Shown here: piece after piece, positions 1 through 64,000 of the stretch | How positions within the stretch are numbered: position 1 is the stretch's first letter | Layout of the letters: every line of letters starts with the position of its first letter | Source: Myxococcota bacterium | Lineage (GTDB): Bacteria; Myxococcota_A; Polyangia; Polyangiales; Houyiibacteriaceae | DNA length: 64,000 nucleotides | Direction: 5' to 3' | NCBI GenBank assembly: GCA_039030515.1 | Contig: JBCCEA010000021.1 | Span: 1 to 64,000 of the forward strand | Made by a program: the position numbers and the translations under genes | Notes under the pieces: model-generated | Seen by the model: the letters and a program-made list of their open reading frames with translations, nothing else | The model's database searches: none | Told to the model about the DNA's origin: nothing

Positions 1-196
1 TGTGCAGCAAGGGGCACAAGGGAATGCACGGGTGCGTCTGCAGGGCGGAGCAGGCTGGGCTTAGGGGAGCAAGGTCGTTCGGGTGAAGGGCCAAGGGGCG
101 CATGAGACGCCGGCGGCGGCGCAAAAAGCACGCTTGCAGCAAGCCAGAGGCTCCCTCAAGACGCCGATGCGCCGCGGAGACAGCCACCGCAAGGGC

Positions 197-310
197 GCTT
201 CCACGCACCGTACCCGGTCAGGTTTGGGGAGGTGGGCGATGCGTATCCGGCTTCCACGCACCGTACCCGGTCAGGTTTGGGGAGGTTTGGGGGGTCAGGT
301 TTGGGGAGAT
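197..310. repeat. 37-bp direct repeat x2 (197-233, 250-286) plus partial third copy (293-310)
   Basis: GCTTCCACGCACCGTACCCGGTCAGGTTTGGGGAGGT occurs twice with period 53; contains the CGTACCCGGTC core seen elsewhere. Confidence 0.9.
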
Positions 311-406
311 AGGTGGGCGAGTGGAAGCGAACAGGCAGGAAACGATCGATCCGGGGACGCCGCGGCAACCTGCTCCCTCAGACACTGTAGAATAGCCTGC
401 AGTTCC

Positions 407-1753
407 TCAGGAATCACGACGGCGACGACGTCTCGGACGGCGCCGAACTCGAGAGCGGCCATCAGCGGTCGAAACTGGCGTATCAGCCCAACTCGGAATG
501 GGCCGACCGACGGCCTCGCATTCAAGAGCATAAAGGTGAGCTGCATCAAAGAAATACTCACGTCTAGGTAGGATCCCAAGTCGTCCCGTTCGTAACTTGC
601 GCTGACTCGCGACTACAGCGCGTATCCTGTCTCGGAGACGGCGAGGAATCGAGAGTCGCAACCCCATCTCCTGAAAGAACCCTTCAAAAGCGTTCGCCGG
701 GTCAAGACTACCTTCTGTCCACTCTTCTATGGGTCCACTCAATAACGCTGAAAGAAGCACCGCGTCGTCCGGTAAAGCTCCAGCACGCTGTCGACGATCG
801 ATAGCAACCAAGCGGGCCCAAGTGCTCTCAACATCGTCGACATGGTCGTCCAGGTAAGAGGCGATCTCCGGGAGAACTTCGGAGAGAACCCCTGTCTCCC
901 AAGCCAAGTAAACCGAGCGCTGGGCTGCCCCTCCCCGAAGCAAGCGCAATATTTCTTCAAGCAGTCGAGGCCGAGCAGACTTCGCTAGTTCCCCTCGATG
1001 GTCCACCATCGCATCGTAAAGGTCAGGTTCAATCCCGAGATCAAGCCGTGCGCTGAATTTTATGGCCCTCAAAATGCGAACAGGGTCTTCTCGGAGCCGT
1101 ACGTCAGGCGACCCGATCGTACGCAATACCCCTCGTTCGAGGTCTATCATTCCGCCGACGTAGTCGATAACTTTTCCATGCTCGAGATCGTAAAAAAGTC
1201 CGTTGATAGTAAAATCTCTGCGAATAGAGTCTTCATGCGGATCGCCGAAAACGTTATCATTACGGATTAAGAGGTCGGTGTCGTCACCTCGGTTCCGATA
1301 CGCAGGGCTCAAACGAGCGGGTTCATCGCCTTGAGAGGCAGTAAACACTGGGGAAAGCTCGGGATCCCTGCGGAAGGTAGCCACTTCGATGACTTTTCCT
1401 CCGGCAAAAAGTATGTGGGCAAGTCTGAACCGCTTACCGATCACCCTACAGTTCCGAAACAAACGCCGTACCTCACTCGGCCGAGCACTCGTAGCCACGT
1501 CAAAGTCCTTGGGATGACGCCCGAGAAGTAGGTCCCGAACGCCACCACCGACTAGGTACGCAGTGTGCCCATATCGGGTAAGTCGACGAATCACTTTTAT
1601 CGCATCTGGATCAACGCGATCCGGAGGCATCGTCCGTTCGTATACAGTTGGCTCGGGCACCCCATCGAGGAAATATCGGGGTGGAAGAGAACTTGGTGGG
1701 AGTTCTTCGGAGCGACTTTCTAGCTCGTTGATCACTTTGTGTATGCGGTTCAC
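407..1753 (-). CDS. pcnB: Poly(A) polymerase I (PcnB-type nucleotidyltransferase)
   Basis: AYLVGGGVRDLLL..PKDFDVAT, PAP-specific CRVIGKRFRLAHI signature, RRDFTINGL, EDPVRILRAIKF; Arg-rich tail. Confidence 0.92.
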   Translation of the reverse strand: MNRIHKVINELESRSEELPPSSLPPRYFLDGVPEPTVYERTMPPDRVDPDAIKVIRRLTRYGHTAYLVGGGVRDLLLGRHPKDFDVATSARPSEVRRLFRNCRVIGKRFRLAHILFAGGKVIEVATFRRDPELSPVFTASQGDEPARLSPAYRNRGDDTDLLIRNDNVFGDPHEDSIRRDFTINGLFYDLEHGKVIDYVGGMIDLERGVLRTIGSPDVRLREDPVRILRAIKFSARLDLGIEPDLYDAMVDHRGELAKSARPRLLEEILRLLRGGAAQRSVYLAWETGVLSEVLPEIASYLDDHVDDVESTWARLVAIDRRQRAGALPDDAVLLSALLSGPIEEWTEGSLDPANAFEGFFQEMGLRLSIPRRLRDRIRAVVASQRKLRTGRLGILPRREYFFDAAHLYALECEAVGRPIPSWADTPVSTADGRSRVRRRPRRRRRRDS

Positions 1754-2213
1754 GGGACATCGCCGCGGGCCAACGCCAGGCTAGTGCAGCACTGTTGGAT
1801 GCCGAGGGTGTAGCAACTTGTTGGTTTAGCGGCAATCCCAGGCAAAATGCTTTCATAAAACGGCAAACCAGGGGAGGCCAAGCAGCTCGCATCTGACTAC
1901 ACCACCAGATTTACTGGAGTTTTGGTCGTCACATGAATGGCTTTAGTTCTGATCGGACCTATTTTCGCCAGCAACCAAAAAACATGGAACCGAACCGGGT
2001 ACGGTTTGATTGGCTTGATTCGGGCGGGTCAGTCCGCTGTGCGGTCACCAAGAGTTGCTCTCTTTCGAGAAAGTCGTTCAAGCGGGCCCTCGATCGTAAC
2101 GTCTCAGGTCGAGAGATAAGCCAAATCTGAGTCAACCATTCGTCATGTAATCCGCTTGGTTGTGAATGAAATCATGACATCACTTGCGAAAACAGGCAGC
2201 ATAGGGAAAAGCG

Positions 2214-4022
2214 ATGGCCACTGAGCATGTCCTCGGCATCGACCTAGGAACTACCAACTGCTGCGTAGCCGTCATGGACGGGGCGTCTCCTCAGGTCATT
2301 CGAAATCGCGTTGGATACGCCACCACTCCGTCGGTTGTGGCGGTCACTGCCGATGGCAAGGAGCTCATCGGGCAGCTTGCACAGCGGCAGGCAATCTCCA
2401 ATCCAGAACACACCGTTGCCGCGGCAAAACGCTTCATCGGTCGGCGAATGGACAGCCCTGAAGTGCAACACGCGATCGAACACTCTGCGTTTAAAATCGT
2501 TGCAGGGGCAAACAACGAAGCGATGGTGGAACTGCAGGGCCGGCGCACACGGGTCGAAGAAATCAGCGCCATGCTTCTTCGTGAAATGCGCGCCACAGCC
2601 GAGGAAAGCCTCGAATCCAAGGTTGAGAAAGCCGTGGTCACTGTACCGGCATACTTTAACGATAGTCAGCGCCAGGCGGTCCGTGACGCCGGAAAGATTG
2701 CGGGTCTCAACGTCATACGGATCATCAATGAGCCCACCGCCGCCGCTCTCGCTTACGGCTTCGGACGCGCGGAACCGCAGACCATCGCTGTCTACGACTT
2801 GGGAGGAGGAACCTTTGATATCTCCATAGTTCGGATTCAATCCAAGGGGCACTTCCAAGTTATCTCGACAACAGGCGACTCCTACCTCGGAGGCGAAGAT
2901 TTCGACAATCGCCTGATGGACTGGCTGATACGGGGCTTTCACGCGCATCATCAGGTGGACCTTACCGAATCTCCCGTGGCACTACAGCGGCTCCGATCCG
3001 CTGTACAAAAGGCAAAGTGCGACCTTTCGGCCCTCAGCACGGTGGAGATCCAACTTCCATTCCTAGTTTCTGACGGTCCTAAAGCTCCTCTACACATGGA
3101 CTACTCGATCAACCGAGATCAACTCGAGCAGCTGACCAAAGATCTGATCGCACGCACCCTGGACATCTGTGATCACGCCATGAATTTTGCCCGTATCGAC
3201 GAGAATGCCATCGATGACGTGGTCCTAGTTGGCGGGATGACGAGAATGCCGGCAGTACAGCGAGCGGTTCAAGAGCGCTTTGGAAAAGCACCTTCAAAAC
3301 GAGTGCATCCCGATGAGGCAGTCGCGCTAGGAGCCGCCATTCAAGGTGCCTCGATGGTCCAGGAACTCGAGGATGTGGAGCTGCAAGATGTCACAGCACA
3401 CGCGCTTGGTATCCTCGCCGCGGGCGGCACATTTCAGGAGCTTATTCCGTCAAATACGACGCTACCACATAGCTGCAGCCGCATCTTTACGACCAACAGA
3501 GACCAACAGGTCTCAGTGCAAGTTGTCGTGATGCAGGGAGATCCGAGCACTGCCTCGATGGAGCGTCTTGGCGAATTTGCCCTCACCGGCCTACGACCGG
3601 CCAAAGCCGGTGAACTCGAAGTAGACGTTCGTTTTGAGATAGATGACGACGGCATCTTTAAGGTTTCGGCAACCGATCTCGAAACCGGCAAGGACCAGAG
3701 CGTCGAAGTCATTCCACGCTCTGCAGTCGGTGGTTCTGACGAATCACTTTCAGAGTCTCCTCAGGACAAGGAAAGCGAGCGAAAACGAGACGAGGAGATT
3801 CGCCGCCTTGGCGATCTTCTCGAAGGGCTCGAGCGACTACTCCATAAGGTGGGTGAGGAGGCGCACGCAAATCCCGCAGTGATCGCGACAGCAAAAAAAG
3901 CCCAACAAGTGATCACACATGTACGTCGAACTGTGGACACAAAACCCGAGGCTAGTGATTTCAGCAAAGAGGCGGAGCTCGTTGCGCGGGTCCGGAAAGC
4001 AATTGAGCGAATGCTGAAGTAG
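2214..4022 (+). CDS. Hsp70/DnaK-family chaperone (paralog with divergent substrate domain and lid)
   Basis: GIDLGTTN, TVPAYFNDSQRQA, RIINEPTAAALAYG, YDLGGGTFDIS, LVGGMTRMPAV. Confidence 0.93.
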   Translation: MATEHVLGIDLGTTNCCVAVMDGASPQVIRNRVGYATTPSVVAVTADGKELIGQLAQRQAISNPEHTVAAAKRFIGRRMDSPEVQHAIEHSAFKIVAGANNEAMVELQGRRTRVEEISAMLLREMRATAEESLESKVEKAVVTVPAYFNDSQRQAVRDAGKIAGLNVIRIINEPTAAALAYGFGRAEPQTIAVYDLGGGTFDISIVRIQSKGHFQVISTTGDSYLGGEDFDNRLMDWLIRGFHAHHQVDLTESPVALQRLRSAVQKAKCDLSALSTVEIQLPFLVSDGPKAPLHMDYSINRDQLEQLTKDLIARTLDICDHAMNFARIDENAIDDVVLVGGMTRMPAVQRAVQERFGKAPSKRVHPDEAVALGAAIQGASMVQELEDVELQDVTAHALGILAAGGTFQELIPSNTTLPHSCSRIFTTNRDQQVSVQVVVMQGDPSTASMERLGEFALTGLRPAKAGELEVDVRFEIDDDGIFKVSATDLETGKDQSVEVIPRSAVGGSDESLSESPQDKESERKRDEEIRRLGDLLEGLERLLHKVGEEAHANPAVIATAKKAQQVITHVRRTVDTKPEASDFSKEAELVARVRKAIERMLK

Positions 4023-4128
4023 CGCGGCCAGTTTGGCTCAGCTCACCTGTGTCGAACAGCTGGGGAGCCAAGAGGGCATACGCAAAGAAGTATGTCGAGG
4101 CCGACCAATAAGCCTATTTCGAGTAAAT

Positions 4129-4260
4129 CGTACCCGGTCCGGTCGCCGTACCTGGTGCGGCGTGTCTTGGTTCTGTCTAAGTTCTCTCCGATCACAATCG
4201 TACCCGGTCCGATTGCCGTGATCACAACCGTACCCGGTCCGGTTGCCGTACCCGGTCCGG
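4129..4260. repeat. Cluster of CGTACCCGGTCC short repeats
   Basis: Copies at 4129, 4199, 4229, 4247 and a variant at 4147; includes an imperfect 30-bp tandem GATCACAAYCGTACCCGGTCCGRTTGCCGT x2. Confidence 0.85.
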
Positions 4261-4392
4261 CGAGCTGGAGAGAAGCGAAGTCGGCAGCCGTCTCAGGGAA
4301 GTTCGCGGCTCAAGCTTCGAAAAGCTGAGGTTGGCACGCGAGGGCCGTAGGCTTGAGTAGCGGGGATTTGACGGCGGTGGTAAGGCCACCTT

Positions 4393-5214
4393 GTGCCTGA
4401 AATTCAAGTATATTGCTGGAATGTCAATGGTCTGCGCTCCTGCGCGAAGAAGGGCTTTCTCGCTTGGCTAGAGGGAGCAAATGCGCACATTGTTGGGCTC
4501 CAGGAAGTTCGAGCACGCGAGGAGCAACTCGATCCGGAAGTCGCCTGTCCTCAGGGATGGCATACCCATTTTGTGTCCGCGGAACGCCCAGGCTACAGTG
4601 GTGTGGCCACCTACAGTCGAATCAAGCCAGACAAAATCACCGTTGAGCTTGGCATCGCTGAAATGGATCGAGAGGGCCGGACTCAGATTCTTCGTTTCGG
4701 ACCGCTCACTATCGTCAACTGTTACTTCCCGAATGGAAACGGCAAGAATCGAGATCTCAGCCGAGTGCCCTTCAAATTGAACTTCTACGACGCCCTTTTT
4801 CAAAAACTTCAGCCCGCAATGACCAGCGGAGAGCGGGTGATCGTCATGGGAGATTTCAATACGGCACATCGGGAAATTGATCTGGCACGTCCTCAGCAAA
4901 ACAAAAAAAGCAGCGGTTTTCTGCAGGAAGAACGGCAGGAGATGGATCGCTGGATCAACGCAGGCTGGATCGACACGTTTCGACATTTCGAGCAGGGAGG
5001 CGGCCACTACACCTGGTGGAGTCAGCGATTCGGAGTCAGGGCGAAAAATATCGGCTGGCGTATCGACTACATTCTGGCCTCCCCGGGAGCGATGCCGTTT
5101 GTGCGGAACGCATCGATCGACAGCGAGGTTCAGGGCTCTGACCACTGTCCGATCCGGGTGAGTCTAGATTCTCAAATTCTCGAGGACAATAAAGCCGTCA
5201 CGGGCCGAAACTGA
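4393..5214 (+). CDS. xth: Exodeoxyribonuclease III / AP endonuclease
   Basis: WNVNGLR, LQE, GYSGVA, YFPNG, GDFNTAH, YTWWS, GWRIDY, GSDHCP. Confidence 0.95.
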   Translation: MPEIQVYCWNVNGLRSCAKKGFLAWLEGANAHIVGLQEVRAREEQLDPEVACPQGWHTHFVSAERPGYSGVATYSRIKPDKITVELGIAEMDREGRTQILRFGPLTIVNCYFPNGNGKNRDLSRVPFKLNFYDALFQKLQPAMTSGERVIVMGDFNTAHREIDLARPQQNKKSSGFLQEERQEMDRWINAGWIDTFRHFEQGGGHYTWWSQRFGVRAKNIGWRIDYILASPGAMPFVRNASIDSEVQGSDHCPIRVSLDSQILEDNKAVTGRN

Positions 5215-5303
5215 GTCAGACCCGTGCATTGCAGCTCAACTGACGCTCATTTCGTTGGCGCGAGGACCGCTCGAAAGAACGATAGAAACCTTGAGGACAT
5301 ATT

Positions 5304-6953
5304 TTGAAGATCCACGGCAACACGGCCGGCCTGAGCCCATCTCAACTGAAGGCACTAGAGCGAATTTACCGCCGTAAAGTACCGGCAGATCAACTGACTA
5401 CACAGGAGCTCACTCGCTCGCTTTGTGAGATTTCTTTTGGGACAAGACGTCAGGTTGGCGTGCTCGTCAATCGGCTGGGCATTGTCGATCACGTAATCAT
5501 CGGTGACGCCAGCAAACTTTATCTCCCCGATATCGGGAGACTCAGAGCGTCGGAGGGCAGACTCCGAGGTATCCGGCTTCTTCACACCCACCTGTCCAAC
5601 GAGCCACTGACGCATGACGATATCGTCGACCTGACACGACTGCGCCTAGATCTCATCGCCGCATTTTGCCTCAATCACGAGGGCCGTCCTCAGTGGGTCT
5701 ACTACGGACACAATGTTCCGGTTGCCCCCAAAAGCGAATCCGAACCTTATCGCACAGTCGGTCCGCTGCCGTACTCAAAACTCGACGTGGATCCTCAGGC
5801 GCTTGTCCGGGCACTTGAAGAAGAATTCGCTCGAGTCGCGCAAAAGACAACGGCCAAGGACGGTCGAGCGGTTTTGGTGCACGTATGCGAGAAACATCAA
5901 GCGGCCTATGCCCGGGACTCTTTAGTCGAACTGAGGGAACTGGCTCGCACCGCAGGCGTGGAGGTTGCTGACGAGGTGCTTCAAACTCGAGATCGCATCG
6001 ATCCGAAGTATGTTCTCGGAAAAGGAAAACTTGAGGACCTCATCATCCGAGCCATGCAGCTCGATGTCGAAGTGTTGATCTTCGATCGAAATCTATGGCC
6101 GACTCAGGCAGCTTCAATCGCAAAGCTAACCGATCTCAAAGTACTGGATCGCACACAGTTAATCTTAGATATTTTCGCGCAGAACGCACATAGCAACGAT
6201 GGCAAGCTGCAGGTTGAACTGGCGCAAATGAAGTATTTGCTTCCACGCCTAGGCGTAAAAGACGATGCGCTCTCTCGACTCACCGGAGGCATTGGTGGCC
6301 GCGGACCCGGCGAAACCAAACTCGAAATCGGCAAGCGTCGCGCCCGGGAGCGAATCGCCAGGCTTTCCCGTCAGCTCAAGCAACTCACAAAACAACGTCA
6401 ACAACGAAGGTCAAAACGCCGCAGGCAAGGTGTCCCGGTGGTTGCGATCATCGGCTACACCAACGCCGGCAAAAGCACTCTTTTGAACTCGCTAACTGAC
6501 AGCAATGTCGTGGCCGAAGATAAACTCTTTGCAACCTTAGATCCAAGGAGCCGAAGACTACGCCTTCCGTCAGGAACAACGGTCATCGCCACCGATACGG
6601 TGGGATTCATTCGTGACCTACCCAAAGACCTATTCGCTGCGTTCAGGGCGACCTTTGAAGAGGCGGCCGACGCCGACCTCTTACTCCACGTTGTGGATGC
6701 TTCTGATGGGGCACTCGATGCGAAAATCGAGGCAACCGAAAAGCTCATCGAGGAGTTGGGACTGGCCGATATCCCATCGATCCTCCTGTTCAATAAAATC
6801 GACCTTATCGAAAAAGGTGAAGGCACGGCTCTCGCAGACGCTCGAGGAGGAATCGCCACCAGCGCTGTTCAAGCGTCCAATTTGCACTATCTGCGTCGGA
6901 CTATCGATGCGAAGCTGAACTCGACTATCGGCCACCAGGCGGCAAAAAGCTGA
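5304..6953 (+). CDS. hflX: Ribosome-splitting GTPase HflX (long form with N-terminal extension)
   Basis: DRTQLILDIFA, GKLQVELAQ, GIGGRGPGETKLE, GYTNAGKST, DKLFATLD, DTVGFI, NKID. Confidence 0.95.
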   Translation: MKIHGNTAGLSPSQLKALERIYRRKVPADQLTTQELTRSLCEISFGTRRQVGVLVNRLGIVDHVIIGDASKLYLPDIGRLRASEGRLRGIRLLHTHLSNEPLTHDDIVDLTRLRLDLIAAFCLNHEGRPQWVYYGHNVPVAPKSESEPYRTVGPLPYSKLDVDPQALVRALEEEFARVAQKTTAKDGRAVLVHVCEKHQAAYARDSLVELRELARTAGVEVADEVLQTRDRIDPKYVLGKGKLEDLIIRAMQLDVEVLIFDRNLWPTQAASIAKLTDLKVLDRTQLILDIFAQNAHSNDGKLQVELAQMKYLLPRLGVKDDALSRLTGGIGGRGPGETKLEIGKRRARERIARLSRQLKQLTKQRQQRRSKRRRQGVPVVAIIGYTNAGKSTLLNSLTDSNVVAEDKLFATLDPRSRRLRLPSGTTVIATDTVGFIRDLPKDLFAAFRATFEEAADADLLLHVVDASDGALDAKIEATEKLIEELGLADIPSILLFNKIDLIEKGEGTALADARGGIATSAVQASNLHYLRRTIDAKLNSTIGHQAAKS

Positions 6954-7003
6954 ACTCGGGGACAGTACTCATCACGAAGGCAAGACCTCCCGTGCACGCA
7001 TCG

Positions 7004-7042
7004 ACTGACTTCAGTCTTCAGCACTGACTTCAGTCTTCAGCA
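7004..7042. repeat. 19-bp tandem duplication overlapping the stop codon of the minus-strand gene
   Basis: ACTGACTTCAGTCTTCAGC at 7004 and 7023. Confidence 0.85.
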
Positions 7043-7842
7043 ATGGGCTTAATCCCTACCCGTCCACCCTTTACCACGACGCGGAAGTCTATCTTTTTGC
7101 CTCGATACTTCTCTTCCAGCTTGGGGACCATGCTGCGAATGCTGCGTGCTACTTTATCGAACTTTAGGTTATCAACTCTCTCATGGTTGCCTCGCCTTGC
7201 TTCGACATATTCAGTGTAGATTTCTTGTAGGCGCTGCTCGGAAACCGTCGCCCGAGCGGGTTCCGCGGGCTTCGTAAAGGTAGCGACAATAGGAGCGTCC
7301 CCTGAGCGATCATGCGGAGCCGACTTGCTCGACCGAACCTGTCGTGGGTCGCCCGACGACTCTTTGCTGGGAGGTTCGTAATCTTGGACAGCACGCAGGG
7401 CAGCTTCCACCTCTGCCCCAACATCTCGCACGGACTCCACGCCATCTTTGGGCTCAGTGCCTTTCCCAGGCAGCTCAACGTCATATGCACGCGGCCCTAC
7501 TCCCTGACGCTCTGCTTCGCGACTGGAAGCAGAGGTTCCAAAGCGCCGCCGGGCACGAAGCACATGCCGTCGATAGGTGCCTTCCTCGATTTGTCGGCAG
7601 GTTCGACTCCAGTACTGCTGAAAAGTAGAATGACGTTGGGTGAGCGACTGGAATCGAAATCGAAGCGCAGTTTGCCGAGGCTGATTCTTCCGTAACGTCG
7701 CCATGCGTCGCGCCAGGTCCTTCCGAGCGATCGTCGGCTCTAGCCGCTCGATGCCTTGAAAGTACTGTTCATATAGCGCTTTAAGACGGTCTAACTTGCG
7801 CTCCGTCTCTTTGAGCAATAGTTCAAACTCTCGTAGTTCCAT
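7030..7842 (-). CDS. Myxobacterial conserved protein (MXAN_5187 C-terminal-domain-like)
   Basis: LYEQYFQGIERLEP...LRFRFQSL...YWSRTCRQIEEG and C-terminal DFRVVVKGGRVGIKP, recognised from memory of that family. Confidence 0.65.
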   Translation of the reverse strand: MELREFELLLKETERKLDRLKALYEQYFQGIERLEPTIARKDLARRMATLRKNQPRQTALRFRFQSLTQRHSTFQQYWSRTCRQIEEGTYRRHVLRARRRFGTSASSREAERQGVGPRAYDVELPGKGTEPKDGVESVRDVGAEVEAALRAVQDYEPPSKESSGDPRQVRSSKSAPHDRSGDAPIVATFTKPAEPARATVSEQRLQEIYTEYVEARRGNHERVDNLKFDKVARSIRSMVPKLEEKYRGKKIDFRVVVKGGRVGIKPIAED

Positions 7843-7852
7843 CAGGGGTCGT

Positions 7853-8506
7853 TTACAGGGGTGTGATCCTTAGATTGTCGAAAAACAGCTCCGATTCCCA
7901 GTTGTTAAAGCCAAAGTGATCATGTCCACGCCCCACAAGTGGGTCCGGGTCGTCCATTTCCAGCAAGACCTGCCCGTCCACGGTCACCTGAACTTTTGAG
8001 GCCCTACGCTCGATTCGAACAGCATAAGTTTGACCGGGGACTACCCGCTTTGTGGATCCCACGACCCGATCGGAACCGTGCTCATCAAGCCGGGCAAGAA
8101 CGTTCTTAGAGTTGCCCCACCCTCCAAAGATCACCACGTAGCTGGTCGCAACGTAGCTATTCAGTTCCGCTTTTGATACCCCATCTCCAAAAACCTCGAC
8201 TTTGATATCTCCCTCAGACGACTCACTACGCGCATCGAATTCTACTCGGACCTCACGCGGTAGTTTACGCCGGAGCCAAAGCGGACGGTTGTGCGCCCCC
8301 TGAACGTGAAGCTCCCCATTTCGAATATCCCAGGGACCTCCGGTATTCTTCCAGAGCGATCCGAGCTGCATCCGATCGAATGAGTCCTCGAATCCACCAT
8401 GTGCGATGGCGGGATCTCCCTGAGGCGTGCACGCACCCAGTGCCTGGAGTCCCGCAAGTAAGAAAACCAAAGGATAAAATGAGAAAGAGAGCCACAAACG
8501 CATCAA
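7853..8506 (-). CDS. Putative lipoprotein, concanavalin/LamG-like beta-sandwich
   Basis: Signal peptide with LGAC lipobox; FEDSF..W..GGPW.I.NGEL, VRVEFDA, V.VDGQ, GFNNW...FFDNLRI pattern. Confidence 0.6.
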   Translation of the reverse strand: MMRLWLSFSFYPLVFLLAGLQALGACTPQGDPAIAHGGFEDSFDRMQLGSLWKNTGGPWDIRNGELHVQGAHNRPLWLRRKLPREVRVEFDARSESSEGDIKVEVFGDGVSKAELNSYVATSYVVIFGGWGNSKNVLARLDEHGSDRVVGSTKRVVPGQTYAVRIERRASKVQVTVDGQVLLEMDDPDPLVGRGHDHFGFNNWESELFFDNLRITPL

Positions 8507-8564
8507 AAAACCCTCCGATCGAAGACCAAACCTGACCGCACATCTCGCCTAGTGTCGTGGTCGC

Positions 8565-9851
8565 CTAGTATGGCGGAGTCGAAAATCGACAACGATTTCC
8601 GATCGCTCGATGGGAGCTCACATCCGACAAGCTCACGCGATCCCGCGACTGCGCTGACGAAATCGCGTCGCTGAAACGCACTTCATCGGGGGCGCGGACG
8701 GTTCGCACCTCCTCAACCGCGGCTTCTGGGGAGGGTTCCTCATCGGTGCACCCATCTTCATCGACGTCTCGATCTTCCTCCGCAGCATCGCTTGGGCATC
8801 GGTCCTCAGAGTCGGGAACGAAATCAGAGTCGTTGTCCGGATCGGGACATCCATCCGCGTCCTCGAAACCATCCTTGTCTTCGGCGAGATGAGCGCAGAT
8901 ATCACGTTCGTCCGGCACGCCATCACCGTCGAGATCGCGAACCCGAGGGGACCAAACAAAGCCGAGAACCGCTCGAACATCCGGAGACCCAACCCCATCA
9001 GACAGACCTCTGCCGACTGTGCTTCGCAAGCGAAACGCGTCGAATACGTAATCCAGCCCGGCCATGGCTTCAAAGTAGGTCCGGGCTTCATGTTCAAACT
9101 CGAAGCCCGCGTCAAAACTCCCCTGAACGCCCAAATGCGCGTCCAAACCGGGAACCGCCGGAATTGGAACCTTGAGACCAAAGCCCAGCTGAAGCTCATC
9201 TCGGAAACGCACCCCAGCAAGCTCGAGCACCTCGAAGCGGTGCTTCCACCCGATGGAAAGCCCCACCCCGAGTCCGAGAAGATGAAAATCCAGAAGAGCG
9301 GACGACACAACGGTTGCGGATTGTTCGTTTGCAAAGGCTTCTCCGCGTCCCACTGGTGCAGTGACGCGCGTCGAAAGCGCCAAGCCAAGACCTTCCGGTC
9401 GGTCGGTCTGAAGCTTGGAATTCTCGCCAAATACCCGCCAGCGAAGCTCCGCAGACGGATCTGCAAAAGCTGCGGTAGCGAGGCTCGGCCCTCCATCGGC
9501 CAGAGATGCTGCGTCCCCATACTGGTAGAGTACCAACGGGGTCGATAGGGTGAGCGCCAAGGAGTGCCCGAGACCGAGTTGACCCACGATCACCCCTCCG
9601 AGACGGTCTCGGACTACGGAATTGGTGTCGCCTCGACTGGTGAATTGAAGCGGCGAACGCTGGTAGTTGAGGAACAGAGCCAAATCGTAGTCGCCACGAT
9701 CGGGTACGTGCGAACCTGGCATCGTCGAAAACGAGGCAACTCCGGGCGACGGCCTGTAACGGTCAATGTTTAAGTCCCGCTGCGCCGATATCTGAGACAC
9801 CGGCAGCAAGACAAAAATAGCGGCCAAGCAAATTCGAACGCTGGAGTTCAT
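8565..9851 (-). CDS. Outer-membrane beta-barrel protein with thrombospondin type-3 repeats (TraB/OmpA-family architecture, no OmpA domain)
   Basis: Signal peptide, amphipathic strands, G.GSPDVR, then DLDGDGVPD..D.C..EDKDGFEDADGCPDPDND repeats. Confidence 0.75.
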   Translation of the reverse strand: MNSSVRICLAAIFVLLPVSQISAQRDLNIDRYRPSPGVASFSTMPGSHVPDRGDYDLALFLNYQRSPLQFTSRGDTNSVVRDRLGGVIVGQLGLGHSLALTLSTPLVLYQYGDAASLADGGPSLATAAFADPSAELRWRVFGENSKLQTDRPEGLGLALSTRVTAPVGRGEAFANEQSATVVSSALLDFHLLGLGVGLSIGWKHRFEVLELAGVRFRDELQLGFGLKVPIPAVPGLDAHLGVQGSFDAGFEFEHEARTYFEAMAGLDYVFDAFRLRSTVGRGLSDGVGSPDVRAVLGFVWSPRVRDLDGDGVPDERDICAHLAEDKDGFEDADGCPDPDNDSDFVPDSEDRCPSDAAEEDRDVDEDGCTDEEPSPEAAVEEVRTVRAPDEVRFSDAISSAQSRDRVSLSDVSSHRAIGNRCRFSTPPY

Positions 9852-10040
9852 ACAGCACTGCTCACGAGCGTTGTTTCTGCGACCACCCTGAGAGGCCCCG
9901 GTGCGGCCGGCCTCCGGAAAGGGGTCTGAGTGGTCGCGACCACTGCATGCCTTCTGCGAACCATTGCGCTCCTTCTTCGAAAGGAGAGCCTCCTTGAAAA
10001 AAGAGAAATCTCAAAGCCCCAAGTCTGGATTTCAGAGCAC

Positions 10041-10949
10041 TCACCGAATCATCGTCTTTGTCGATTCCGACTCGGATCGTCCTTCGGTCAGCACTGGAAG
10101 ACTGCGAAACGACAACCGCTTGGGCAAGTTGTCGCTCTGCATCGCCAAACCCGAAAGAAGCTCTTGGTCCAGAAGGTGCGTTGCACGAACGTTTCCTAGG
10201 GCCGCCAACATGCTTTCGCGTATCTGCGGGATTTCATGCTCGAGCGAACGGAGCAACTCCTTGACCCTTTTCCGCCGAAGATGCTCCTGGGAACCACAGA
10301 GATTGCAGGGAAGTATGGGAAACGATTGCTGAGCCGCGAAACGGGAAATGCGATCTTCACTGCAGTACATCAGCGGCCTGATGACGCAGTTACGGCCATC
10401 TTGGCTTTGAAGCTTGGCCGGCATGGCGCCGAGCGATCCCGAAAACATCAGGTTGAGCAGCAGGGTTTCGATCGCGTCGTCTCGATGATGACCCAGTGCG
10501 ATCTTGTGACAACCAAGGTCTTCGGCGAGGTTGTAAAGCACTCCGCGTCTCAGTCGAGAACAGAGCGCGCAATAAGTACGCCCCTGTGGCACGCGCTCTT
10601 TCACGATGGAGTAGGTATCTTCCACAACCACCCGGAATGGGATGCCGCTATCTTCGAGAAACCTGGAAAGCGGCCGGCCGTCGTATCCGGGCTGTCCTTG
10701 ATCTAGATGGACCGCCAAAAGTTCAAAGGATACGGGAGATCTACGTCGCGCACGCTCGAGCAGATGCAGTAGAGTGTAGCTATCTTTTCCGCCACTCACG
10801 CCTACCAGGATCTTGTCACCCGATTCGATCAGATCGAAGTCTCGAATGCAGCGGCCCATCTCACGAGCCAACGAACGCTCCAGTATATCCTCGGAGGACA
10901 CCGTCGCCCATCTACTGGTGCTGAGCGACTCGAGCAAGCGAATGAGCAA
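10041..10949 (-). CDS. ttcA: tRNA 2-thiocytidine(32) synthetase
   Basis: PP-loop SGGKDS, CALCSRLRRG, LGHHRDD, IRPL, PCNLCGSQ; true start may be about 15 codons downstream. Confidence 0.93.
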   Translation of the reverse strand: MLIRLLESLSTSRWATVSSEDILERSLAREMGRCIRDFDLIESGDKILVGVSGGKDSYTLLHLLERARRRSPVSFELLAVHLDQGQPGYDGRPLSRFLEDSGIPFRVVVEDTYSIVKERVPQGRTYCALCSRLRRGVLYNLAEDLGCHKIALGHHRDDAIETLLLNLMFSGSLGAMPAKLQSQDGRNCVIRPLMYCSEDRISRFAAQQSFPILPCNLCGSQEHLRRKRVKELLRSLEHEIPQIRESMLAALGNVRATHLLDQELLSGLAMQSDNLPKRLSFRSLPVLTEGRSESESTKTMIR

Positions 10950-10993
10950 CCCGGGCTATACAGTGGTACACTCAAGCTCATGGGAGCTGCGCG

Positions 10994-12769
10994 ATGAGCA
11001 CCCACAAGGGCCATCCCGATCAGAGCGTAGATGACGTTCAATCACGTCCGGCAGCCAACACCTACACCGGGGTGAAGGAACGTCCACCATCGTTCAGTCG
11101 AGCGGATGCGACAGAGTTGGATCACCAGCCCACCCGCGAATCGCGCGTGTCGACGCAAGACTTAGAGAGCAAGTCGGTGGATCCCTGGATCGGGGCGGTG
11201 ATCGACGAACGCTATGAGGTTCTGGAGCTTCTGGGTGAAGGCGGCATGGGTCACGTCTACCTCGCTGAACACCTAAAGCTCAGGAAGAAAGTCGCCGTCA
11301 AAGTCATTCATCGGGACCTCGCGGGAATCGGAGAAGTGGCCACTCGTTTTGCGCGCGAAGCGGCGGCTGCCGCCAGGCTAGATCACCCACATGTCGCTGC
11401 CGCCCTGGACTACGGAACCCTCCCGGAGGGCGGCGCCTACCTCGTCATGCAGCTGGTGCGCGGAGAAAATCTTCAGTCGAGGATCGAGCGTGGTGGACCA
11501 TTCCCGTGGAGGACCGCTGTGGTGATCGCGGCACAAGTGGCGGACGCACTTACAGCTGCCCACGATGCCGGGGTGATCCATCGTGACCTCAAACCAGACA
11601 ATATCGTGCTGGAGCGGCGACGCAGCGGTAAGGAATTCGTCAAAGTCCTGGATTTCGGGATTGCCCGACTGATAGAGGAGGAATCTGAAGGCCTTCAGTC
11701 GAGTACTCCAGCGAAACCACTAACCCGAGCCGGCTCGGTCATGGGCACCCCTGGATATATGGCCCCGGAGCAGGCGGTGGGAGATACGGTCGATCCTCGT
11801 GCAGACCTATACGCCTTGGGGGTCATCCTTTGGGAAACGATCACGGGCAGACCGCTGTTCGATGAGGAGGAGCTAGCCAAGATCGTTTCTCGGCAGTTTT
11901 CCGAAACGCCGTTTTTGGTCAGCAAGGCTTCGAAAGACCGGAGCGTGCCGGAGGAGCTCGACCTCCTCGTCGCTCACCTCTTGAGCCCAAACCCGGGAGA
12001 CCGACCTCACTCCGCTTCAGAGGTTAGAGAGCGCCTGCAGCGACTAACGCGCGAATCTGACTCGATTTCAGCCTCAAACGAAATCGAAGAGGGCGATTCC
12101 GAACAGGCCTCGACTCTTCAGACGCGAACCCTACTGGAGACGGAGGCGCCGCAACTACCCGAAACGACAAGCGGCCCGAACCGGAGTTTTCACATCACGA
12201 CCCCCATGCGGGCCGCGATGATCTCGATGAGTGAGGTTGCCGAACAAGAGCCTCGCAATAGCAGGATTGTCCTCGGCTTGGTGGCACTTGGCCTCGCCAT
12301 GGTCACGACGATCGCTCTGATGATGGCCAACATCTATGGCGGTCCTTCTTCGGATGAACAAGCAACCATTGCACTTGAAGTCGACAGGGGTGTCCGCCAG
12401 CCAAACGCAAGACAAAGCTCAAAGCGATCCAAACTATCGGCCGGAGTAAATACCCGAATTTCAACCATGCTGGACTCTCTAAAGCGCGAGCAACGAAAAC
12501 AGGCGGCTCGTTGGATCCTCAGTCGACAAGAGGAGGAGGTGATTCCTCCTTTCGCCATCGCCGTAGCACGCCTGGAAACCTCACGATCCTGCCGTGCAAA
12601 GAGGGAGGCGATTCGCCAAATGGGCTCCCTCGGTGATCGGAGGGCGCTGGTCACCCTCAACCGAACAGCGGCGCTCCCCAAACGCGGATGCGGCACCTCG
12701 AATCGAGAAGACTGTTACGCTTGCTTGAGGTCCGATGTGACGAATGCGATCGAGGCACTCTCCCGGTAG
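10994..12769 (+). CDS. Hanks-type Ser/Thr protein kinase, membrane-anchored
   Basis: LGEGGMGHVY, VAVK, HRDLKPDN, DFG, GTPGYMAPE; one TM helix then a helical Cys-containing C-terminal domain. Confidence 0.93.
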   Translation: MSTHKGHPDQSVDDVQSRPAANTYTGVKERPPSFSRADATELDHQPTRESRVSTQDLESKSVDPWIGAVIDERYEVLELLGEGGMGHVYLAEHLKLRKKVAVKVIHRDLAGIGEVATRFAREAAAAARLDHPHVAAALDYGTLPEGGAYLVMQLVRGENLQSRIERGGPFPWRTAVVIAAQVADALTAAHDAGVIHRDLKPDNIVLERRRSGKEFVKVLDFGIARLIEEESEGLQSSTPAKPLTRAGSVMGTPGYMAPEQAVGDTVDPRADLYALGVILWETITGRPLFDEEELAKIVSRQFSETPFLVSKASKDRSVPEELDLLVAHLLSPNPGDRPHSASEVRERLQRLTRESDSISASNEIEEGDSEQASTLQTRTLLETEAPQLPETTSGPNRSFHITTPMRAAMISMSEVAEQEPRNSRIVLGLVALGLAMVTTIALMMANIYGGPSSDEQATIALEVDRGVRQPNARQSSKRSKLSAGVNTRISTMLDSLKREQRKQAARWILSRQEEEVIPPFAIAVARLETSRSCRAKREAIRQMGSLGDRRALVTLNRTAALPKRGCGTSNREDCYACLRSDVTNAIEALSR

Positions 12770-12803
12770 AGCCGACTCTTCCAGCAGAGCTAGGGCGAGA
12801 CAG

Positions 12804-14078
12804 CTATTCCGAACTCAAACGAACCTCAACGGCTCTTGCATGAGCTTCCAAGCCCTCAAGACGTGCAAGCTCTGTGAGTAAATCTTTCTGTTCTCGGAGA
12901 GCTTGCTTTGAGTATCGAATCAACGAAGTTCGAACCATGAAATCGTAGACCCCAAGAGGTGAAGAAAACCGGGCTGCACCTCCGGTGGGCAAGACATGAC
13001 TCGGCCCAGCCGCGTAGTCTCCAGCGGTTTCGGGAGTGTGGTGTCCGAGAAACACAGCTCCAACTGAATGGATACCGTCCAAAAGAGAGTCTGGATCTTG
13101 CACGGCGAGGCATAGGTGCTCGATCGCGAGTTGGTCGGCAACCCGCGCTGCTTCAGCCCGATCGCCACAGACAAACCCGTGCCCGTTACGGGTAAGAGCC
13201 GCCTCGGCAATGGTTCGCCTGGGCAACTTCTCGAGCTGCGTTGCGAGCTCACCAACGACGGCTTCCGCCTTTTCTCGCGAGAAAGTGATCAGCAATGGGT
13301 ATGCGTCCTCGTCATGCTCTGCCTGAGCAAGAAGGTCGGCGGCTACCGCGACGGGATCCGCATCGTCGCCCGCTACGACCAACACCTCACTCGGTCCGGC
13401 GATCGAGTCGATCGCCACGGTGCCGAACACAAGCCGTTTTGCGCAAGCCACATAGATATTGCCCGGTCCAACGATCTTATCCACACGCGCCACCGACTCG
13501 GTTCCGTATGCCAGAGCCGCGATCGCCTGCGCTCCCCCCACGTCCACGACTTCGGTGACGCCGGCGATGGAGGCTGCCGCAAGCACCTCCGGGGTTGGGC
13601 TAGGGGTCGCCAGTACAATACGTTTGACGCCCGCAACCTGAGCAGGGATCGCCGTCATCAACACGGTCGACGGGTAGCGCGCTTTACCCCCGGGAGCATA
13701 AAGCCCTACCGAACGAATCGGGCGAACCCGTTGACCGAGCTCGATTCCTTGAGACGCATAGCGAAATCCAGATTCTCGCTGATGTCTGTGGTAGGCGCGC
13801 ACTCGTTCGGCGGCTTCCCGAAGGCAGTCGCTCAACCGCGGCGAGATCTCTCTTGATTGTTGTTGCCATTCTGTAGTCGGCACTACCAGTTGCGATAGGG
13901 TTCGAGCCTCGAACTGGTTGACGTAGCGCCGCACAGCAACGTCTCCTTCACGCGCTACTCCGTCAAGAATTGCCTGCACGGCAGGTTCCACCCGCTGCAG
14001 ATCTGCGTCTCCCCGGCGCGAGAGAAGGCGCAAGGCTTGGTCGTAAGAGGCTTGGCCTCGCTCATGAACGTTCAGCAC
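12804..14078 (-). CDS. hisD: Histidinol dehydrogenase
   Basis: GLYAPGG..YPSTVLM, GGAQAIAALAYGT, KIVGPGNIYV, AGPSE, AQAEHD, GDYAAGPSHVLPT. Confidence 0.96.
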   Translation of the reverse strand: MLNVHERGQASYDQALRLLSRRGDADLQRVEPAVQAILDGVAREGDVAVRRYVNQFEARTLSQLVVPTTEWQQQSREISPRLSDCLREAAERVRAYHRHQRESGFRYASQGIELGQRVRPIRSVGLYAPGGKARYPSTVLMTAIPAQVAGVKRIVLATPSPTPEVLAAASIAGVTEVVDVGGAQAIAALAYGTESVARVDKIVGPGNIYVACAKRLVFGTVAIDSIAGPSEVLVVAGDDADPVAVAADLLAQAEHDEDAYPLLITFSREKAEAVVGELATQLEKLPRRTIAEAALTRNGHGFVCGDRAEAARVADQLAIEHLCLAVQDPDSLLDGIHSVGAVFLGHHTPETAGDYAAGPSHVLPTGGAARFSSPLGVYDFMVRTSLIRYSKQALREQKDLLTELARLEGLEAHARAVEVRLSSE

Positions 14079-14312
14079 GCTTGCATGCTGTGCGGGAGGA
14101 CGAGGTCTCGCAAGCGAGTAACCCGGAGTCGAAACCGAAACCCCATCAACCGAAACCTCACCAGGTACAGTAGAACGCGGCTCCGAGGTATTCCTCAGCG
14201 GTCACGACCAAGACCCTTTTGAGTGGTGAGCCCCAAAAAGCTCAAAAAAGAGCCAGCACAGCAGGTTCTCGCAAGGCTGGAGCTGTGACATTATCTATGA
14301 AGTGCGGCGAGT

Positions 14313-16031
14313 TTGCTCATGAACGACGTGCCCAAACCCCGTGCCGAAGGGGACCTCTCCAAGACCCCTTTTGCGCATCTCTTACTCTACGTGCTTCGCA
14401 AGCAACTATCCGGAACTCTTGCGATATGGCCCGAGCAACTCCGCACAGCCACCGAAGGCCCCGCACCCAAAGGTCAGGACCGAGTGCGGTTCCTGCATGG
14501 AGTTCCTGTCGCAGCAAAGCTGATCGAGCCACGTGCACAGCTCGATACGAGTTTGCTGCCTCTCTGTCGACGTCAACAAGCCCCATACGCCTTCTACAAG
14601 GAGGACTACGTCGGTGCCGGCGAGGGAGTTGTCGAAGGTCGCGTCGATCCGTATGTCGTCGTGGCGGCGGCATCCCGAGGCCCCCTGCGCGACCTCATCA
14701 TCGAGCGCGTCCTCGCTGGTCTACACGATGCGCCGCTGGGCACGACAAACAAGGAACTGCTCGATAGACTCCAGCTCAATCAGAGGGAACTCCGGTTTGT
14801 CGAATACATACGCTCCAGTCACAGAACACCGACCCAGTTGATCGCGGGCTGGGAGGACAGCAAGCTCGCCCGTCGTCTCATGTATCTCTTGGCGATTTGC
14901 CACTGTATCGAACCACTTACGCAGGCCGGTCCAGATTCCAGAACGTCCCAGGCATCGCGTGCGATGGACAGTTCTCAGCACGGGGCGTCTCACAAGCCCG
15001 GCTCGAAGACTCCCGGGCGGTTGAGCCACCCATCCGCGGCGCGCGATCCATCGCAGAGAGCGGGCGATCCATCGCAGAGAGCGGCACGGGGCGCCGTCAA
15101 AGGAACGAGAGAAAAACAAGCTGGACCGCCTGGAGATCGTAAGGGTGCTACGCAACCACCGCAGGCTCCCAAGAACCTTTCTCAAGACTTACAAACACGC
15201 TGGAGGCGCATCACTGCAAAGGTACAGGATATGGACGAGCAAAATTACTTTCAGATGCTCTCCCTAGACACTACCGCAAACGCAGCAGACGTGGAGCAGG
15301 CCTACCTCACTCAGGTAAAGGAGTGGCATCCCGATAGGCTACCTGAGGAGTTGAAAGAACTGCGTCCGTGGGCCGACCAGATCTTTCACCATATGACTGA
15401 AGCGAAGAATCATCTCACGGACGAAGAAACCCGTCGCAAACACATCGACGCAGTTCGAGATGGCGGCGGTACGCCCAAGGCAGAGCGACAAATCCAGGCG
15501 GTCGTTGGTGCAGCCATGGAATTTCAGAAAGTAGAAGTGCTGGTTCGCCGGCGGGAATGGCAAGAGGCTCTGGACACCCTCAATACCGCTTTGGAAATGA
15601 ACAACGAGGATCCCGATATGCACGCGATGCTCGGATTCATCTTATACCAGCTCAACCCAGAAGACAGAGAGGTGCAGCGAAATAGCACCCTTGAGGCTCT
15701 GAACCACGCACTGGAGATCAACCCGGACTGCGAACAAGCTCTTTACACCAAGGGACTCGTTCTCAAAAGGACGGGAGACAAACCGGCCGCGATCAAACTC
15801 TTCAAAAAGGTAATTGCGCGAAATCCCCGGCACATTGAAGCCGTGCGTGAGGTGCGATTGGCCACAATGCGTGGGGAAACCAAGCTCAGCGGACGTCCCA
15901 CCGGAAGACCCTCGGCAACGCCGAGCAAGAGACCTGACGGTAAGCACAGCGGACGTCCTTCGAGATCCTCGGCAACCACAAGCGCCAGCGGAGGATTTCT
16001 TTCCAAACTGTTTGGAGGCAAAAAGAGCTGA
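14313..16031 (+). CDS. J-domain + TPR protein with N-terminal myxobacterial domain
   Basis: NYFQML....A...V..AY....KEWHPD J motif, TPR-like repeats, GDLSKTPFAHLL N-terminus; 21-bp tandem duplication near 15043-15083. Confidence 0.85.
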   Translation: MLMNDVPKPRAEGDLSKTPFAHLLLYVLRKQLSGTLAIWPEQLRTATEGPAPKGQDRVRFLHGVPVAAKLIEPRAQLDTSLLPLCRRQQAPYAFYKEDYVGAGEGVVEGRVDPYVVVAAASRGPLRDLIIERVLAGLHDAPLGTTNKELLDRLQLNQRELRFVEYIRSSHRTPTQLIAGWEDSKLARRLMYLLAICHCIEPLTQAGPDSRTSQASRAMDSSQHGASHKPGSKTPGRLSHPSAARDPSQRAGDPSQRAARGAVKGTREKQAGPPGDRKGATQPPQAPKNLSQDLQTRWRRITAKVQDMDEQNYFQMLSLDTTANAADVEQAYLTQVKEWHPDRLPEELKELRPWADQIFHHMTEAKNHLTDEETRRKHIDAVRDGGGTPKAERQIQAVVGAAMEFQKVEVLVRRREWQEALDTLNTALEMNNEDPDMHAMLGFILYQLNPEDREVQRNSTLEALNHALEINPDCEQALYTKGLVLKRTGDKPAAIKLFKKVIARNPRHIEAVREVRLATMRGETKLSGRPTGRPSATPSKRPDGKHSGRPSRSSATTSASGGFLSKLFGGKKS

Positions 16032-16070
16032 GTCCTGATGCGGTTTCAGCCGGCCACCGGAATCGATCGA

Positions 16071-17390
16071 CTACCGAGGCTCCTCGGCTGCCGAGACCTG
16101 CTCAGACTCCACTCGAGGTCGCACTTCGGTCGCCCAGGCGTAGAGCGTACCGTCATCGGCCCCCACCACCAGCTGGGCCTCGGCAGGCAATGAAGGTGTG
16201 CCGTCGACGTCAGCTCTCGTGGGAAAAGCAAATCGAAATTGACCGTTCGATTCCAGGGCATAGACGTGCTCATCAAAGGCCCCAAAGAAAATCCTGCCCT
16301 CGCGATCGATGACGACACCGGACTCAACTCCCACCTGAGCAGAGTCGGCGAGCTCAATGGGAAAGTACCAAACGAGCTGACCCGTCGCGCCATCGAGCGC
16401 AGTCAATCTGGGTCGCGGCCCCATAACTCCCGCAATCACGAGCTGGTCTAGACCAAGACCGAGGGGTGCGCGGACAAAACCTCCGAGATCTTCCGACTTC
16501 CAGCGCAGCGTTCCATCTCGGGCGAGCGCATAAACGCGACCATCATCAGAGCCGTAATAGATCGTCCCGTCGTCACCGATCGCAGGAGCTGCATCGTTGT
16601 CCCCGTTGGTTTTGAATCGCCAACGCAGTTGACCCGAGCGATCTACCGCATAGAGGTGATCGTCTTGAGCTCCAAAGTATAAGGTGCCGTCGAATCCGAT
16701 AGCCGGGGTTGAGAAGATCTTCTCTGCAGCCTCAAATCGCCATTGCACCGTCCCATCATGGAGGATGGCCCAGAGATCTGATCCTGCGGCAAAGTACACC
16801 AGGCCTTCAGCTCCCTCGACAATGCCGGTATCGGCGTCACCACGCGTCGGTACGCTAAAAGGGCGAGATCCGTCCGCGGAAAACGCATGAAGTCGATCGC
16901 CATCGCAGCCCACGTAGATCAGGCCGTTTTTACCTACAAGAGCGGTTGAATATACCGCGGCTCCGAGGTCCGCCTTCCATCTCAACGCGCCCTGCGCATC
17001 AACCGAGTAAAAGGTTCCTGCGAGGGTTCCGAAATAGGCACTTCCATCCGAATCAAACACCGGCTGAGCCTTGATCGGTCCATCCGCCTGAAACGTCCAC
17101 AGGAGCGTGGCTGATTCTGGCCCCCGGAAGGAACTCCTGCCCGTGTGTCGAAGGCCTCCTCGAAAAAGCGCTGGGGCGCCGTGAGGCGCATGCGTCGTGA
17201 GGGATCCTTGAACCTCGAAGGGGCCGACAGCCTCTACAGATGTCGGATCGACGTAGCGCGTGACCGGGTACCCTTCCGACAGACGCACCCAGGGCTCCTC
17301 TTCGGGAGCCGTGACGACCATCACCCCGATGACCGCAAAAGACGCTGTCCACATGAGCGCCGTCAAAATAAGCCTTTGCTGCTGCGTCAC
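16071..17390 (-). CDS. PQQ-like beta-propeller repeat protein (BamB-like), N-terminal anchor
   Basis: Repeated PAIG.DGT.Y.G..D..LYA....G..RW.F blades. Confidence 0.85.
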   Translation of the reverse strand: MTQQQRLILTALMWTASFAVIGVMVVTAPEEEPWVRLSEGYPVTRYVDPTSVEAVGPFEVQGSLTTHAPHGAPALFRGGLRHTGRSSFRGPESATLLWTFQADGPIKAQPVFDSDGSAYFGTLAGTFYSVDAQGALRWKADLGAAVYSTALVGKNGLIYVGCDGDRLHAFSADGSRPFSVPTRGDADTGIVEGAEGLVYFAAGSDLWAILHDGTVQWRFEAAEKIFSTPAIGFDGTLYFGAQDDHLYAVDRSGQLRWRFKTNGDNDAAPAIGDDGTIYYGSDDGRVYALARDGTLRWKSEDLGGFVRAPLGLGLDQLVIAGVMGPRPRLTALDGATGQLVWYFPIELADSAQVGVESGVVIDREGRIFFGAFDEHVYALESNGQFRFAFPTRADVDGTPSLPAEAQLVVGADDGTLYAWATEVRPRVESEQVSAAEEPR

Positions 17391-17531
17391 GCGGGCGCCT
17401 TACCAGAGGAGGGTGGCGCCCGCCATGTCGCCCCCTGGCGAACGACGGCATCCAGCATCGATTTACCCTGGAATTACCGCTTTTCTTTCTCGGCACCGAT
17501 CTTGCCGCTCATGAGTTTTTGGAGGAACCAA

Positions 17532-18263
17532 ATGAGCACAGACCGACCCGGCGAAAATCCCTCGGAGAACGATTCCAACTGGCGACCACATCAGTTTCCC
17601 AGCTCAGACTGCAGCGATGCAGAGCTGCTTGCATCGATTCTAAAAGGCGGAGGGCGCTACGGGACCGGACTTCAAACAGCAAAGCAGCTGCTAGATTCGG
17701 CCCGAGATCTTCGTTCGCTCTGCCGAATGAGCGCTTCGGAACTGATGCGCACCCCGCAACTAGGCAGGGCGAAAGCATCGCGACTGCTTGCAGCGTTCGA
17801 AATCGGGCGGCGTGCGGTGACGGAGCCCTTACGAAACGATAGAGCGCTCACCTCAAGCAGAGAGGTCTATGGGGCGCTCGCTCCAAGGCTATCCGGGGAG
17901 ACGCGTGAACACTTGCTCGCGATTCCACTCGATGCCCGTGGGCGACCTTTGAAAAGCGTCACGGTCGCGATCGGCGGGCTAAATTCCTGCGCCATCACCC
18001 CCGCAGAGGTCTTTCGACAGGTGCTTCCGTCCGCCGCAAGCGAGGTCATTGTGGTTCACAATCACCCCAGCGGCGACCCTCATCCAAGCCCACAGGACTG
18101 CTCATTCACCATGCAGATATTCGAGGCTGGTGAAATTCTGGGCATCCCGCTCGTAGACCATGTGATCATTGGCCACGGAGCGTACTTCTCATTTCGAGAC
18201 GAGGGATATCTTGATGGGATGTTCCGATCCGGCAACCCTTCAGATGCTGCACCTACGCCATAG
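17532..18263 (+). CDS. radC: RadC/JAB-domain protein
   Basis: GGAGG RBS at 17521 before ATG 17532; SDAELLA.IL, AFEIGRR, HNHPSG...PS..D, LVDHVII. Confidence 0.9.
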   Translation: MSTDRPGENPSENDSNWRPHQFPSSDCSDAELLASILKGGGRYGTGLQTAKQLLDSARDLRSLCRMSASELMRTPQLGRAKASRLLAAFEIGRRAVTEPLRNDRALTSSREVYGALAPRLSGETREHLLAIPLDARGRPLKSVTVAIGGLNSCAITPAEVFRQVLPSAASEVIVVHNHPSGDPHPSPQDCSFTMQIFEAGEILGIPLVDHVIIGHGAYFSFRDEGYLDGMFRSGNPSDAAPTP

Positions 18264-18339
18264 ACCGTCCTCGAAATCGACCCAAATGCCCTCTGCAACT
18301 CGCGGTGATGCACCGCCCTGGGGACAGCTGGGTTCCACC

Positions 18340-18368
18340 TTGACAGCCTAGAGGCACCATGCTTTGTT
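18340..18368 (+). promoter_or_regulatory. Possible sigma70 promoter of rpmH
   Basis: TTGACA at 18340-18345, then 17 bp to a weak -10 (TGC-TTTGTT). Confidence 0.35.
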
Positions 18369-18400
18369 GCCGAGCTCTTTTGCGCACCTAAGGAACAGCG

Positions 18401-18550
18401 ATGAAGCGCACCTACCAACCCCATCGACGACGACGTATCCGAAAACACGGATTTCGAGCGCGTATGAAAACTGCGGCCGGCCGTAAAACGCTTCAAGATC
18501 GTCGACGCAAGGGCCGTCTACGTCTCGCATGCACCGTCTACTCAAAATAG
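18401..18550 (+). CDS. rpmH: 50S ribosomal protein L34 (below the ORF-track length cutoff)
   Basis: Hand translation [57 protein letters not shown]; upstream of rnpA. Confidence 0.97.
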
Positions 18551-18941
18551 CGTTCAGTGGAACTCCCGCAGTCGATACTCAACATAAGATGCAAGGAGAA
18601 GCGCTTAGAAAAGCATCTGTTCCGAAGATCTTGGCAGACTCCAGAGTCAGAATCGCCAGCTGTTGACCGAGCTCTGGCGTGTGGTGCTGCGTATGGTTGA
18701 TCTCGGTGTAATGGTTACAAAGAAGCAGCGCGCGGAATCGATTGGTTTCGGCAGTTGTAAGCCTTTCTCTCAGGTCTGAACTGCTCCTCAAAGTCACGGC
18801 AGGGTTAGGCCTAAGCCACAATCGACTTGAGTCAGATCATCTCTGTGTTCGAATGTGTACACGGTACGCTCCCACCGATCGATGACTCGAACACTTCACG
18901 CGGCATGCATTTTGAATCCTCGACCCTCTACGGTCGCTCTT

Positions 18942-19361
18942 ATGAACCCTGAATTTCGGCACCAAGGCGACGGCAAGATCACTGCCTTGGACTGCTCTTT
19001 TCCAAAAACTTTACGTCTACGGCATCGTTCTGAGTTTCTTCATACACAGCGCACGGGTACGCGCGTCCACACCGCCAACTTTGTCATCGTGATCTGTTCC
19101 AACAAGCACAACACCAGCCGTTTAGGAATTACGGTCACCAAGAAAGTGGCTGGCTCGGTTGGGCGAAACCGTATTAAGCGTGCGGTAAGAGAAGTATTTC
19201 GCTGTTCTATTTCACTCTTCCCGGCACGATGCGATTGCGTGGTTATAGCCAAAAGAGGTGCGCGTCATCTCGCTCCCTGCGCGGTCGCACAAGAGCTGTC
19301 TAAGGCAGGCCGAGCAATGCAGCGGGCTCGGCACCGCGCGATGGCCAACGCTCAGAGCTGA
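18942..19361 (+). CDS. rnpA: Ribonuclease P protein component
   Basis: FPKTLRL...EF, RLGITVTKKV..SVGRNRIKR..RE.FR; start uncertain. Confidence 0.93.
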   Translation: MNPEFRHQGDGKITALDCSFPKTLRLRHRSEFLHTQRTGTRVHTANFVIVICSNKHNTSRLGITVTKKVAGSVGRNRIKRAVREVFRCSISLFPARCDCVVIAKRGARHLAPCAVAQELSKAGRAMQRARHRAMANAQS

Positions 19362-19366
19362 GATCC

Positions 19367-21142
19367 ATGGATGATTCGACAAGACAGGTTTTATCCCTGA
19401 CGGGAATCGCACTCTTGACGGCGGGTGCGTTCTTTCTGTTCCAACAAACACAGACGCAGACAGCGAACACGGATGTTCGCCCGCCAGGTGAACAAGAGCG
19501 GTCCTCCGCATCGTTGAAAACGACCTCCGGTCCGGGAGCGCACGCGACATCGAGAAGGGCGCCGGATCGCTCGCTTGCTTCTGGCAAAACGCTGAGCATT
19601 CAAACTGAACATTTCACCGCCAACTTCAGCACGCTCAATGGAGGTCTAACCAGCTTTCGCATCAAGGGTGCGCGTTACGAAAACAGGAACCAACCCCACG
19701 AGATGGTGACGACCGACAGAGAGGCTTATCTCCCCGCGCAGCTGAAAGTCTCCTCATTTCCTCCTGACATCACCTGGTCTGGTCGGAAGCTCGACGCTCG
19801 CACCCTGGAATTTCGAGCCAAAGCTGCATCGATCGAAGCAGTGCGTCGAATCTCGGTTGGAGAAAGCAAATACCAGCTTTGGTCCACGGTATCGATCCGC
19901 AATCACGGCTCGGTTCCTGCACCAGTTCAATTGCAAACTGCAACTTTTAATTACGTGGCGCGCGACTCCGAAGGTGGCGGCTTTCTCGCCCGACCAAGCC
20001 CCGAACTAGGGCACGCCGTTCTTCGATTTGACGAGGAAACCCGCCGCGAGGATCGTGAATCTCTCCGCGAGCGCCAGGCTTACGGACCAAGAGTGAAGTT
20101 CTGTGGGGTGGAAAACGCATACTTTGCGATGGTCTCTGCCCCGGACGGTATCGATGCAGAGCGATGCCGCGTATGGCAGACCGAACGCGGTGGGACCCTG
20201 GAGCAACCTCACGGAAGCCTCTTTGAAGCCTGGCTCACGTATCCCACCCTGACCGTCGAGGCCGGTCAGTCGCAGCAGTTACGAACGACGTATTATATCG
20301 GACCCAAAGACATCGATGCGATTCGAACGGCTGGCCATGAATTGCATGACGTAGTGGATTTCGGTTGGTTTGACTTCATTGCGGAATGGCTGGTTCTGTT
20401 CCTCAGGTGGATTTTCGAAATCGTAGGTAACTGGGGCGTTGCCATCATCGTGATGACGCTGATCGTTAAGTTGGCTCTTTACCCGCTTACGGAGCAGTCA
20501 TTTCAATCTATGGCGAAAATGCGGCTGCTGAAGCCTGAGCTCGATCGCATCAACGAGCTTTATGGAGACGACCGCGAAAAAAAGAGCGCCGCGATGATGG
20601 AGCTCTATCGCAAGCAAAAGATCAATCCCCTAGGAGGTTGTCTCCCGACGCTACTCCAAATGCCTGTATGGTTCGCGCTCTATCAGTCTCTTTCTACGAA
20701 TGTCGAACTGTACCACGCTGAATTTGCACTCTGGTGGACCGATCTATCGGCTCCTGATCCATTTTATGTCTTGCCTATTTTGCTGGGCGGGCTGATGTTC
20801 GCCCAACAACAAATCACTCCGACCACCATGGACCCCATGCAGGCAAAGGTCATAAAGTACTTTATGCCGCTCATGATCACCTCCTTCATGCTGTTCTTAC
20901 CGGCCGGACTGTGTCTTTATATGGTCACCAATTCTACGCTGGGAATCGCTCAGCAACGATGGATTCACCATCGACTCGACAAGGCTGCTGCCGAAAAAGG
21001 CACTTCTGCCGAACACGACGAAGCAGCAGCTACCACCTCTATAGATTCTACCACCTCTATAGAAAAGCATCATTCGCGCGTACCCAACTCATCAAAACCG
21101 AAGTCGCGCGCAAAGCGGAGGAAAAGCCGTGGGAGAGCGTAA
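19367..21142 (+). CDS. yidC: Membrane protein insertase
   Basis: YIGPK, VDFGWF, GNWGVAII, NPLGGCLP.LLQMPVWFALY, DLSAPDP.YVLP, PAGLCLY; 18-bp duplication at 21031-21065. Confidence 0.96.
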   Translation: MDDSTRQVLSLTGIALLTAGAFFLFQQTQTQTANTDVRPPGEQERSSASLKTTSGPGAHATSRRAPDRSLASGKTLSIQTEHFTANFSTLNGGLTSFRIKGARYENRNQPHEMVTTDREAYLPAQLKVSSFPPDITWSGRKLDARTLEFRAKAASIEAVRRISVGESKYQLWSTVSIRNHGSVPAPVQLQTATFNYVARDSEGGGFLARPSPELGHAVLRFDEETRREDRESLRERQAYGPRVKFCGVENAYFAMVSAPDGIDAERCRVWQTERGGTLEQPHGSLFEAWLTYPTLTVEAGQSQQLRTTYYIGPKDIDAIRTAGHELHDVVDFGWFDFIAEWLVLFLRWIFEIVGNWGVAIIVMTLIVKLALYPLTEQSFQSMAKMRLLKPELDRINELYGDDREKKSAAMMELYRKQKINPLGGCLPTLLQMPVWFALYQSLSTNVELYHAEFALWWTDLSAPDPFYVLPILLGGLMFAQQQITPTTMDPMQAKVIKYFMPLMITSFMLFLPAGLCLYMVTNSTLGIAQQRWIHHRLDKAAAEKGTSAEHDEAAATTSIDSTTSIEKHHSRVPNSSKPKSRAKRRKSRGRA

Positions 21143-21710
21143 ACAAACGCCGCCTCAAGACGGTGCATTGTTCATCGAAGGCGACGATGTCCCTATCCTA
21201 GATGAAGATCCCGAAATCGATCCGGAACCGGGAGAACCCGGGGACGGCAAAGCAGAACTTGCAGCCGATGTGCTTCAGGACATCCTGGACCGCATGGATC
21301 TGGAGGCAGACGTCACTATTCGAGACGACGACGAACGTGTCGTACTCGACGTGGCGGGTCCAGATGCAGGGCGAGCCATCGGAAAAAAGGGTCAGACCTT
21401 AGATGCACTGCAGTTCCTCATCAACAAGATCTGCAATCGCTTTCCGGAAGGACGGCGGCATATCATTGTGGACTCGGGTGATTATCGAGACCGTCACGAC
21501 CGAAACCTGGTCTCTCGAGCAAAGCGGGAAGCGAAAAAGGCCGTGCATGAGGGCAAAGTAGTCACCCTCGAGCCGATGAGCGCACGCGACCGCCGAGTAA
21601 TCCATCTTTCACTAGCCAAATTCGAGGGCGTAGAAACCTGCTCTCAAGGTGAAGGAACACGACGTCGGATCCAGATCATTCCTCAAAGAGTTGTTCGACG
21701 GCGACGTTAG
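21129..21710 (+). CDS. jag: KH + R3H RNA-binding protein Jag/KhpB
   Basis: IGKKGQTLDALQFL (KH), LEPMSARDRRVIH (R3H); follows yidC. Confidence 0.92.
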   Translation: MGERKQTPPQDGALFIEGDDVPILDEDPEIDPEPGEPGDGKAELAADVLQDILDRMDLEADVTIRDDDERVVLDVAGPDAGRAIGKKGQTLDALQFLINKICNRFPEGRRHIIVDSGDYRDRHDRNLVSRAKREAKKAVHEGKVVTLEPMSARDRRVIHLSLAKFEGVETCSQGEGTRRRIQIIPQRVVRRRR

Positions 21711-21736
21711 ACTTCTGGCGAGGCGAGTGGAGCGAA

Positions 21737-22399
21737 TCAATCCGCCTCATCTCTGCAATATACCCCCATGGCCCGTGGGATCTGAGTGCTTGGAATCGAG
21801 TAGTCATGCATCATGCGACGTCGAAACCCTTCGGGCGCTGGTGGCAGAGGAGCTCCAGCCGTGAATACGATTACGGAACTTGCGAGCGTCCTGCCTATGG
21901 AGAGCCAACGCTCCGGGGAGAAGGTTGCCCGGGAGAGCGCTGAATCAAATCGTAGAGCAGAGGGCGAAGTACCCGCAGTAGGGTCTTCGCCAACTCGGCC
22001 TTCTTCGATGACCACCCTTTCGCGAAGCCCAAGAGTACCGACGAGCAACCGCATGAACGCGATTCGTTTCCTTCTCGGTTCGATCAGATGGGCTTTCACA
22101 GAGGGGTCGATCACACAATAGGGGATGGTAGGTGCGCCAGCTCCAGCACCTACATCGACCAGCCGACTGCTCGCCTCGACGGCGCCGGAAGCTCTGAGTG
22201 CAAAAGCATCTCCAAAGGTGACCTCTACGAGGGCTCGGGCAGTCTTTGCAGAGGTGAGATCGGTTCGACGACGCCACTCGGCAGTAAGCGAGGCGATCGA
22301 ATACAGATCACGAAGTGTCGACGGCTCTAGCGCGAGGCCATGCACCGATGCGAGGTCGTCGATGCAGCCTTCCAGCTCTTTATCCGATATGTTCTTCAT
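21737..22399 (-). CDS. rsmG: 16S rRNA m7G527 methyltransferase (divergent)
   Basis: W...TDLTS, DVGAGAGAP, LIEPRRKRIAF, SRA motifs. Confidence 0.8.
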   Translation of the reverse strand: MKNISDKELEGCIDDLASVHGLALEPSTLRDLYSIASLTAEWRRRTDLTSAKTARALVEVTFGDAFALRASGAVEASSRLVDVGAGAGAPTIPYCVIDPSVKAHLIEPRRKRIAFMRLLVGTLGLRERVVIEEGRVGEDPTAGTSPSALRFDSALSRATFSPERWLSIGRTLASSVIVFTAGAPLPPAPEGFRRRMMHDYSIPSTQIPRAMGVYCRDEAD

Positions 22400-22621
22400 G
22401 ACCAGACCTATTCCCCCGCTCTCAACCCAAAACACGGCCTTCTCGGAGACCTGAATCTAACTAGCACGGTAAAATTGAACAAAAGGTAAAGTCGATTGAG
22501 TCATCGTCGTTTCTTTTTTCGAGGTATCTGGGTGACGGCAGTGCTTGAACTTCAAGCCGGCGATGGAGTCAAATGGATCCCTATGCGGATGCAAAAGGGT
22601 TCGCGGAAGGAGTCTTGTTGG

Positions 22622-23305
22622 ATGTCACGATTCTCTTTGCACTGCTGGGCTTTGGTGCTCGCGATGCTGTGTACGACCGGTTGCGTCAATCACGGCACAC
22701 GAAACCACACGACCGCTTACGAAGGTGATTTGGCGACTACTCCGAGGCTCGAGTCCTTGCCGCAGCCTGACCTGGAACTCGCAAAAATGAGCGACCGAAT
22801 GCGCTTTGCGTTCAGTCTTGCCGAGGAGTCTTTCGAGATCCGTCACCCGACGCTACCCGGTCCTAGCAATATGAAAGACTTGCAGGACTGGGCTTCAAAG
22901 GAGCTCGAACCTTGGTTGCGACGCAAAAACGAACGGGTTGAAGCCGCTCGAGCTGAGTTGGATCTTGCCGCAAGCGAGTCACACCGAGAGCGTATTTTGG
23001 CTGGCGCACTCGTCGGTCTACTTTATGAGGATGTCGCTCGCGTTCTACTGAACGTTCCCACCCCGATCGACTTGCTCGATGAACCGGAAATTGCACAGAT
23101 TTACCGAGAGATCATCGACTTTCAGGCGAGACCCTATCTCGAGCATGCTTTTCGAGCGTACCGCGCCTGCGCCCTGAACGCGGTGGAACCTTTGGGGATG
23201 AGACATTTTTCGAGTTTCTGCCGAGCCCGAGCGGTGGCTCTACCGCGAGACGATGGGGCGGTGAACTCCGACGAATTCATCTTTGTGCACAGCAGTTCGA
23301 AATAA
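22622..23305 (+). CDS. Hypothetical helical lipoprotein
   Basis: AAGGAG RBS, signal peptide ending TTGC, helical body; no family recognised. Confidence 0.6.
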   Translation: MSRFSLHCWALVLAMLCTTGCVNHGTRNHTTAYEGDLATTPRLESLPQPDLELAKMSDRMRFAFSLAEESFEIRHPTLPGPSNMKDLQDWASKELEPWLRRKNERVEAARAELDLAASESHRERILAGALVGLLYEDVARVLLNVPTPIDLLDEPEIAQIYREIIDFQARPYLEHAFRAYRACALNAVEPLGMRHFSSFCRARAVALPRDDGAVNSDEFIFVHSSSK

Positions 23306-23517
23306 GGCGCAAACGCAGGGAAAACAGGTTCCGAAGCGAGCCTGGGGAAGTTCGTAACGCACTCAATTTTCGATCTTGCCATCACGTCGCGGGTCACTAA
23401 ACTGGCGCTTGACTGATGAGGCGGGTACTTCATCCGATGATGCTCGCAGCGATTACCTCCTGCTCCGCACGATCGCTTTGCTCCGAACGACTGGTGGTTT
23501 GTTTCGGGACACTGCTC

Positions 23518-23600
23518 CGTTTGGAAGACTTGCTCGTTTGGGAGACTTGCTCGTTTGGGAGACTTGCTCGTTTGGGAGACTTGCTCGTTTGGGAGACTTG
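23518..23600. repeat. 17-bp VNTR, about 5 copies, upstream of the dsbA-like gene
   Basis: CGTTTGGGAGACTTGCT at 23518 (one mismatch), 23535, 23552, 23569, 23586 (partial). Confidence 0.95.
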
Positions 23601-23700
23601 GAGCACGACCAGATCCGGTTCGGCGCTGAGGGCGGCACCGTATGAAGGGAAAGCCCTACTTTTAGGCCCCGCGAATTTGGGGGGCGAAAGGTAAATCGAA

Positions 23701-25740
23701 ATGAATAAAGGAACGGCCATCGTCGCGATACTGATCGCTTTCGTGGGCGGGCTCGCCATCGGGAATTTGCTGGGCTCGAGCAACAGCCCAGAGGATGTAT
23801 CGATCGTCGAAGCACGTCTCGATGACAACAACAGGGCCGCAGGAGGCACTGAAGCCACCGAGATTACGCGTTACCGAGTCCCGGTTACGGACGGACAACC
23901 CTCGAAGGGCCCGAAAAACGCACTGGTCACCGTTGTAGAGTTCAGTGAATTCGAGTGCCCGTTCTGCAAACGCGTGCTGCCGACGACCTCGCGAGTGATT
24001 CAAGAGTACGGCGATCGAGTTCGGGTCGTGTGGAGGAACAACCCACTGCCGTTCCACCAGAACGCACGACCGGCCGCCACGGCTGCGATGGAGGCATTTG
24101 CTCAGGGAGGCGCAGATAAGTTCTGGGCCATGCACGACAAGCTCTTCGAGAACCAGAGAGCGCTCAGTCGCGAAGACTTGGAACGCTACGGAACGCAGCT
24201 GGGTCTGGACATGGCTCGCTTTCGGCAGGCGCTGGACAACAACACGCACAACGCCAAGATTCAACAGGATCAGCAACTCGCTGCCCAGCTCGGCGCTAGA
24301 GGGACACCCGCATTCTTCATCAACGGTGTGCAGCTCATGGGAGCGCAACCCTTTGAGCGGTTCAAGGAAGTCATCGATCGGGAGCTCGCCCACGCAGAGC
24401 AGCTCGTGCAGTCAGGCACGCCTCGCGATCGTCTCTATGCGAACTTGATCCAAAACGGCCGCACGACGCCGGCTCCTGCAAAGGCCGCAAAAAACAAGGC
24501 GCCCTCTGCCCGACGGCAGCCCGATCCGGCCGCGGTGTACAAGGTCGAACTGGCAGGAAACCATCCGCAAAAAGGACCCGACGATGCGCTAGTCACGATC
24601 ATCGAGGTCAGCGATTTTGAATGCCCATTTTGTTCTCGGGTGCTTCCGACCGTATCCCAGGTATTCGAAGAGTACGGCAACGATGTTCGGGTCATGTGGT
24701 TTCACAACCCGCTTCCTTTCCATCGCAACGCCCCCCTCGCCCACCGGGCGTCGATCGAGGTATTTGAGCAAGCTGGAGATGAAAAGTTCTGGGCCTATCA
24801 TGACAAACTCTTCGAAAACCAACGTGCCCTGCAGAGAGAAGACCTAGAGGGTTACGCCCAGGCGCTTGGTGGGATCAATATGGGTCGGTTCCGAGCTGCC
24901 CTTGATGGTGAGAAGCATCAGGAAACGATCACCAAAGATCAGAGCGTCGCCCGACGCTTCGGTGCCACAGGCACCCCTTCCTTTTTCATCAACGGTCGAA
25001 ACCTGCGAGGCGCTCAGCCCTTTGCCGCATTCAAGCGCGTAATCGATGAGGAACTCGAACGAGCCCGAGCCTTGGTCCGCAGCGGCACACCTCGAAGTCA
25101 GGTCTATGCCGCCGCGATTCGGGAGGGTGCTACGTCTCCTCAGTATCTCGAGGCACCGGGGCAGCAAGCTCCAGAACGCAACGCCCCAGATCCCGATCAG
25201 CGCTACGAAATTCCGCTGCCGGCCAAGGCGCCCTCGGCAGGTGGAGCGAACGCGAAGGTCGTTATTCAGGAGTTCAGCGACTTCCAATGCCCGTTCTGTT
25301 CGCGAGTGCTGCCCACGTTGAACCAGGTAAAAGAACGCTTCGGAAACCGCGTCCGGATCATCTGGAGAAACTACCCCTTGCCGTTCCACTCAGAGGCGCA
25401 TTTGGCCGCCCAAGCTTCACTCGAGGTGTTTCGACAGGGAGGGAGCGGAACGTTCTGGAAGTTCCACGACAAACTTTTCGAAAATCAGCGGGAGCTGCAA
25501 CGGCCTAAGCTGGAGGAATACGCTGCAGGACTCGGCGGCATCAATATGGCGGAGTTCCGAGCAGCACTCGACAGCGAACGACACAAGGCTGCGGTCGATG
25601 CCGATATTGCCGCAGTGCGGGAAGCCGGAGCCAGGATCGGCACCCCTTCCTTCTTCATCAATGGAAAACTACTGCAGGGAGCACAGCCTTTCACGGCGTT
25701 TGAAAGCGCGATAAACGAAGCGCTAGAAAAGGTCAACTAA
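23701..25740 (+). CDS. DsbA/thioredoxin-family protein with three tandem catalytic domains
   Basis: Three F(E/Q)CPFC motifs, each followed by PLPFH and GTP.FFING....GAQPF; N-terminal anchor. Confidence 0.93.
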   Translation: MNKGTAIVAILIAFVGGLAIGNLLGSSNSPEDVSIVEARLDDNNRAAGGTEATEITRYRVPVTDGQPSKGPKNALVTVVEFSEFECPFCKRVLPTTSRVIQEYGDRVRVVWRNNPLPFHQNARPAATAAMEAFAQGGADKFWAMHDKLFENQRALSREDLERYGTQLGLDMARFRQALDNNTHNAKIQQDQQLAAQLGARGTPAFFINGVQLMGAQPFERFKEVIDRELAHAEQLVQSGTPRDRLYANLIQNGRTTPAPAKAAKNKAPSARRQPDPAAVYKVELAGNHPQKGPDDALVTIIEVSDFECPFCSRVLPTVSQVFEEYGNDVRVMWFHNPLPFHRNAPLAHRASIEVFEQAGDEKFWAYHDKLFENQRALQREDLEGYAQALGGINMGRFRAALDGEKHQETITKDQSVARRFGATGTPSFFINGRNLRGAQPFAAFKRVIDEELERARALVRSGTPRSQVYAAAIREGATSPQYLEAPGQQAPERNAPDPDQRYEIPLPAKAPSAGGANAKVVIQEFSDFQCPFCSRVLPTLNQVKERFGNRVRIIWRNYPLPFHSEAHLAAQASLEVFRQGGSGTFWKFHDKLFENQRELQRPKLEEYAAGLGGINMAEFRAALDSERHKAAVDADIAAVREAGARIGTPSFFINGKLLQGAQPFTAFESAINEALEKVN

Positions 25741-25811
25741 GCTAGCAGACGGAAATGGCTAGCGAATCTGCTGCCGTCCCATCGCGATCCGATACGGTCA
25801 CTGTGTCATTC

Positions 25812-25847
25812 AAAGGGGCTACGCCGACATCGCGTGGCCCCTTTTTT
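25812..25847 (+). terminator. Intrinsic terminator after the triple-DsbA gene
   Basis: AAAGGGGCTACGC-cgacatc-GCGTGGCCCCTTTTTT hairpin and U-tract. Confidence 0.75.
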
Positions 25848-25931
25848 ATGATCACCGAAAAAGAACTTTGATCGAGAAACACCCCTCAAATGTGGGTTGG
25901 TCTAGAGAAACGAAGGCTCCATGATCGGAAG

Positions 25932-27671
25932 ATGTCGGAATTTCGAGGGCGAACGAACTCACTAGTTCCGACGGGGGAGTCGGAGGACGACTTCAGCCTG
26001 TCGCGCTTGCGCTGGATCATTCGCCTCCGCTGGTATGCGATGCTTGGTGTCGTTTTTGCCGCGGGGGCCGCGATGATTGGACTCGTCCCCGGACTTGCAT
26101 GGCCCGTCATGTTGCTGACGGCAGCTTGCGGAAGCTTCTACAACTTCTTGCTTTGGCGCAGCCACCAAAGCCCGGCTGCACCGACGGGATGGCGAGCCGC
26201 CATGACCCAAGCCCTTATGGATCTCGTCATGTTGACGATCGTCCTTTGGGCAGCAGGAGGCGTGTCCTCTCCCTTTGTCGGATACTATGTATTCCACGTC
26301 GCCCTTGCGGGAATCTTGGGAGGCCCTCGCGCTACTGCGATCGCCGCAGGGATGAGCTTGTTCTTCGCTGGGCTGCTCGCTCTCGTGGAATGGGTTCCAC
26401 CGGTTCAGATTGGAATTTGGAACCCAACACCCCCTTGGGATGCGCTCACCACCGGAGGGGCATTTGCCACAACGGTGATCGCGGTGGCTTATCTTGTAAC
26501 CCACACGATGAGGGAGTTGCGCGACCGAGAGCGCGAGCTGTCCCGTGCCGGAGACCGCGCTGCGCTGGAGTACCAGCTCTTGTCCAATACACTCGACGAA
26601 CTCGATGCAGGCCTAGAGGTAGTGGACGAGCATGGCGTGGTGATGTGGAGAAACAAGCGAGCAGAGGAGCTCGCGCCTTCATCGGCAGCGGTGGGCTCTG
26701 AATGGACGTGCCCCGGCAAAGTACGACCGTGCGAAAACGATGCAGCGGGAATCTGCCCAGTCCTCGGCGCACGCAGCGACGGGACGTCCGGACGCTGTAG
26801 GTTCGCCGTTTCCGAACGCAACCAAGAACGCGTATACGAAATGATGGTCTTCCCCCTGGCAACCCAGCTTGGCAAGGATCCTCGGACGATGAATCTCTAC
26901 GTCGACCGCACCCAGGCCACGCTAGCAGAGCGTAACTTGATGATCGCGGAGAGGCTGGCAAGCCTTGGCAGGATAGCTCAGGGCGTAGCTCATGAGTTAA
27001 ACACACCACTTGCAACCATTCGCACACTTGCAACCGACATGCGCGAAGCCTTAAAGGCCTTCAGAGATCCTCGGGGAGCAGGCGACCTAGACGAATCGGC
27101 CGCGTTGATTCAGGACGAAACCCGCCGACTCGCTCGAATCACCCATGCACTCCTCGCGGGAGGAGATCTCGCCAGGGGCCGGATTGAGGGATCGGTCTCG
27201 CTGGTGGCCGTAGTCGAGAGAGCGCGGGCGCTCGTGTTTGCCGGACTTCGAAAAGGCCCTGAAATTCTCGTCTCACCCACCCTATCCGATGTCGAAGTGC
27301 TCGCCGACTCGGACCGCCTGGTCCAGGTCTTGGTCAATCTGCTTCAAAACGCCACCGATGCCGTTCGGGACCAGGGACAGTCACGCATCCAAATCGATTT
27401 GGATCATCGTGACGATCGAGTGGATCTTCTCGTCGAAGACGATGGACCGGGGATCGCACCGTCCATGGACGCACGACTGTTTGAACCTTTTGCGACGACA
27501 AAGCCCCCGGGCGAAGGAACCGGGCTGGGACTCTACACGTCCTACATGCTCGTCGAAGCGATGGGAGGCCGGCTCTCATTAGAACCGGTCGAACCGCACG
27601 GAACCCGGGCTCGAGTCTCCCTCACTCGGGCGGCAAGAGGATGTCCGTTCCCGGAGACCCATCATGCGTGA
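25932..27671 (+). CDS. Membrane sensor histidine kinase, RegB/PrrB-like
   Basis: About 6 TM helices with LRW start and GGVSSPF loop; AHELNTPLATI H-box; NLLQNA, DDGPG, GTGLGL. Confidence 0.9.
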   Translation: MSEFRGRTNSLVPTGESEDDFSLSRLRWIIRLRWYAMLGVVFAAGAAMIGLVPGLAWPVMLLTAACGSFYNFLLWRSHQSPAAPTGWRAAMTQALMDLVMLTIVLWAAGGVSSPFVGYYVFHVALAGILGGPRATAIAAGMSLFFAGLLALVEWVPPVQIGIWNPTPPWDALTTGGAFATTVIAVAYLVTHTMRELRDRERELSRAGDRAALEYQLLSNTLDELDAGLEVVDEHGVVMWRNKRAEELAPSSAAVGSEWTCPGKVRPCENDAAGICPVLGARSDGTSGRCRFAVSERNQERVYEMMVFPLATQLGKDPRTMNLYVDRTQATLAERNLMIAERLASLGRIAQGVAHELNTPLATIRTLATDMREALKAFRDPRGAGDLDESAALIQDETRRLARITHALLAGGDLARGRIEGSVSLVAVVERARALVFAGLRKGPEILVSPTLSDVEVLADSDRLVQVLVNLLQNATDAVRDQGQSRIQIDLDHRDDRVDLLVEDDGPGIAPSMDARLFEPFATTKPPGEGTGLGLYTSYMLVEAMGGRLSLEPVEPHGTRARVSLTRAARGCPFPETHHA

Positions 27672-29034
27672 GCGCATTCTTGTGATCGATGACGATGGAG
27701 CGTTTCGGTTTGCGATGCGCAAGGCGCTCAGCCGACTCGACTACGAGGTGCTCGAAGCTGAGGGCGGAAAAGAGGCCCTGAGTTGCCTGCGCAGAGACGT
27801 ACCGCCCGATATTGCGCTGCTCGACCTGAGCATGAAAGACATGAACGGCCTTGAGGTGCTCAAGCGCCGAGGGGCCTGCCCGACGCCGATTATCGTGCTC
27901 ACCGGCCACGGAACTGTAGACGCCGCTGTCGAAGCCATGCGGCTCGGCGCGTTCTCATTTCTGGAAAAACCGGTAGATGCAGCGATACTGGCGCCGCTTC
28001 TCAAGCGGGCACTCGCCGAGACCGCGCGCACGGCATCGATAGGCTCAGAATCGACAACCCCTGATCTCGTGGGAACAAGCCCGTCGATGACCGAACTAAA
28101 AGCATTCATCAAGCGAATAGCTCCAACTGATGAGACCGTCACCATCTACGGAGAGACAGGCACCGGTAAGGAAGTCGTTGCCCGTCAGATTCACTGGCAA
28201 AGCGAACGTCGGAACAAGCCTTTTGTGGCGCTAAATGCAGCGTGCGTCCCACGCGATCTCTTTGAGAGTGAGCTCTTCGGCCACCGCAAGGGAGCGTTCA
28301 CTGGAGCATCGGCCGACCACAAGGGCCTTTTTGTTGAGGCCGACAAGGGCACCTTGTTCATCGACGAGCTCGCCGAGCTACCTCTCGACAGCCAAGCAAA
28401 GCTCCTTCGAGCTCTTGAGACACGATGCGTTCGGCCTCTGGGCGCCAACAAGGAGGTGTCCGTGGACGTTCGCATCGTTGCCGCCACCAACCGACTGCTC
28501 TGGCGGGAGGTCAACGAAAAGCGCTTTCGGGAAGACCTGTACTTTCGGCTCCAGGTATTTCCGGTGGTCGTGCCACCGCTGCGAGAACGTCTTTCTGATC
28601 TCAGCGACCTATGCCGTCACTTGCTCGATCGGTTGGGTCATCCAGACATCGACCTGGAGCCTGAGGCAGAGCCGGCACTGACCAGTTACGGCTGGCCAGG
28701 CAACGTCAGAGAACTTCTCAATGTCCTGCGTCGTTCTGCGTTGTTCGCAGATTCGGGCACTGTCGGTCACGAACTGATACGCCGAATGGTCGCGGCTTCC
28801 GTGTTTGGACGAACCGGAGTGCCGCAACAGCAGAAGGGCCGAGTCGGTGAGCGGTCGCTAAGCGATAGAGCCAGCGAAGCGATTGAAGCGGAAAGCCTGG
28901 CGGACGTCGAGCGTGCCCACATCGAGCGAACGCTACAGCGTTTCGGGGGCAACATCACTCGAACTGCAGCGGCGTTGAAGATTGACCGTCGAACGCTGCA
29001 GCGAAAACTACGCGATATGGGTGATCTCGAATAG
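27664..29034 (+). CDS. Sigma54-dependent response regulator (NtrC family)
   Basis: Receiver domain; GETGTGKE, GAFTGA, LFIDE, FREDLYFRL, WPGNVREL; Fis-type HTH. Confidence 0.95.
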   Translation: MRERILVIDDDGAFRFAMRKALSRLDYEVLEAEGGKEALSCLRRDVPPDIALLDLSMKDMNGLEVLKRRGACPTPIIVLTGHGTVDAAVEAMRLGAFSFLEKPVDAAILAPLLKRALAETARTASIGSESTTPDLVGTSPSMTELKAFIKRIAPTDETVTIYGETGTGKEVVARQIHWQSERRNKPFVALNAACVPRDLFESELFGHRKGAFTGASADHKGLFVEADKGTLFIDELAELPLDSQAKLLRALETRCVRPLGANKEVSVDVRIVAATNRLLWREVNEKRFREDLYFRLQVFPVVVPPLRERLSDLSDLCRHLLDRLGHPDIDLEPEAEPALTSYGWPGNVRELLNVLRRSALFADSGTVGHELIRRMVAASVFGRTGVPQQQKGRVGERSLSDRASEAIEAESLADVERAHIERTLQRFGGNITRTAAALKIDRRTLQRKLRDMGDLE

Positions 29035-29084
29035 GGCCGGGCTTTCTCGAATAGAGCTGGGCTTTCTCGAATAGAGCCGGGCTT
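29025..29084. repeat. 20-bp tandem repeat x3 spanning the regulator stop codon
   Basis: TCTCGAATAGRGCYGGGCTT at 29025, 29045, 29065. Confidence 0.9.
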
Positions 29085-29131
29085 CGTACAAGCGCCTAAG
29101 GTCGAGACTTTCTACAGAGGCCTAAGTCTAC

Positions 29132-30097
29132 CTAAAATCGGCCCTGCAACGCTGCGCCTCCACCTCGTTTTACGGTAAGAGGCTGCATCGAGAGGCGTGC
29201 TTCGCTGGAGGAGGACTCCGAATCCCGATCCAGCAGCACGAAAGTCAGACCCAGCCCGGCAAAAATCGCTGCCGCCCCGAGAGCCACATCGGTGGCAAGG
29301 GCGAGGCGGTTGGCTCGATCGGCGCGACCCGAGGGACAGACCCCGAGGGCGCCACAATCACTAGAGGCCAGCTGAGATTCCTCGGACAACGCCCAGGGCC
29401 CTAAAATGGCGGCGCTTAGTAAGGAGGCCCCTGCGGCCGAAAACATGGCGATCGATACCACGGTTCTGGAGCTCAGCGTGGTCGTATTGGTTTCCAGTAC
29501 GGAATCGGTTGGGCGTACTTCATCGGACAGCAGGTCGCCGTGACGCTCTTCGAGTCTCTTGAGACGCGACTCGACATTGGAGCGGTTTCGTATCTCTGGG
29601 GTCTCGGCGAGGTAGCGGCGGAGATAGGTGATCGCCTGCTGAAATTGGCCGAGCTGCTGGTGGCAAAGGTGTAAGTTGAAAAGGAGCTCAGATCGACCAC
29701 TCAACTCATAGGCTCTCTGAAACTCCTGCAGCGCTAGCGCCCAATCTGCCGCCTCGTAGTGGGAGGCCCCAGCTTCGAAATGAAGGCGAGCGGTGCGTTC
29801 GGACGAGCGGGACTGGGTCGCGCTCGCACTGCTACCAGAGCTCGCACTGCCACCAGAGCTCGCACTGCCACCAGAGCTCGCACTGCTACCGGAGCTCGCA
29901 CTGCCACCAGAGCTCGCACTGCTACCGGAGCTCGCGTTGCTGCTCGAACTGGCACTGCTGCTCGAACTGGCACTGCTATTCGAACTGCCACTGTCCCTCT
30001 CCCGAGTAGACTGCGCGCGGGTCGGAGTCGGCTCGAAAAGCATGCCTAAGAGAGGCAGCAAGACCCACCAAGACACCCACAGCTCCCTAAAGCGCAC
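29132..30097 (-). CDS. Secreted TPR protein with Ser/Gly-rich linker and C-terminal hydrophobic segments
   Basis: Signal peptide, SASSG(G/S) repeats, ARLHFEAG..HY...DW..AL.EF.RAYE TPR. Confidence 0.8.
   Translation of the reverse strand: MRFRELWVSWWVLLPLLGMLFEPTPTRAQSTRERDSGSSNSSASSSSSASSSSNASSGSSASSGGSASSGSSASSGGSASSGGSASSGSSASATQSRSSERTARLHFEAGASHYEAADWALALQEFQRAYELSGRSELLFNLHLCHQQLGQFQQAITYLRRYLAETPEIRNRSNVESRLKRLEERHGDLLSDEVRPTDSVLETNTTTLSSRTVVSIAMFSAAGASLLSAAILGPWALSEESQLASSDCGALGVCPSGRADRANRLALATDVALGAAAIFAGLGLTFVLLDRDSESSSSEARLSMQPLTVKRGGGAALQGRF
29819..29990. repeat. In-frame 18-bp coding tandem repeat (S-S-A-S-S-G type)
   Basis: GCTCGCACTGCYACCRGA units followed by degenerate copies. 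Confidence 0.9.
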
Positions 30098-30314
30098 GCG
30101 AACCTGACCGCTTCATACTTTGAATGACTCCCTTTGTGCCAACCTCGCGCAGGGCGAGCGGTTCACTGGCCAAGAAAATTTCAGAGGCCAACGGTAAGAA
30201 CTGGGTAACGTAGCGCAAACCGATTGGAACGGCATCCTGTGTGGGCTTCTGCATACAACCTTGTCTCCACAGTCTACGAGCTCAGCGTTCAAGGTCTACC
30301 CGCGCTGTCCCGAC

Positions 30315-31565
30315 CTAGGAAGAGATATCCCGGTCGACAATAGAGAGCGGACTGTCGGTCCGCGTCGCGAGAAGCTCTTTTGGTGGACCTTCACGTCTCA
30401 AAAAGATCCTAAGTTCCGCTCCTCCAGAGTCGGATTCGTCTACCTCGATAGAGCCACCGTGCTCCTCTACGATCCGGTGCACAACGGCGAGACCAAGTCC
30501 CGTACCGCCTGCCTTGGTCGTAAAATAGGGTTCGAATACCTTGGATCTTTGATCGAAGGGAATCCCGGGTCCGTTGTCCCGAATTCGAGCCAAAACCCCG
30601 GTGGGGAACGCCTCCAACTCGATGCACACCTCTGCGCCCCGAGAACCGTGTCGCGCAGAGGCGGCAGCGATTGCGTTCTGAACAAGATTGACAAACACCT
30701 GAATGACCTGTTCCCGATCTGCCTGAACGGACTCCACGGTGCCGAGCATAAGCTCGATCGACACCTGATCGGTCTGAAGCAGTCCGCAAACATGAGTTAG
30801 GACGTCACCTACATCCACAGCGCGGACTCGGGGACGCGGCAGGCGAGCAAAACGACTAAACTCAGAGACGATCCGCCGAAGCCGCTCCACCTCCTCCAAG
30901 ATGGTAAGCGTCGATTCTTCAAAGATCTCCTCAAAGTCTGGATGACGCTTTGCGTGGGTTTTACGCATCGTTTCGATCGATACCTGGATCGGTGAAAGAG
31001 GGTTCTTAACTTCGTGGGCAATACGGCGCGCAATGTCGCGCCATGCCGCAATGCGCTCTGCCCGCAACAACCGCTCTCGCGTAGAGCGAAGCGTTCCGAT
31101 CATCCGATGAAATGCAGACACCGCACGTCCCACCTCATCAGGCCGACGAGATGTAAGGGGAGAGGAGAGATCACCTGCAGCAACCCGCTCCGCAGCCAAC
31201 TCGAGCTCCCTGAGCGGCCGGATAAGACCGCGCGTCACGCCCCACGCAAGCCCAAAACTCAGCACGAACGCGAACGCTCCGGCCCAGCCCAAAAGTGTTG
31301 TTAGTTCAGCGGATCTACCGCTGGTCTCGGCGTGGTCGGTGTCTTGTTCGCCGGGTGGGTCAACCGCCGGGTCAGGCTCTGATGGAGCCACGAGGTCGAA
31401 ATTGGGGTTCCTCCGAGCAGGGTCAGGCTCCGTAGCCTCCACAAACCGATGCTCCGTCCATAGGGACGACCGACGCTCGGCCTGGGTCACCGCACCTACC
31501 AAAAGCAGGGGAGCAAGTGACGCGAGAAGTAGCGAGCACGCCATCCGAAAGTAGAGTGAGTGCAT
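30315..31565 (-). CDS. HAMP-domain sensor histidine kinase (NtrY-like)
   Basis: 2 TM, HAMP, AAWRDIARRIAHEVKNPL, DNGPG, GTGLGL; stop/start overlap with the PBP1A gene. Confidence 0.92.
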   Translation of the reverse strand: MHSLYFRMACSLLLASLAPLLLVGAVTQAERRSSLWTEHRFVEATEPDPARRNPNFDLVAPSEPDPAVDPPGEQDTDHAETSGRSAELTTLLGWAGAFAFVLSFGLAWGVTRGLIRPLRELELAAERVAAGDLSSPLTSRRPDEVGRAVSAFHRMIGTLRSTRERLLRAERIAAWRDIARRIAHEVKNPLSPIQVSIETMRKTHAKRHPDFEEIFEESTLTILEEVERLRRIVSEFSRFARLPRPRVRAVDVGDVLTHVCGLLQTDQVSIELMLGTVESVQADREQVIQVFVNLVQNAIAAASARHGSRGAEVCIELEAFPTGVLARIRDNGPGIPFDQRSKVFEPYFTTKAGGTGLGLAVVHRIVEEHGGSIEVDESDSGGAELRIFLRREGPPKELLATRTDSPLSIVDRDISS

Positions 31566-33967
31566 CAGCGCTCTTCAGTTTCATGGGAGATGCGAAATTG
31601 CTCCATCAGTAAGGTGCTCGAATCCGCAATTTCTTCTTCCGGTGCGAAGGATGTGGGCTCTGTGCCTTCTAAGAACACCTCTTCAACGGCATCTTCTTGC
31701 TCCTCATGCGCCAACAAACCGCTGTCGGGGTCCACGCGCCTCGTGACCACACCGCTCGGCATCCGAAACTCGAGGCGCGGTCGTCCTTCAAGACCGGCAG
31801 CCATCACCTCGATCCAGATGGGAAGCGCGCTTCTGCCGCCACTCTCTCGCCGTCCGAGCGACCTGCGATCATCAAAGCCAACCCAAACTCCGGCAACTAA
31901 CTCAGGTGAGTACCCTACAAACCATGCGTCTCGAGCCTCGTTGCTGGTCCCTGTCTTGCCGGCGATGGGATAGCCCAAACGCCGAGCTGCTCGGGCTGTG
32001 CCCTGCTCCACCACACTTCTGAGCAGGGTCGTCACCACAAAGGCTTCCGCTGGACTGAGGACATCTCGAGGAGCCTGATCGTCGCGAATGGGAACGATCT
32101 CTCCCGATGAATCTCGAATACTGCGTATGAATCTCGGGCGCGCAAAACGGCCTCCGGCAGCAAACGTGGTGTAGGCGTTGGTCAGTTCCATGAGCGAGAC
32201 ATCGCTTGCCCCAAGGGAGAGAGACAGGCTTGGTTCAAGAGAAGAACGGATCCCGAGCTCCCGGGCGAACGAAACAACCGACTCCGGTTTGAGCTTTTCG
32301 ATCACGCGGACGGCAACCATGTTGATCGAACGTGCAAGGGCGACGCGAAGGCTTACATCTCCTTCAAAACGCCAGGTCTCGTAGTTACTGGGTCGCCATT
32401 CATCATAGACCGCAGGCGCATCGATCACCCGAGTGGCGGGAGTGAACATTCGGGTCTTGATTCCCAGCGCATACACCAGCGGTTTGAACGTGCTTCCCGG
32501 TTGACGCACCGAACGCGTTGCGCGATTGAATCCTCCCGGACTCGCTTGAGCGCTGCCGATCAAAGCGAGTACCTCTCGACTCCGTGCCGACATCAGAACA
32601 ACAGCCCCCTCTGGGCCTAACTCCAGACGTACCGTCGCCGGCAAGCCACGCGCGGGCTCACCGAGATGCGCGAGAGACACCCGTAAGTGAGCGCCCTGCG
32701 CTGCAAAGCGCGACGGCGGAAGTTGTTCTGGATTGAAGCGTTCATGTTGGGAGAGGTCGACGAGCGCCGGCAATCCGCCCACGTCGACAGATAGCGTGCC
32801 GTGTTCATCGTCCGAAGCGACGACCTTGGCGATATAGGAGCGGCCGTACTGAAGTTGCGTAAGTCGTTTTGAAGACCGCGAGCGAGTCGGTCGACGCAAA
32901 GGCGCCTGATAGCCTTGCCGCGCGTCGAGCTCGGTGAGGCCAGTGAGCAGCGCCATCCGGGCCTTGCGCTGCAAACCGATATCGAGCGTGGTCTGAATCG
33001 TATACCCGCCGAGCGAATAAGCTTCTTCGCCCACGAGTTCTCTAAGCTGCTGGCGCACCAGCGTAAGCACTTCAGCCGCTTCCAAGCCCTCAGCACGCCC
33101 AGAAACCAAAGGTATTTCGGTCTGCCGCGCCGCCTCAATTTCCGCAACGCTTAGGTCGGGCCAGTATTCGCGCCGCTTGGATTCAAGCTGGGAGAGTACA
33201 AAAAGCTGTCGACGCCGCGCTGCTTCTGGGTGCCTTCGCGGTGAAAGTCGGGTTGGCGCCTGTGGCAAGCCCGCGATGAGAGAGGACTCCGCAAGCGAAA
33301 GATGGTCGACGTCTTTACTGAAATAATACTGAGCGGCCTCCTGAACGCCGTATCGTCCATGTCCGAAATTGATGTGATTCAAATAAAAATGAATGATTTC
33401 ATCTTTTGTGAATTCTTGCTCCAGTCGACGAGCGAGGATCAGCTCGCGGATCTTGCGCTTGATGCTTCGTTCTGGGCTCAGGAGTAAAGTCTTCACCACC
33501 TGCTGGGTAATCGTGCTCGCCCCTTGAGGGCGCCTGCCAGATAGGGGCTCGAGAATGACCGCACGCAGGATTCCCGGATAGTCCATGCCTTTATGCCGGT
33601 AGAAATCAGCGTCCTCAGCGGCGAGAATCGAAAGCACGAGCACTCGAGGGATACGCTCCATCGGCACCACCGTGCGCCTCTCCTCGAACAGGGTTCCGAT
33701 CACCACGCCGTTGCGATCGAGAACTCGAGTCGTTTGCGGGGGGTTGTAGCTTCGTAACTCTTGAACCGAAGGAAGATCCTGCGCGTAGTAGCTGAACAGG
33801 CCGAAGAGAGACAACGACCCAGCGACGAAAGCCAGTAGAACGAGCTGGAACAGGCGCCGCATCCATCTTCGCGCCAAGGGACGCTTCACCCGGGTTGGAC
33901 GAGAATTCGAACGATGCTTCTTGCGACTCGGCCCGCCGTTGCGTGTGGTCGTTCGTTGAACTGCCAT
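31565..33967 (-). CDS. mrcA: Class A penicillin-binding protein (PBP1A)
   Basis: AAEDADFY.H.G, QGASTITQQ, RKIRE; GSTFKP (SxxK), SIN (SxN), GKTGT. Confidence 0.9.
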   Translation of the reverse strand: MAVQRTTTRNGGPSRKKHRSNSRPTRVKRPLARRWMRRLFQLVLLAFVAGSLSLFGLFSYYAQDLPSVQELRSYNPPQTTRVLDRNGVVIGTLFEERRTVVPMERIPRVLVLSILAAEDADFYRHKGMDYPGILRAVILEPLSGRRPQGASTITQQVVKTLLLSPERSIKRKIRELILARRLEQEFTKDEIIHFYLNHINFGHGRYGVQEAAQYYFSKDVDHLSLAESSLIAGLPQAPTRLSPRRHPEAARRRQLFVLSQLESKRREYWPDLSVAEIEAARQTEIPLVSGRAEGLEAAEVLTLVRQQLRELVGEEAYSLGGYTIQTTLDIGLQRKARMALLTGLTELDARQGYQAPLRRPTRSRSSKRLTQLQYGRSYIAKVVASDDEHGTLSVDVGGLPALVDLSQHERFNPEQLPPSRFAAQGAHLRVSLAHLGEPARGLPATVRLELGPEGAVVLMSARSREVLALIGSAQASPGGFNRATRSVRQPGSTFKPLVYALGIKTRMFTPATRVIDAPAVYDEWRPSNYETWRFEGDVSLRVALARSINMVAVRVIEKLKPESVVSFARELGIRSSLEPSLSLSLGASDVSLMELTNAYTTFAAGGRFARPRFIRSIRDSSGEIVPIRDDQAPRDVLSPAEAFVVTTLLRSVVEQGTARAARRLGYPIAGKTGTSNEARDAWFVGYSPELVAGVWVGFDDRRSLGRRESGGRSALPIWIEVMAAGLEGRPRLEFRMPSGVVTRRVDPDSGLLAHEEQEDAVEEVFLEGTEPTSFAPEEEIADSSTLLMEQFRISHETEER

Positions 33968-34178
33968 GATCCGGCCGGAATTTCCTCTAAACCCTGGTGG
34001 AGCCTCGAGCGAGGTGCGGACTCGAGTTGGGCAAAGACCATACGAACTGGGATCGCGCCGCGCAATGCCACCTGCGCAATACCTCCTGCGTATGCCCCCC
34101 GCACCGTGCCTCCTGCACAGGGGCTAGCTTCGCTCCATCGCATTGAGAGGCCCACGAAAGTTGCTAAGGGAGCGAGCC

Positions 34179-34880
34179 TTGAAACGCACGGGTCCCAACC
34201 TTCACACGGTGCCTCAGTCGAAACCACTTCCCGCCGAGGCACAGGTCGTCGTCGACGTGCTGAGCCAGGTCGTGACCGGCGAGCGACTCAAGCGGATCGA
34301 TCAGATCATCGCGCAACGAACCGACCAGGTTGTGCCGGTTCTCGAGGGACTGACAGACCCGCACAATATCTCTGCGGTGCTTCGCTCCTGTGATGCCTTT
34401 GGCATACAGGGGGTCCATGTGATCGAAGGAACGTACGGATTTGTTGCAGCCCATGCGGTGTCTCGCGGCAGTGAGCGCTGGCTTGACGTCGTGCGTCATG
34501 AAACGGCCCTGAGCTGCGTCACAGACCTGAAGTCTCAGGGGTACAGCATTTATGTTGCGGAAATGCACGGTGCCGTTGCTGTCGAAGAGCTATCTAGTCT
34601 TCGGAAGGTCGCCCTGGTGCTGGGTAACGAGCATCGTGGTGCGAGTGACGCCATTCGGAGCGCGGCGGACGGTAGCTACCGTATCCCTATGCGGGGCTTC
34701 GTAGAAAGCCTAAACGTGTCCGTCGCCGCAGCGGTGACGCTTTATGCAGCGACGTCCAACCGTGCTCGCGAAAGCCTGAGTGAAACGCAAGCCTTGGAAC
34801 TCAAAGCGCGCATGCTGCTGAGAACCGTGAACGACGCCGAGAAACTGGTAGGCACGTACCTGCGCGACAGGCCCTCTTAG
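34179..34880 (+). CDS. TrmH/SpoU-family RNA 2'-O-methyltransferase
   Basis: DPHNISAVLRSCDAFG, LGNEHRG.S, IPMRGFVESLNVSVAAA. Confidence 0.92.
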   Translation: MKRTGPNLHTVPQSKPLPAEAQVVVDVLSQVVTGERLKRIDQIIAQRTDQVVPVLEGLTDPHNISAVLRSCDAFGIQGVHVIEGTYGFVAAHAVSRGSERWLDVVRHETALSCVTDLKSQGYSIYVAEMHGAVAVEELSSLRKVALVLGNEHRGASDAIRSAADGSYRIPMRGFVESLNVSVAAAVTLYAATSNRARESLSETQALELKARMLLRTVNDAEKLVGTYLRDRPS

Positions 34881-34892
34881 CGAGAAACACAC

Positions 34893-35438
34893 TCATGTCT
34901 CGGACTCGCCGACCCGCACCCCGACGACCAGGGTGCCTCCGGCATACGCCTGACCCGCAATGAAAAACGGGTCTCCTGCGGACGCAACCACTTGGAGCAG
35001 AGGCAGGTAATCGCGTTCCCGAGGTCGATCGATGCTCACCTTAACTTGGAATCGACCATCCGGCATGATTCGCTCGAGCAAGATTCGTAGGCGTCGACCG
35101 TTGGGTAGCGCTACTTCCGAGGGGCGCCCCGCAACCAATCGAACGCGCGGTCGTGATTCTACCTCCATCGATCGAAATGTGGTGAAAGGAGGCCTTTGAA
35201 GCGCCGGCAGCTGCTGCAAAGACGGGTCGATACGCCCAGCTTCTTCTCGAGCGAGTACGACGATAACTTCCGTTTGCACCCCCTGCGCCGAAACCGACCT
35301 GGGGAAATAAGATAGCGCGATACATGCAACAAAGACCCCGCTGCATAAACTCACTCGGCACGGAGACGTGGCCTTTAGCTTTTTCGTGAAGCCTCTTCTG
35401 CTGTCTGATGGGTTGCTGTGCTCTGAACTGTTCATCAT
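34893..35438 (-). CDS. Hypothetical exported protein (third gene of the ECF operon)
   Basis: Hydrophobic signal ending VSA-Q; beta-rich body; same strand as the anti-sigma. Confidence 0.65.
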   Translation of the reverse strand: MMNSSEHSNPSDSRRGFTKKLKATSPCRVSLCSGVFVACIALSYFPRSVSAQGVQTEVIVVLAREEAGRIDPSLQQLPALQRPPFTTFRSMEVESRPRVRLVAGRPSEVALPNGRRLRILLERIMPDGRFQVKVSIDRPRERDYLPLLQVVASAGDPFFIAGQAYAGGTLVVGVRVGESET

Positions 35439-35484
35439 ACGATCGCCCTCGTCTCTTGATGCTCCGAATCCATCCTAAGCGGTA

Positions 35485-36159
35485 TCAGTATTCAAGGCGT
35501 CCATTCGCAAAATCTTCAGCGATCCAAACGACGGCGAGGGACTCACCCCGGGTTCCCTCTACTGAAAATACGGTACCGCTATGGTCGCCAAAATCTACTT
35601 CTAGAACTTCAGAACCGGCCGACGGCTCATCGATCACCGCAGCCATGCGCTCCATCACTCTTGATGGTTTCTCCTTGCTTGAACGCCCTGGTGCTTCCGC
35701 GCGCTCTGCAGCACTCAGGTCTGCTGGGATCGCACCAATCCCATCCCCCATCTCTACCTTCGCCGGAATCTCTAGAATCGCTGAGCGTTCCTCCGCATTC
35801 CAGGGCTGAAGGTAGGCGAGCGCAAGCGCGGCGGCGACGGCGCACACCGTAGAGAGCAGTGCGATCCGCCGATCACGCCGCTGCATATATGCTGCAAATG
35901 CCACTCGCGATTGTGGCTCCTCGTGACGAGCCAAACTTCCCTGCTCTTCGATAGCAAAAAAAAGACGCTCCGAATCGAGATGGATCGTGGATTCTTCGGC
36001 CGCCAAACGAATCAATTTCCCGAAACGCAGCGCGGCCTCCGCTCGACTTGCAAGCGCTGGATCCTCATCAAGACGCTTCTGAAACGCGGCGTGTTCGGCG
36101 GCGGAAAGCTCCTGGTCTAGATACCGCTGAAGCTCATCATCTTCGGCGAAATCGGTCAC
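35485..36159 (-). CDS. Putative membrane anti-sigma factor
   Basis: LQRYLDQELS.AE....QKRL (ZAS-like fold without HxxxCxxC), one TM; GTGA overlap with the sigma gene. Confidence 0.75.
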   Translation of the reverse strand: MTDFAEDDELQRYLDQELSAAEHAAFQKRLDEDPALASRAEAALRFGKLIRLAAEESTIHLDSERLFFAIEEQGSLARHEEPQSRVAFAAYMQRRDRRIALLSTVCAVAAALALAYLQPWNAEERSAILEIPAKVEMGDGIGAIPADLSAAERAEAPGRSSKEKPSRVMERMAAVIDEPSAGSEVLEVDFGDHSGTVFSVEGTRGESLAVVWIAEDFANGRLEY

Positions 36160-36812
36160 GGTGCCTCCTCTATACTGAGGTCTCCCTGCAGGTACTCGGC
36201 AAGGACCTGTTGCATCCTCCGGCGCGCATGAAACAAGCGACTCATGATCGTTCCCTTGGGTACTTCGAGAATCGTAGCGATCTCGTCGTAGCTCAATCCT
36301 TCCACCTCGCGCAGCAAGATCACCGCTCGATGGTACTCGGGAAGCTCGGCGAGCGCTGAGTGGATCGCCTCCAGAAGTTCTTTTCTGAGTACGGTTCGAA
36401 CGGGATTGCTGTCTAGAAACTGAGGGAGCTGTACTTCACCGTCGGGCAAGAGCCGGGTTTCTTCACACTCCTGCTCACTGCCTCTTCGTCGCTTTCGTAC
36501 GTGGTCGATCGCGAGGTTGGTCACGATTCGATAGAGCCAAGTGTAAAAACTGGAGTTCCCTTGAAAGTTGTCGATGTGCCGATAGACCTTGATGAACGCC
36601 TCTTGAACGACATCCAGCGCATCCTGTTCACGTTTGACCACTCCGTATGCAACTGCAAAGGCGCGCCGGTGGTAGCGGTCGAATAGCTGCCTAAATGCAC
36701 GCTGGTCTCCGTCTTTGACGCGCGCCACGAGCTTTTGATCCAGCTCTCGATCGATCCGGACGCACGACGTACCTCCTATGCACTTCGACGTGGTGACTGG
36801 AATTTGATTCAT
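36156..36812 (-). CDS. ECF (RpoE-like) sigma factor; start ambiguous, see findings
   Basis: DQKLVARVKDGDQRAF, DVVQEAFIK, FYTWLYRI..N.AID, LSYDEIA..L..PKGTIMSRL.HAR. Confidence 0.9.
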   Translation of the reverse strand: MNQIPVTTSKCIGGTSCVRIDRELDQKLVARVKDGDQRAFRQLFDRYHRRAFAVAYGVVKREQDALDVVQEAFIKVYRHIDNFQGNSSFYTWLYRIVTNLAIDHVRKRRRGSEQECEETRLLPDGEVQLPQFLDSNPVRTVLRKELLEAIHSALAELPEYHRAVILLREVEGLSYDEIATILEVPKGTIMSRLFHARRRMQQVLAEYLQGDLSIEEAP

Positions 36813-37008
36813 CTTCAGGACGCAATTCTTATGTGGGCACCAAGACTCCAATACCTCCGCAGGCACCGGTGTAGATGGTAACGAGATACCGCTGGGAAAT
36901 CCCGCGAAAACAGGCGTTGATCGGTGAAGCGGAAGCTTTGATCGGCAAAGGTGAGCGCACCCCTCCACCGCAACCCGCAATCGACCACCCTGCCGTTGCC
37001 TCTAGGTC

Positions 37009-39255
37009 GTGTGGAGCTACCTTCTGCTCGTGCAGGGTTCCGATTCACTCAATCCCAGACAGCGAGAAGCCGCTGAGCATCGAGAAGGCCCGATGGTCGT
37101 CTTTGCGGGAGCGGGCAGTGGCAAAACACGGGTGATCACCCATCGAGTCTGCCGATTGGTGCTGGATCAAGGGGTTTCGGCCTACCGCATCGTCTGCGTT
37201 ACCTTCACCAACAAAGCTGCATCCGAAATGCGCGAACGGCTTCATACCCTGATGGGAGACGCAGCGGAGTCGCTGTGGGTAGGGACTTTTCACGCAACCT
37301 GCGCCCGAATTCTTCGACGCTTTCACGAAGAGGTCGGTGTCAGAAAAACCTTCACAATCTACGATGATGGCGACCAGGTCGCTTTGATCACCCGCATCCT
37401 TCGAGACCTGGGACTCCGCAAGGGTAAGTCCGACGCAAAAGAGATCGCGAGGGCTATCTCCCGCGCGAAGCAGGAGGTCATCGGCCCGCAGCAGTTTGAA
37501 GTGGAGCGACCCGCAGACGAACTCGTAGCCCTCATCTACCCCAAGTATCAGGACGCGCTTGATCGAGCGGGAGCCTTGGACTTCAGCGACTTGATCTATC
37601 GCCTGGTGGTGGCGCTTGAATCGACCGCCGCCCTACGCGCCGAGTTGCAGGCGCGATTCCATCACGTGCTGGTGGACGAGTTCCAAGATACCAACCACGT
37701 TCAGTTCCGTTTGCTCAGAGCGCTCTGCCCCGCCGACGGCAATCTCTTCGTCGTCGGTGATGACGACCAAAGCATCTACCGCTGGAGAGGCGCCGACCGC
37801 CGCAATATCCTAGATTTTCGGAGATGGTTCCAGGACGCTCAAGTGGTAAAATTGGAGGAAAACTACCGCTCTACCAAGCGAATTCTGCGCGTGGCGCATG
37901 CCGTGATCGAGCGCAATCTGGATCGCGAACCGAAAACGCTTTGGACTCAGAACGAAGAGGGAGATCCGGTAACCCTTTGGCACTGCGAGGACGAACGGGA
38001 CGAGGCGCATCGGATCGTCCGCGTACTGCAGGAGCACCTTGACGAGGGATGTTCGCTTGCCGAAATCGCGATATTCTATCGAATCCACGCGCAGTCCAGG
38101 GTGATCGAAGAAGCGCTTCGTGCGGCAGACCTCCCCTATCGAATCGTAGGCGGCACACGATTTTACGATAGGGCGGAGGTGAAAGACCTGCTCGCGTATC
38201 TACGGAGTATTCACAACCCGGACGACGATGTAAGCCTGCTTCGAATCATCAATACGCCCAGCCGAGGCATCGGAAAAACGACGTTGGATCGACTGCTCAA
38301 TCGTGCCGCCGAGCGCGGTGAAGGCGTGTACCACACCCTACAAAAACTCGATTCAGAGCCAAGCGAGATTCAACCAGCGGCGGCGAAACGACTTCAAAAG
38401 TTCGCGAAGCTGCTCGCATCCTTTCGCCAGGGGATCGAGGACGGCATTTCCATCAGCGCGCTGGGACGACGGGTAGTCGAAGAAACCGGCTACCGTGAGG
38501 CGCTGCAAAAGCAGGATACGCCGGAAGCCGACGCCCGTCTTCAAAACGTTGAAGAACTGCTGGGCTCGCTGACAGAGTTCGAACAGGAGGCGGAAGAACC
38601 GTCTCTCGGGGCATTTCTGGAGTTGGTCACTCTGCAAACCAGTGCAGACCTCCAGGAAAGCGGCGAGCGGGTGACGCTGATGACGGTACACGCCGCCAAG
38701 GGCCTTGAATTTCCATCAGTCCTGATCGCAGGTCTTGAAGAAAAGCTCTTCCCGCTCAGGATAGGCGACGAGCTCTATTTAGAAGACAGAGAAGAGCTCG
38801 AAGAAGAGCGGCGTCTTGCCTACGTTGCGTTCACTCGAGCCAAGGCCCGTCTCCATCTCTTTTACGGAAGCGTGCGGCGGATTTTTGGCAAACTCAACGT
38901 GGCCCAGCCTTCTCGGTTTCTCTCGGAAATCCCGACGAGCGACGTCATGACCATGGCCAGCATGCCAAGGCGCAACATCTCGCGTTCGTCGAAAGAACAT
39001 AGAATCTCTGGATACGGAACGCGCAGTGTCGACAAGTCTCCCTCCGCCCGCATGACAAAAGAATCCTACGTAGACACCACCGAGGGATTCGACTTCGAAT
39101 CTGGATCGTTTTGCACCGGAATGCGGGTACGTCATCGCAAATTCGGGGTGGGGTTGGTGCGAGACGTGTTGGAGGGCATTCCGCCTAGGGTCTCGGTGGA
39201 CTTCCCTGGGTGGGGGGTTAAGCGGATTGCGACGGCCTTTCTCGAGCCTCATTGA
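37009..39255 (+). CDS. uvrD: ATP-dependent DNA helicase UvrD/PcrA
   Basis: AGAGSGKT, TFTNKAA, VDEFQDTN, VGDDDQSIY.WRGA, LEENYRS, TVHAAKGLEF, EEERRLAYVAFTRA; start probably GTG 37030. Confidence 0.95.
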   Translation: MWSYLLLVQGSDSLNPRQREAAEHREGPMVVFAGAGSGKTRVITHRVCRLVLDQGVSAYRIVCVTFTNKAASEMRERLHTLMGDAAESLWVGTFHATCARILRRFHEEVGVRKTFTIYDDGDQVALITRILRDLGLRKGKSDAKEIARAISRAKQEVIGPQQFEVERPADELVALIYPKYQDALDRAGALDFSDLIYRLVVALESTAALRAELQARFHHVLVDEFQDTNHVQFRLLRALCPADGNLFVVGDDDQSIYRWRGADRRNILDFRRWFQDAQVVKLEENYRSTKRILRVAHAVIERNLDREPKTLWTQNEEGDPVTLWHCEDERDEAHRIVRVLQEHLDEGCSLAEIAIFYRIHAQSRVIEEALRAADLPYRIVGGTRFYDRAEVKDLLAYLRSIHNPDDDVSLLRIINTPSRGIGKTTLDRLLNRAAERGEGVYHTLQKLDSEPSEIQPAAAKRLQKFAKLLASFRQGIEDGISISALGRRVVEETGYREALQKQDTPEADARLQNVEELLGSLTEFEQEAEEPSLGAFLELVTLQTSADLQESGERVTLMTVHAAKGLEFPSVLIAGLEEKLFPLRIGDELYLEDREELEEERRLAYVAFTRAKARLHLFYGSVRRIFGKLNVAQPSRFLSEIPTSDVMTMASMPRRNISRSSKEHRISGYGTRSVDKSPSARMTKESYVDTTEGFDFESGSFCTGMRVRHRKFGVGLVRDVLEGIPPRVSVDFPGWGVKRIATAFLEPH

Positions 39256-39730
39256 GAGAGGGGCTGGCTCAGCTTGAGCGCCCGCTTGCCTCCCATGCTC
39301 GGAACTCGACGTACTACAGTACGCCTTCACTCCTCCGCTTCCGGGGCGCTGGACCCTCAAACCAATCCATCCCCTCTCTCCTTACCAGCTGGCTCAGCTT
39401 GAGCGTCCGCTGCCTCCCATGCTCGGAACTCGACGTACTACAGTACGCCTTCACTCCTCCGCTCCAGGGGGCCTATGTCGGCCCAAACAGCGGCTTACCT
39501 CCGATGCTCGGAGCTTGAAGTAGCGAAACTACTCCTGCGCTCCTGCGCTCCTGGGGCGCTGGCTGTTTGAACCAACCTAGGCCCCCTGCGGATGTCGTTG
39601 CTGAATTGGCCCAAACAGCCGCTTTGTATCTTCGGAGGCTGCTATGACTTCTAGCAACCAGAGACCGTGGCGGGGAAGTCGAGCCGCTTGCCTCCCATGC
39701 TCGGAACTCGACGTACTACAGTACGCCTTC
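39254..39730. repeat. Cluster 1 of a nested-hairpin REP/MITE-like repeat family
   Basis: Full copies 39254-39380 and 39465-39588; partial copies near 39388-39463 and 39685-39730; about 27-bp imperfect terminal inverted repeats. Confidence 0.9.
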
Positions 39731-39771
39731 GACGCCTTCGGTCCCCATGCCTCTAGGCACCAAACGGACAT

Positions 39772-40173
39772 TCAGTTAGGGGACTTGGAGCTCTGTTTTT
39801 TTGGCTTAGGCTTAGCCTTAGCTTTGGTTTCGGGCTTCGACGATTTGGACTCAGGCTTGGAAGCATCGCCGGCAGAGTTCTTGGATTCACTCTTGGGGCT
39901 TCCTTCGGTACTGGAGGACGAGTCTGCGCTTGACGAGTCTGCACTCGGAGCACTGGTTGTTTCACCCTCAGACGTGCTCTGATTGGACGGGCCGCTGTAC
40001 AGATCAGAATACCATCCGCCCCCTTTGAGGATGAAGCCGCTGCTCTGACTAATGAGCCGACGCACCTTTCGTTTGCCGCAGATGGGGCAGACTTTGATAG
40101 CCGCGTCTTTTATCGACTGCTCTTGCTCAAACTCTTGACCGCAGGCATCGCAAGCATACTCGTACGTGGGCAT
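39772..40173 (-). CDS. FmdB-family zinc-ribbon protein
   Basis: [12 protein letters not shown]...CPICG....RLIS...F.LKGGGWY, Ser/Lys-rich tail. Confidence 0.9.
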
Positions 40174-40225
40174 GAACTTCTCCCAAAGGCTCCAAACAAA
40201 ACGGCTTTGTAACGCTGTTCGGCGA

Positions 40226-40253
40226 AAAGTAAGCGGCCCTGCGCCGGTGTCAA
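40226..40253 (-). promoter_or_regulatory. Probable sigma70 promoter of the zinc-ribbon gene
   Basis: Minus strand TTGACA-N16-TACTTT. Confidence 0.55.
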
Positions 40254-40355
40254 GGGGTCAAGGCGCTCCATCGGACGCGGTCTCGAGACGATGTTCCCGG
40301 TAGCTCGGAGCTGCCGCATTGCAGACGTGGCCCAAATACCCACTCGCATCCGCCC

Positions 40356-41159
40356 TTAGCTCTCGCTCGCTCCCAACTCTCGCGTCTTCAGTTCCTCGAG
40401 CGCTGCTTCGAGTTCCGCCATCTCTGCTGCTTCGGGATCTGTTTCTTCTATGCGGGCCTCGACCGCCACGGTAGGAGCGTCATCCTGCACCATGCCCATT
40501 TTCCGTTTCAACGCGGCAAGCTCTTGCGCGGCGCTGGCGGTGGCCTCGAGTGATGCGAACTTGCTTTCGAGCGTGCCCCCGGTCTGCTGCTCACTGAGCT
40601 CAACGCTGGCTTCGGCTTCGGCCTCAATCTGATCGATTTGATTGGCCATTCTGTCGAATGTATCAAACGCGCTTGTGTCCGAGAGACCGCTCATCGTCTC
40701 GTGGATACTCTTCATCGCCTCCGCCCGACGTTTGCGCGTGATGAGCACGTTCTTTTTACGCTTTGCTTCCTCAATCTTGTCGCCTAGCGCCCGCAACGCG
40801 GTCTTGAGCTGTTCCGTCGCGCTTCTTTGTTTTTCCCACTGTTCGCTCAGCTGATCTGCAAGCTGAGCGTGCTCCTTCTTGCGGCCAAGCGCCTCTTTGG
40901 CGAGATCGTCTTCCCCTGCCTGAATCGCTAGAATCGCCTTTCGCTCCCAGTCTTCTGCCGTGCCCAGCTGGCTTTTGTATTGTTTCTGAAGGCGTTTCTC
41001 ATCGGCGATCGCCACCGCAACCTGTTTCTTGGCTTCAGTCAGCTGTTGATTCATTTCGAGGATGACCTGATTGAGCATCTTTTCGGGATCTTCAGCCCGA
41101 TTGATCAAGTCGTTTAGGTTGCTCTTGATAAGCTGAGCGAGTCGGCCAAAAAACCCCAT
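40356..41159 (-). CDS. pspA: PspA/IM30 (ESCRT-III-like) protein
   Basis: MGFFGRL..LIKSNLN.LI..AEDPEKML.Q, W..KA..A...G.DDLAKEAL, FDRM. Confidence 0.93.
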   Translation of the reverse strand: MGFFGRLAQLIKSNLNDLINRAEDPEKMLNQVILEMNQQLTEAKKQVAVAIADEKRLQKQYKSQLGTAEDWERKAILAIQAGEDDLAKEALGRKKEHAQLADQLSEQWEKQRSATEQLKTALRALGDKIEEAKRKKNVLITRKRRAEAMKSIHETMSGLSDTSAFDTFDRMANQIDQIEAEAEASVELSEQQTGGTLESKFASLEATASAAQELAALKRKMGMVQDDAPTVAVEARIEETDPEAAEMAELEAALEELKTRELGASES

Positions 41160-41172
41160 CCGTTGCTCCTAA

Positions 41173-41571
41173 TCAGGCTTGGCTACGAAAACGAGCCAAG
41201 GTTTCGTAGTGGTTGGTAAGGGCCAGGGAGAAGTCGTCAAGCGTGCCTTGAAACTCAGAGTAGTCGAGATGCTCGATTCGGAGGGTACAGGTAAGCACGA
41301 CATTGCCATCCGAAACTCCGTAAGCGCCGTGCACCATGTCTTCGGCATTCCACTGGAGAAGTTGCGCGTACAGAGCGGGCTCTTCCGCCACCGTAGATAG
41401 CTCGAGGACCTTGACTCGAAAGAGAACAAGTGGGCCGTCGAGCCGTACTACGATTCTCTCTCCTGAAGCCCGCCCTTCCAGCAGCCACATGGCGTCTCCA
41501 TCTTTTCCAACCTCTTGGTGGGGAAGCCCGCTACGCATCAGATATGATTCAATATCTTCTCGTGTGTGCAT
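41173..41571 (-). CDS. YbjN/CesT-like chaperone-fold protein
   Basis: GGAG RBS before ATG 41571; LYAQLLQWNA.DMVHGAYGV....VVL...L....LD..EF. Confidence 0.75.
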   Translation of the reverse strand: MHTREDIESYLMRSGLPHQEVGKDGDAMWLLEGRASGERIVVRLDGPLVLFRVKVLELSTVAEEPALYAQLLQWNAEDMVHGAYGVSDGNVVLTCTLRIEHLDYSEFQGTLDDFSLALTNHYETLARFRSQA

Positions 41572-41641
41572 CTTCTCTCCGAAAGGGAACGGGGCCTCAG
41601 ACCTTAAGCTGAGCCGACCTGGAACTGCTGGAGGAGTGTGT

Positions 41642-42541
41642 TCATGCTTCCTCATCTCCAGCAGGATTGGCGAGCTTTCTCGTCCAAAGAATCGCGTCTT
41701 TTCGTTCCTCACCGATCAACATCGCTTTTGCAAGCAAACCAGTCTTTCGGTAGCCAGCTGCGAGGAAACTGGTCGAGAGCGCCACATCGTCCGAGGGGGC
41801 AAAGGAGAATGCGCTAACGATACCTCGCGCTTTGAGCTCCTCACCGATATCCCTTAGACCTCCAGTGAGTGCGTGCACTTCACTTTCTTCTTTAGGAGTC
41901 CTCAGTACTTCCATCAGAGAGTGTCCGAAACAGTCCTGAAATTCGATGGAGATAAAGTTGGGTTTCGCCTTCTTGTACGCGACGCTGTAGTGCGCTCTCT
42001 CTGCGTCCCGTCCAAAAGGGTCAAACGTGCCGATTGCGGAAAGTCGCTTCCACTGCTGGTCGCGAGCAGAAAGCGCTTCTTTTTCTTCGGCAATATCGAG
42101 CTTGACCTTCAGCTCCTCGGGAACGTTCTTCAATTCTTTCTTGGCGGCGTTGATCGTTCGCTCCGAAAGCTTGACGTCCGATTCGGTGAGTTCCTCGGAG
42201 GCAGTGCGGCTTCCGATAACGCATCCGCAAAGATGGCCGTCGCTTCGCTTATAAAATCCAGGGATGGTCCCTTCTCGAACAAAACCAACCCGAGTCCAGG
42301 AGGAGACTTCATCTTTCTCGACGAGCGTGATCACTTTGTGGACCTGCTCACGTTTGGCTACCGACTGGATATAAAGTCGCTTTGCCGGGAGCGCTCCGGC
42401 ACGAAAGTCGATGACGCGAATGGAGCGCGTCCTCCGATTCAGTACGAGGCAAAGATATGCGCTCTCCGATCGAAAGTAGAGCTCTTCTACGGTAGGAAGC
42501 GACTCCTTCGATTTAGGCTTCGCCTTTGCTGTGCGGACCAA
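41642..42541 (-). CDS. Tandem-GNAT protein resembling beta-lysine N-acetyltransferase AblB
   Basis: IRVIDFR, KVI, GF.REG.IPGFY...DG in the N-half; ELKARGI.SAF..A...GY...G.L.....IG.....ILW.RKL in the C-half. Confidence 0.55.
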   Translation of the reverse strand: MVRTAKAKPKSKESLPTVEELYFRSESAYLCLVLNRRTRSIRVIDFRAGALPAKRLYIQSVAKREQVHKVITLVEKDEVSSWTRVGFVREGTIPGFYKRSDGHLCGCVIGSRTASEELTESDVKLSERTINAAKKELKNVPEELKVKLDIAEEKEALSARDQQWKRLSAIGTFDPFGRDAERAHYSVAYKKAKPNFISIEFQDCFGHSLMEVLRTPKEESEVHALTGGLRDIGEELKARGIVSAFSFAPSDDVALSTSFLAAGYRKTGLLAKAMLIGEERKDAILWTRKLANPAGDEEA

Positions 42542-42737
42542 ACTGCACCCCCCTGGCAATAGGATTCGGACGGGTTGCGAAGCTACGAAATACGCGAGGG
42601 GCTGTCAATGGAGCCGCATTCCGGTAGATCGAAGCGGCTGGAGGAGCGCCGCAGCAAGCCACTCCCTGCCTGATGGTCGCTGTCTTGAAGCCGCTCAACC
42701 GACGGGCGCCTTCACGCTACTGCACTATGCTTCGGCG

Positions 42738-43343
42738 GTGGACCCATCGCCCTCACATCCTCCCAAGCAGACCATCCGGTCGATGGTGCTTTTTTCGGCG
42801 GCTTTGAGTTTTATCGGCACGTGCGGCATTCAGCGAGGCATCACCGACATCGATCCGCCCCCGACACCCGAGGCCACTGAGTCTCAGAGCGAGCTTGAGG
42901 CCGCCAATCACAATACGGTAGCTGCCATTGCGGAGACGACGTTCAGCGCCCCTTGGCGCGCAAAACTCGGTGCAATGAACATCGTCCTAAGCTTCATGCT
43001 GATCGCGGCCGCCATCCTACTCGCCACCCGCAGCAGACATGCGATCTGGTGGACCCAACAAAGCTTGATCGCCAACGCACTGTGGACGGTGGCCGACATG
43101 ACATCGATTGCCCAGTCCATGCTTGAGGCGAAGCCCGAGCTCGTTGACCTACTCACCGTCCAGGCCCACCTCACCGATCCGGATACGGACAGCGCGTTCA
43201 TGGCGAACACGAGCTATTGGCTTTTTGTTGCCTCGATTGTCATCGCCGGTATCGCTCGCCTACTCGTCTACGTCTACGCGGCCTTCTGGCTTCGACGCAG
43301 TGAAGTTCAGACCCTTATTCCGCCGACCAACGAGACGCCCTAG
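42738..43343 (+). CDS. Hypothetical 4-TM membrane protein
   Basis: Four hydrophobic segments; start uncertain. Confidence 0.65.
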   Translation: MDPSPSHPPKQTIRSMVLFSAALSFIGTCGIQRGITDIDPPPTPEATESQSELEAANHNTVAAIAETTFSAPWRAKLGAMNIVLSFMLIAAAILLATRSRHAIWWTQQSLIANALWTVADMTSIAQSMLEAKPELVDLLTVQAHLTDPDTDSAFMANTSYWLFVASIVIAGIARLLVYVYAAFWLRRSEVQTLIPPTNETP

Positions 43344-43373
43344 TGGGGGCATCCACCACCCCCCAGCACGCCT

Positions 43374-44021
43374 CCAGCGGGCCTATGTCGGCCCAAACAG
43401 CTGCTTTCCTCCCATGCTCGGAGCTTGAAGTAGCCAAACTACTCCTGCGCTCCTCTGCTTCCGGGGCGCTGGCTGTTTGAACCAACCTAGGCCCCCTGGG
43501 TGGTGGTGGTCTCTAGGCCCAAACAGCTGCTTTCCTCCCATGCTCGTCCCTTGAAGTAGCCAAACTACTCCTGCGCTCCTGTGCTTCCGGGGCGCTGGCC
43601 GTTCAAACCCATCGAGACGCGCTGGGCCGAGGAGGAGGGTACGAATGGGTACCTGACGACGACGAGCGAAGAGGAAGCGGCTGGTTGGGCCGACATACGC
43701 GTGCCCAGCGGGCCTAGGTTGGTTCAAACAGCTAGCGCCCCCGTGGCGAGGAGGAGGAGGGTACTTAAGGTACCTGACGACGACGAGCGAAGAGGAAGCA
43801 GCTGTTTGGGCCGACATACGCGTGCCCAGCGGGCCTAGGTTGGTTCAAACAGCTAGCGCCCCCGTGGCGAGGAGGAGGAGGGTACTTAAGGTACCTGACA
43901 ACGACGAGCGAGGAGGAAAGCAGCTGTTTGGGCCGACATAGGCCCGCTGGGAGGAAGCAGCTGTTTGGGCCAACCTAGACCCGCTGGGAGGAAGCGGCTG
44001 GTTGGGCCGACATAGACCCGC
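43374..44021. repeat. Cluster 2 of the same hairpin repeat family, copies in both orientations
   Basis: 43374-43499 and 43509-43618 oriented as in cluster 1; 43704-43824 and 43825-43951 (121-bp tandem) inverted; partial arms at about 43620-43700 and 43951-44021. Confidence 0.92.
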
Positions 44022-44023
44022 CT

Positions 44024-44764
44024 TTAGAAGGAGACGCGACGCATAATCATACGAGGCAACCACCGAATCACGCCCATCACGGCGCCCCATATGGCGGGCG
44101 TATAGACGACAGGGTGGCCGCGGTCGATTCCGCGAAGTACGGGCCCGACAGTATCTTCCGGGTCTGCGGAAAAAGGCGGTTGCGCAAGACCTGCCGTCAT
44201 CGAGGTACGGATGAATCCCGGCTTGACGTTGACTACTTTGAGCCCCTCCGAACGATAGCGGTGATCCAATCCTTCGAGGTAGTGAGAAAGACCCGCCTTT
44301 GAGGCGCCGTAGAGCACCACCGGCTTGCGACCACGATCTCCTGCTACCGAGCTAAAGACGCAGATCGTACCGCCACCAGAGGCCAAAAGCCGGCGACGCA
44401 GCGCTTCACAGAACAAAATCGTATTGGTGAAGTTGGTCGTGAGCACCTGGGCAAGTCGATCTTGATCGCACTCCAACTGCTTTTGGGTTCCAAACAGCCC
44501 GGCCGTCACAACTGCAGTATCGATACCGCCAAGAAACGCCTCTGCCTCAGAGAGCGCCGAATCGAAGCACTCCGGCTTCAACAAGTCACAAACGGCAGTG
44601 CCGATCTTGGCGGCTCCACCGCGAATCCGTAGATCGTCGGCGCTACGCTCAAGATCGGCCTGTTGACGACCTAGCAAGACGATCGCGTCGCCGCGCTCCG
44701 CCATAGCTCGAGATATTGCGCGTCCCATACCGCGGGTTGCACCAAGAAATACCACGCGTCCCAT
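44024..44764 (-). CDS. Short-chain dehydrogenase/reductase, DprE2-like
   Basis: GATRGMG, SSVAGDRGR...LYGASKAG (YxxxK), KPGFIRTSMT; directly follows the DprE1-like gene. Confidence 0.85.
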   Translation of the reverse strand: MGRVVFLGATRGMGRAISRAMAERGDAIVLLGRQQADLERSADDLRIRGGAAKIGTAVCDLLKPECFDSALSEAEAFLGGIDTAVVTAGLFGTQKQLECDQDRLAQVLTTNFTNTILFCEALRRRLLASGGGTICVFSSVAGDRGRKPVVLYGASKAGLSHYLEGLDHRYRSEGLKVVNVKPGFIRTSMTAGLAQPPFSADPEDTVGPVLRGIDRGHPVVYTPAIWGAVMGVIRWLPRMIMRRVSF

Positions 44765-44787
44765 CGTCTTCCTCTCGCTGCTGGGGA

Positions 44788-46191
44788 CTAGCGCTCGGGG
44801 TCCTTGAGCAGCCGAACAGATTGACGGCTCCGAAACACCCGCTCGGGATCCCACTGGTCTCGAATACGATTGAACTCTTCCAGACGAGGTTCCATCGCAT
44901 GAAAATGTTCTGACAGCGTCAGTGTATCCTTCGTCAGATACATCCGGCCGCCCTCTTTGAGCACCTGTTCATTCAGGTCGTTGATCGCCTCCTGAATCCC
45001 GTCTCCAAGAGGTATGTCGAGCGCGATGCTCATCCCCGGCTTGGGAAAAGACAAGACGCCCTCTCCCTCAGCGCCACAGTCCTTGATCACGGCGAGGGGA
45101 GAAGCGCAACCGTGCTCGGTCAGGATCTCGAGCACCCTTCTCGCAGAACCAGGACCCGCTTCCCGAGGAAGGACGCACTGATACTGGGTAAATCCTCGCG
45201 GACCATAAACCCGATTCCAGTGTTGAATCGCGTCCAGCGGGTAAAAAAATTGAAGCGGATCTACGAGCGCCGAACGTTTTGGGGGGAAATGAGCTCGGTA
45301 GTACATTTCGTTGAATAGCGCGACGGAGCTTCGTCCGAGAGCCCAGTTGGGAAACTCAAACGGTAGGGTGGGACGCGCTAGAGCCTTTGGAGACTGCTTC
45401 GGTGCCTCTCCCGCTTCTGCCCAGCGACCTTGAATAAGAATGCCTCGCCCGATGTCTTTGCCGTTTTTGCTGCGTTTGACGCAATCGATCCAACCTACGG
45501 TCATCGGCCATTCTTTTGCGGCCTCGATGAGCGCATCCTGGAACACATCGATATTCGGTATACGTTTGGTCTCCTGGTAGATCCACGGACTGGGAATGCG
45601 ACGCATTTTCAGTTCGACTTCGAGGATATGCCCGGTCAAGCCCATGCCGCCAACGGTGGCCCGAAAGAGATCTTCGTGTTCTTGCCGGCTGCACCAGAGC
45701 ACCCGTCCATCGGCTACCTGCATGCGCAACCGAATGACGTGTGCACCGATGCAGCCGTCGACATGGTGGTTCTTGCCGTGGATGTCCGAGGCGACCATGC
45801 CCCCCAGAGTGACGAAGGCGGTCCCGGGAGATACCGGCGTGAACCAACCTCTCGGCAAGAAGAGGCGATTCATCTCGGCAAGGGAAAGGCCAGACTCGGC
45901 GAGCAACAGGCCGGTTGCCTCGTCGAAAGAGAGCAGCCTGTCGGCTCGAGTCGTGTTGAGGGCCACGGGACGGTCCGCGGGTGGCAGGGAGGAGTCGCCG
46001 TAAGAGCGACCTAGACCCCGAGCGATCGGTGCGATCGGAGAAGTAACGAGATTTTCAGGAGTCACTTCGCGGGCTTCGACAGCGACTCGCCCCCAGCCCG
46101 CAAGGGTGCTGCGCTTCCCCTCCCCTGCCGACGGTTCGTCGTTTGATCGTGCGCCATCTGCTCTTGCGCTGTGGGTGGACGGGCTTGCCAT
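44788..46191 (-). CDS. FAD-binding oxidoreductase, DprE1-like
   Basis: RGLGRSYGD, PGTAFVTLGG..ASDIHGKNHH, FFYPLD, WNRVYG..GF.QYQ, LSFP, GGRMYL.KD. Confidence 0.88.
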   Translation of the reverse strand: MASPSTHSARADGARSNDEPSAGEGKRSTLAGWGRVAVEAREVTPENLVTSPIAPIARGLGRSYGDSSLPPADRPVALNTTRADRLLSFDEATGLLLAESGLSLAEMNRLFLPRGWFTPVSPGTAFVTLGGMVASDIHGKNHHVDGCIGAHVIRLRMQVADGRVLWCSRQEHEDLFRATVGGMGLTGHILEVELKMRRIPSPWIYQETKRIPNIDVFQDALIEAAKEWPMTVGWIDCVKRSKNGKDIGRGILIQGRWAEAGEAPKQSPKALARPTLPFEFPNWALGRSSVALFNEMYYRAHFPPKRSALVDPLQFFYPLDAIQHWNRVYGPRGFTQYQCVLPREAGPGSARRVLEILTEHGCASPLAVIKDCGAEGEGVLSFPKPGMSIALDIPLGDGIQEAINDLNEQVLKEGGRMYLTKDTLTLSEHFHAMEPRLEEFNRIRDQWDPERVFRSRQSVRLLKDPER

Positions 46192-46336
46192 GACCGCGAT
46201 ATAGCACTTTCGATCGCTGATTCAGAGTTCCGAGCAGCGCTTTTGGGGGGATGTTCCAGACGGCAAACACGCTGCAGACGCTTCGCCCTTTTCGATCGAT
46301 GTGTACACCTCGATCTATGTGTGCACCGGGCTGAAC

Positions 46337-47497
46337 TTACAGCAGTTCGGCAAGCTCTTCGGCTCGGTCGGTCCGCTCCCAAGTGAAGGTTTCCTCAGTC
46401 CGTCCGAAATGGCCGTACGCCGAGGTGGGACGGTAAATCGGTCGGAGCAGGTCGAGCGTCTCGATGATCGCGCCAGGTCTGAAGTCAAATGCTTCCGACA
46501 CCGCTTTGGATATCTTTTCGTCGGGGATCTTGCCGGTTCCGAACGTCGTCACAAACACGCCCATCGGCTTCGCTACTCCGATGGCGTAGGCCACCTGCAC
46601 TTCCGCTCGGGTCGCGAGTCCCGCCTTGACGATATTTTTCGCGACGTATCGCGCGAAATAGCATGCGCTCCGGTCGACCTTGGTTGGGTCTTTGCCGCTG
46701 AACGCACCGCCCCCGTGACGTCCCATGCCTCCGTAGGTGTCGACGATGATTTTTCGACCGGTAAGACCTGCATCGCCGTGCGGTCCTCCGATAACGAAGC
46801 GTCCGGTGGGATTGATCCAGAACTTGGTCTTGCTATCGACCATGGCCTTCGGAAGAACGGGGAGGATCACTTCCTCTCTGATCGCAGAGGTGATCTCCTC
46901 ATGCTTCATCTCAGCCGCATGCTGCGTAGACAGCACCACCGCATCGATGCGGGCGGGCATACCCTCTGCGTCGTATTCCACCGTAACCTGGGCCTTACCG
47001 TCGGGTCGACACCAGGGAAGCGTCCCGTTCTTTCGGACCTCGGAAAGCCTTCGCGCGAGCCTATGCGCAAGATCGATGGGCATCGGCATCAAGGTTTGGG
47101 TCTCGCTGCAGGCGTAACCGAACATCAGACCCTGGTCTCCAGCGCCCTGTTCTTGGTAGAGCCCGCTTCCTTCGGTCACGCCCTGAGCAATATCGGGCGA
47201 TTGGGACTCGATCGCGGCGAGTACGGCGCACGTGCTGCCGTCAAATCCCATCGAGGAATCCGTGTAGCCGATGCCTAAAATCGTATCTCGCACCAGGCTC
47301 GGAATATCGACGTAGGCATCCGTTGTGATCTCACCCGCGACGATCGCATACCCGGTCTTGACCATCGTCTCGCAGGCCACCCGGGCGACCGGATCTTTTG
47401 CCAGAATCGCATCGAGAATCGCATCGCTGATGGCGTCACAGATCTTGTCTGGATGCCCCTCGGTCACCGATTCGGAGGAAAACACGTAGCCAGCCAT
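46337..47497 (-). CDS. metK: S-adenosylmethionine synthetase
   Basis: [57 protein letters not shown]. Confidence 0.97.
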
Positions 47498-47527
47498 CAA
47501 TTCTCCTAAGCGCAGGGCGAGCTTGAA

Positions 47528-47556
47528 GTAGTAAGAGGCCGATTCCGCGATGTCAA
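47528..47556 (-). promoter_or_regulatory. Probable sigma70 promoter of metK
   Basis: Minus strand TTGACA-N17-TACTAC, about 30 nt before the ATG. Confidence 0.55.
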
Positions 47557-47634
47557 CACCGGAGCTCTGGAAGGCCATGTAGCCGAGCCGCCTGCTTGGA
47601 TTTCAGCGGAAAGTTCGAATCTCAGCGAGAGACT

Positions 47635-49503
47635 TCAGCGCGCAGTTTGCGCTTCCGAGCGCAGCACTTCCGACCAGCGCAACATCGCACTTCCTGCATG
47701 CTGCACGTAGTCGTTACGAACGCGGAGATCAAAAGGGGTTGCGGGGATTCCGCCAAGCATGGACCTGGGATCTCGAAATAGATGCGCTGGACCCGGGTCA
47801 AAACGCCACCTCAGAAGTTGTCCCATGCCCTCCTCGATAATCGTGCGCAAGATTGCCGTATCGACATCCGCGCGCCGCGCCATTTCAAAGGTAGAGACGA
47901 AGGCCTCGAGGCGGGAACCCGATGCGGCAAGTTTGGGTGCGATGATGCCTGGACCAGCGCCGAAGGCACCACGCACATTCCAGGGCGTTTCACCTTCGCG
48001 GTACTGAATCTTCCGATTCCAGTTCGCCCATCTCATGCAAAAATCCAAAGCCTCCTCTAGAGGGGCCCCGAGTGCTCCTGCATCGAGCGCCTCGGACCTG
48101 GGAGGGTTTTGAGAAGCGGCCTCCGCCGCGATACACGTCCAGTGCTCCTCTCCGTAATAGTAGCGACTCCCAAAGAAATCCCAGCTCGCCCCCGTCAAGT
48201 GCTTCATCAAACGCTGGGCTGCAGCGCGATGTTCGCCGTCTGCGATCACGCGTTCAGCCATCGCCAAGGCGAGGGCTGCTTCTCCACTGTAAAAGAGCTT
48301 TTGGACATCGACGGGCTGACCCGTCGTGAGGTCGAACAGATGCATGAGCTCTCCATCGGGTCGCTGCTGAGACCTCAGAAACCCAGCCAGGCCGACCAGC
48401 AAACGGCGCGCTGTAGGCTCCTCGCCCGTCGCCAAGAGTTCAGCAGCAGCGATCGCGGTCAGAGCCGCAGCGCCGACGTTCGCCTCTCGTCCGGCCGCAA
48501 CGCAGAGATGGTCGCCACAGCGACGTACGTAGTGCCGGTCCAGCCAGCGCAAGGCAGAAATCGCGCCTCGCCGAGCTTCAGGCAGGTCAAGCAGACGGTG
48601 AGCCTGCGCCAGAAAATAGGTGGTTCCGGCGTGCCGCGGAAGATTGTAACCCGAGTAGATTCGCTGTCCGCGGAAGGGCTCGACTACATAGGTGTAGCGC
48701 CCGCTTCTATCCTGATGCCGGAGCAGAAACTCGGCCCCCTCTCGGGCCGCACGACGCAACTCGTTCTCGAGTTCGCCCGGCGCCACCGGCTCTTGCGGGT
48801 AGGACACTTCTCGCTGCGTGACGATACGCACCCGCGCGATTTGCCCGCGAGCGCGAAATTCAGCGAGAGACACGCCGAGTTCTCGCGCAAGCTGACCGAC
48901 CAAGTCGTCGATATCGACCCCGAGGGTGGTGTCGGGAGCAGGCAATACAAAACCGCCGCTGTAGGCCTTCTGCCGCAGCAACTCTTCAGGCAGACGGAGT
49001 ACGTGCTTTGAACCCAGTGTCGCGAGCAATCCCTCGTGAAGCGGCAACAGCGAGAGGTTCTCGATCAGGGGCACGCCGAACATCAGAGGAGCGGGAGCAC
49101 CGATCGCGCTGAGCGTGTAGTGAATCCGGCGCCGATCGTCTCTCGGGCGAGTCCAATCCGTCCTGCTCCGCAGCGCAGCGTTGCTTTGAAAGTCTGCTTT
49201 GGCCTTGGCCACCACCTCCAGCAGCGTCTGAGACTCCGCGGTGCTCTGAGCCACGGGGCTTCCGCCGCTCCACACGGTGACGACAGACGTTCCCTCAAAT
49301 CGAAACGACTTAGCTCCTGCCGGCGCTTCTGGTTCAGGCAGCTCCAATCGGGCTGCGTGGAGGGTATCAAAACACCAGGCTGCGGCTTCATCGTCCGGCG
49401 CCGCTGGCGGATACGTCCGTACAACCGAGCGCAGGGCAAGCGCGCTTGCTCCAGTCAACACGAACCAGATCGAAAGAGCCCAAACGAGCGCCCGGCGATT
49501 CAT
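47635..49503 (-). CDS. Membrane-anchored protein with C-terminal (alpha/alpha)-barrel, function unknown
   Basis: Q..SGRYTY, YNLPRHAGTTY, Q.PDG, FYSGEAALAL, EHW, R.DY.QHA motifs; ATGA-coupled to the upstream gene. Confidence 0.7.
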   Translation of the reverse strand: MNRRALVWALSIWFVLTGASALALRSVVRTYPPAAPDDEAAAWCFDTLHAARLELPEPEAPAGAKSFRFEGTSVVTVWSGGSPVAQSTAESQTLLEVVAKAKADFQSNAALRSRTDWTRPRDDRRRIHYTLSAIGAPAPLMFGVPLIENLSLLPLHEGLLATLGSKHVLRLPEELLRQKAYSGGFVLPAPDTTLGVDIDDLVGQLARELGVSLAEFRARGQIARVRIVTQREVSYPQEPVAPGELENELRRAAREGAEFLLRHQDRSGRYTYVVEPFRGQRIYSGYNLPRHAGTTYFLAQAHRLLDLPEARRGAISALRWLDRHYVRRCGDHLCVAAGREANVGAAALTAIAAAELLATGEEPTARRLLVGLAGFLRSQQRPDGELMHLFDLTTGQPVDVQKLFYSGEAALALAMAERVIADGEHRAAAQRLMKHLTGASWDFFGSRYYYGEEHWTCIAAEAASQNPPRSEALDAGALGAPLEEALDFCMRWANWNRKIQYREGETPWNVRGAFGAGPGIIAPKLAASGSRLEAFVSTFEMARRADVDTAILRTIIEEGMGQLLRWRFDPGPAHLFRDPRSMLGGIPATPFDLRVRNDYVQHAGSAMLRWSEVLRSEAQTAR

Positions 49504-49907
49504 CGCGGCCTGAGGTGGTAGAACGCCTGAGCAGCCGGCAGAACCACCAGGTACGGCAGCGTCATCAGCGCAACGATCGCAAAAATGATCGCGCCGCCTG
49601 CTCCTACCGGACCGTACAGTCCGGCGATCGAAGCGGCCGTAAGAAAGAGGGTGGTGCAGAGCGTCGCTCCAAGAAATAGCCAAAGCATGCAGACAGCGAG
49701 GGAGAACTGTTCTGCCAAAGGCCATCGAGTGAACAGCAGGAAACCGGATGCGATGAGCAAGGCCGCAAAACCGGAACCTAGAAGGTCAACCGGCCACCAC
49801 CGAGCGGGCAGCGCAACCCAGATGCCGAACAGAAGCAGCGCCGCTACGACTAGATCTAGAGCACCGAGCCATACGCGGGGCGAACGCCAGGCGGATTCGC
49901 GATTCAT
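49500..49907 (-). CDS. Hypothetical 4-TM membrane protein
   Basis: Four hydrophobic helices; stop overlaps the next ATG. Confidence 0.75.
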   Translation of the reverse strand: MNRESAWRSPRVWLGALDLVVAALLLFGIWVALPARWWPVDLLGSGFAALLIASGFLLFTRWPLAEQFSLAVCMLWLFLGATLCTTLFLTAASIAGLYGPVGAGGAIIFAIVALMTLPYLVVLPAAQAFYHLRPR

Positions 49908-50029
49908 GATCGGCAACCTACCCCAGTCAGCGCGGCGGGCATGTAAAATCTAAAGGCGTGGGCGGGCAAACTGATTTTGGTCTCTAGGCGCGACCGCTCG
50001 GCGACTCCTCAAAGCCTACACAGGCGCTG

Positions 50030-51466
50030 TCAGCCGCTCCGCAAACCCTTCGAGACCGGACGAACCCTTGGCACAAAGATCATTGCAAGACACAGCCACG
50101 GCGGCGAGAGCCCGGCGCCTTTGCCCGCTGCAGCACATCCCTCCCCCCCGACGGATCCCTCTCCTGCAACGACAGAATCAGTCGCGTCTTCATTGTTCAC
50201 GTTTGGGGGACTCGTCGCATCGGGACCGTCTTCAAGGCTTCCCCCAAGATCGAGGATCAGGTCTTCAAAGAGCGCCCGGTCGCAAATTCGCTCGACTCTT
50301 CCGCCGCAGCTGCGAACGCCCGCGATTTGATCGACAAACAGCTGGCGCACCGGCGGCTTGCCCCAAGGGTCTCGAACTGAAGTGCGAAGCAAGAGGTGGC
50401 CTTGTTCGATAGGGTCGACGCAAAGCCAAAGCTCTTCTTCTTGCACCATGGCGCACGACACCTTGATCTCCGCGTTGAGCGAGGCAACCACACTGTCGAC
50501 GTGATCAAAAAAGAACAAACCCTCCGTTCGGTTTCCGAAAAAAATGCCGAACTCCGACTCGGCAAAGGCAAATGCGCGATTTGCGGTACCGGGCTCACTG
50601 CTCAAGTCTGCTGCAAGCACCCAACCGGGATCGCTCTGAAATGCTGCATCGTCGCTGAAGTAAACGAGATCGCGATCTCCGAGTCGATACCGAACCCAAA
50701 CTCGATCAAGGGCGTCGATCCCAAGAAGGTAGAGCCGGTGGTTCGCTTCGGGCACAGGGGGCACCGCAACCGAGCTCCATGTACCTTCTGGCGATTCGGA
50801 ACTATTGTGATCTGAAGTCGGTGGATCGAGCTGCGGCCGGTCAAACGAAAGCAATGCAGGCGCTGCACCTAGCATTCCTCCCACAAACACCGAGTTCGGC
50901 ACAGAGATGGACGGCCCCTCGGGGACTGCCGCAGGGGCATGAAATGCAAAGCGGAGCGCGGCAAAGTCCGTGGGCAGCACCGGGGCGATCTTCCAAACGG
51001 TCCCGCTTGTCGACAGGCCGTGGACATGGTTCTCTTCGCCGAAGGAAGCCGAAGCGACCCACACCGTGTCCGAGTCGATTCGCTGGACATGGGTTGTGAC
51101 GCTACCCAGCTCGTCTGCGGCAAAGTCGCAACCCAGCGCAGCGCTCTTGTAGAGACCGAACGTTGAATCCATCCAAAGGGATCCGTCGTCGAGAAGTGCT
51201 GTCGTCGCGAGGCGACCGTTGATGAATCCATCGATGGCTTCGGGACAAATCCATTGCCAAACGTTTCCATGGTCCTCGGAGACCAGCAGACCAAAGCTCC
51301 CGTGGAGGATCAACACCCCCTCAGCGGAAACGCGATGTAGTTCGTGGGCGCGGTGATCGATCTCGTGAGCGTGCGCCAAATCGACCGATCCGGGAGAGCT
51401 CCATGCTTGAGCCGCCATCGACCAGAAGAAGAGACTCCGCAGGAAGGCGCTCGGAATCGAGCTCAT
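50030..51466 (-). CDS. Secreted beta-propeller (BNR/Asp-box-like) protein with MYXO-CTERM-like tail
   Basis: SFGLLVSEDHG.VW.WICPE, S.D.G/A repeats; C-terminal GGEGC-linker-hydrophobic-RVR. Confidence 0.6.
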   Translation of the reverse strand: MSSIPSAFLRSLFFWSMAAQAWSSPGSVDLAHAHEIDHRAHELHRVSAEGVLILHGSFGLLVSEDHGNVWQWICPEAIDGFINGRLATTALLDDGSLWMDSTFGLYKSAALGCDFAADELGSVTTHVQRIDSDTVWVASASFGEENHVHGLSTSGTVWKIAPVLPTDFAALRFAFHAPAAVPEGPSISVPNSVFVGGMLGAAPALLSFDRPQLDPPTSDHNSSESPEGTWSSVAVPPVPEANHRLYLLGIDALDRVWVRYRLGDRDLVYFSDDAAFQSDPGWVLAADLSSEPGTANRAFAFAESEFGIFFGNRTEGLFFFDHVDSVVASLNAEIKVSCAMVQEEELWLCVDPIEQGHLLLRTSVRDPWGKPPVRQLFVDQIAGVRSCGGRVERICDRALFEDLILDLGGSLEDGPDATSPPNVNNEDATDSVVAGEGSVGGEGCAAAGKGAGLSPPWLCLAMIFVPRVRPVSKGLRSG

Positions 51467-51702
51467 GAGATGAGGACTGAGCCTGAGATCGATCGCGCGC
51501 ACCGAGGTTAAATTTAGGTCATTGAGGGGACATCGCACACACAAATCGCTCGGGAAAACGTTTCTGTGTAGGGCGGTAACTACATCCATCCGAGATCGAT
51601 TTATGGAGCATGACCAGTCGATGCATGGCACCTTCTGACGTGAATTGTTCTTTTTGGCGCGACCGGATGGTCGCCCGAGAACCGCGTTTGGACGGAGGAT
51701 TC

Positions 51703-53019
51703 ATGCAGGCTTTACGCCCCGAGCTCTATGCGTTCCTGATATCGACTCTACTCGTAGCGGTTGCCGCCTGCGGGGATGACGACAGTGCAAGCATCAGCCC
51801 AGACGGCGGAGGCATAAACCCAGACGGCGGTAGCACGGAAGAACTCATTGTGGACGGCTGGCTGCTGAATGACGGCGACGATCAGGCCGCGATACTTGAA
51901 AACGATGACGGCAGTCCCGCCTTGGTCAACGTATTCGATGTGGAAGTCACTACGGATACAGTCACGATTACAACGGACTCGGTTCCCGACTACGCGACCG
52001 AAATGAACCAGGCAATCCTCGACGAGCTGGCAGCGAGACCTCGATTTGACACCGATTTCCCTACGGGAATCGACGCGGCAGTCGGCGACACGATCGAGTT
52101 TGGACAAGATATCGGATTTGCGAACATCAACTGCGCGGGAGCGACGCCAGGCGCCGGATATTGGGCCCAAGGACCAAGTTGTGGCGCTCCAGTTAGGAAC
52201 GTAGTGTCCTTCCCCAGAAACCCCCAGCCCTGGACCTCTGCGTCTGCCGTGACCCAATGCGATTCGGGAATCGTAGCCGGGTACTTCATCAACGGCGTTC
52301 AAATGGCAGGTTGGTCTGACACGATGAGCTATGAGAGTGAGGGAGTCTGGAACAATCTAGCCGCTCGGCTCGAGGTCTACGATCTAGACATTTGTGGCGG
52401 CCACCAGAATCCGGGTGGCTACCACCATCACCAGTACAGTCGTTGCATCGCCGACCGTCTGGACGACAGTGGTGACGCGCACTCACCACTGTACGGCTTC
52501 GCCCTTGACGGATATCCGACGTACGGCCCCTACCATAGCGATGGAGAGCTCTCGGAAAGCTGCTGGAAGATGCGCGAATACGACATGGTAGAGGGCATCG
52601 GCACGTGTGACGGCCTGGGTTCGCGCACCTGCTTGCTCAACGACCCCTATGATGTGAGTGCAGGCACGACCAGCGCGAAACTTCCTGGACCGACGACTGC
52701 GGAGACCGTCAACTCGCTGAGTGGAGTCGAGTTCAGCGCTTCCGCCGGACTGTACCTGGAGGATTACTACTACGATTCCGCCTGTACCGCTCAGGGCGAG
52801 CGCTATCTCGACGAGCACAACGGTCACGAGCACGACGAGCTCAGCTATCACTACCACATCACGATCGACGACAGTGGCGATCACACGTTTCCCTTTGTGC
52901 CCGGACCGACCCTGTACGGAGAGACACTTCAGCCTTGCGCAGACCCTACGTCGATTGGCGGCGGCGGCGGTGGCGGCGGCGGCATGGGCGGCGGCGGCAT
53001 GGGCGGCATGGGCGGCTGA
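51703..53019 (+). CDS. YHYH-domain lipoprotein with Gly/Met-rich tail
   Basis: GGAGG RBS, VAAC lipobox, LD.CGGH, YHHH, PLYGFALDGYP.YGP, LDEHNGH, YHYH. Confidence 0.85.
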   Translation: MQALRPELYAFLISTLLVAVAACGDDDSASISPDGGGINPDGGSTEELIVDGWLLNDGDDQAAILENDDGSPALVNVFDVEVTTDTVTITTDSVPDYATEMNQAILDELAARPRFDTDFPTGIDAAVGDTIEFGQDIGFANINCAGATPGAGYWAQGPSCGAPVRNVVSFPRNPQPWTSASAVTQCDSGIVAGYFINGVQMAGWSDTMSYESEGVWNNLAARLEVYDLDICGGHQNPGGYHHHQYSRCIADRLDDSGDAHSPLYGFALDGYPTYGPYHSDGELSESCWKMREYDMVEGIGTCDGLGSRTCLLNDPYDVSAGTTSAKLPGPTTAETVNSLSGVEFSASAGLYLEDYYYDSACTAQGERYLDEHNGHEHDELSYHYHITIDDSGDHTFPFVPGPTLYGETLQPCADPTSIGGGGGGGGGMGGGGMGGMGG

Positions 53020-53029
53020 CAGCCCAAAC

Positions 53030-53132
53030 AGGTGCTCGGCTGGATGACCCAGAGGTGCTCGGCTGGATGACCCAGAGGTGCTCGGCTGGATGACCCAGAG
53101 GTGCTCGGCTGGATGACCCAGAGGTGCTCGGC
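53030..53132. repeat. 23-bp perfect tandem repeat x4.5
   Basis: AGGTGCTCGGCTGGATGACCCAG at 53030, 53053, 53076, 53099, partial at 53122; no spacers. Confidence 0.96.
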
Positions 53133-53182
53133 CGAACTCTGTGTGAGTGGACTGAATCTTCTAAGGCTAGGATGCGGGGCTT

Positions 53183-54793
53183 CTAAGGCTGAGGTACCGG
53201 GTTTAGATAGGGGGGCACGCCTCGTCGGATGATCGTGTCGCCCAGATAGCTCTCGTGAGCGTCTGGATGATCCAGATTGTAGTGTAGTCCCCTGCTTTCT
53301 CGGCGAAACGCAGCGGAAATGACGATGAGCTCAGCAACGTCGACGATGTTTCTGAGCTCGAGCATGTCTCTTGTGATGAGGTGGGCCCAGTAGTACTCCT
53401 GCATTTCCTCCTGCAAGAGGGCAATGCGACGCGCCGCTCTCCTCAGCCGCCGATCGCTACGAACGATACCCACGTAGTTCCACATGAAGCGACGTATCTC
53501 ATCCCAGTTCTGACTGACGACCACCTCTTCATCGCTCGGAACCGCCGAACCGATGTCCCAGTCAGGAACCCGCGTGGGCGGATCCCGCAAAGAGCTCTCG
53601 GCAATCGAGCGAGCAGCGCGTTCGCCGTAGACCAATCCTTCCAGCAGCGAGTTCGACGCCAACCGGTTGGCACCATGCAAACCTGAGCAGACAACCTCAC
53701 CGACGGCCCAGAGTCCAGGAAGCGTCGTGGCGCCGTCGCAGTCGACCACCACCCCGCCGCAAAGATAGTGCGCCGCAGGAACGACAGGGATCCACATCGA
53801 GCGCATATCGATCCCAAGTTTCATACAGCGGGCATGGATATTGGGGAATCGCCCTACGAGCCAGTCCGCGTCACGCGCGCTCATGTCTAGAAAAACGCAG
53901 TCTAGGCCGAGACGTTTCATCTCAAGATCGATCGTACGCGCCACCACATCTCGAGGCGCAAGGTCCGCCATCGCGTGGTGCTGAGCCATAAAAGGTGTGC
54001 CGTCTGGGAGGCGGAGCACACCTCCTTCACCGCGAAGCGCTTCACTGATCAAAAAACTCTTCGCTTCCGGGTGATAGAGACAGGTCGGATGAAACTGAAA
54101 AAACTCCATGTTGGCGATCTCTGCGCCCACTCGATAGGCCATCGCCACTCCGTCTCCCGTAGCGACATCGGGATTGGAGGTGTAGAGGTAGACTTTTCCT
54201 GCGCCTCCCGTTGCAAGTACGGTGGCTCGAGCGAGAAAGGTCTGTACGATCGAAGTTTTGTGATCGAGTACGTAGGCACCGACAATCCCTCGGGGACCAC
54301 CAAACTTACTGCGCTCGATCAAATCCACCGCCATGTGGTGTTCAAACACTCGGATTTTTGGGTGGGCGGACACCGCAGCCATGAGGGCTCGCTGCACTTC
54401 CTGGCCGGTGACGTCTCCAGCATGGAGAACCCGGCGTGCGCTGTGCCCCCCCTCTCGGGTCAGGTCGTACTGCTCCGAGCCGTCACGCTTGCTGAACTCT
54501 GCACCTCGCCGGACCAGTTCCATCACCGAACTGGGCCCTTCTCGGATCACCATGTCGACGATGTTCACCCGCGAGAGACCTGCGCCGACGTCCAGGGTGT
54601 CGTCGACGTGTGCCTCAAACGAATCCCGGGGATCCAAAACCGCGGCGATCCCTCCCTGCGCCCAGTTGGTGGCAGCGTCCGAAGTCGCCTGCTTCGTCAC
54701 CACGGTCACCTCACCGTGCTGGGCAGCCTCAAGCGCCGTGGTCAGTCCGGCAATGCCGCTTCCGAGCACCAGATAGTCGCAGTTTACCCGCAT
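53183..54793 (-). CDS. nadB: L-aspartate oxidase
   Basis: GSGIAGL, WAQGGIAA, REGGHS.RRVLH, QFHPT, LISEALRGEG, GLHGANRLASNSLLE, RESRGLHY. Confidence 0.96.
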   Translation of the reverse strand: MRVNCDYLVLGSGIAGLTTALEAAQHGEVTVVTKQATSDAATNWAQGGIAAVLDPRDSFEAHVDDTLDVGAGLSRVNIVDMVIREGPSSVMELVRRGAEFSKRDGSEQYDLTREGGHSARRVLHAGDVTGQEVQRALMAAVSAHPKIRVFEHHMAVDLIERSKFGGPRGIVGAYVLDHKTSIVQTFLARATVLATGGAGKVYLYTSNPDVATGDGVAMAYRVGAEIANMEFFQFHPTCLYHPEAKSFLISEALRGEGGVLRLPDGTPFMAQHHAMADLAPRDVVARTIDLEMKRLGLDCVFLDMSARDADWLVGRFPNIHARCMKLGIDMRSMWIPVVPAAHYLCGGVVVDCDGATTLPGLWAVGEVVCSGLHGANRLASNSLLEGLVYGERAARSIAESSLRDPPTRVPDWDIGSAVPSDEEVVVSQNWDEIRRFMWNYVGIVRSDRRLRRAARRIALLQEEMQEYYWAHLITRDMLELRNIVDVAELIVISAAFRRESRGLHYNLDHPDAHESYLGDTIIRRGVPPYLNPVPQP

Positions 54794-54960
54794 AGGAAAT
54801 ACCTTTTCACCGGGGTACACATAGCAAAGGTCGCGCTTGATCGCTCTTTTGGCCACCCATCCATGCTGAAGCTACACTGCAGGGACCGTCTCCGAGCAGT
54901 CGATCTCAAGCGCCGTTCTAAGGCAAACCCGTTGGACTCTTTTCTCAGACGCAGTGTGCA

Positions 54961-55641
54961 GTGATCCGCACGCAACTTGGCCGAAACCGCCGCTTAAGGC
55001 TGTTCCTCGTCACTTTGAGCACAGCGGCCAGCCTAAACGCAGCCTCCGTGGCTGCTGTCCGGGCCGACATATTCCGCTGCAACGCTCCCGACGGCTCGAT
55101 GCATTTTACGAATGTCGCACCCGACAGACGCTCTCGCTCCCGCTGCGTTCGGGTCGTTCGCGAGAAATCCGATCGTCCGACTCCGCGTCCGGGCAGGGTT
55201 CGTACCCCACAGACCGCGAGGCGGAGAGACCCGTCGCGGTACCGGCGATATGATGAGTATATCCGAGAAGCTGCTCGCCTTTACCAACTGCCCGTTTCGT
55301 TCATCCGGGCTGTGATTCGAGTCGAGAGCGACTTCAATCCGCATGTCGTGAGCCGCGCAGGAGCGATGGGATTGATGCAGTTGATGCCGCAAACCGCGCG
55401 GAGGATGGGTGTAGTCGACCCGTTTGATCCCCGTCAGAACATTCTCGGCGGTACCCGCTATCTGCGCATCCTAGCCAACCTGTTCCATGGAGACCTTGTG
55501 CTCACGGTCGCCGCATACAACGCTGGTGAAGGAGCCGTGAGTCGCTATCAGGGGGTGCCCCCCTACGCCGAAACTCGACGCTACGTGGGACGCGTGCTCA
55601 AACGCTACTACAGCCCCTCGGGGAACCAGTCCCAAAGATGA
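54961..55641 (+). CDS. Lytic transglycosylase (SLT domain, DUF4124-like N-terminus)
   Basis: AVIRVESDF...VVS.AGAMGLMQLMP, AAYNAG, PPY.ET..YV. Confidence 0.92.
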   Translation: MIRTQLGRNRRLRLFLVTLSTAASLNAASVAAVRADIFRCNAPDGSMHFTNVAPDRRSRSRCVRVVREKSDRPTPRPGRVRTPQTARRRDPSRYRRYDEYIREAARLYQLPVSFIRAVIRVESDFNPHVVSRAGAMGLMQLMPQTARRMGVVDPFDPRQNILGGTRYLRILANLFHGDLVLTVAAYNAGEGAVSRYQGVPPYAETRRYVGRVLKRYYSPSGNQSQR

Positions 55642-56065
55642 GCGCAACGCAAATGACGCTCCATCCCTCGCGCAAAGATTTCTAGATCGTGAACGTCTCG
55701 AACATCGGGTGCTGAAGGCCGCAGTTTTTTCAAATGGTCTCTCGAAAAGTGTCGCCTTCATGGTTAGGGTCTGCAGCGATGAAGGTCTGGTACGCACTCT
55801 CGGCGGTAGCGACAATGCGCCTCACGCCGATAACCGGCTCGGCGATCGCAGACGTTGAGCTGAGCCCAGAGTGGGCGAGAGCTCACTCGACCGCCATCCG
55901 CCAGACCCTCGAGCAGGACCCTATCGACGAAGAGGTGCGCCGAACGATCGAAACACGTGAAAGACGCGCCGAATCGGATCGGAAGGCAATCCCGAGGGCG
56001 GGGCGTCCCCAACGCAGTCGGAGGTCACGCTGAGCTTTGCGCTACTGCTGCTCGCGGCCTGCCTT

Positions 56066-56923
56066 GTGGCCGTTGCCGTGCCGTTCGTCCAGGCGTTCCT
56101 GTGGCGGGTTCCCCTGGGTTACCTCCCGCAGTCCGTCGTGCTTCGCGGCATGTTCGGTGCGATCCTGAGCACGGTCCTCATCGGATTGGTCACCGCCGGA
56201 ATCTGCTTCCTGCTCGACCGGGGAACTGCGCTGAGCATCGCACTCACCGCAGGCTGTCTCGGGGCAGCGCTGCTCATCATCAGCGTTCGTCGTAGCGCCC
56301 GAGAGCGCGGTGCAGCTATTCTTGCGTATCGACTGCTTCATCTGAGTACCAAGCAGGGAGCCAAGCTGAGCCTACTTCGACTGCTCAGAAGCGCCGAGCC
56401 CAAGCCAAACGCAGACCCAAGCCCCTATGCACGTCTCGTCTTGCGTATTTTGGCCCCCCTAACCCACGCCGAGTGCTGGACTGAAGCAGAAGCATTGCTG
56501 GCCGCCCTGCCTTCAGAAAAGCTTGATCCTCAAACCGCAGCTCTGGGCGCTCAGGGGCTTGCCACGTGCCGGGTACAGCTGGGCAACCTCGAAGGTGCCC
56601 ACGCGGCGCTCAACTCCGTACCACGGCCGGTTCCAGATGCCGGCATTGAGGAATGGCTCCGCACTACGGACGCGCTTTTGCATGCGGTTGCTGAGCGTCC
56701 TGACGAAGCACTCGTCCTGCTCGGTGATCGAGAGGAAACCGACCCGCTCCGTAAGGCATCAAAACGCATCGTGCGCGCCCATGCACTTTGCACCAAGGGC
56801 AAAAAAGAAGATGCGAAACGGGAGCTCGTTTCGCTTCGTGAGGAATTCGGCCCAGCCGCACTCGACCGAGCCATCCTCCCTCACGGACCGGCCTCGGAGT
56901 TGGCTCGAGCGATTGCAAAATAG
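56066..56923 (+). CDS. Hypothetical membrane protein with TPR-like C-terminus; start uncertain, possibly frameshifted
   Basis: Three hydrophobic segments then helical repeats; frame stays open upstream to 55961. Confidence 0.65.
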   Translation: MAVAVPFVQAFLWRVPLGYLPQSVVLRGMFGAILSTVLIGLVTAGICFLLDRGTALSIALTAGCLGAALLIISVRRSARERGAAILAYRLLHLSTKQGAKLSLLRLLRSAEPKPNADPSPYARLVLRILAPLTHAECWTEAEALLAALPSEKLDPQTAALGAQGLATCRVQLGNLEGAHAALNSVPRPVPDAGIEEWLRTTDALLHAVAERPDEALVLLGDREETDPLRKASKRIVRAHALCTKGKKEDAKRELVSLREEFGPAALDRAILPHGPASELARAIAK

Positions 56924-56965
56924 CCGGCCTCCACGGGGGCTCTCTGGAGAGCAAACTGCAACCGC

Positions 56966-58342
56966 CTAGTCTGGCTGAAAAAGAATGTTCTGAGTCGGGT
57001 CTGAGTCGTAAAACATCGGTATACGGTCAAAAGTGATCGCCCCAAATGTGTTCACGATGATTGCAAATACCGCAAGCGCCCAAAACCCAGAGCGGAGCGT
57101 GCGGCGAGACACTGCGATAAGCACGAACACCAAGATCAGATAGTCGAGCGCGAATCGGTATCCAAACTGTGCCCAGCCGCTATTCTGATAGCAGAGGTTG
57201 GTGAGCGCTATCGGCACGATGGAAAGCGCCGCAGTCGTGTAGAGTCCAGAACGAATCTTCGGAAAGAGTGCGAACAGCAGTCCAGGCGTAGTAAACCAAA
57301 GTGCGAGGCCGTGACGTCCTATCTTCAAAAAAGGCGGCTCGGAGCTCAGCCACGGCAGGGATGAAGAGAAGACGGCCAGATTCTTGGCCAGGAAATGATA
57401 GTTAAAAAGACCCCATTTTTCGATTCGATAACGCCAGCGGATCTGTAGATAGCTATGGCCAAACTCAAATGGATCGTCGAAACGAAGCGCATTGATCCCC
57501 ATGGCGATCACTGCCACGATCACTACTGGAATACTGAAAATAGCAAGCTTCCTTAGCACCTGTTTCCAGCACACGGAACGCAAAAACCGATAGAGCTTCC
57601 GCTCCCAGGGAACTTCGAACTGATTTTCTTGACCGTCGTAGGCTTCCGCCTGACCCTCATGTCGCGTCGCCGCTCGAAGTGATTCCAGCCCAAAAAAGAG
57701 CGCCAGCAGCGCAGTCGTGGGGCGGGTCATGAAACATGCCGACAAGACTAGACCAGCCAAAAACGGATGCTGCGCATCGATGGAAAAAAAGACAAAGAGA
57801 ACCAAGAGGGCACAGGCAACCGCATGCGCCGCAAACCAGACGGTGCCTTGTACTGCCGTGAAGAAATAAACCGTTCCCAACGCGAAAAGGACAGTGAGCC
57901 CCAGATTTTCCAACGTACTTAGTCGCGATCGCCCCGTCTCTGAGAGGCGGCGAAGCAGCATAAAGAGAAGCGCGGGCGCGAACGCAGCGACGATCGCCCA
58001 TACGAGCCGGTCCGGAAATTCTACCCCGCCCACCATCGCCACGATGGGAACAAGGAGTACGGCAGGAAACGGCGGAAACGAGACGTACCATCGGTACCGC
58101 TCGCCCCCCACGCGAAAGTTGTTTTGTGGGCACGGACCTCGCTCTTCGGTGTCGAAGCAGGCCCAGTCGTTGGTTCCATCCGGTCGATTTCCGACTGCGT
58201 GCCACTGCCCATGAAGCCAGCTTTCCGCGAGGTGCGAAAAATGATCGTCTGCGGAGGTCTGCAGAGCGCGCGCGCCGAGAGTAGCGACATAGATCGAAGC
58301 GGCTAAGGCAAAAACAGCGGTGGGGATGCGCATCCGGAACAT
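56966..58342 (-). CDS. Polytopic membrane protein, GT-C glycosyltransferase-like
   Basis: LA.SWL.G, W....PP.PA, G.VW, TRP, N..RF..PFEFG, QFGYRF.LD motifs; about 10 TM. Confidence 0.65.
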   Translation of the reverse strand: MFRMRIPTAVFALAASIYVATLGARALQTSADDHFSHLAESWLHGQWHAVGNRPDGTNDWACFDTEERGPCPQNNFRVGGERYRWYVSFPPFPAVLLVPIVAMVGGVEFPDRLVWAIVAAFAPALLFMLLRRLSETGRSRLSTLENLGLTVLFALGTVYFFTAVQGTVWFAAHAVACALLVLFVFFSIDAQHPFLAGLVLSACFMTRPTTALLALFFGLESLRAATRHEGQAEAYDGQENQFEVPWERKLYRFLRSVCWKQVLRKLAIFSIPVVIVAVIAMGINALRFDDPFEFGHSYLQIRWRYRIEKWGLFNYHFLAKNLAVFSSSLPWLSSEPPFLKIGRHGLALWFTTPGLLFALFPKIRSGLYTTAALSIVPIALTNLCYQNSGWAQFGYRFALDYLILVFVLIAVSRRTLRSGFWALAVFAIIVNTFGAITFDRIPMFYDSDPTQNILFQPD

Positions 58343-58490
58343 GCGCTGGCGAAATCGCGACACGGCGGCGAAGAGTAGTCGGGTGCGACATCTTAGGCGA
58401 GTGCCTGCATCAACTATCGCGGGGATCGGTAATACACCGTACCCGGTCACTTCTTGACGCGTGCACGGTCACGCCCCATATCGAAACGCC

Positions 58491-59591
58491 ATGCCGAATG
58501 CGGATGCAGTCACCGCTGCCATCGGAAAAGTACACGATCCTATCTTTGAACGACCGCTTGAAGAACTGGGTACGGTGGGGGCGGTTGAGGTGGAGGGTGA
58601 GACCGCAACCGTTGAAGTACGGGTAAGCTCACCGAGCGATCAGACGAAAACACTGCTGCATGGGCGTATCGCGGCAGCCCTTGAACCTTTGGGCATCACC
58701 CAGTTGGTCTTGAATCTGGACGTGCGGGTCCCAACTCGCGAAACGACCAGCTCCGATCCAATCCCGGACGTCAAAAACGTGATCTTAGTGATGAGCGGCA
58801 AGGGGGGCGTCGGCAAGAGTACGGTTGCGGCCAACTTGGCACTGGCACTCAAGCGATCGGGAACCCGGGTTGGACTGCTCGACGCCGACATTTACGGGCC
58901 CTCAGTTCCGACCATGCTCGGCATAATGGGTCATCCGCAAACCGCCGACGGCAAATCGATAGAGCCTCTACAGCGATTCGGCGTAAAACTCATGAGCATC
59001 GGGTTTCTGCTCGAGGACGACAAGCAAGCGGTGGTCTGGCGGGGACCGATGCTCCACGGAGCACTGCAACAGTTCATCTCCGACGTAGCGTGGGGCGCAC
59101 TCGACTACCTGATTTTGGATCTGCCGCCGGGAACTGGGGACGTTGCCCTTACGCTCGCTCAGAAATGCCGACTCACGGGCGCAGTGATCGTGACGACGCC
59201 CCAGGAAGTTGCGCTCCAGGACGTCTACAAATCGGTCAGCATGTGCACCAAGCTCGACATACCGGTGCTCGGGATCGTCGAGAACATGAGCTACTTTATG
59301 GACAGCGCAGGCGTGCGACATGAGCTGTTTGGAGCTGGCGGCGGTCGCGCAGTCGCGGAATTTTCAGGAGCACCGCTTCTTGGGCAGATACCGATCGATC
59401 TGGAAGTGCGCACCTGGGGCGACGATGGAACTCCGGTCGTTCAAGCGGCGCCCAACTCTGACGCGGCAAAAGCGCTGCTCGAGATCGCCGAGGCGCTCAC
59501 CTCTGAGGTCGCTCGTTCCCACGATGCGCGATCCGAAAGCGCCCAAGCCCCGAAGGACTCCGGACCGAAACGGCTACGGATTCTGCGGTAG
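58491..59591 (+). CDS. mrp: Mrp/ApbC (NBP35) Fe-S cluster carrier ATPase
   Basis: SGKGGVGKST, DADIYGPS, WRGPM, DLPPGTGD, VTTPQ, ENMS. Confidence 0.93.
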   Translation: MPNADAVTAAIGKVHDPIFERPLEELGTVGAVEVEGETATVEVRVSSPSDQTKTLLHGRIAAALEPLGITQLVLNLDVRVPTRETTSSDPIPDVKNVILVMSGKGGVGKSTVAANLALALKRSGTRVGLLDADIYGPSVPTMLGIMGHPQTADGKSIEPLQRFGVKLMSIGFLLEDDKQAVVWRGPMLHGALQQFISDVAWGALDYLILDLPPGTGDVALTLAQKCRLTGAVIVTTPQEVALQDVYKSVSMCTKLDIPVLGIVENMSYFMDSAGVRHELFGAGGGRAVAEFSGAPLLGQIPIDLEVRTWGDDGTPVVQAAPNSDAAKALLEIAEALTSEVARSHDARSESAQAPKDSGPKRLRILR

Positions 59592-59689
59592 GCCGACGGA
59601 AGAGCGGGGCGGCAACCCACAGTGCGCACCGATCAAACAGTTCACACCGATCAAAAGAGGTGCGCGTTCTTGCAACTTCGATGCACACT

Positions 59690-60379
59690 CTACGTAGCCG
59701 AGATGAGCCGGATTCGAAAAATGCAGGAACCGTCTGCACCATCTGCTTCGAGGGAGGCCCCGATGGCGTCCGCGACGATCTTGGCCGCAAACAAACCCGC
59801 CACCCGTCCGTAGCGACCGTCAGGCCGAGTCTTGATCACCTGCTGCGCTTCGAGCTCGAATACCGTAGCCCGCAGGTCCTCACCGACCGAACGACCCTCG
59901 TCTTGAACCTCAACCACGATATGCGCGGCGTCTCGGTACGCTCGGACGATCACTTCTCCGTGACGCGCATGACGTTCCGAGTTGGCCAGCAAAATCTCCA
60001 GCAGTTTGGGTAGCGCGCCGCCTCCTTTGGCACGCAGCCCCGCGGGTAGCGACTCGACTCGAAGGCGAAGCATGCCGAATTTGGACGTAGCCCCTGCCAC
60101 CGCTGGAGCCACCTCGGCATCGGAACGCAGGGTGGGCGCCTCGCCGGCAATCCATCGCGCCAGCCAAGATACCTGCTCGAACCCCCGCATGAGGTCGACA
60201 ACGGCCGAACGCATATCGTCGAGGGCTTCGCGAATATCCTCTACGGCATCCTCTGGAGGAGGGGTTCCGACGTCGCGCAGAAACTCGACGTTGGCTCCCA
60301 AGGTAGCCGCGGGATTTCGAAGATCGTGCACGATAAGACCGACCAACCGACCGACCTCTGATGACAGCGACTCACTCAC
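59690..60379 (-). CDS. Sensor-less HisKA + degenerate HATPase protein
   Basis: HDLRNP H-box; G1 reads DEGRS and G2 reads GRVAGL instead of DxGxG and GxGLGL. Confidence 0.7.
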   Translation of the reverse strand: MSESLSSEVGRLVGLIVHDLRNPAATLGANVEFLRDVGTPPPEDAVEDIREALDDMRSAVVDLMRGFEQVSWLARWIAGEAPTLRSDAEVAPAVAGATSKFGMLRLRVESLPAGLRAKGGGALPKLLEILLANSERHARHGEVIVRAYRDAAHIVVEVQDEGRSVGEDLRATVFELEAQQVIKTRPDGRYGRVAGLFAAKIVADAIGASLEADGADGSCIFRIRLISAT

Positions 60380-60548
60380 TTGCCTACTCCTCTCCTCACA
60401 CTGGCGCCTCTGAGCGGCCGACTTCCCGCAAGAGCGTCATCGGTGCCTCTCATCCATCTCAGCACACCGTCACGCATGCTTTTTTCATCAAACGCCGCTG
60501 CATCGTTCATCGAACACGGCCACGTTCTGCATACGCCGCTACGTTGGG

Positions 60549-61898
60549 TCAGGGAAACGTGTATACGCTGTCCTCTCCAAAGAGTTCTATCAAGGACCCG
60601 ATCCAAGTCAGAATGGTCTGACGACGTTCCAGCACATCCTCGATCTGAGCATCACTGAGCAGAGCTCCCGATAGGGGACCGGCGTCCTCGAGCGCGAGGC
60701 GCAATCTGCGTTTAGAAAGCCTAGCAAGCCGGGTGACGAATCGACGACTAAAGCGCTGAACGCGCAGCACGTGCCGCAAGATACGTGCATGCAGACGCTC
60801 ATTGAGCGGTTCATAGAAGGCGGAGTTGTGGTCGCGAATGTAAAGCCGCTCACCGCTGGGCAAACCCTGCACGTTTCCTCCGCTGAACCGATCCCAATTC
60901 CCGATCAGGTAGTCGAACGCGATCATGCTTGAGAGATCTGCGGCTAGCGCGGCTTGTTCCGCTGGGAGATCGTGGGTTTGGTTGAGCCATCGGGACCATT
61001 CACGCATCCGTGATGGCGACTCCAACCCCAACTCGCGCATCCGGGGAATCCAGTAGATAAGCGCTCCGTCAACGTCACCCGAGGACTGCAGGACCAAATC
61101 GTCTGCCAGGTCGTCCCAGGTCTCCCGAAACGATGGATCCAGCTGAGCGTGGATGCGATTCACCGAAACCTTCGCCGCTATAGCCGGCGGAACACTGTCC
61201 ATGCCTAGAAGGCGTGCCATGCGGTAGGCCGCGATTTCAGCTCGATGGCCTCGAGGATGCTCGCGCGTTGCCGGTTTGAAGGCGGCGTCGACATCGACGT
61301 CCCCAAGATACACGCGAAAGACCACGCTCGTCGTACCCACCGGTTTGAATCTTCGACTCTGACCTCGACGCAAATCCGAAACGATCGATCGATGAAACTT
61401 GGGCGCGACGCCCAGCATGGGGAGTCCCTCTTCAGTCTGAAGACCCAGGGCACTCCGCCAGCGACTACCTTGAGAAGAGCCGCCGTGACCGGAATTACTC
61501 GAAGCAGAATCTCGCGAAACAGCCGGGTCTCGCGAAACAGCCGGGTCTCGCGAAACAGAATTGCTTGGATCGGGTTCACCCGGCCCTACGTCTCGCGGAA
61601 CAAAACCCTGTGGCGTCACGCTCTCTTGAGGTTCCGGGAGGGTTTCAGAGGTCGATCCGGCAGGTGTCGATCCAGCAGGGGTCGATCCAGCAGGAGTCGA
61701 TCCAGCAGAGCTCGGCCGGGCGGAGGGTGCCTGCGCGAGGACGGATCGAGGCGCCAATATGCTGTGAATTGGCGGGTTGCCCCAGTCGGCGAACAGCTCC
61801 GAAACGCATGCGAGCGCCACGAACCCCACAAGCCCCATGAACCCCACGAGCCCCGTGAACGATAGAAGGGGTTTGGGTCGCCCAGACCGAGCACGCAT
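60549..61898 (-). CDS. Membrane-anchored atypical kinase, Fam20C/four-jointed-like
   Basis: AAFKP, AEIAAYRMARLLG...VPP, GALIYWIP, M.AFDYLIGNWDR, IRDH..AF; N-terminal hydrophobic helix and repeat linker. Confidence 0.7.
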   Translation of the reverse strand: MRARSGRPKPLLSFTGLVGFMGLVGFVALACVSELFADWGNPPIHSILAPRSVLAQAPSARPSSAGSTPAGSTPAGSTPAGSTSETLPEPQESVTPQGFVPRDVGPGEPDPSNSVSRDPAVSRDPAVSRDSASSNSGHGGSSQGSRWRSALGLQTEEGLPMLGVAPKFHRSIVSDLRRGQSRRFKPVGTTSVVFRVYLGDVDVDAAFKPATREHPRGHRAEIAAYRMARLLGMDSVPPAIAAKVSVNRIHAQLDPSFRETWDDLADDLVLQSSGDVDGALIYWIPRMRELGLESPSRMREWSRWLNQTHDLPAEQAALAADLSSMIAFDYLIGNWDRFSGGNVQGLPSGERLYIRDHNSAFYEPLNERLHARILRHVLRVQRFSRRFVTRLARLSKRRLRLALEDAGPLSGALLSDAQIEDVLERRQTILTWIGSLIELFGEDSVYTFP

Positions 61899-61932
61899 CT
61901 TCCCGAATCCTTTCTCCCTCAGGTTCGATATC

Positions 61933-63081
61933 TTACCGCGCACCCGCGAGAATATTCCTTGCGATAACCATCCGCTGTATCTGAGAAGTCCCCTCATAAA
62001 TCTGTAAAATCTTCGCGTCTCGCATTAATTTTTCTACGGGATAGTCCTCTATATATCCGGCGCCTCCAAATACCTGCACCGCATCGGTCGCTACCTCCAT
62101 CGCGCTGTCGCCTCCAAAGGCCTTGCTGTACGAAGCGATCAACGAATTCTTCGACCCCCTGTCGACCAGCCAGGCGGCCTTGTGCACGAGAAGCCGGGTG
62201 GCCTCATAGCGTATGGCCATATTGCTGATCATCGACTGCACCATTTGGTGCTCCGCAATGGGCACGCCAAACGAGGTGCGCTCTTTTGCGTACGCGACAC
62301 TCTCGTCAAGCGCTCTTCGCATGAGACCACACGCACCCGCTCCAATATCTGGCCTGGTGCGATCAAAGGTGGACATCGCGAGCTTGAATCCATACCCCTC
62401 TTCCGCAAGCACGTTCGCCGCTGGAACCTTCACGTCCTCAAAGAGAATGGTCGCGGTATCGCTGGCACGCTGACCCATCTTGCGCTCTTTTTTACCGACC
62501 CGAACTCCTGGAGCATCCGCATCGACCACAAACGCCATGATGCCGCGATGCCTTTGCTCGGGATCTACGGTCCCAAAGACGACAAAAAAGCGAGCCCATG
62601 ACCCGTTGGTGATGTAGCACTTTTGCCCGTTGAGCACCCACTCGTCACCGTGCTTGCGCGCGCGAAGCTGAATGCCCGCTGCATCCGATCCCGCAGCAGG
62701 CTCGGTCAACGCATACGCAGCGTAGGTTGGCTCACTCGCCAAGAGCCCGAGATACTTTTTTTGTAGTTCCGTTTTGCCGGCAAGCTGGATCGGCGTTGCC
62801 GCCAGCATCGTACAGGTAATGCTGGTTTGGATACCGGTACACCCGTAGGCCAGCTCCTCCGTGAGCAAGACGTGGTCGAGTTCAGAAAGCCCGATGCCCC
62901 CGTACTCGGAGGGAATTAAGGGAGCCACCAACCCGAGCTCAAAGGCTTCGTCGTAGACGCTCTTGGGAAAAGAAGCGTCTCGATCCGAGGCGGCCGCGAT
63001 CGGAATGATCCGATCTCGTACGAAGCGACGAACCGTGTGTACCAAATGATTTTGCTCGTCTGTCAGCGCAAAATCCAACAT
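61933..63081 (-). CDS. Acyl-CoA dehydrogenase
   Basis: YALTEP.AGSD, LNGQK.YITNG, KMGQRAS.T, R..FG.PI, QVFGG.GY..DYPVEK..RD.KI.QIYEGTSQIQR. Confidence 0.96.
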   Translation of the reverse strand: MLDFALTDEQNHLVHTVRRFVRDRIIPIAAASDRDASFPKSVYDEAFELGLVAPLIPSEYGGIGLSELDHVLLTEELAYGCTGIQTSITCTMLAATPIQLAGKTELQKKYLGLLASEPTYAAYALTEPAAGSDAAGIQLRARKHGDEWVLNGQKCYITNGSWARFFVVFGTVDPEQRHRGIMAFVVDADAPGVRVGKKERKMGQRASDTATILFEDVKVPAANVLAEEGYGFKLAMSTFDRTRPDIGAGACGLMRRALDESVAYAKERTSFGVPIAEHQMVQSMISNMAIRYEATRLLVHKAAWLVDRGSKNSLIASYSKAFGGDSAMEVATDAVQVFGGAGYIEDYPVEKLMRDAKILQIYEGTSQIQRMVIARNILAGAR

Positions 63082-63309
63082 CGACGACTCCTTCCTTGTT
63101 TCAGCCTTGCTGATTTCAGCATTTCTGTCTGGCTAGAATCGCGATGTTAACCCCTGCGTCGACGACCGCTAGAACTATCGCCTTCGTTCACGTTCACGGC
63201 GCTCCATTTCGTCGCGAGCAGCTCTTGCCCCCATCCGAAACCCCAGCGCAACACCCACCAAAAGCGCACATGGAATGTAAATAACATGCGCGAACGAGGG
63301 GAGATCCAA

Positions 63310-63753
63310 CTAGTCTTCCTCTCGTTCATCAGGCTCTTTTGAAGCGAGAATCGCTTCCAGATCGCTGAGTCGCACAGCGGTCTTTGACTGAATGGAGCCG
63401 AGGCGAATCACGTAGCCTAGAAGAAGAAAAAAAACGATTCCGTACGCGGAAACAAGCAATATGCCGCCGGGAATTGACTCTGTTTGAGGCCCTGAAACCG
63501 CACGAAAGGCCGCGGCGCGACTGTCTCCCGGCGTCTCTTTTTCGAGTAGTCCATCTTCCTTTTGCGCAGACTTATCGCGAAGAGCAGGCGCTTCCTGCGC
63601 CGACACTCGAGCTTGGCCGGAAGGGTTGCAGGTGAAGAGGCTGCCGAGCACAAACAGGGCGAGGGCGCCAGACCATAGACCCGACCGCAGAGGAGACAGT
63701 CGTAGGGCCGTCTTCTGTAGATCACCGAAAGCCGCACAAAAGACACGGTTCAT
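63310..63753 (-). CDS. CcmD-like heme exporter subunit with N-terminal extension
   Basis: C-terminal L..AY...F..L.GY...L TM plus coiled tail; directly after ccmC. Confidence 0.55.
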   Translation of the reverse strand: MNRVFCAAFGDLQKTALRLSPLRSGLWSGALALFVLGSLFTCNPSGQARVSAQEAPALRDKSAQKEDGLLEKETPGDSRAAAFRAVSGPQTESIPGGILLVSAYGIVFFLLLGYVIRLGSIQSKTAVRLSDLEAILASKEPDEREED

Positions 63754-63757
63754 GCCT

Positions 63758-64000
63758 TTACCTTTCCTCGAAAAGTCCTTGCTGAACCGCAAAAGACTGA
63801 AGGGCTTCCACTCTCGCCCGGTTGCTCTCGATGCGCGCTCGGGTCCAGATAAGCCAAGTAACCAAAGCGGTAAACGCTAGAAAACTCAGCGCCAAAGCGA
63901 GCCACATGGCCGCATCTAGACCTCCACCTTGGCTTGTGATCACCGTAGGATGCTGTCCGCGCCATAAATCGACGCTCTTGTGGATGATCGGGAGGACACA
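63758..64000 (-). CDS. ccmC: Cytochrome c biogenesis heme lyase/exporter CcmC, 3' end only (runs off the window)
   Basis: Hand translation ..CVLPIIHKSVDLWRGQHPTVI.. matches the CcmC PII..SV.WW..HP motif, followed by a TM helix. Confidence 0.75.
   Translation of the reverse strand, partial: CVLPIIHKSVDLWRGQHPTVITSQGGGLDAAMWLALALSFLAFTALVTWLIWTRARIESNRARVEALQSFAVQQGLFEER

Follow-up and report, generated by a model that had tools for sequence, protein, structure and literature searches.

The repeats in the window (the whole stretch of 64,000 nucleotides analyzed here, from a Myxococcota bacterium) are copies of a ~127-bp hairpin that is likely a gene-less, mobile, non-autonomous element spread across many myxobacteria. 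What is conserved in the family is, as supported by covariation and strand-specific mismatches, a single-stranded fold (RNA or ssDNA). The hairpin has an invariant ~70-nt core, with a bulged A, a GAGG-N-AAGC motif and tandem G·A/GNA loops, and an outer stem of ~29 bp whose sequence varies freely at constant pairing and length. At least 11 arm groups, all on one core, occur within a single genome; the copies therefore lack a shared end sequence. The genome of the window (G000) carries 188 cores at 84 loci.

Nine apical cores (three each of types A, B and C) and several arm stubs lie in the window, in two clusters at 39254-39730 and 43359-44021 (Table 1). Cluster 1 fills the gap between the convergent uvrD/pcrA (+, stop at 39255) and FmdB-type zinc-ribbon (-, stop at 39772) genes, and cluster 2 that between a 270-aa ORF (+) without an NCBIfam match and an SDR gene (-). 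The original prediction had placed about ten copies here, in two clusters between convergent genes, which agrees with the cores, stubs and gene strands found. It had also counted an IS110 left-end remnant as part of cluster 1, and its three variants hold as core types, with copy B3 adding a fourth type of arm (D).

Table 1. Components of the two repeat clusters and their flanking genes, in window positions.
Feature	Position	Strand	Remarks
uvrD/pcrA helicase gene (flank, outside element)	37009..39255	+	
Full copy A1, 127 nt, arm type A	39254..39380	-	3' end overlaps uvrD stop codon (39253-39255)
Copy A2, 5' ~45 nt missing	39382..39463	-	Blunt junction to B1 3' end
Full copy B1, 126 nt	39464..39589	-	
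Spacer and 3'-arm stub	39590..39624	-	Contains left half of IS110 target (…CAGCCGCTT on +)
IS110 left-end remnant	39625..39689	+	Ends in predicted left target guide GAGCCGCTT (39681-39689)
Partial copy A3, core remainder	39690..39730	-	Meets IS110 remnant via shared GCCGCTT
Stub of D-type 3' arm	43359..43373	-	
Full copy B2, 126 nt	43374..43499	-	
Copy B3: D-type 5' arm, B core, shortened 3' arm, spacer; 126-nt tandem unit	43500..43625	-	
Copy C0, 5' ~42 nt missing	43626..43703	+	Back-to-back junction with B3 5' end
Copy C1, 3' arm shortened; 121-nt tandem unit	43704..43824	+	
Full copy C2, 127 nt; core is a tandem G·A loop ladder	43825..43951	+	
3' arm, two 37-nt duplications	43952..44021	+	End 2 nt from SDR stop codon (44024-44026)
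SDR oxidoreductase gene (flank, outside element)	44024..44854	-	

On their favored strand, the four full window copies fold with z-scores of -7.0 to -9.6 (RNA) and -4.8 to -6.9 (DNA), 16-22 kcal/mol (RNA) better than the other strand, which also folds (RNA z -3.4 to -6.4). The favored strand is the better fold in 87 of 94 copies. Among 24 variants of this genome, double-sided changes occur at 35 of the 47 pairs and 90% of cells pair; none of 500 shuffles did as well and slid controls pair at 35-40%. Across families the figures are 41 of 47 pairs and 93% paired (0/500 shuffles). The mismatches mark one strand, as 62 distinct arm pairs hold 212 G·T against 33 A·C and 75 G·A against 14 C·T in their outer arms, and the corresponding ratios in 74 relatives' copies are 176:9 and 78:4. 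Covarying nested stems and conservation of a single-stranded fold rather than a duplex sequence, both claimed in the original prediction, are thus borne out; so are its strand-specific wobbles, although many G·A/GNA internal loops mark the strand too.

Only covariance models reached the relatives' copies; BLASTN with one copy matched none of 30 relatives. With the model, the same core turns up in other classes and, within the order, in 78 of 150 genomes; over the phylum its occurrence is patchy (45 of 400 genomes). The uvrD site is empty in all 29 relatives, most element sites are lineage-specific, and copies are tandem and nested, in line with the mobility first suspected. The nested copy at G000:C60 splits its host copy with no base gained or lost, and the distances between cores group around 82-86, 121-129 and 159-167 nt, the pattern that a single internal insertion point close to nucleotide 42 would give. 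A 42-nt periodicity was dropped because tandem units in relatives vary from 114 to 142 nt. No 3-bp target duplication is present at any of 104 short copies in relatives or at 54 of 55 here. Viral contigs gave nine pattern matches, none confirmed by the covariance models, and plasmid and phage records gave no match at E 0.01 and only chance-level ones at E 10. Rfam 15 has no match in the window; 11 copies returned only weak miRNA-precursor matches (E 0.5-4), none above the gathering threshold. Outside subscription journals, ISfinder and supplements, a literature search found no account of the family. Being short, non-coding, dispersed and absent from an orthologous site, the window repeats are kin of MITE/REPIN-like elements, in a short form that has no transposon ends and nests bluntly.

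This kinship is clearest in distant lineages, where the core sits within elements of 176-180 nt. As the automated 'long' class includes tandem artefacts, the long-form counts are taken from hand-picked loci. Identical 3-mers flank 15 of 23 long forms, 12 of these being TAA/TTA, and the tips of 11 of the 23 match eight intact ISAzo13 ends at a score reached by none of 300 shuffles. Like ISAzo13-family MITEs (PF07592 DDE), these long relatives have terminal inverted repeats that start GG with an A-rich run at 13-18, as well as 3-bp TAA/TTA duplications; they are true MITEs. A second long group (tips GAGGGTGT…) matched ISAzo13 ends weakly (3 of 12 at p<=0.01). By contrast, the short form in the window lacks both tips and duplications (scores against ISAzo13 tips of -11.5 to 0.9, no match), and the hairpin interior is a conserved strand-specific fold rather than free sequence. 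The long forms also fold strand-specifically (21/23 with RNA and 23/23 with DNA energies), though DDE-type ends need no fold, so a strand-specific fold alone is no proof of a single-stranded route. A fixed-register count of mismatches in long-form arms, in which bulges shift the register, runs against the strand bias (A·C 21 versus G·T 10); folding of the whole elements favors the same strand as in the short form.

The short form is oriented relative to genes, the folded strand meeting the end of an antisense gene, or a tRNA, with its 3' end. Among complete copies in relatives, 37 of 74 end at an antisense stop codon and only 2 of 74 in the opposite orientation, whereas the long forms touch stops either way (3 sense, 2 antisense of 23). 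Single convergent gaps hold both orientations (window cluster 2; C2, C7, C24 and C44 of this genome), and orientation therefore follows the neighboring gene. Four copies abut tRNA 3' ends and three, in sense orientation, tRNA 5' starts. Unique DNA borders intact 3' ends in this genome, and most of the 5' ends that point outward are truncated. In genus g3, 20 of 30 nrdJ loci have kept the element, with compensatory changes, a pattern that fits a host function as well; nrdJ copies persist in another family too, and some have decayed or been lost.

We propose, with about an even chance of being right, that the short form is a gene-less hairpin related to ISAzo13-type MITEs that is copied as folded ssDNA and joined bluntly by a core-binding enzyme encoded elsewhere. 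A single folded DNA strand would be the copied form, and the enzyme would recognize the conserved core, not the ends, acting like a ruler. Blunt joining into new sites would follow, the receiving strand presumably being the template strand of the gene. One-sided deletions with arm-to-arm correction may then draw the base of the stem up to the stop codon, and replication slippage could make the tandem arrays. A broader version, which we consider unlikely, holds that a conserved myxobacterial protein recognizes the ~70-nt tandem-G·A core as a single-strand signal of ancient origin, that at least two kinds of tip were acquired and that tips were shed in Polyangiales, leaving an end-independent, ruler-type ssDNA spread to the template strand at gene ends.

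Our leading guess for the core-binding enzyme, a tentative one, is an HUH/Y1 protein. The HUH/RAYT link in the original prediction was not borne out: among the best-scoring Y1 loci, none of 63 (the sole Y1 gene of this genome and 62 others; model R2) has a copy within 1.5 kb, nor do 31 further loci (model R1) have one, so that no RAYT/IS200-like transposase flanked by copies emerged. PF01797 (RAYT) has no match in G000, and NF047646 has one, below cut-off; its 31 relatives, like 60 Y1 loci of relatives, are without an element copy. Y1 genes are common in element-free genomes and were not found in several element-bearing ones. A Y2 transposase search gave no match, but neither did its control.

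In the available text of PMC3116915, PMC8266576 and PMC3733652, REPIN/REP/BIME repeats are moved by RAYT (TnpA-REP) HUH enzymes. As far as described there, REPINs are, like our family, ssDNA hairpins of ~100-130 nt that undergo compensatory changes, lie outside genes in tandem and nested arrangements, are recognized strand-specifically, often touch stop codons and serve as an IS110 target; they keep their ends and vary inside, whereas the hairpin family keeps its middle and leaves its ends free. Furthermore, no GTAG stands at the stem foot (it occurs only in some apical stems, and the ends vary), no RAYT is flanked, and the core spans an order, not a species group.

The same data could be read otherwise. 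Unlikely, in our view, is that the short form is an ordinary cut-and-paste MITE, moved as duplex DNA by a DDE transposase. Targeting of TNA triplets would then account for the stop codons, later arm correction would have turned the direct duplication into the inverted stop triplet of many stems, and the strand bias would be left over from selection. The TAA/TTA duplications and ISAzo13-type tips of the long forms fit this, as does the stop codon that many short stems include together with its complement in the far arm. Stops adjoining the element here are TAA in 10 of 19 cases, against 448 of 2369 genome-wide. Arm correction does take place: in 17 of 19 readable nrdJ copies, compared by eye, the far arm tracks whether the last Ser codon is TCC or AGC. 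However, the short forms share no terminal sequence, even recent nested insertions lack a duplication, and short forms touch stops almost only in antisense. ISAzo13 was found in none of the 23 genomes sampled from the organism's own family, and PF07592 has no match in G000 (85% complete). G000 does carry genes that by our own reading are IS5-like, ISAs1-like and IS1380-like transposases, for which no ends matching the element were seen.

Somewhat less probable still is a domesticated cis signal, in which a host protein would recognize the core either in the template strand of the DNA (for example as a PriA-type priming hairpin) or in an antisense RNA, the host keeping gene-end copies and mobility being secondary. 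The conservation of the core across the order and into other classes is in favor of this, REP families usually reaching far less widely, as is the long persistence at nrdJ. A similar G·A ladder, ending in GAGGAAGCGG, is found at ColE1 1310-1362, a region not annotated in the record that we take to be the primosome assembly site; it is the best local match for two of six cores, but no better than shuffles, and neither the covariance model nor the core HMM gave it a score. The patchy distribution, the decay or loss of nrdJ copies and the lineage-specific sites also count against a host signal, and sibling MITEs with the same tips have a different middle. The primosome assembly site itself (n'-pas/ssiA; ColE1, phiX174) was set aside as a candidate, showing no significant similarity and a likeness by eye only.

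A SINE-like route, in which the favored strand is RNA and cDNA is primed from a 3' end at the coding-strand end of a gene or at a tRNA, is improbable. It would fit the polarity of intact and truncated ends, the antisense orientation and the four copies at tRNA 3' ends; yet no reverse transcriptase was found in the 85% complete G000, the three sense copies at tRNA 5' starts are unexplained by priming from 3' ends, and the long relatives have DDE-type ends. Even less probable is an amplified mRNA 3'-UTR structure (a stabilizer, processing or termination signal), as the original prediction had also offered. In convergent gaps, including both in the window, the transcript of the opposite gene would carry the favored fold, and the disfavored strand folds too. 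Nevertheless, in 37 of the 39 relatives' copies that are informative, and in all 17 here, it is the C·A/C·T strand that appears in the mRNA of the abutting gene, and at many co-directional sites, such as nusG-rplK and nrdJ-dapF, no mRNA holds the favored fold; with the folded strand antisense to the abutting gene, the element is not an mRNA 3'-UTR fold.

An attC-like site for an integron-type tyrosine recombinase is the least probable of all: attC sites carry, at the foot of the stem, R and L boxes with extrahelical bases, whereas here the stem-base sequence is unconstrained, the conserved bases lie ~29 bp away from it, the variable ends lack the R-box consensus, the neighbors are housekeeping genes rather than a cassette array, and no integrase in G000 passes the cut-off (TIGR02249, best 81 bits against 265). 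The likeness lies in a start at the stop codon, a similar length and a purine-rich bottom strand that folds, the bottom strand being the one used in attC sites according to the available text of bioRxiv 2022.09.11.507474.

The core is in turn the apparent target of another element. The window IS110 remnant is 95% identical over 80 nt, target included, to an intact copy at G000:C3:161433-162720, and this IS110 (NF033542, 208 bits) lies in the repeat at all three readable right junctions. As with the bridge RNA of IS621/IS110, its left end matches the left target over 9 nt and the donor over 8 nt, the bridge RNA being predicted. Unlike in IS621, the target core is TT where the donor core has CT, and against the commonest target the predicted right guide shows one mismatch. 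The IS110 has thus inserted into the conserved core motif of the hairpin, a fixed motif that matches its predicted guides. IS621 and other IS110 elements insert into REP repeats as described in the available text of PMC11208160.

The hairpin family bears on the origin and movement of small palindromic repeats, still an open question. Over a whole order it forms a natural series in which one fold occurs both in tip-bearing MITEs with duplications and in tip-less, blunt, orientation-biased copies, which makes it possible to test directly whether a structured repeat can change from duplex to single-strand movement. It also offers a defined substrate for finding the core-binding protein, and a new natural pair of IS110 target and predicted bridge RNA with a core mismatch. 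If the short form were only an eroded MITE, it would still be a repeat missing from the catalogs, and one at which the assembly breaks for a third of the contig ends of this genome (51 of 150 lie in it). If instead the core is an ancient signal spread by a ruler-type enzyme, the family would represent an undescribed transposition route and, as a living link, would join DDE MITEs to REPIN/attC-like ssDNA elements.

The hairpin repeats form a genuine mobile family that had not been catalogued. The two clusters that the original prediction described in the window were borne out by reading of the sequence and a repeat search, as were the convergent genes flanking each, and nine apical cores were counted against roughly ten copies claimed. 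The element has an outer stem of ~29 bp whose sequence is free. Its middle part is conserved and carries GAGG-N-AAGC as well as a bulged A; loops of the tandem G·A or GNA/GA type separate the stems, and the apical loop varies. On folding, four full copies far exceeded their shuffles, with one strand better than the other as had been proposed, and energy was lower on this favoured strand in 87 of the 94 host-genome (G000) copies with full flanks. The 62 distinct complete arm pairs in G000 form 11 groups; their mismatches on the favoured strand (G·T 212, G·A 75 and G·G 65 vs A·C 33 and C·T 14) agree with the predicted wobble bias, and one copy per group gives G·T 29 and A·C 9. The nested stems also covary, with double-sided changes in 35 of 47 pairs among 24 chosen genome variants, and no shuffle of 500 matched these variants on any measure, a statistic that ignores relatedness.

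G000 (4.08 Mb, 85% complete), to which the window belongs as contig 21 (G000:C21), has 84 loci, found by BLAST with nine window pieces as queries, and 188 cores, and 51/150 contig ends fall inside the repeat. BLASTN detected the element in none of 30 relatives. The covariance model R1 matched 49/87 genomes of the family, in six other genera, and the broader R2 matched 78/150 genomes of the order, in 19 of 24 families (G194 being counted in order tallies only), and 26/150 of a phylum sample. Judging by gene content, the order is probably Polyangiales and the phylum Myxococcota. When 400 genomes of the phylum were scanned with a strict core pattern, 45 in addition to G000 matched, other classes included, with four reversed-control matches among the matches listed and a few single hits resembling chance. 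Covariation was seen in 41/47 pairs of a cross-family alignment that is fitted to the model and contains one antisense and two partial matches. The Rfam search called for by the original prediction gave no match, and no description of the family was found by literature searches that covered passages of PMC8266576, PMC6006769, PMC3733652, PMC3116915, PMC11208160, bioRxiv 2022.09.11.507474, PMC3167613, PMC5778457, PMC5935869 and PMC9208149.

Comparison with empty sites, also suggested originally, agrees with mobility, as the 3' end of uvrD is core-free in all 29 relatives (0/29 loci). The convergent fmdB was located in 13 of these 29, and the gap is ≤81 nt in 10, versus 516 in G000. At the nrdJ site, a recurrent locus in one genus (g3), R1 scores 20 of 30 loci and the others are decayed; two trace-free loci end in TAA, filled loci end in TGA, and the last codon precedes the far arm in 17/19 copies judged by eye. 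Adjacent cores are spaced in groups of 82-86, 121-129 and 159-167 nt, and junctions occur where a precise element end meets an interior position of another copy. On contig C60 of G000, a type D copy interrupts its host copy with zero bases gained or lost. Tandem units in relatives span 114-142 nt, and in most of them the distal part of the 3' arm is missing.

Among 74 complete copies of relatives, 37 have an antisense stop codon ≤8 nt from the 3' stem end, a figure inflated by kin because many are from the nrdJ site, and in two a stop codon in sense orientation lies at the 5' end. The corresponding counts in G000, where many copies are cluster-internal, are 17/82 and 0/82; random intergenic control points lie near a stop in 184/4124 cases. 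A simpler test found the antisense placement in 17 of the 20 best hits from other families. Single convergent gaps contain both orientations, and orientation is thus set by the neighbouring gene rather than by replication direction. Since the favoured strand is antisense, the abutting gene's mRNA holds the weaker-folding strand, and the suggested mRNA 3'-UTR element was not borne out. REP ends often provide stop codons, according to the available text of PMC3733652, in which myxobacterial names were not found. Four copies adjoin tRNA 3' ends in antisense and three adjoin tRNA 5' starts in sense. Three copies lie within a tRNA-Ile/tRNA-Ala spacer region (L250, G085), and three within a Thr-Tyr-Gly-Thr tRNA cluster ahead of tuf (L246, G124). 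In the complete genome G124 (L245-L264), copies are farther from stop codons; their stems are shorter and AT-rich, with degenerate ~10-nt direct repeats outside.

An intact IS110 (NF033542) in G000 is positioned at the GG-T-AAGC motif, as are IS110 right ends on C4 and C58. Its left end has two predicted loops, in which GAGCCGCTT equals the left target and ACAGTTGC the donor; this resembles, as modeled, the bridge RNA arrangement of loops with target- and donor-matching guides described in the available part of PMC11208160. One stretch of the first cluster, originally assigned to the hairpin repeat, is instead a remnant of this left end, probably cut off by a deletion across a shared GCCGCTT. 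Two homologues in G112 are inserted in elaborated hairpin copies at a site other than that in G000, although R2 confirms only one of the pair (1/14 loci at E<0.01). IS110 is a parasite of the repeat; as its guides mismatch the nested-insertion site, it probably does not move the hairpin element. Further end remnants lie outside the repeat (Table). In G011, where the hairpin family was not found, homologues (L296, L306) are inserted in another repeat, ~250 nt long, which has multiple hairpins and many CTTCG loops.

No mover was identified. The proposed RAYT/HUH link is unsupported: the only Y1 HUH gene of G000 scores below the RAYT cut-off and has no flanking copies, and R2 found no copy within any of 63 Y1 loci. 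Reverse transcriptase, integrase and ISAzo13 were sought in the 85% complete G000 and not found. A likeness to the ColE1 priming hairpin failed three statistical tests.

Coordinates of features in the window, other G000 contigs and numbered loci
Feature	Location	Remarks
Apical cores	window 39254-43951	nine
IS110 left-end remnant	window 39625-39689	
Genes between clusters	window 40356-42559	pspA, small unnamed gene, GNAT-like gene; same orientation
Second repeat family, CCTGACC(A/G)GGTACGG	window 208-280	two matches; 206 in G000 on 29 contigs, many at contig ends
Intact IS110	C3:161433-162720	
IS110 end remnant	C13:34630-34730	left-guide sequence altered
IS110 end remnant	C5:104999-105021	
IS110 end remnant	C17:12970-13049	
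Y1 HUH gene	L020:1483-2394 (C48:3223-4134)	303 aa, long C-terminal extension
Frameshifted transposase, presumably IS5-like	L426:552-1311 (C34)	adjoins a gene we take to be ISAs1-like

In distant lineages, the core is embedded in elements of 176-180 nt. Identical 3-mers flank 15 of 23 hand-picked long forms (TAA 7, TTA 5, and TGA, ACA and AAA), and 3 and 2 of the 23 lie at stop codons in the two orientations. Intact ISAzo13 elements of the order have the same kind of ends. On a tip profile built from eight ISAzo13 ends picked by eye, 11 of the 23 outscore all 300 control shuffles. Most of the remaining 12 have GAGGGTGT tips, and three of these 12 reach p≤0.01. Window copies gave no score, and no 3-bp TAA/TTA-type duplication of the long-form kind was found at short forms. 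Sibling MITEs (L381, L385 and L388, in G439 and G504) that bear GAGGGTGT tips between TAA/TTA flanks have only the apical hairpin in common with the family, and tips and cores are therefore exchangeable modules. G439 holds 54 matches to the GAGGGTGT tip.

The family works like REPINs and MITEs, and the long form is a MITE, but the window's short form has neither the ends nor the duplication of either class. The surprise of the family is raised by a core conserved across the order, while the arms are free in sequence and the ends are of two types.
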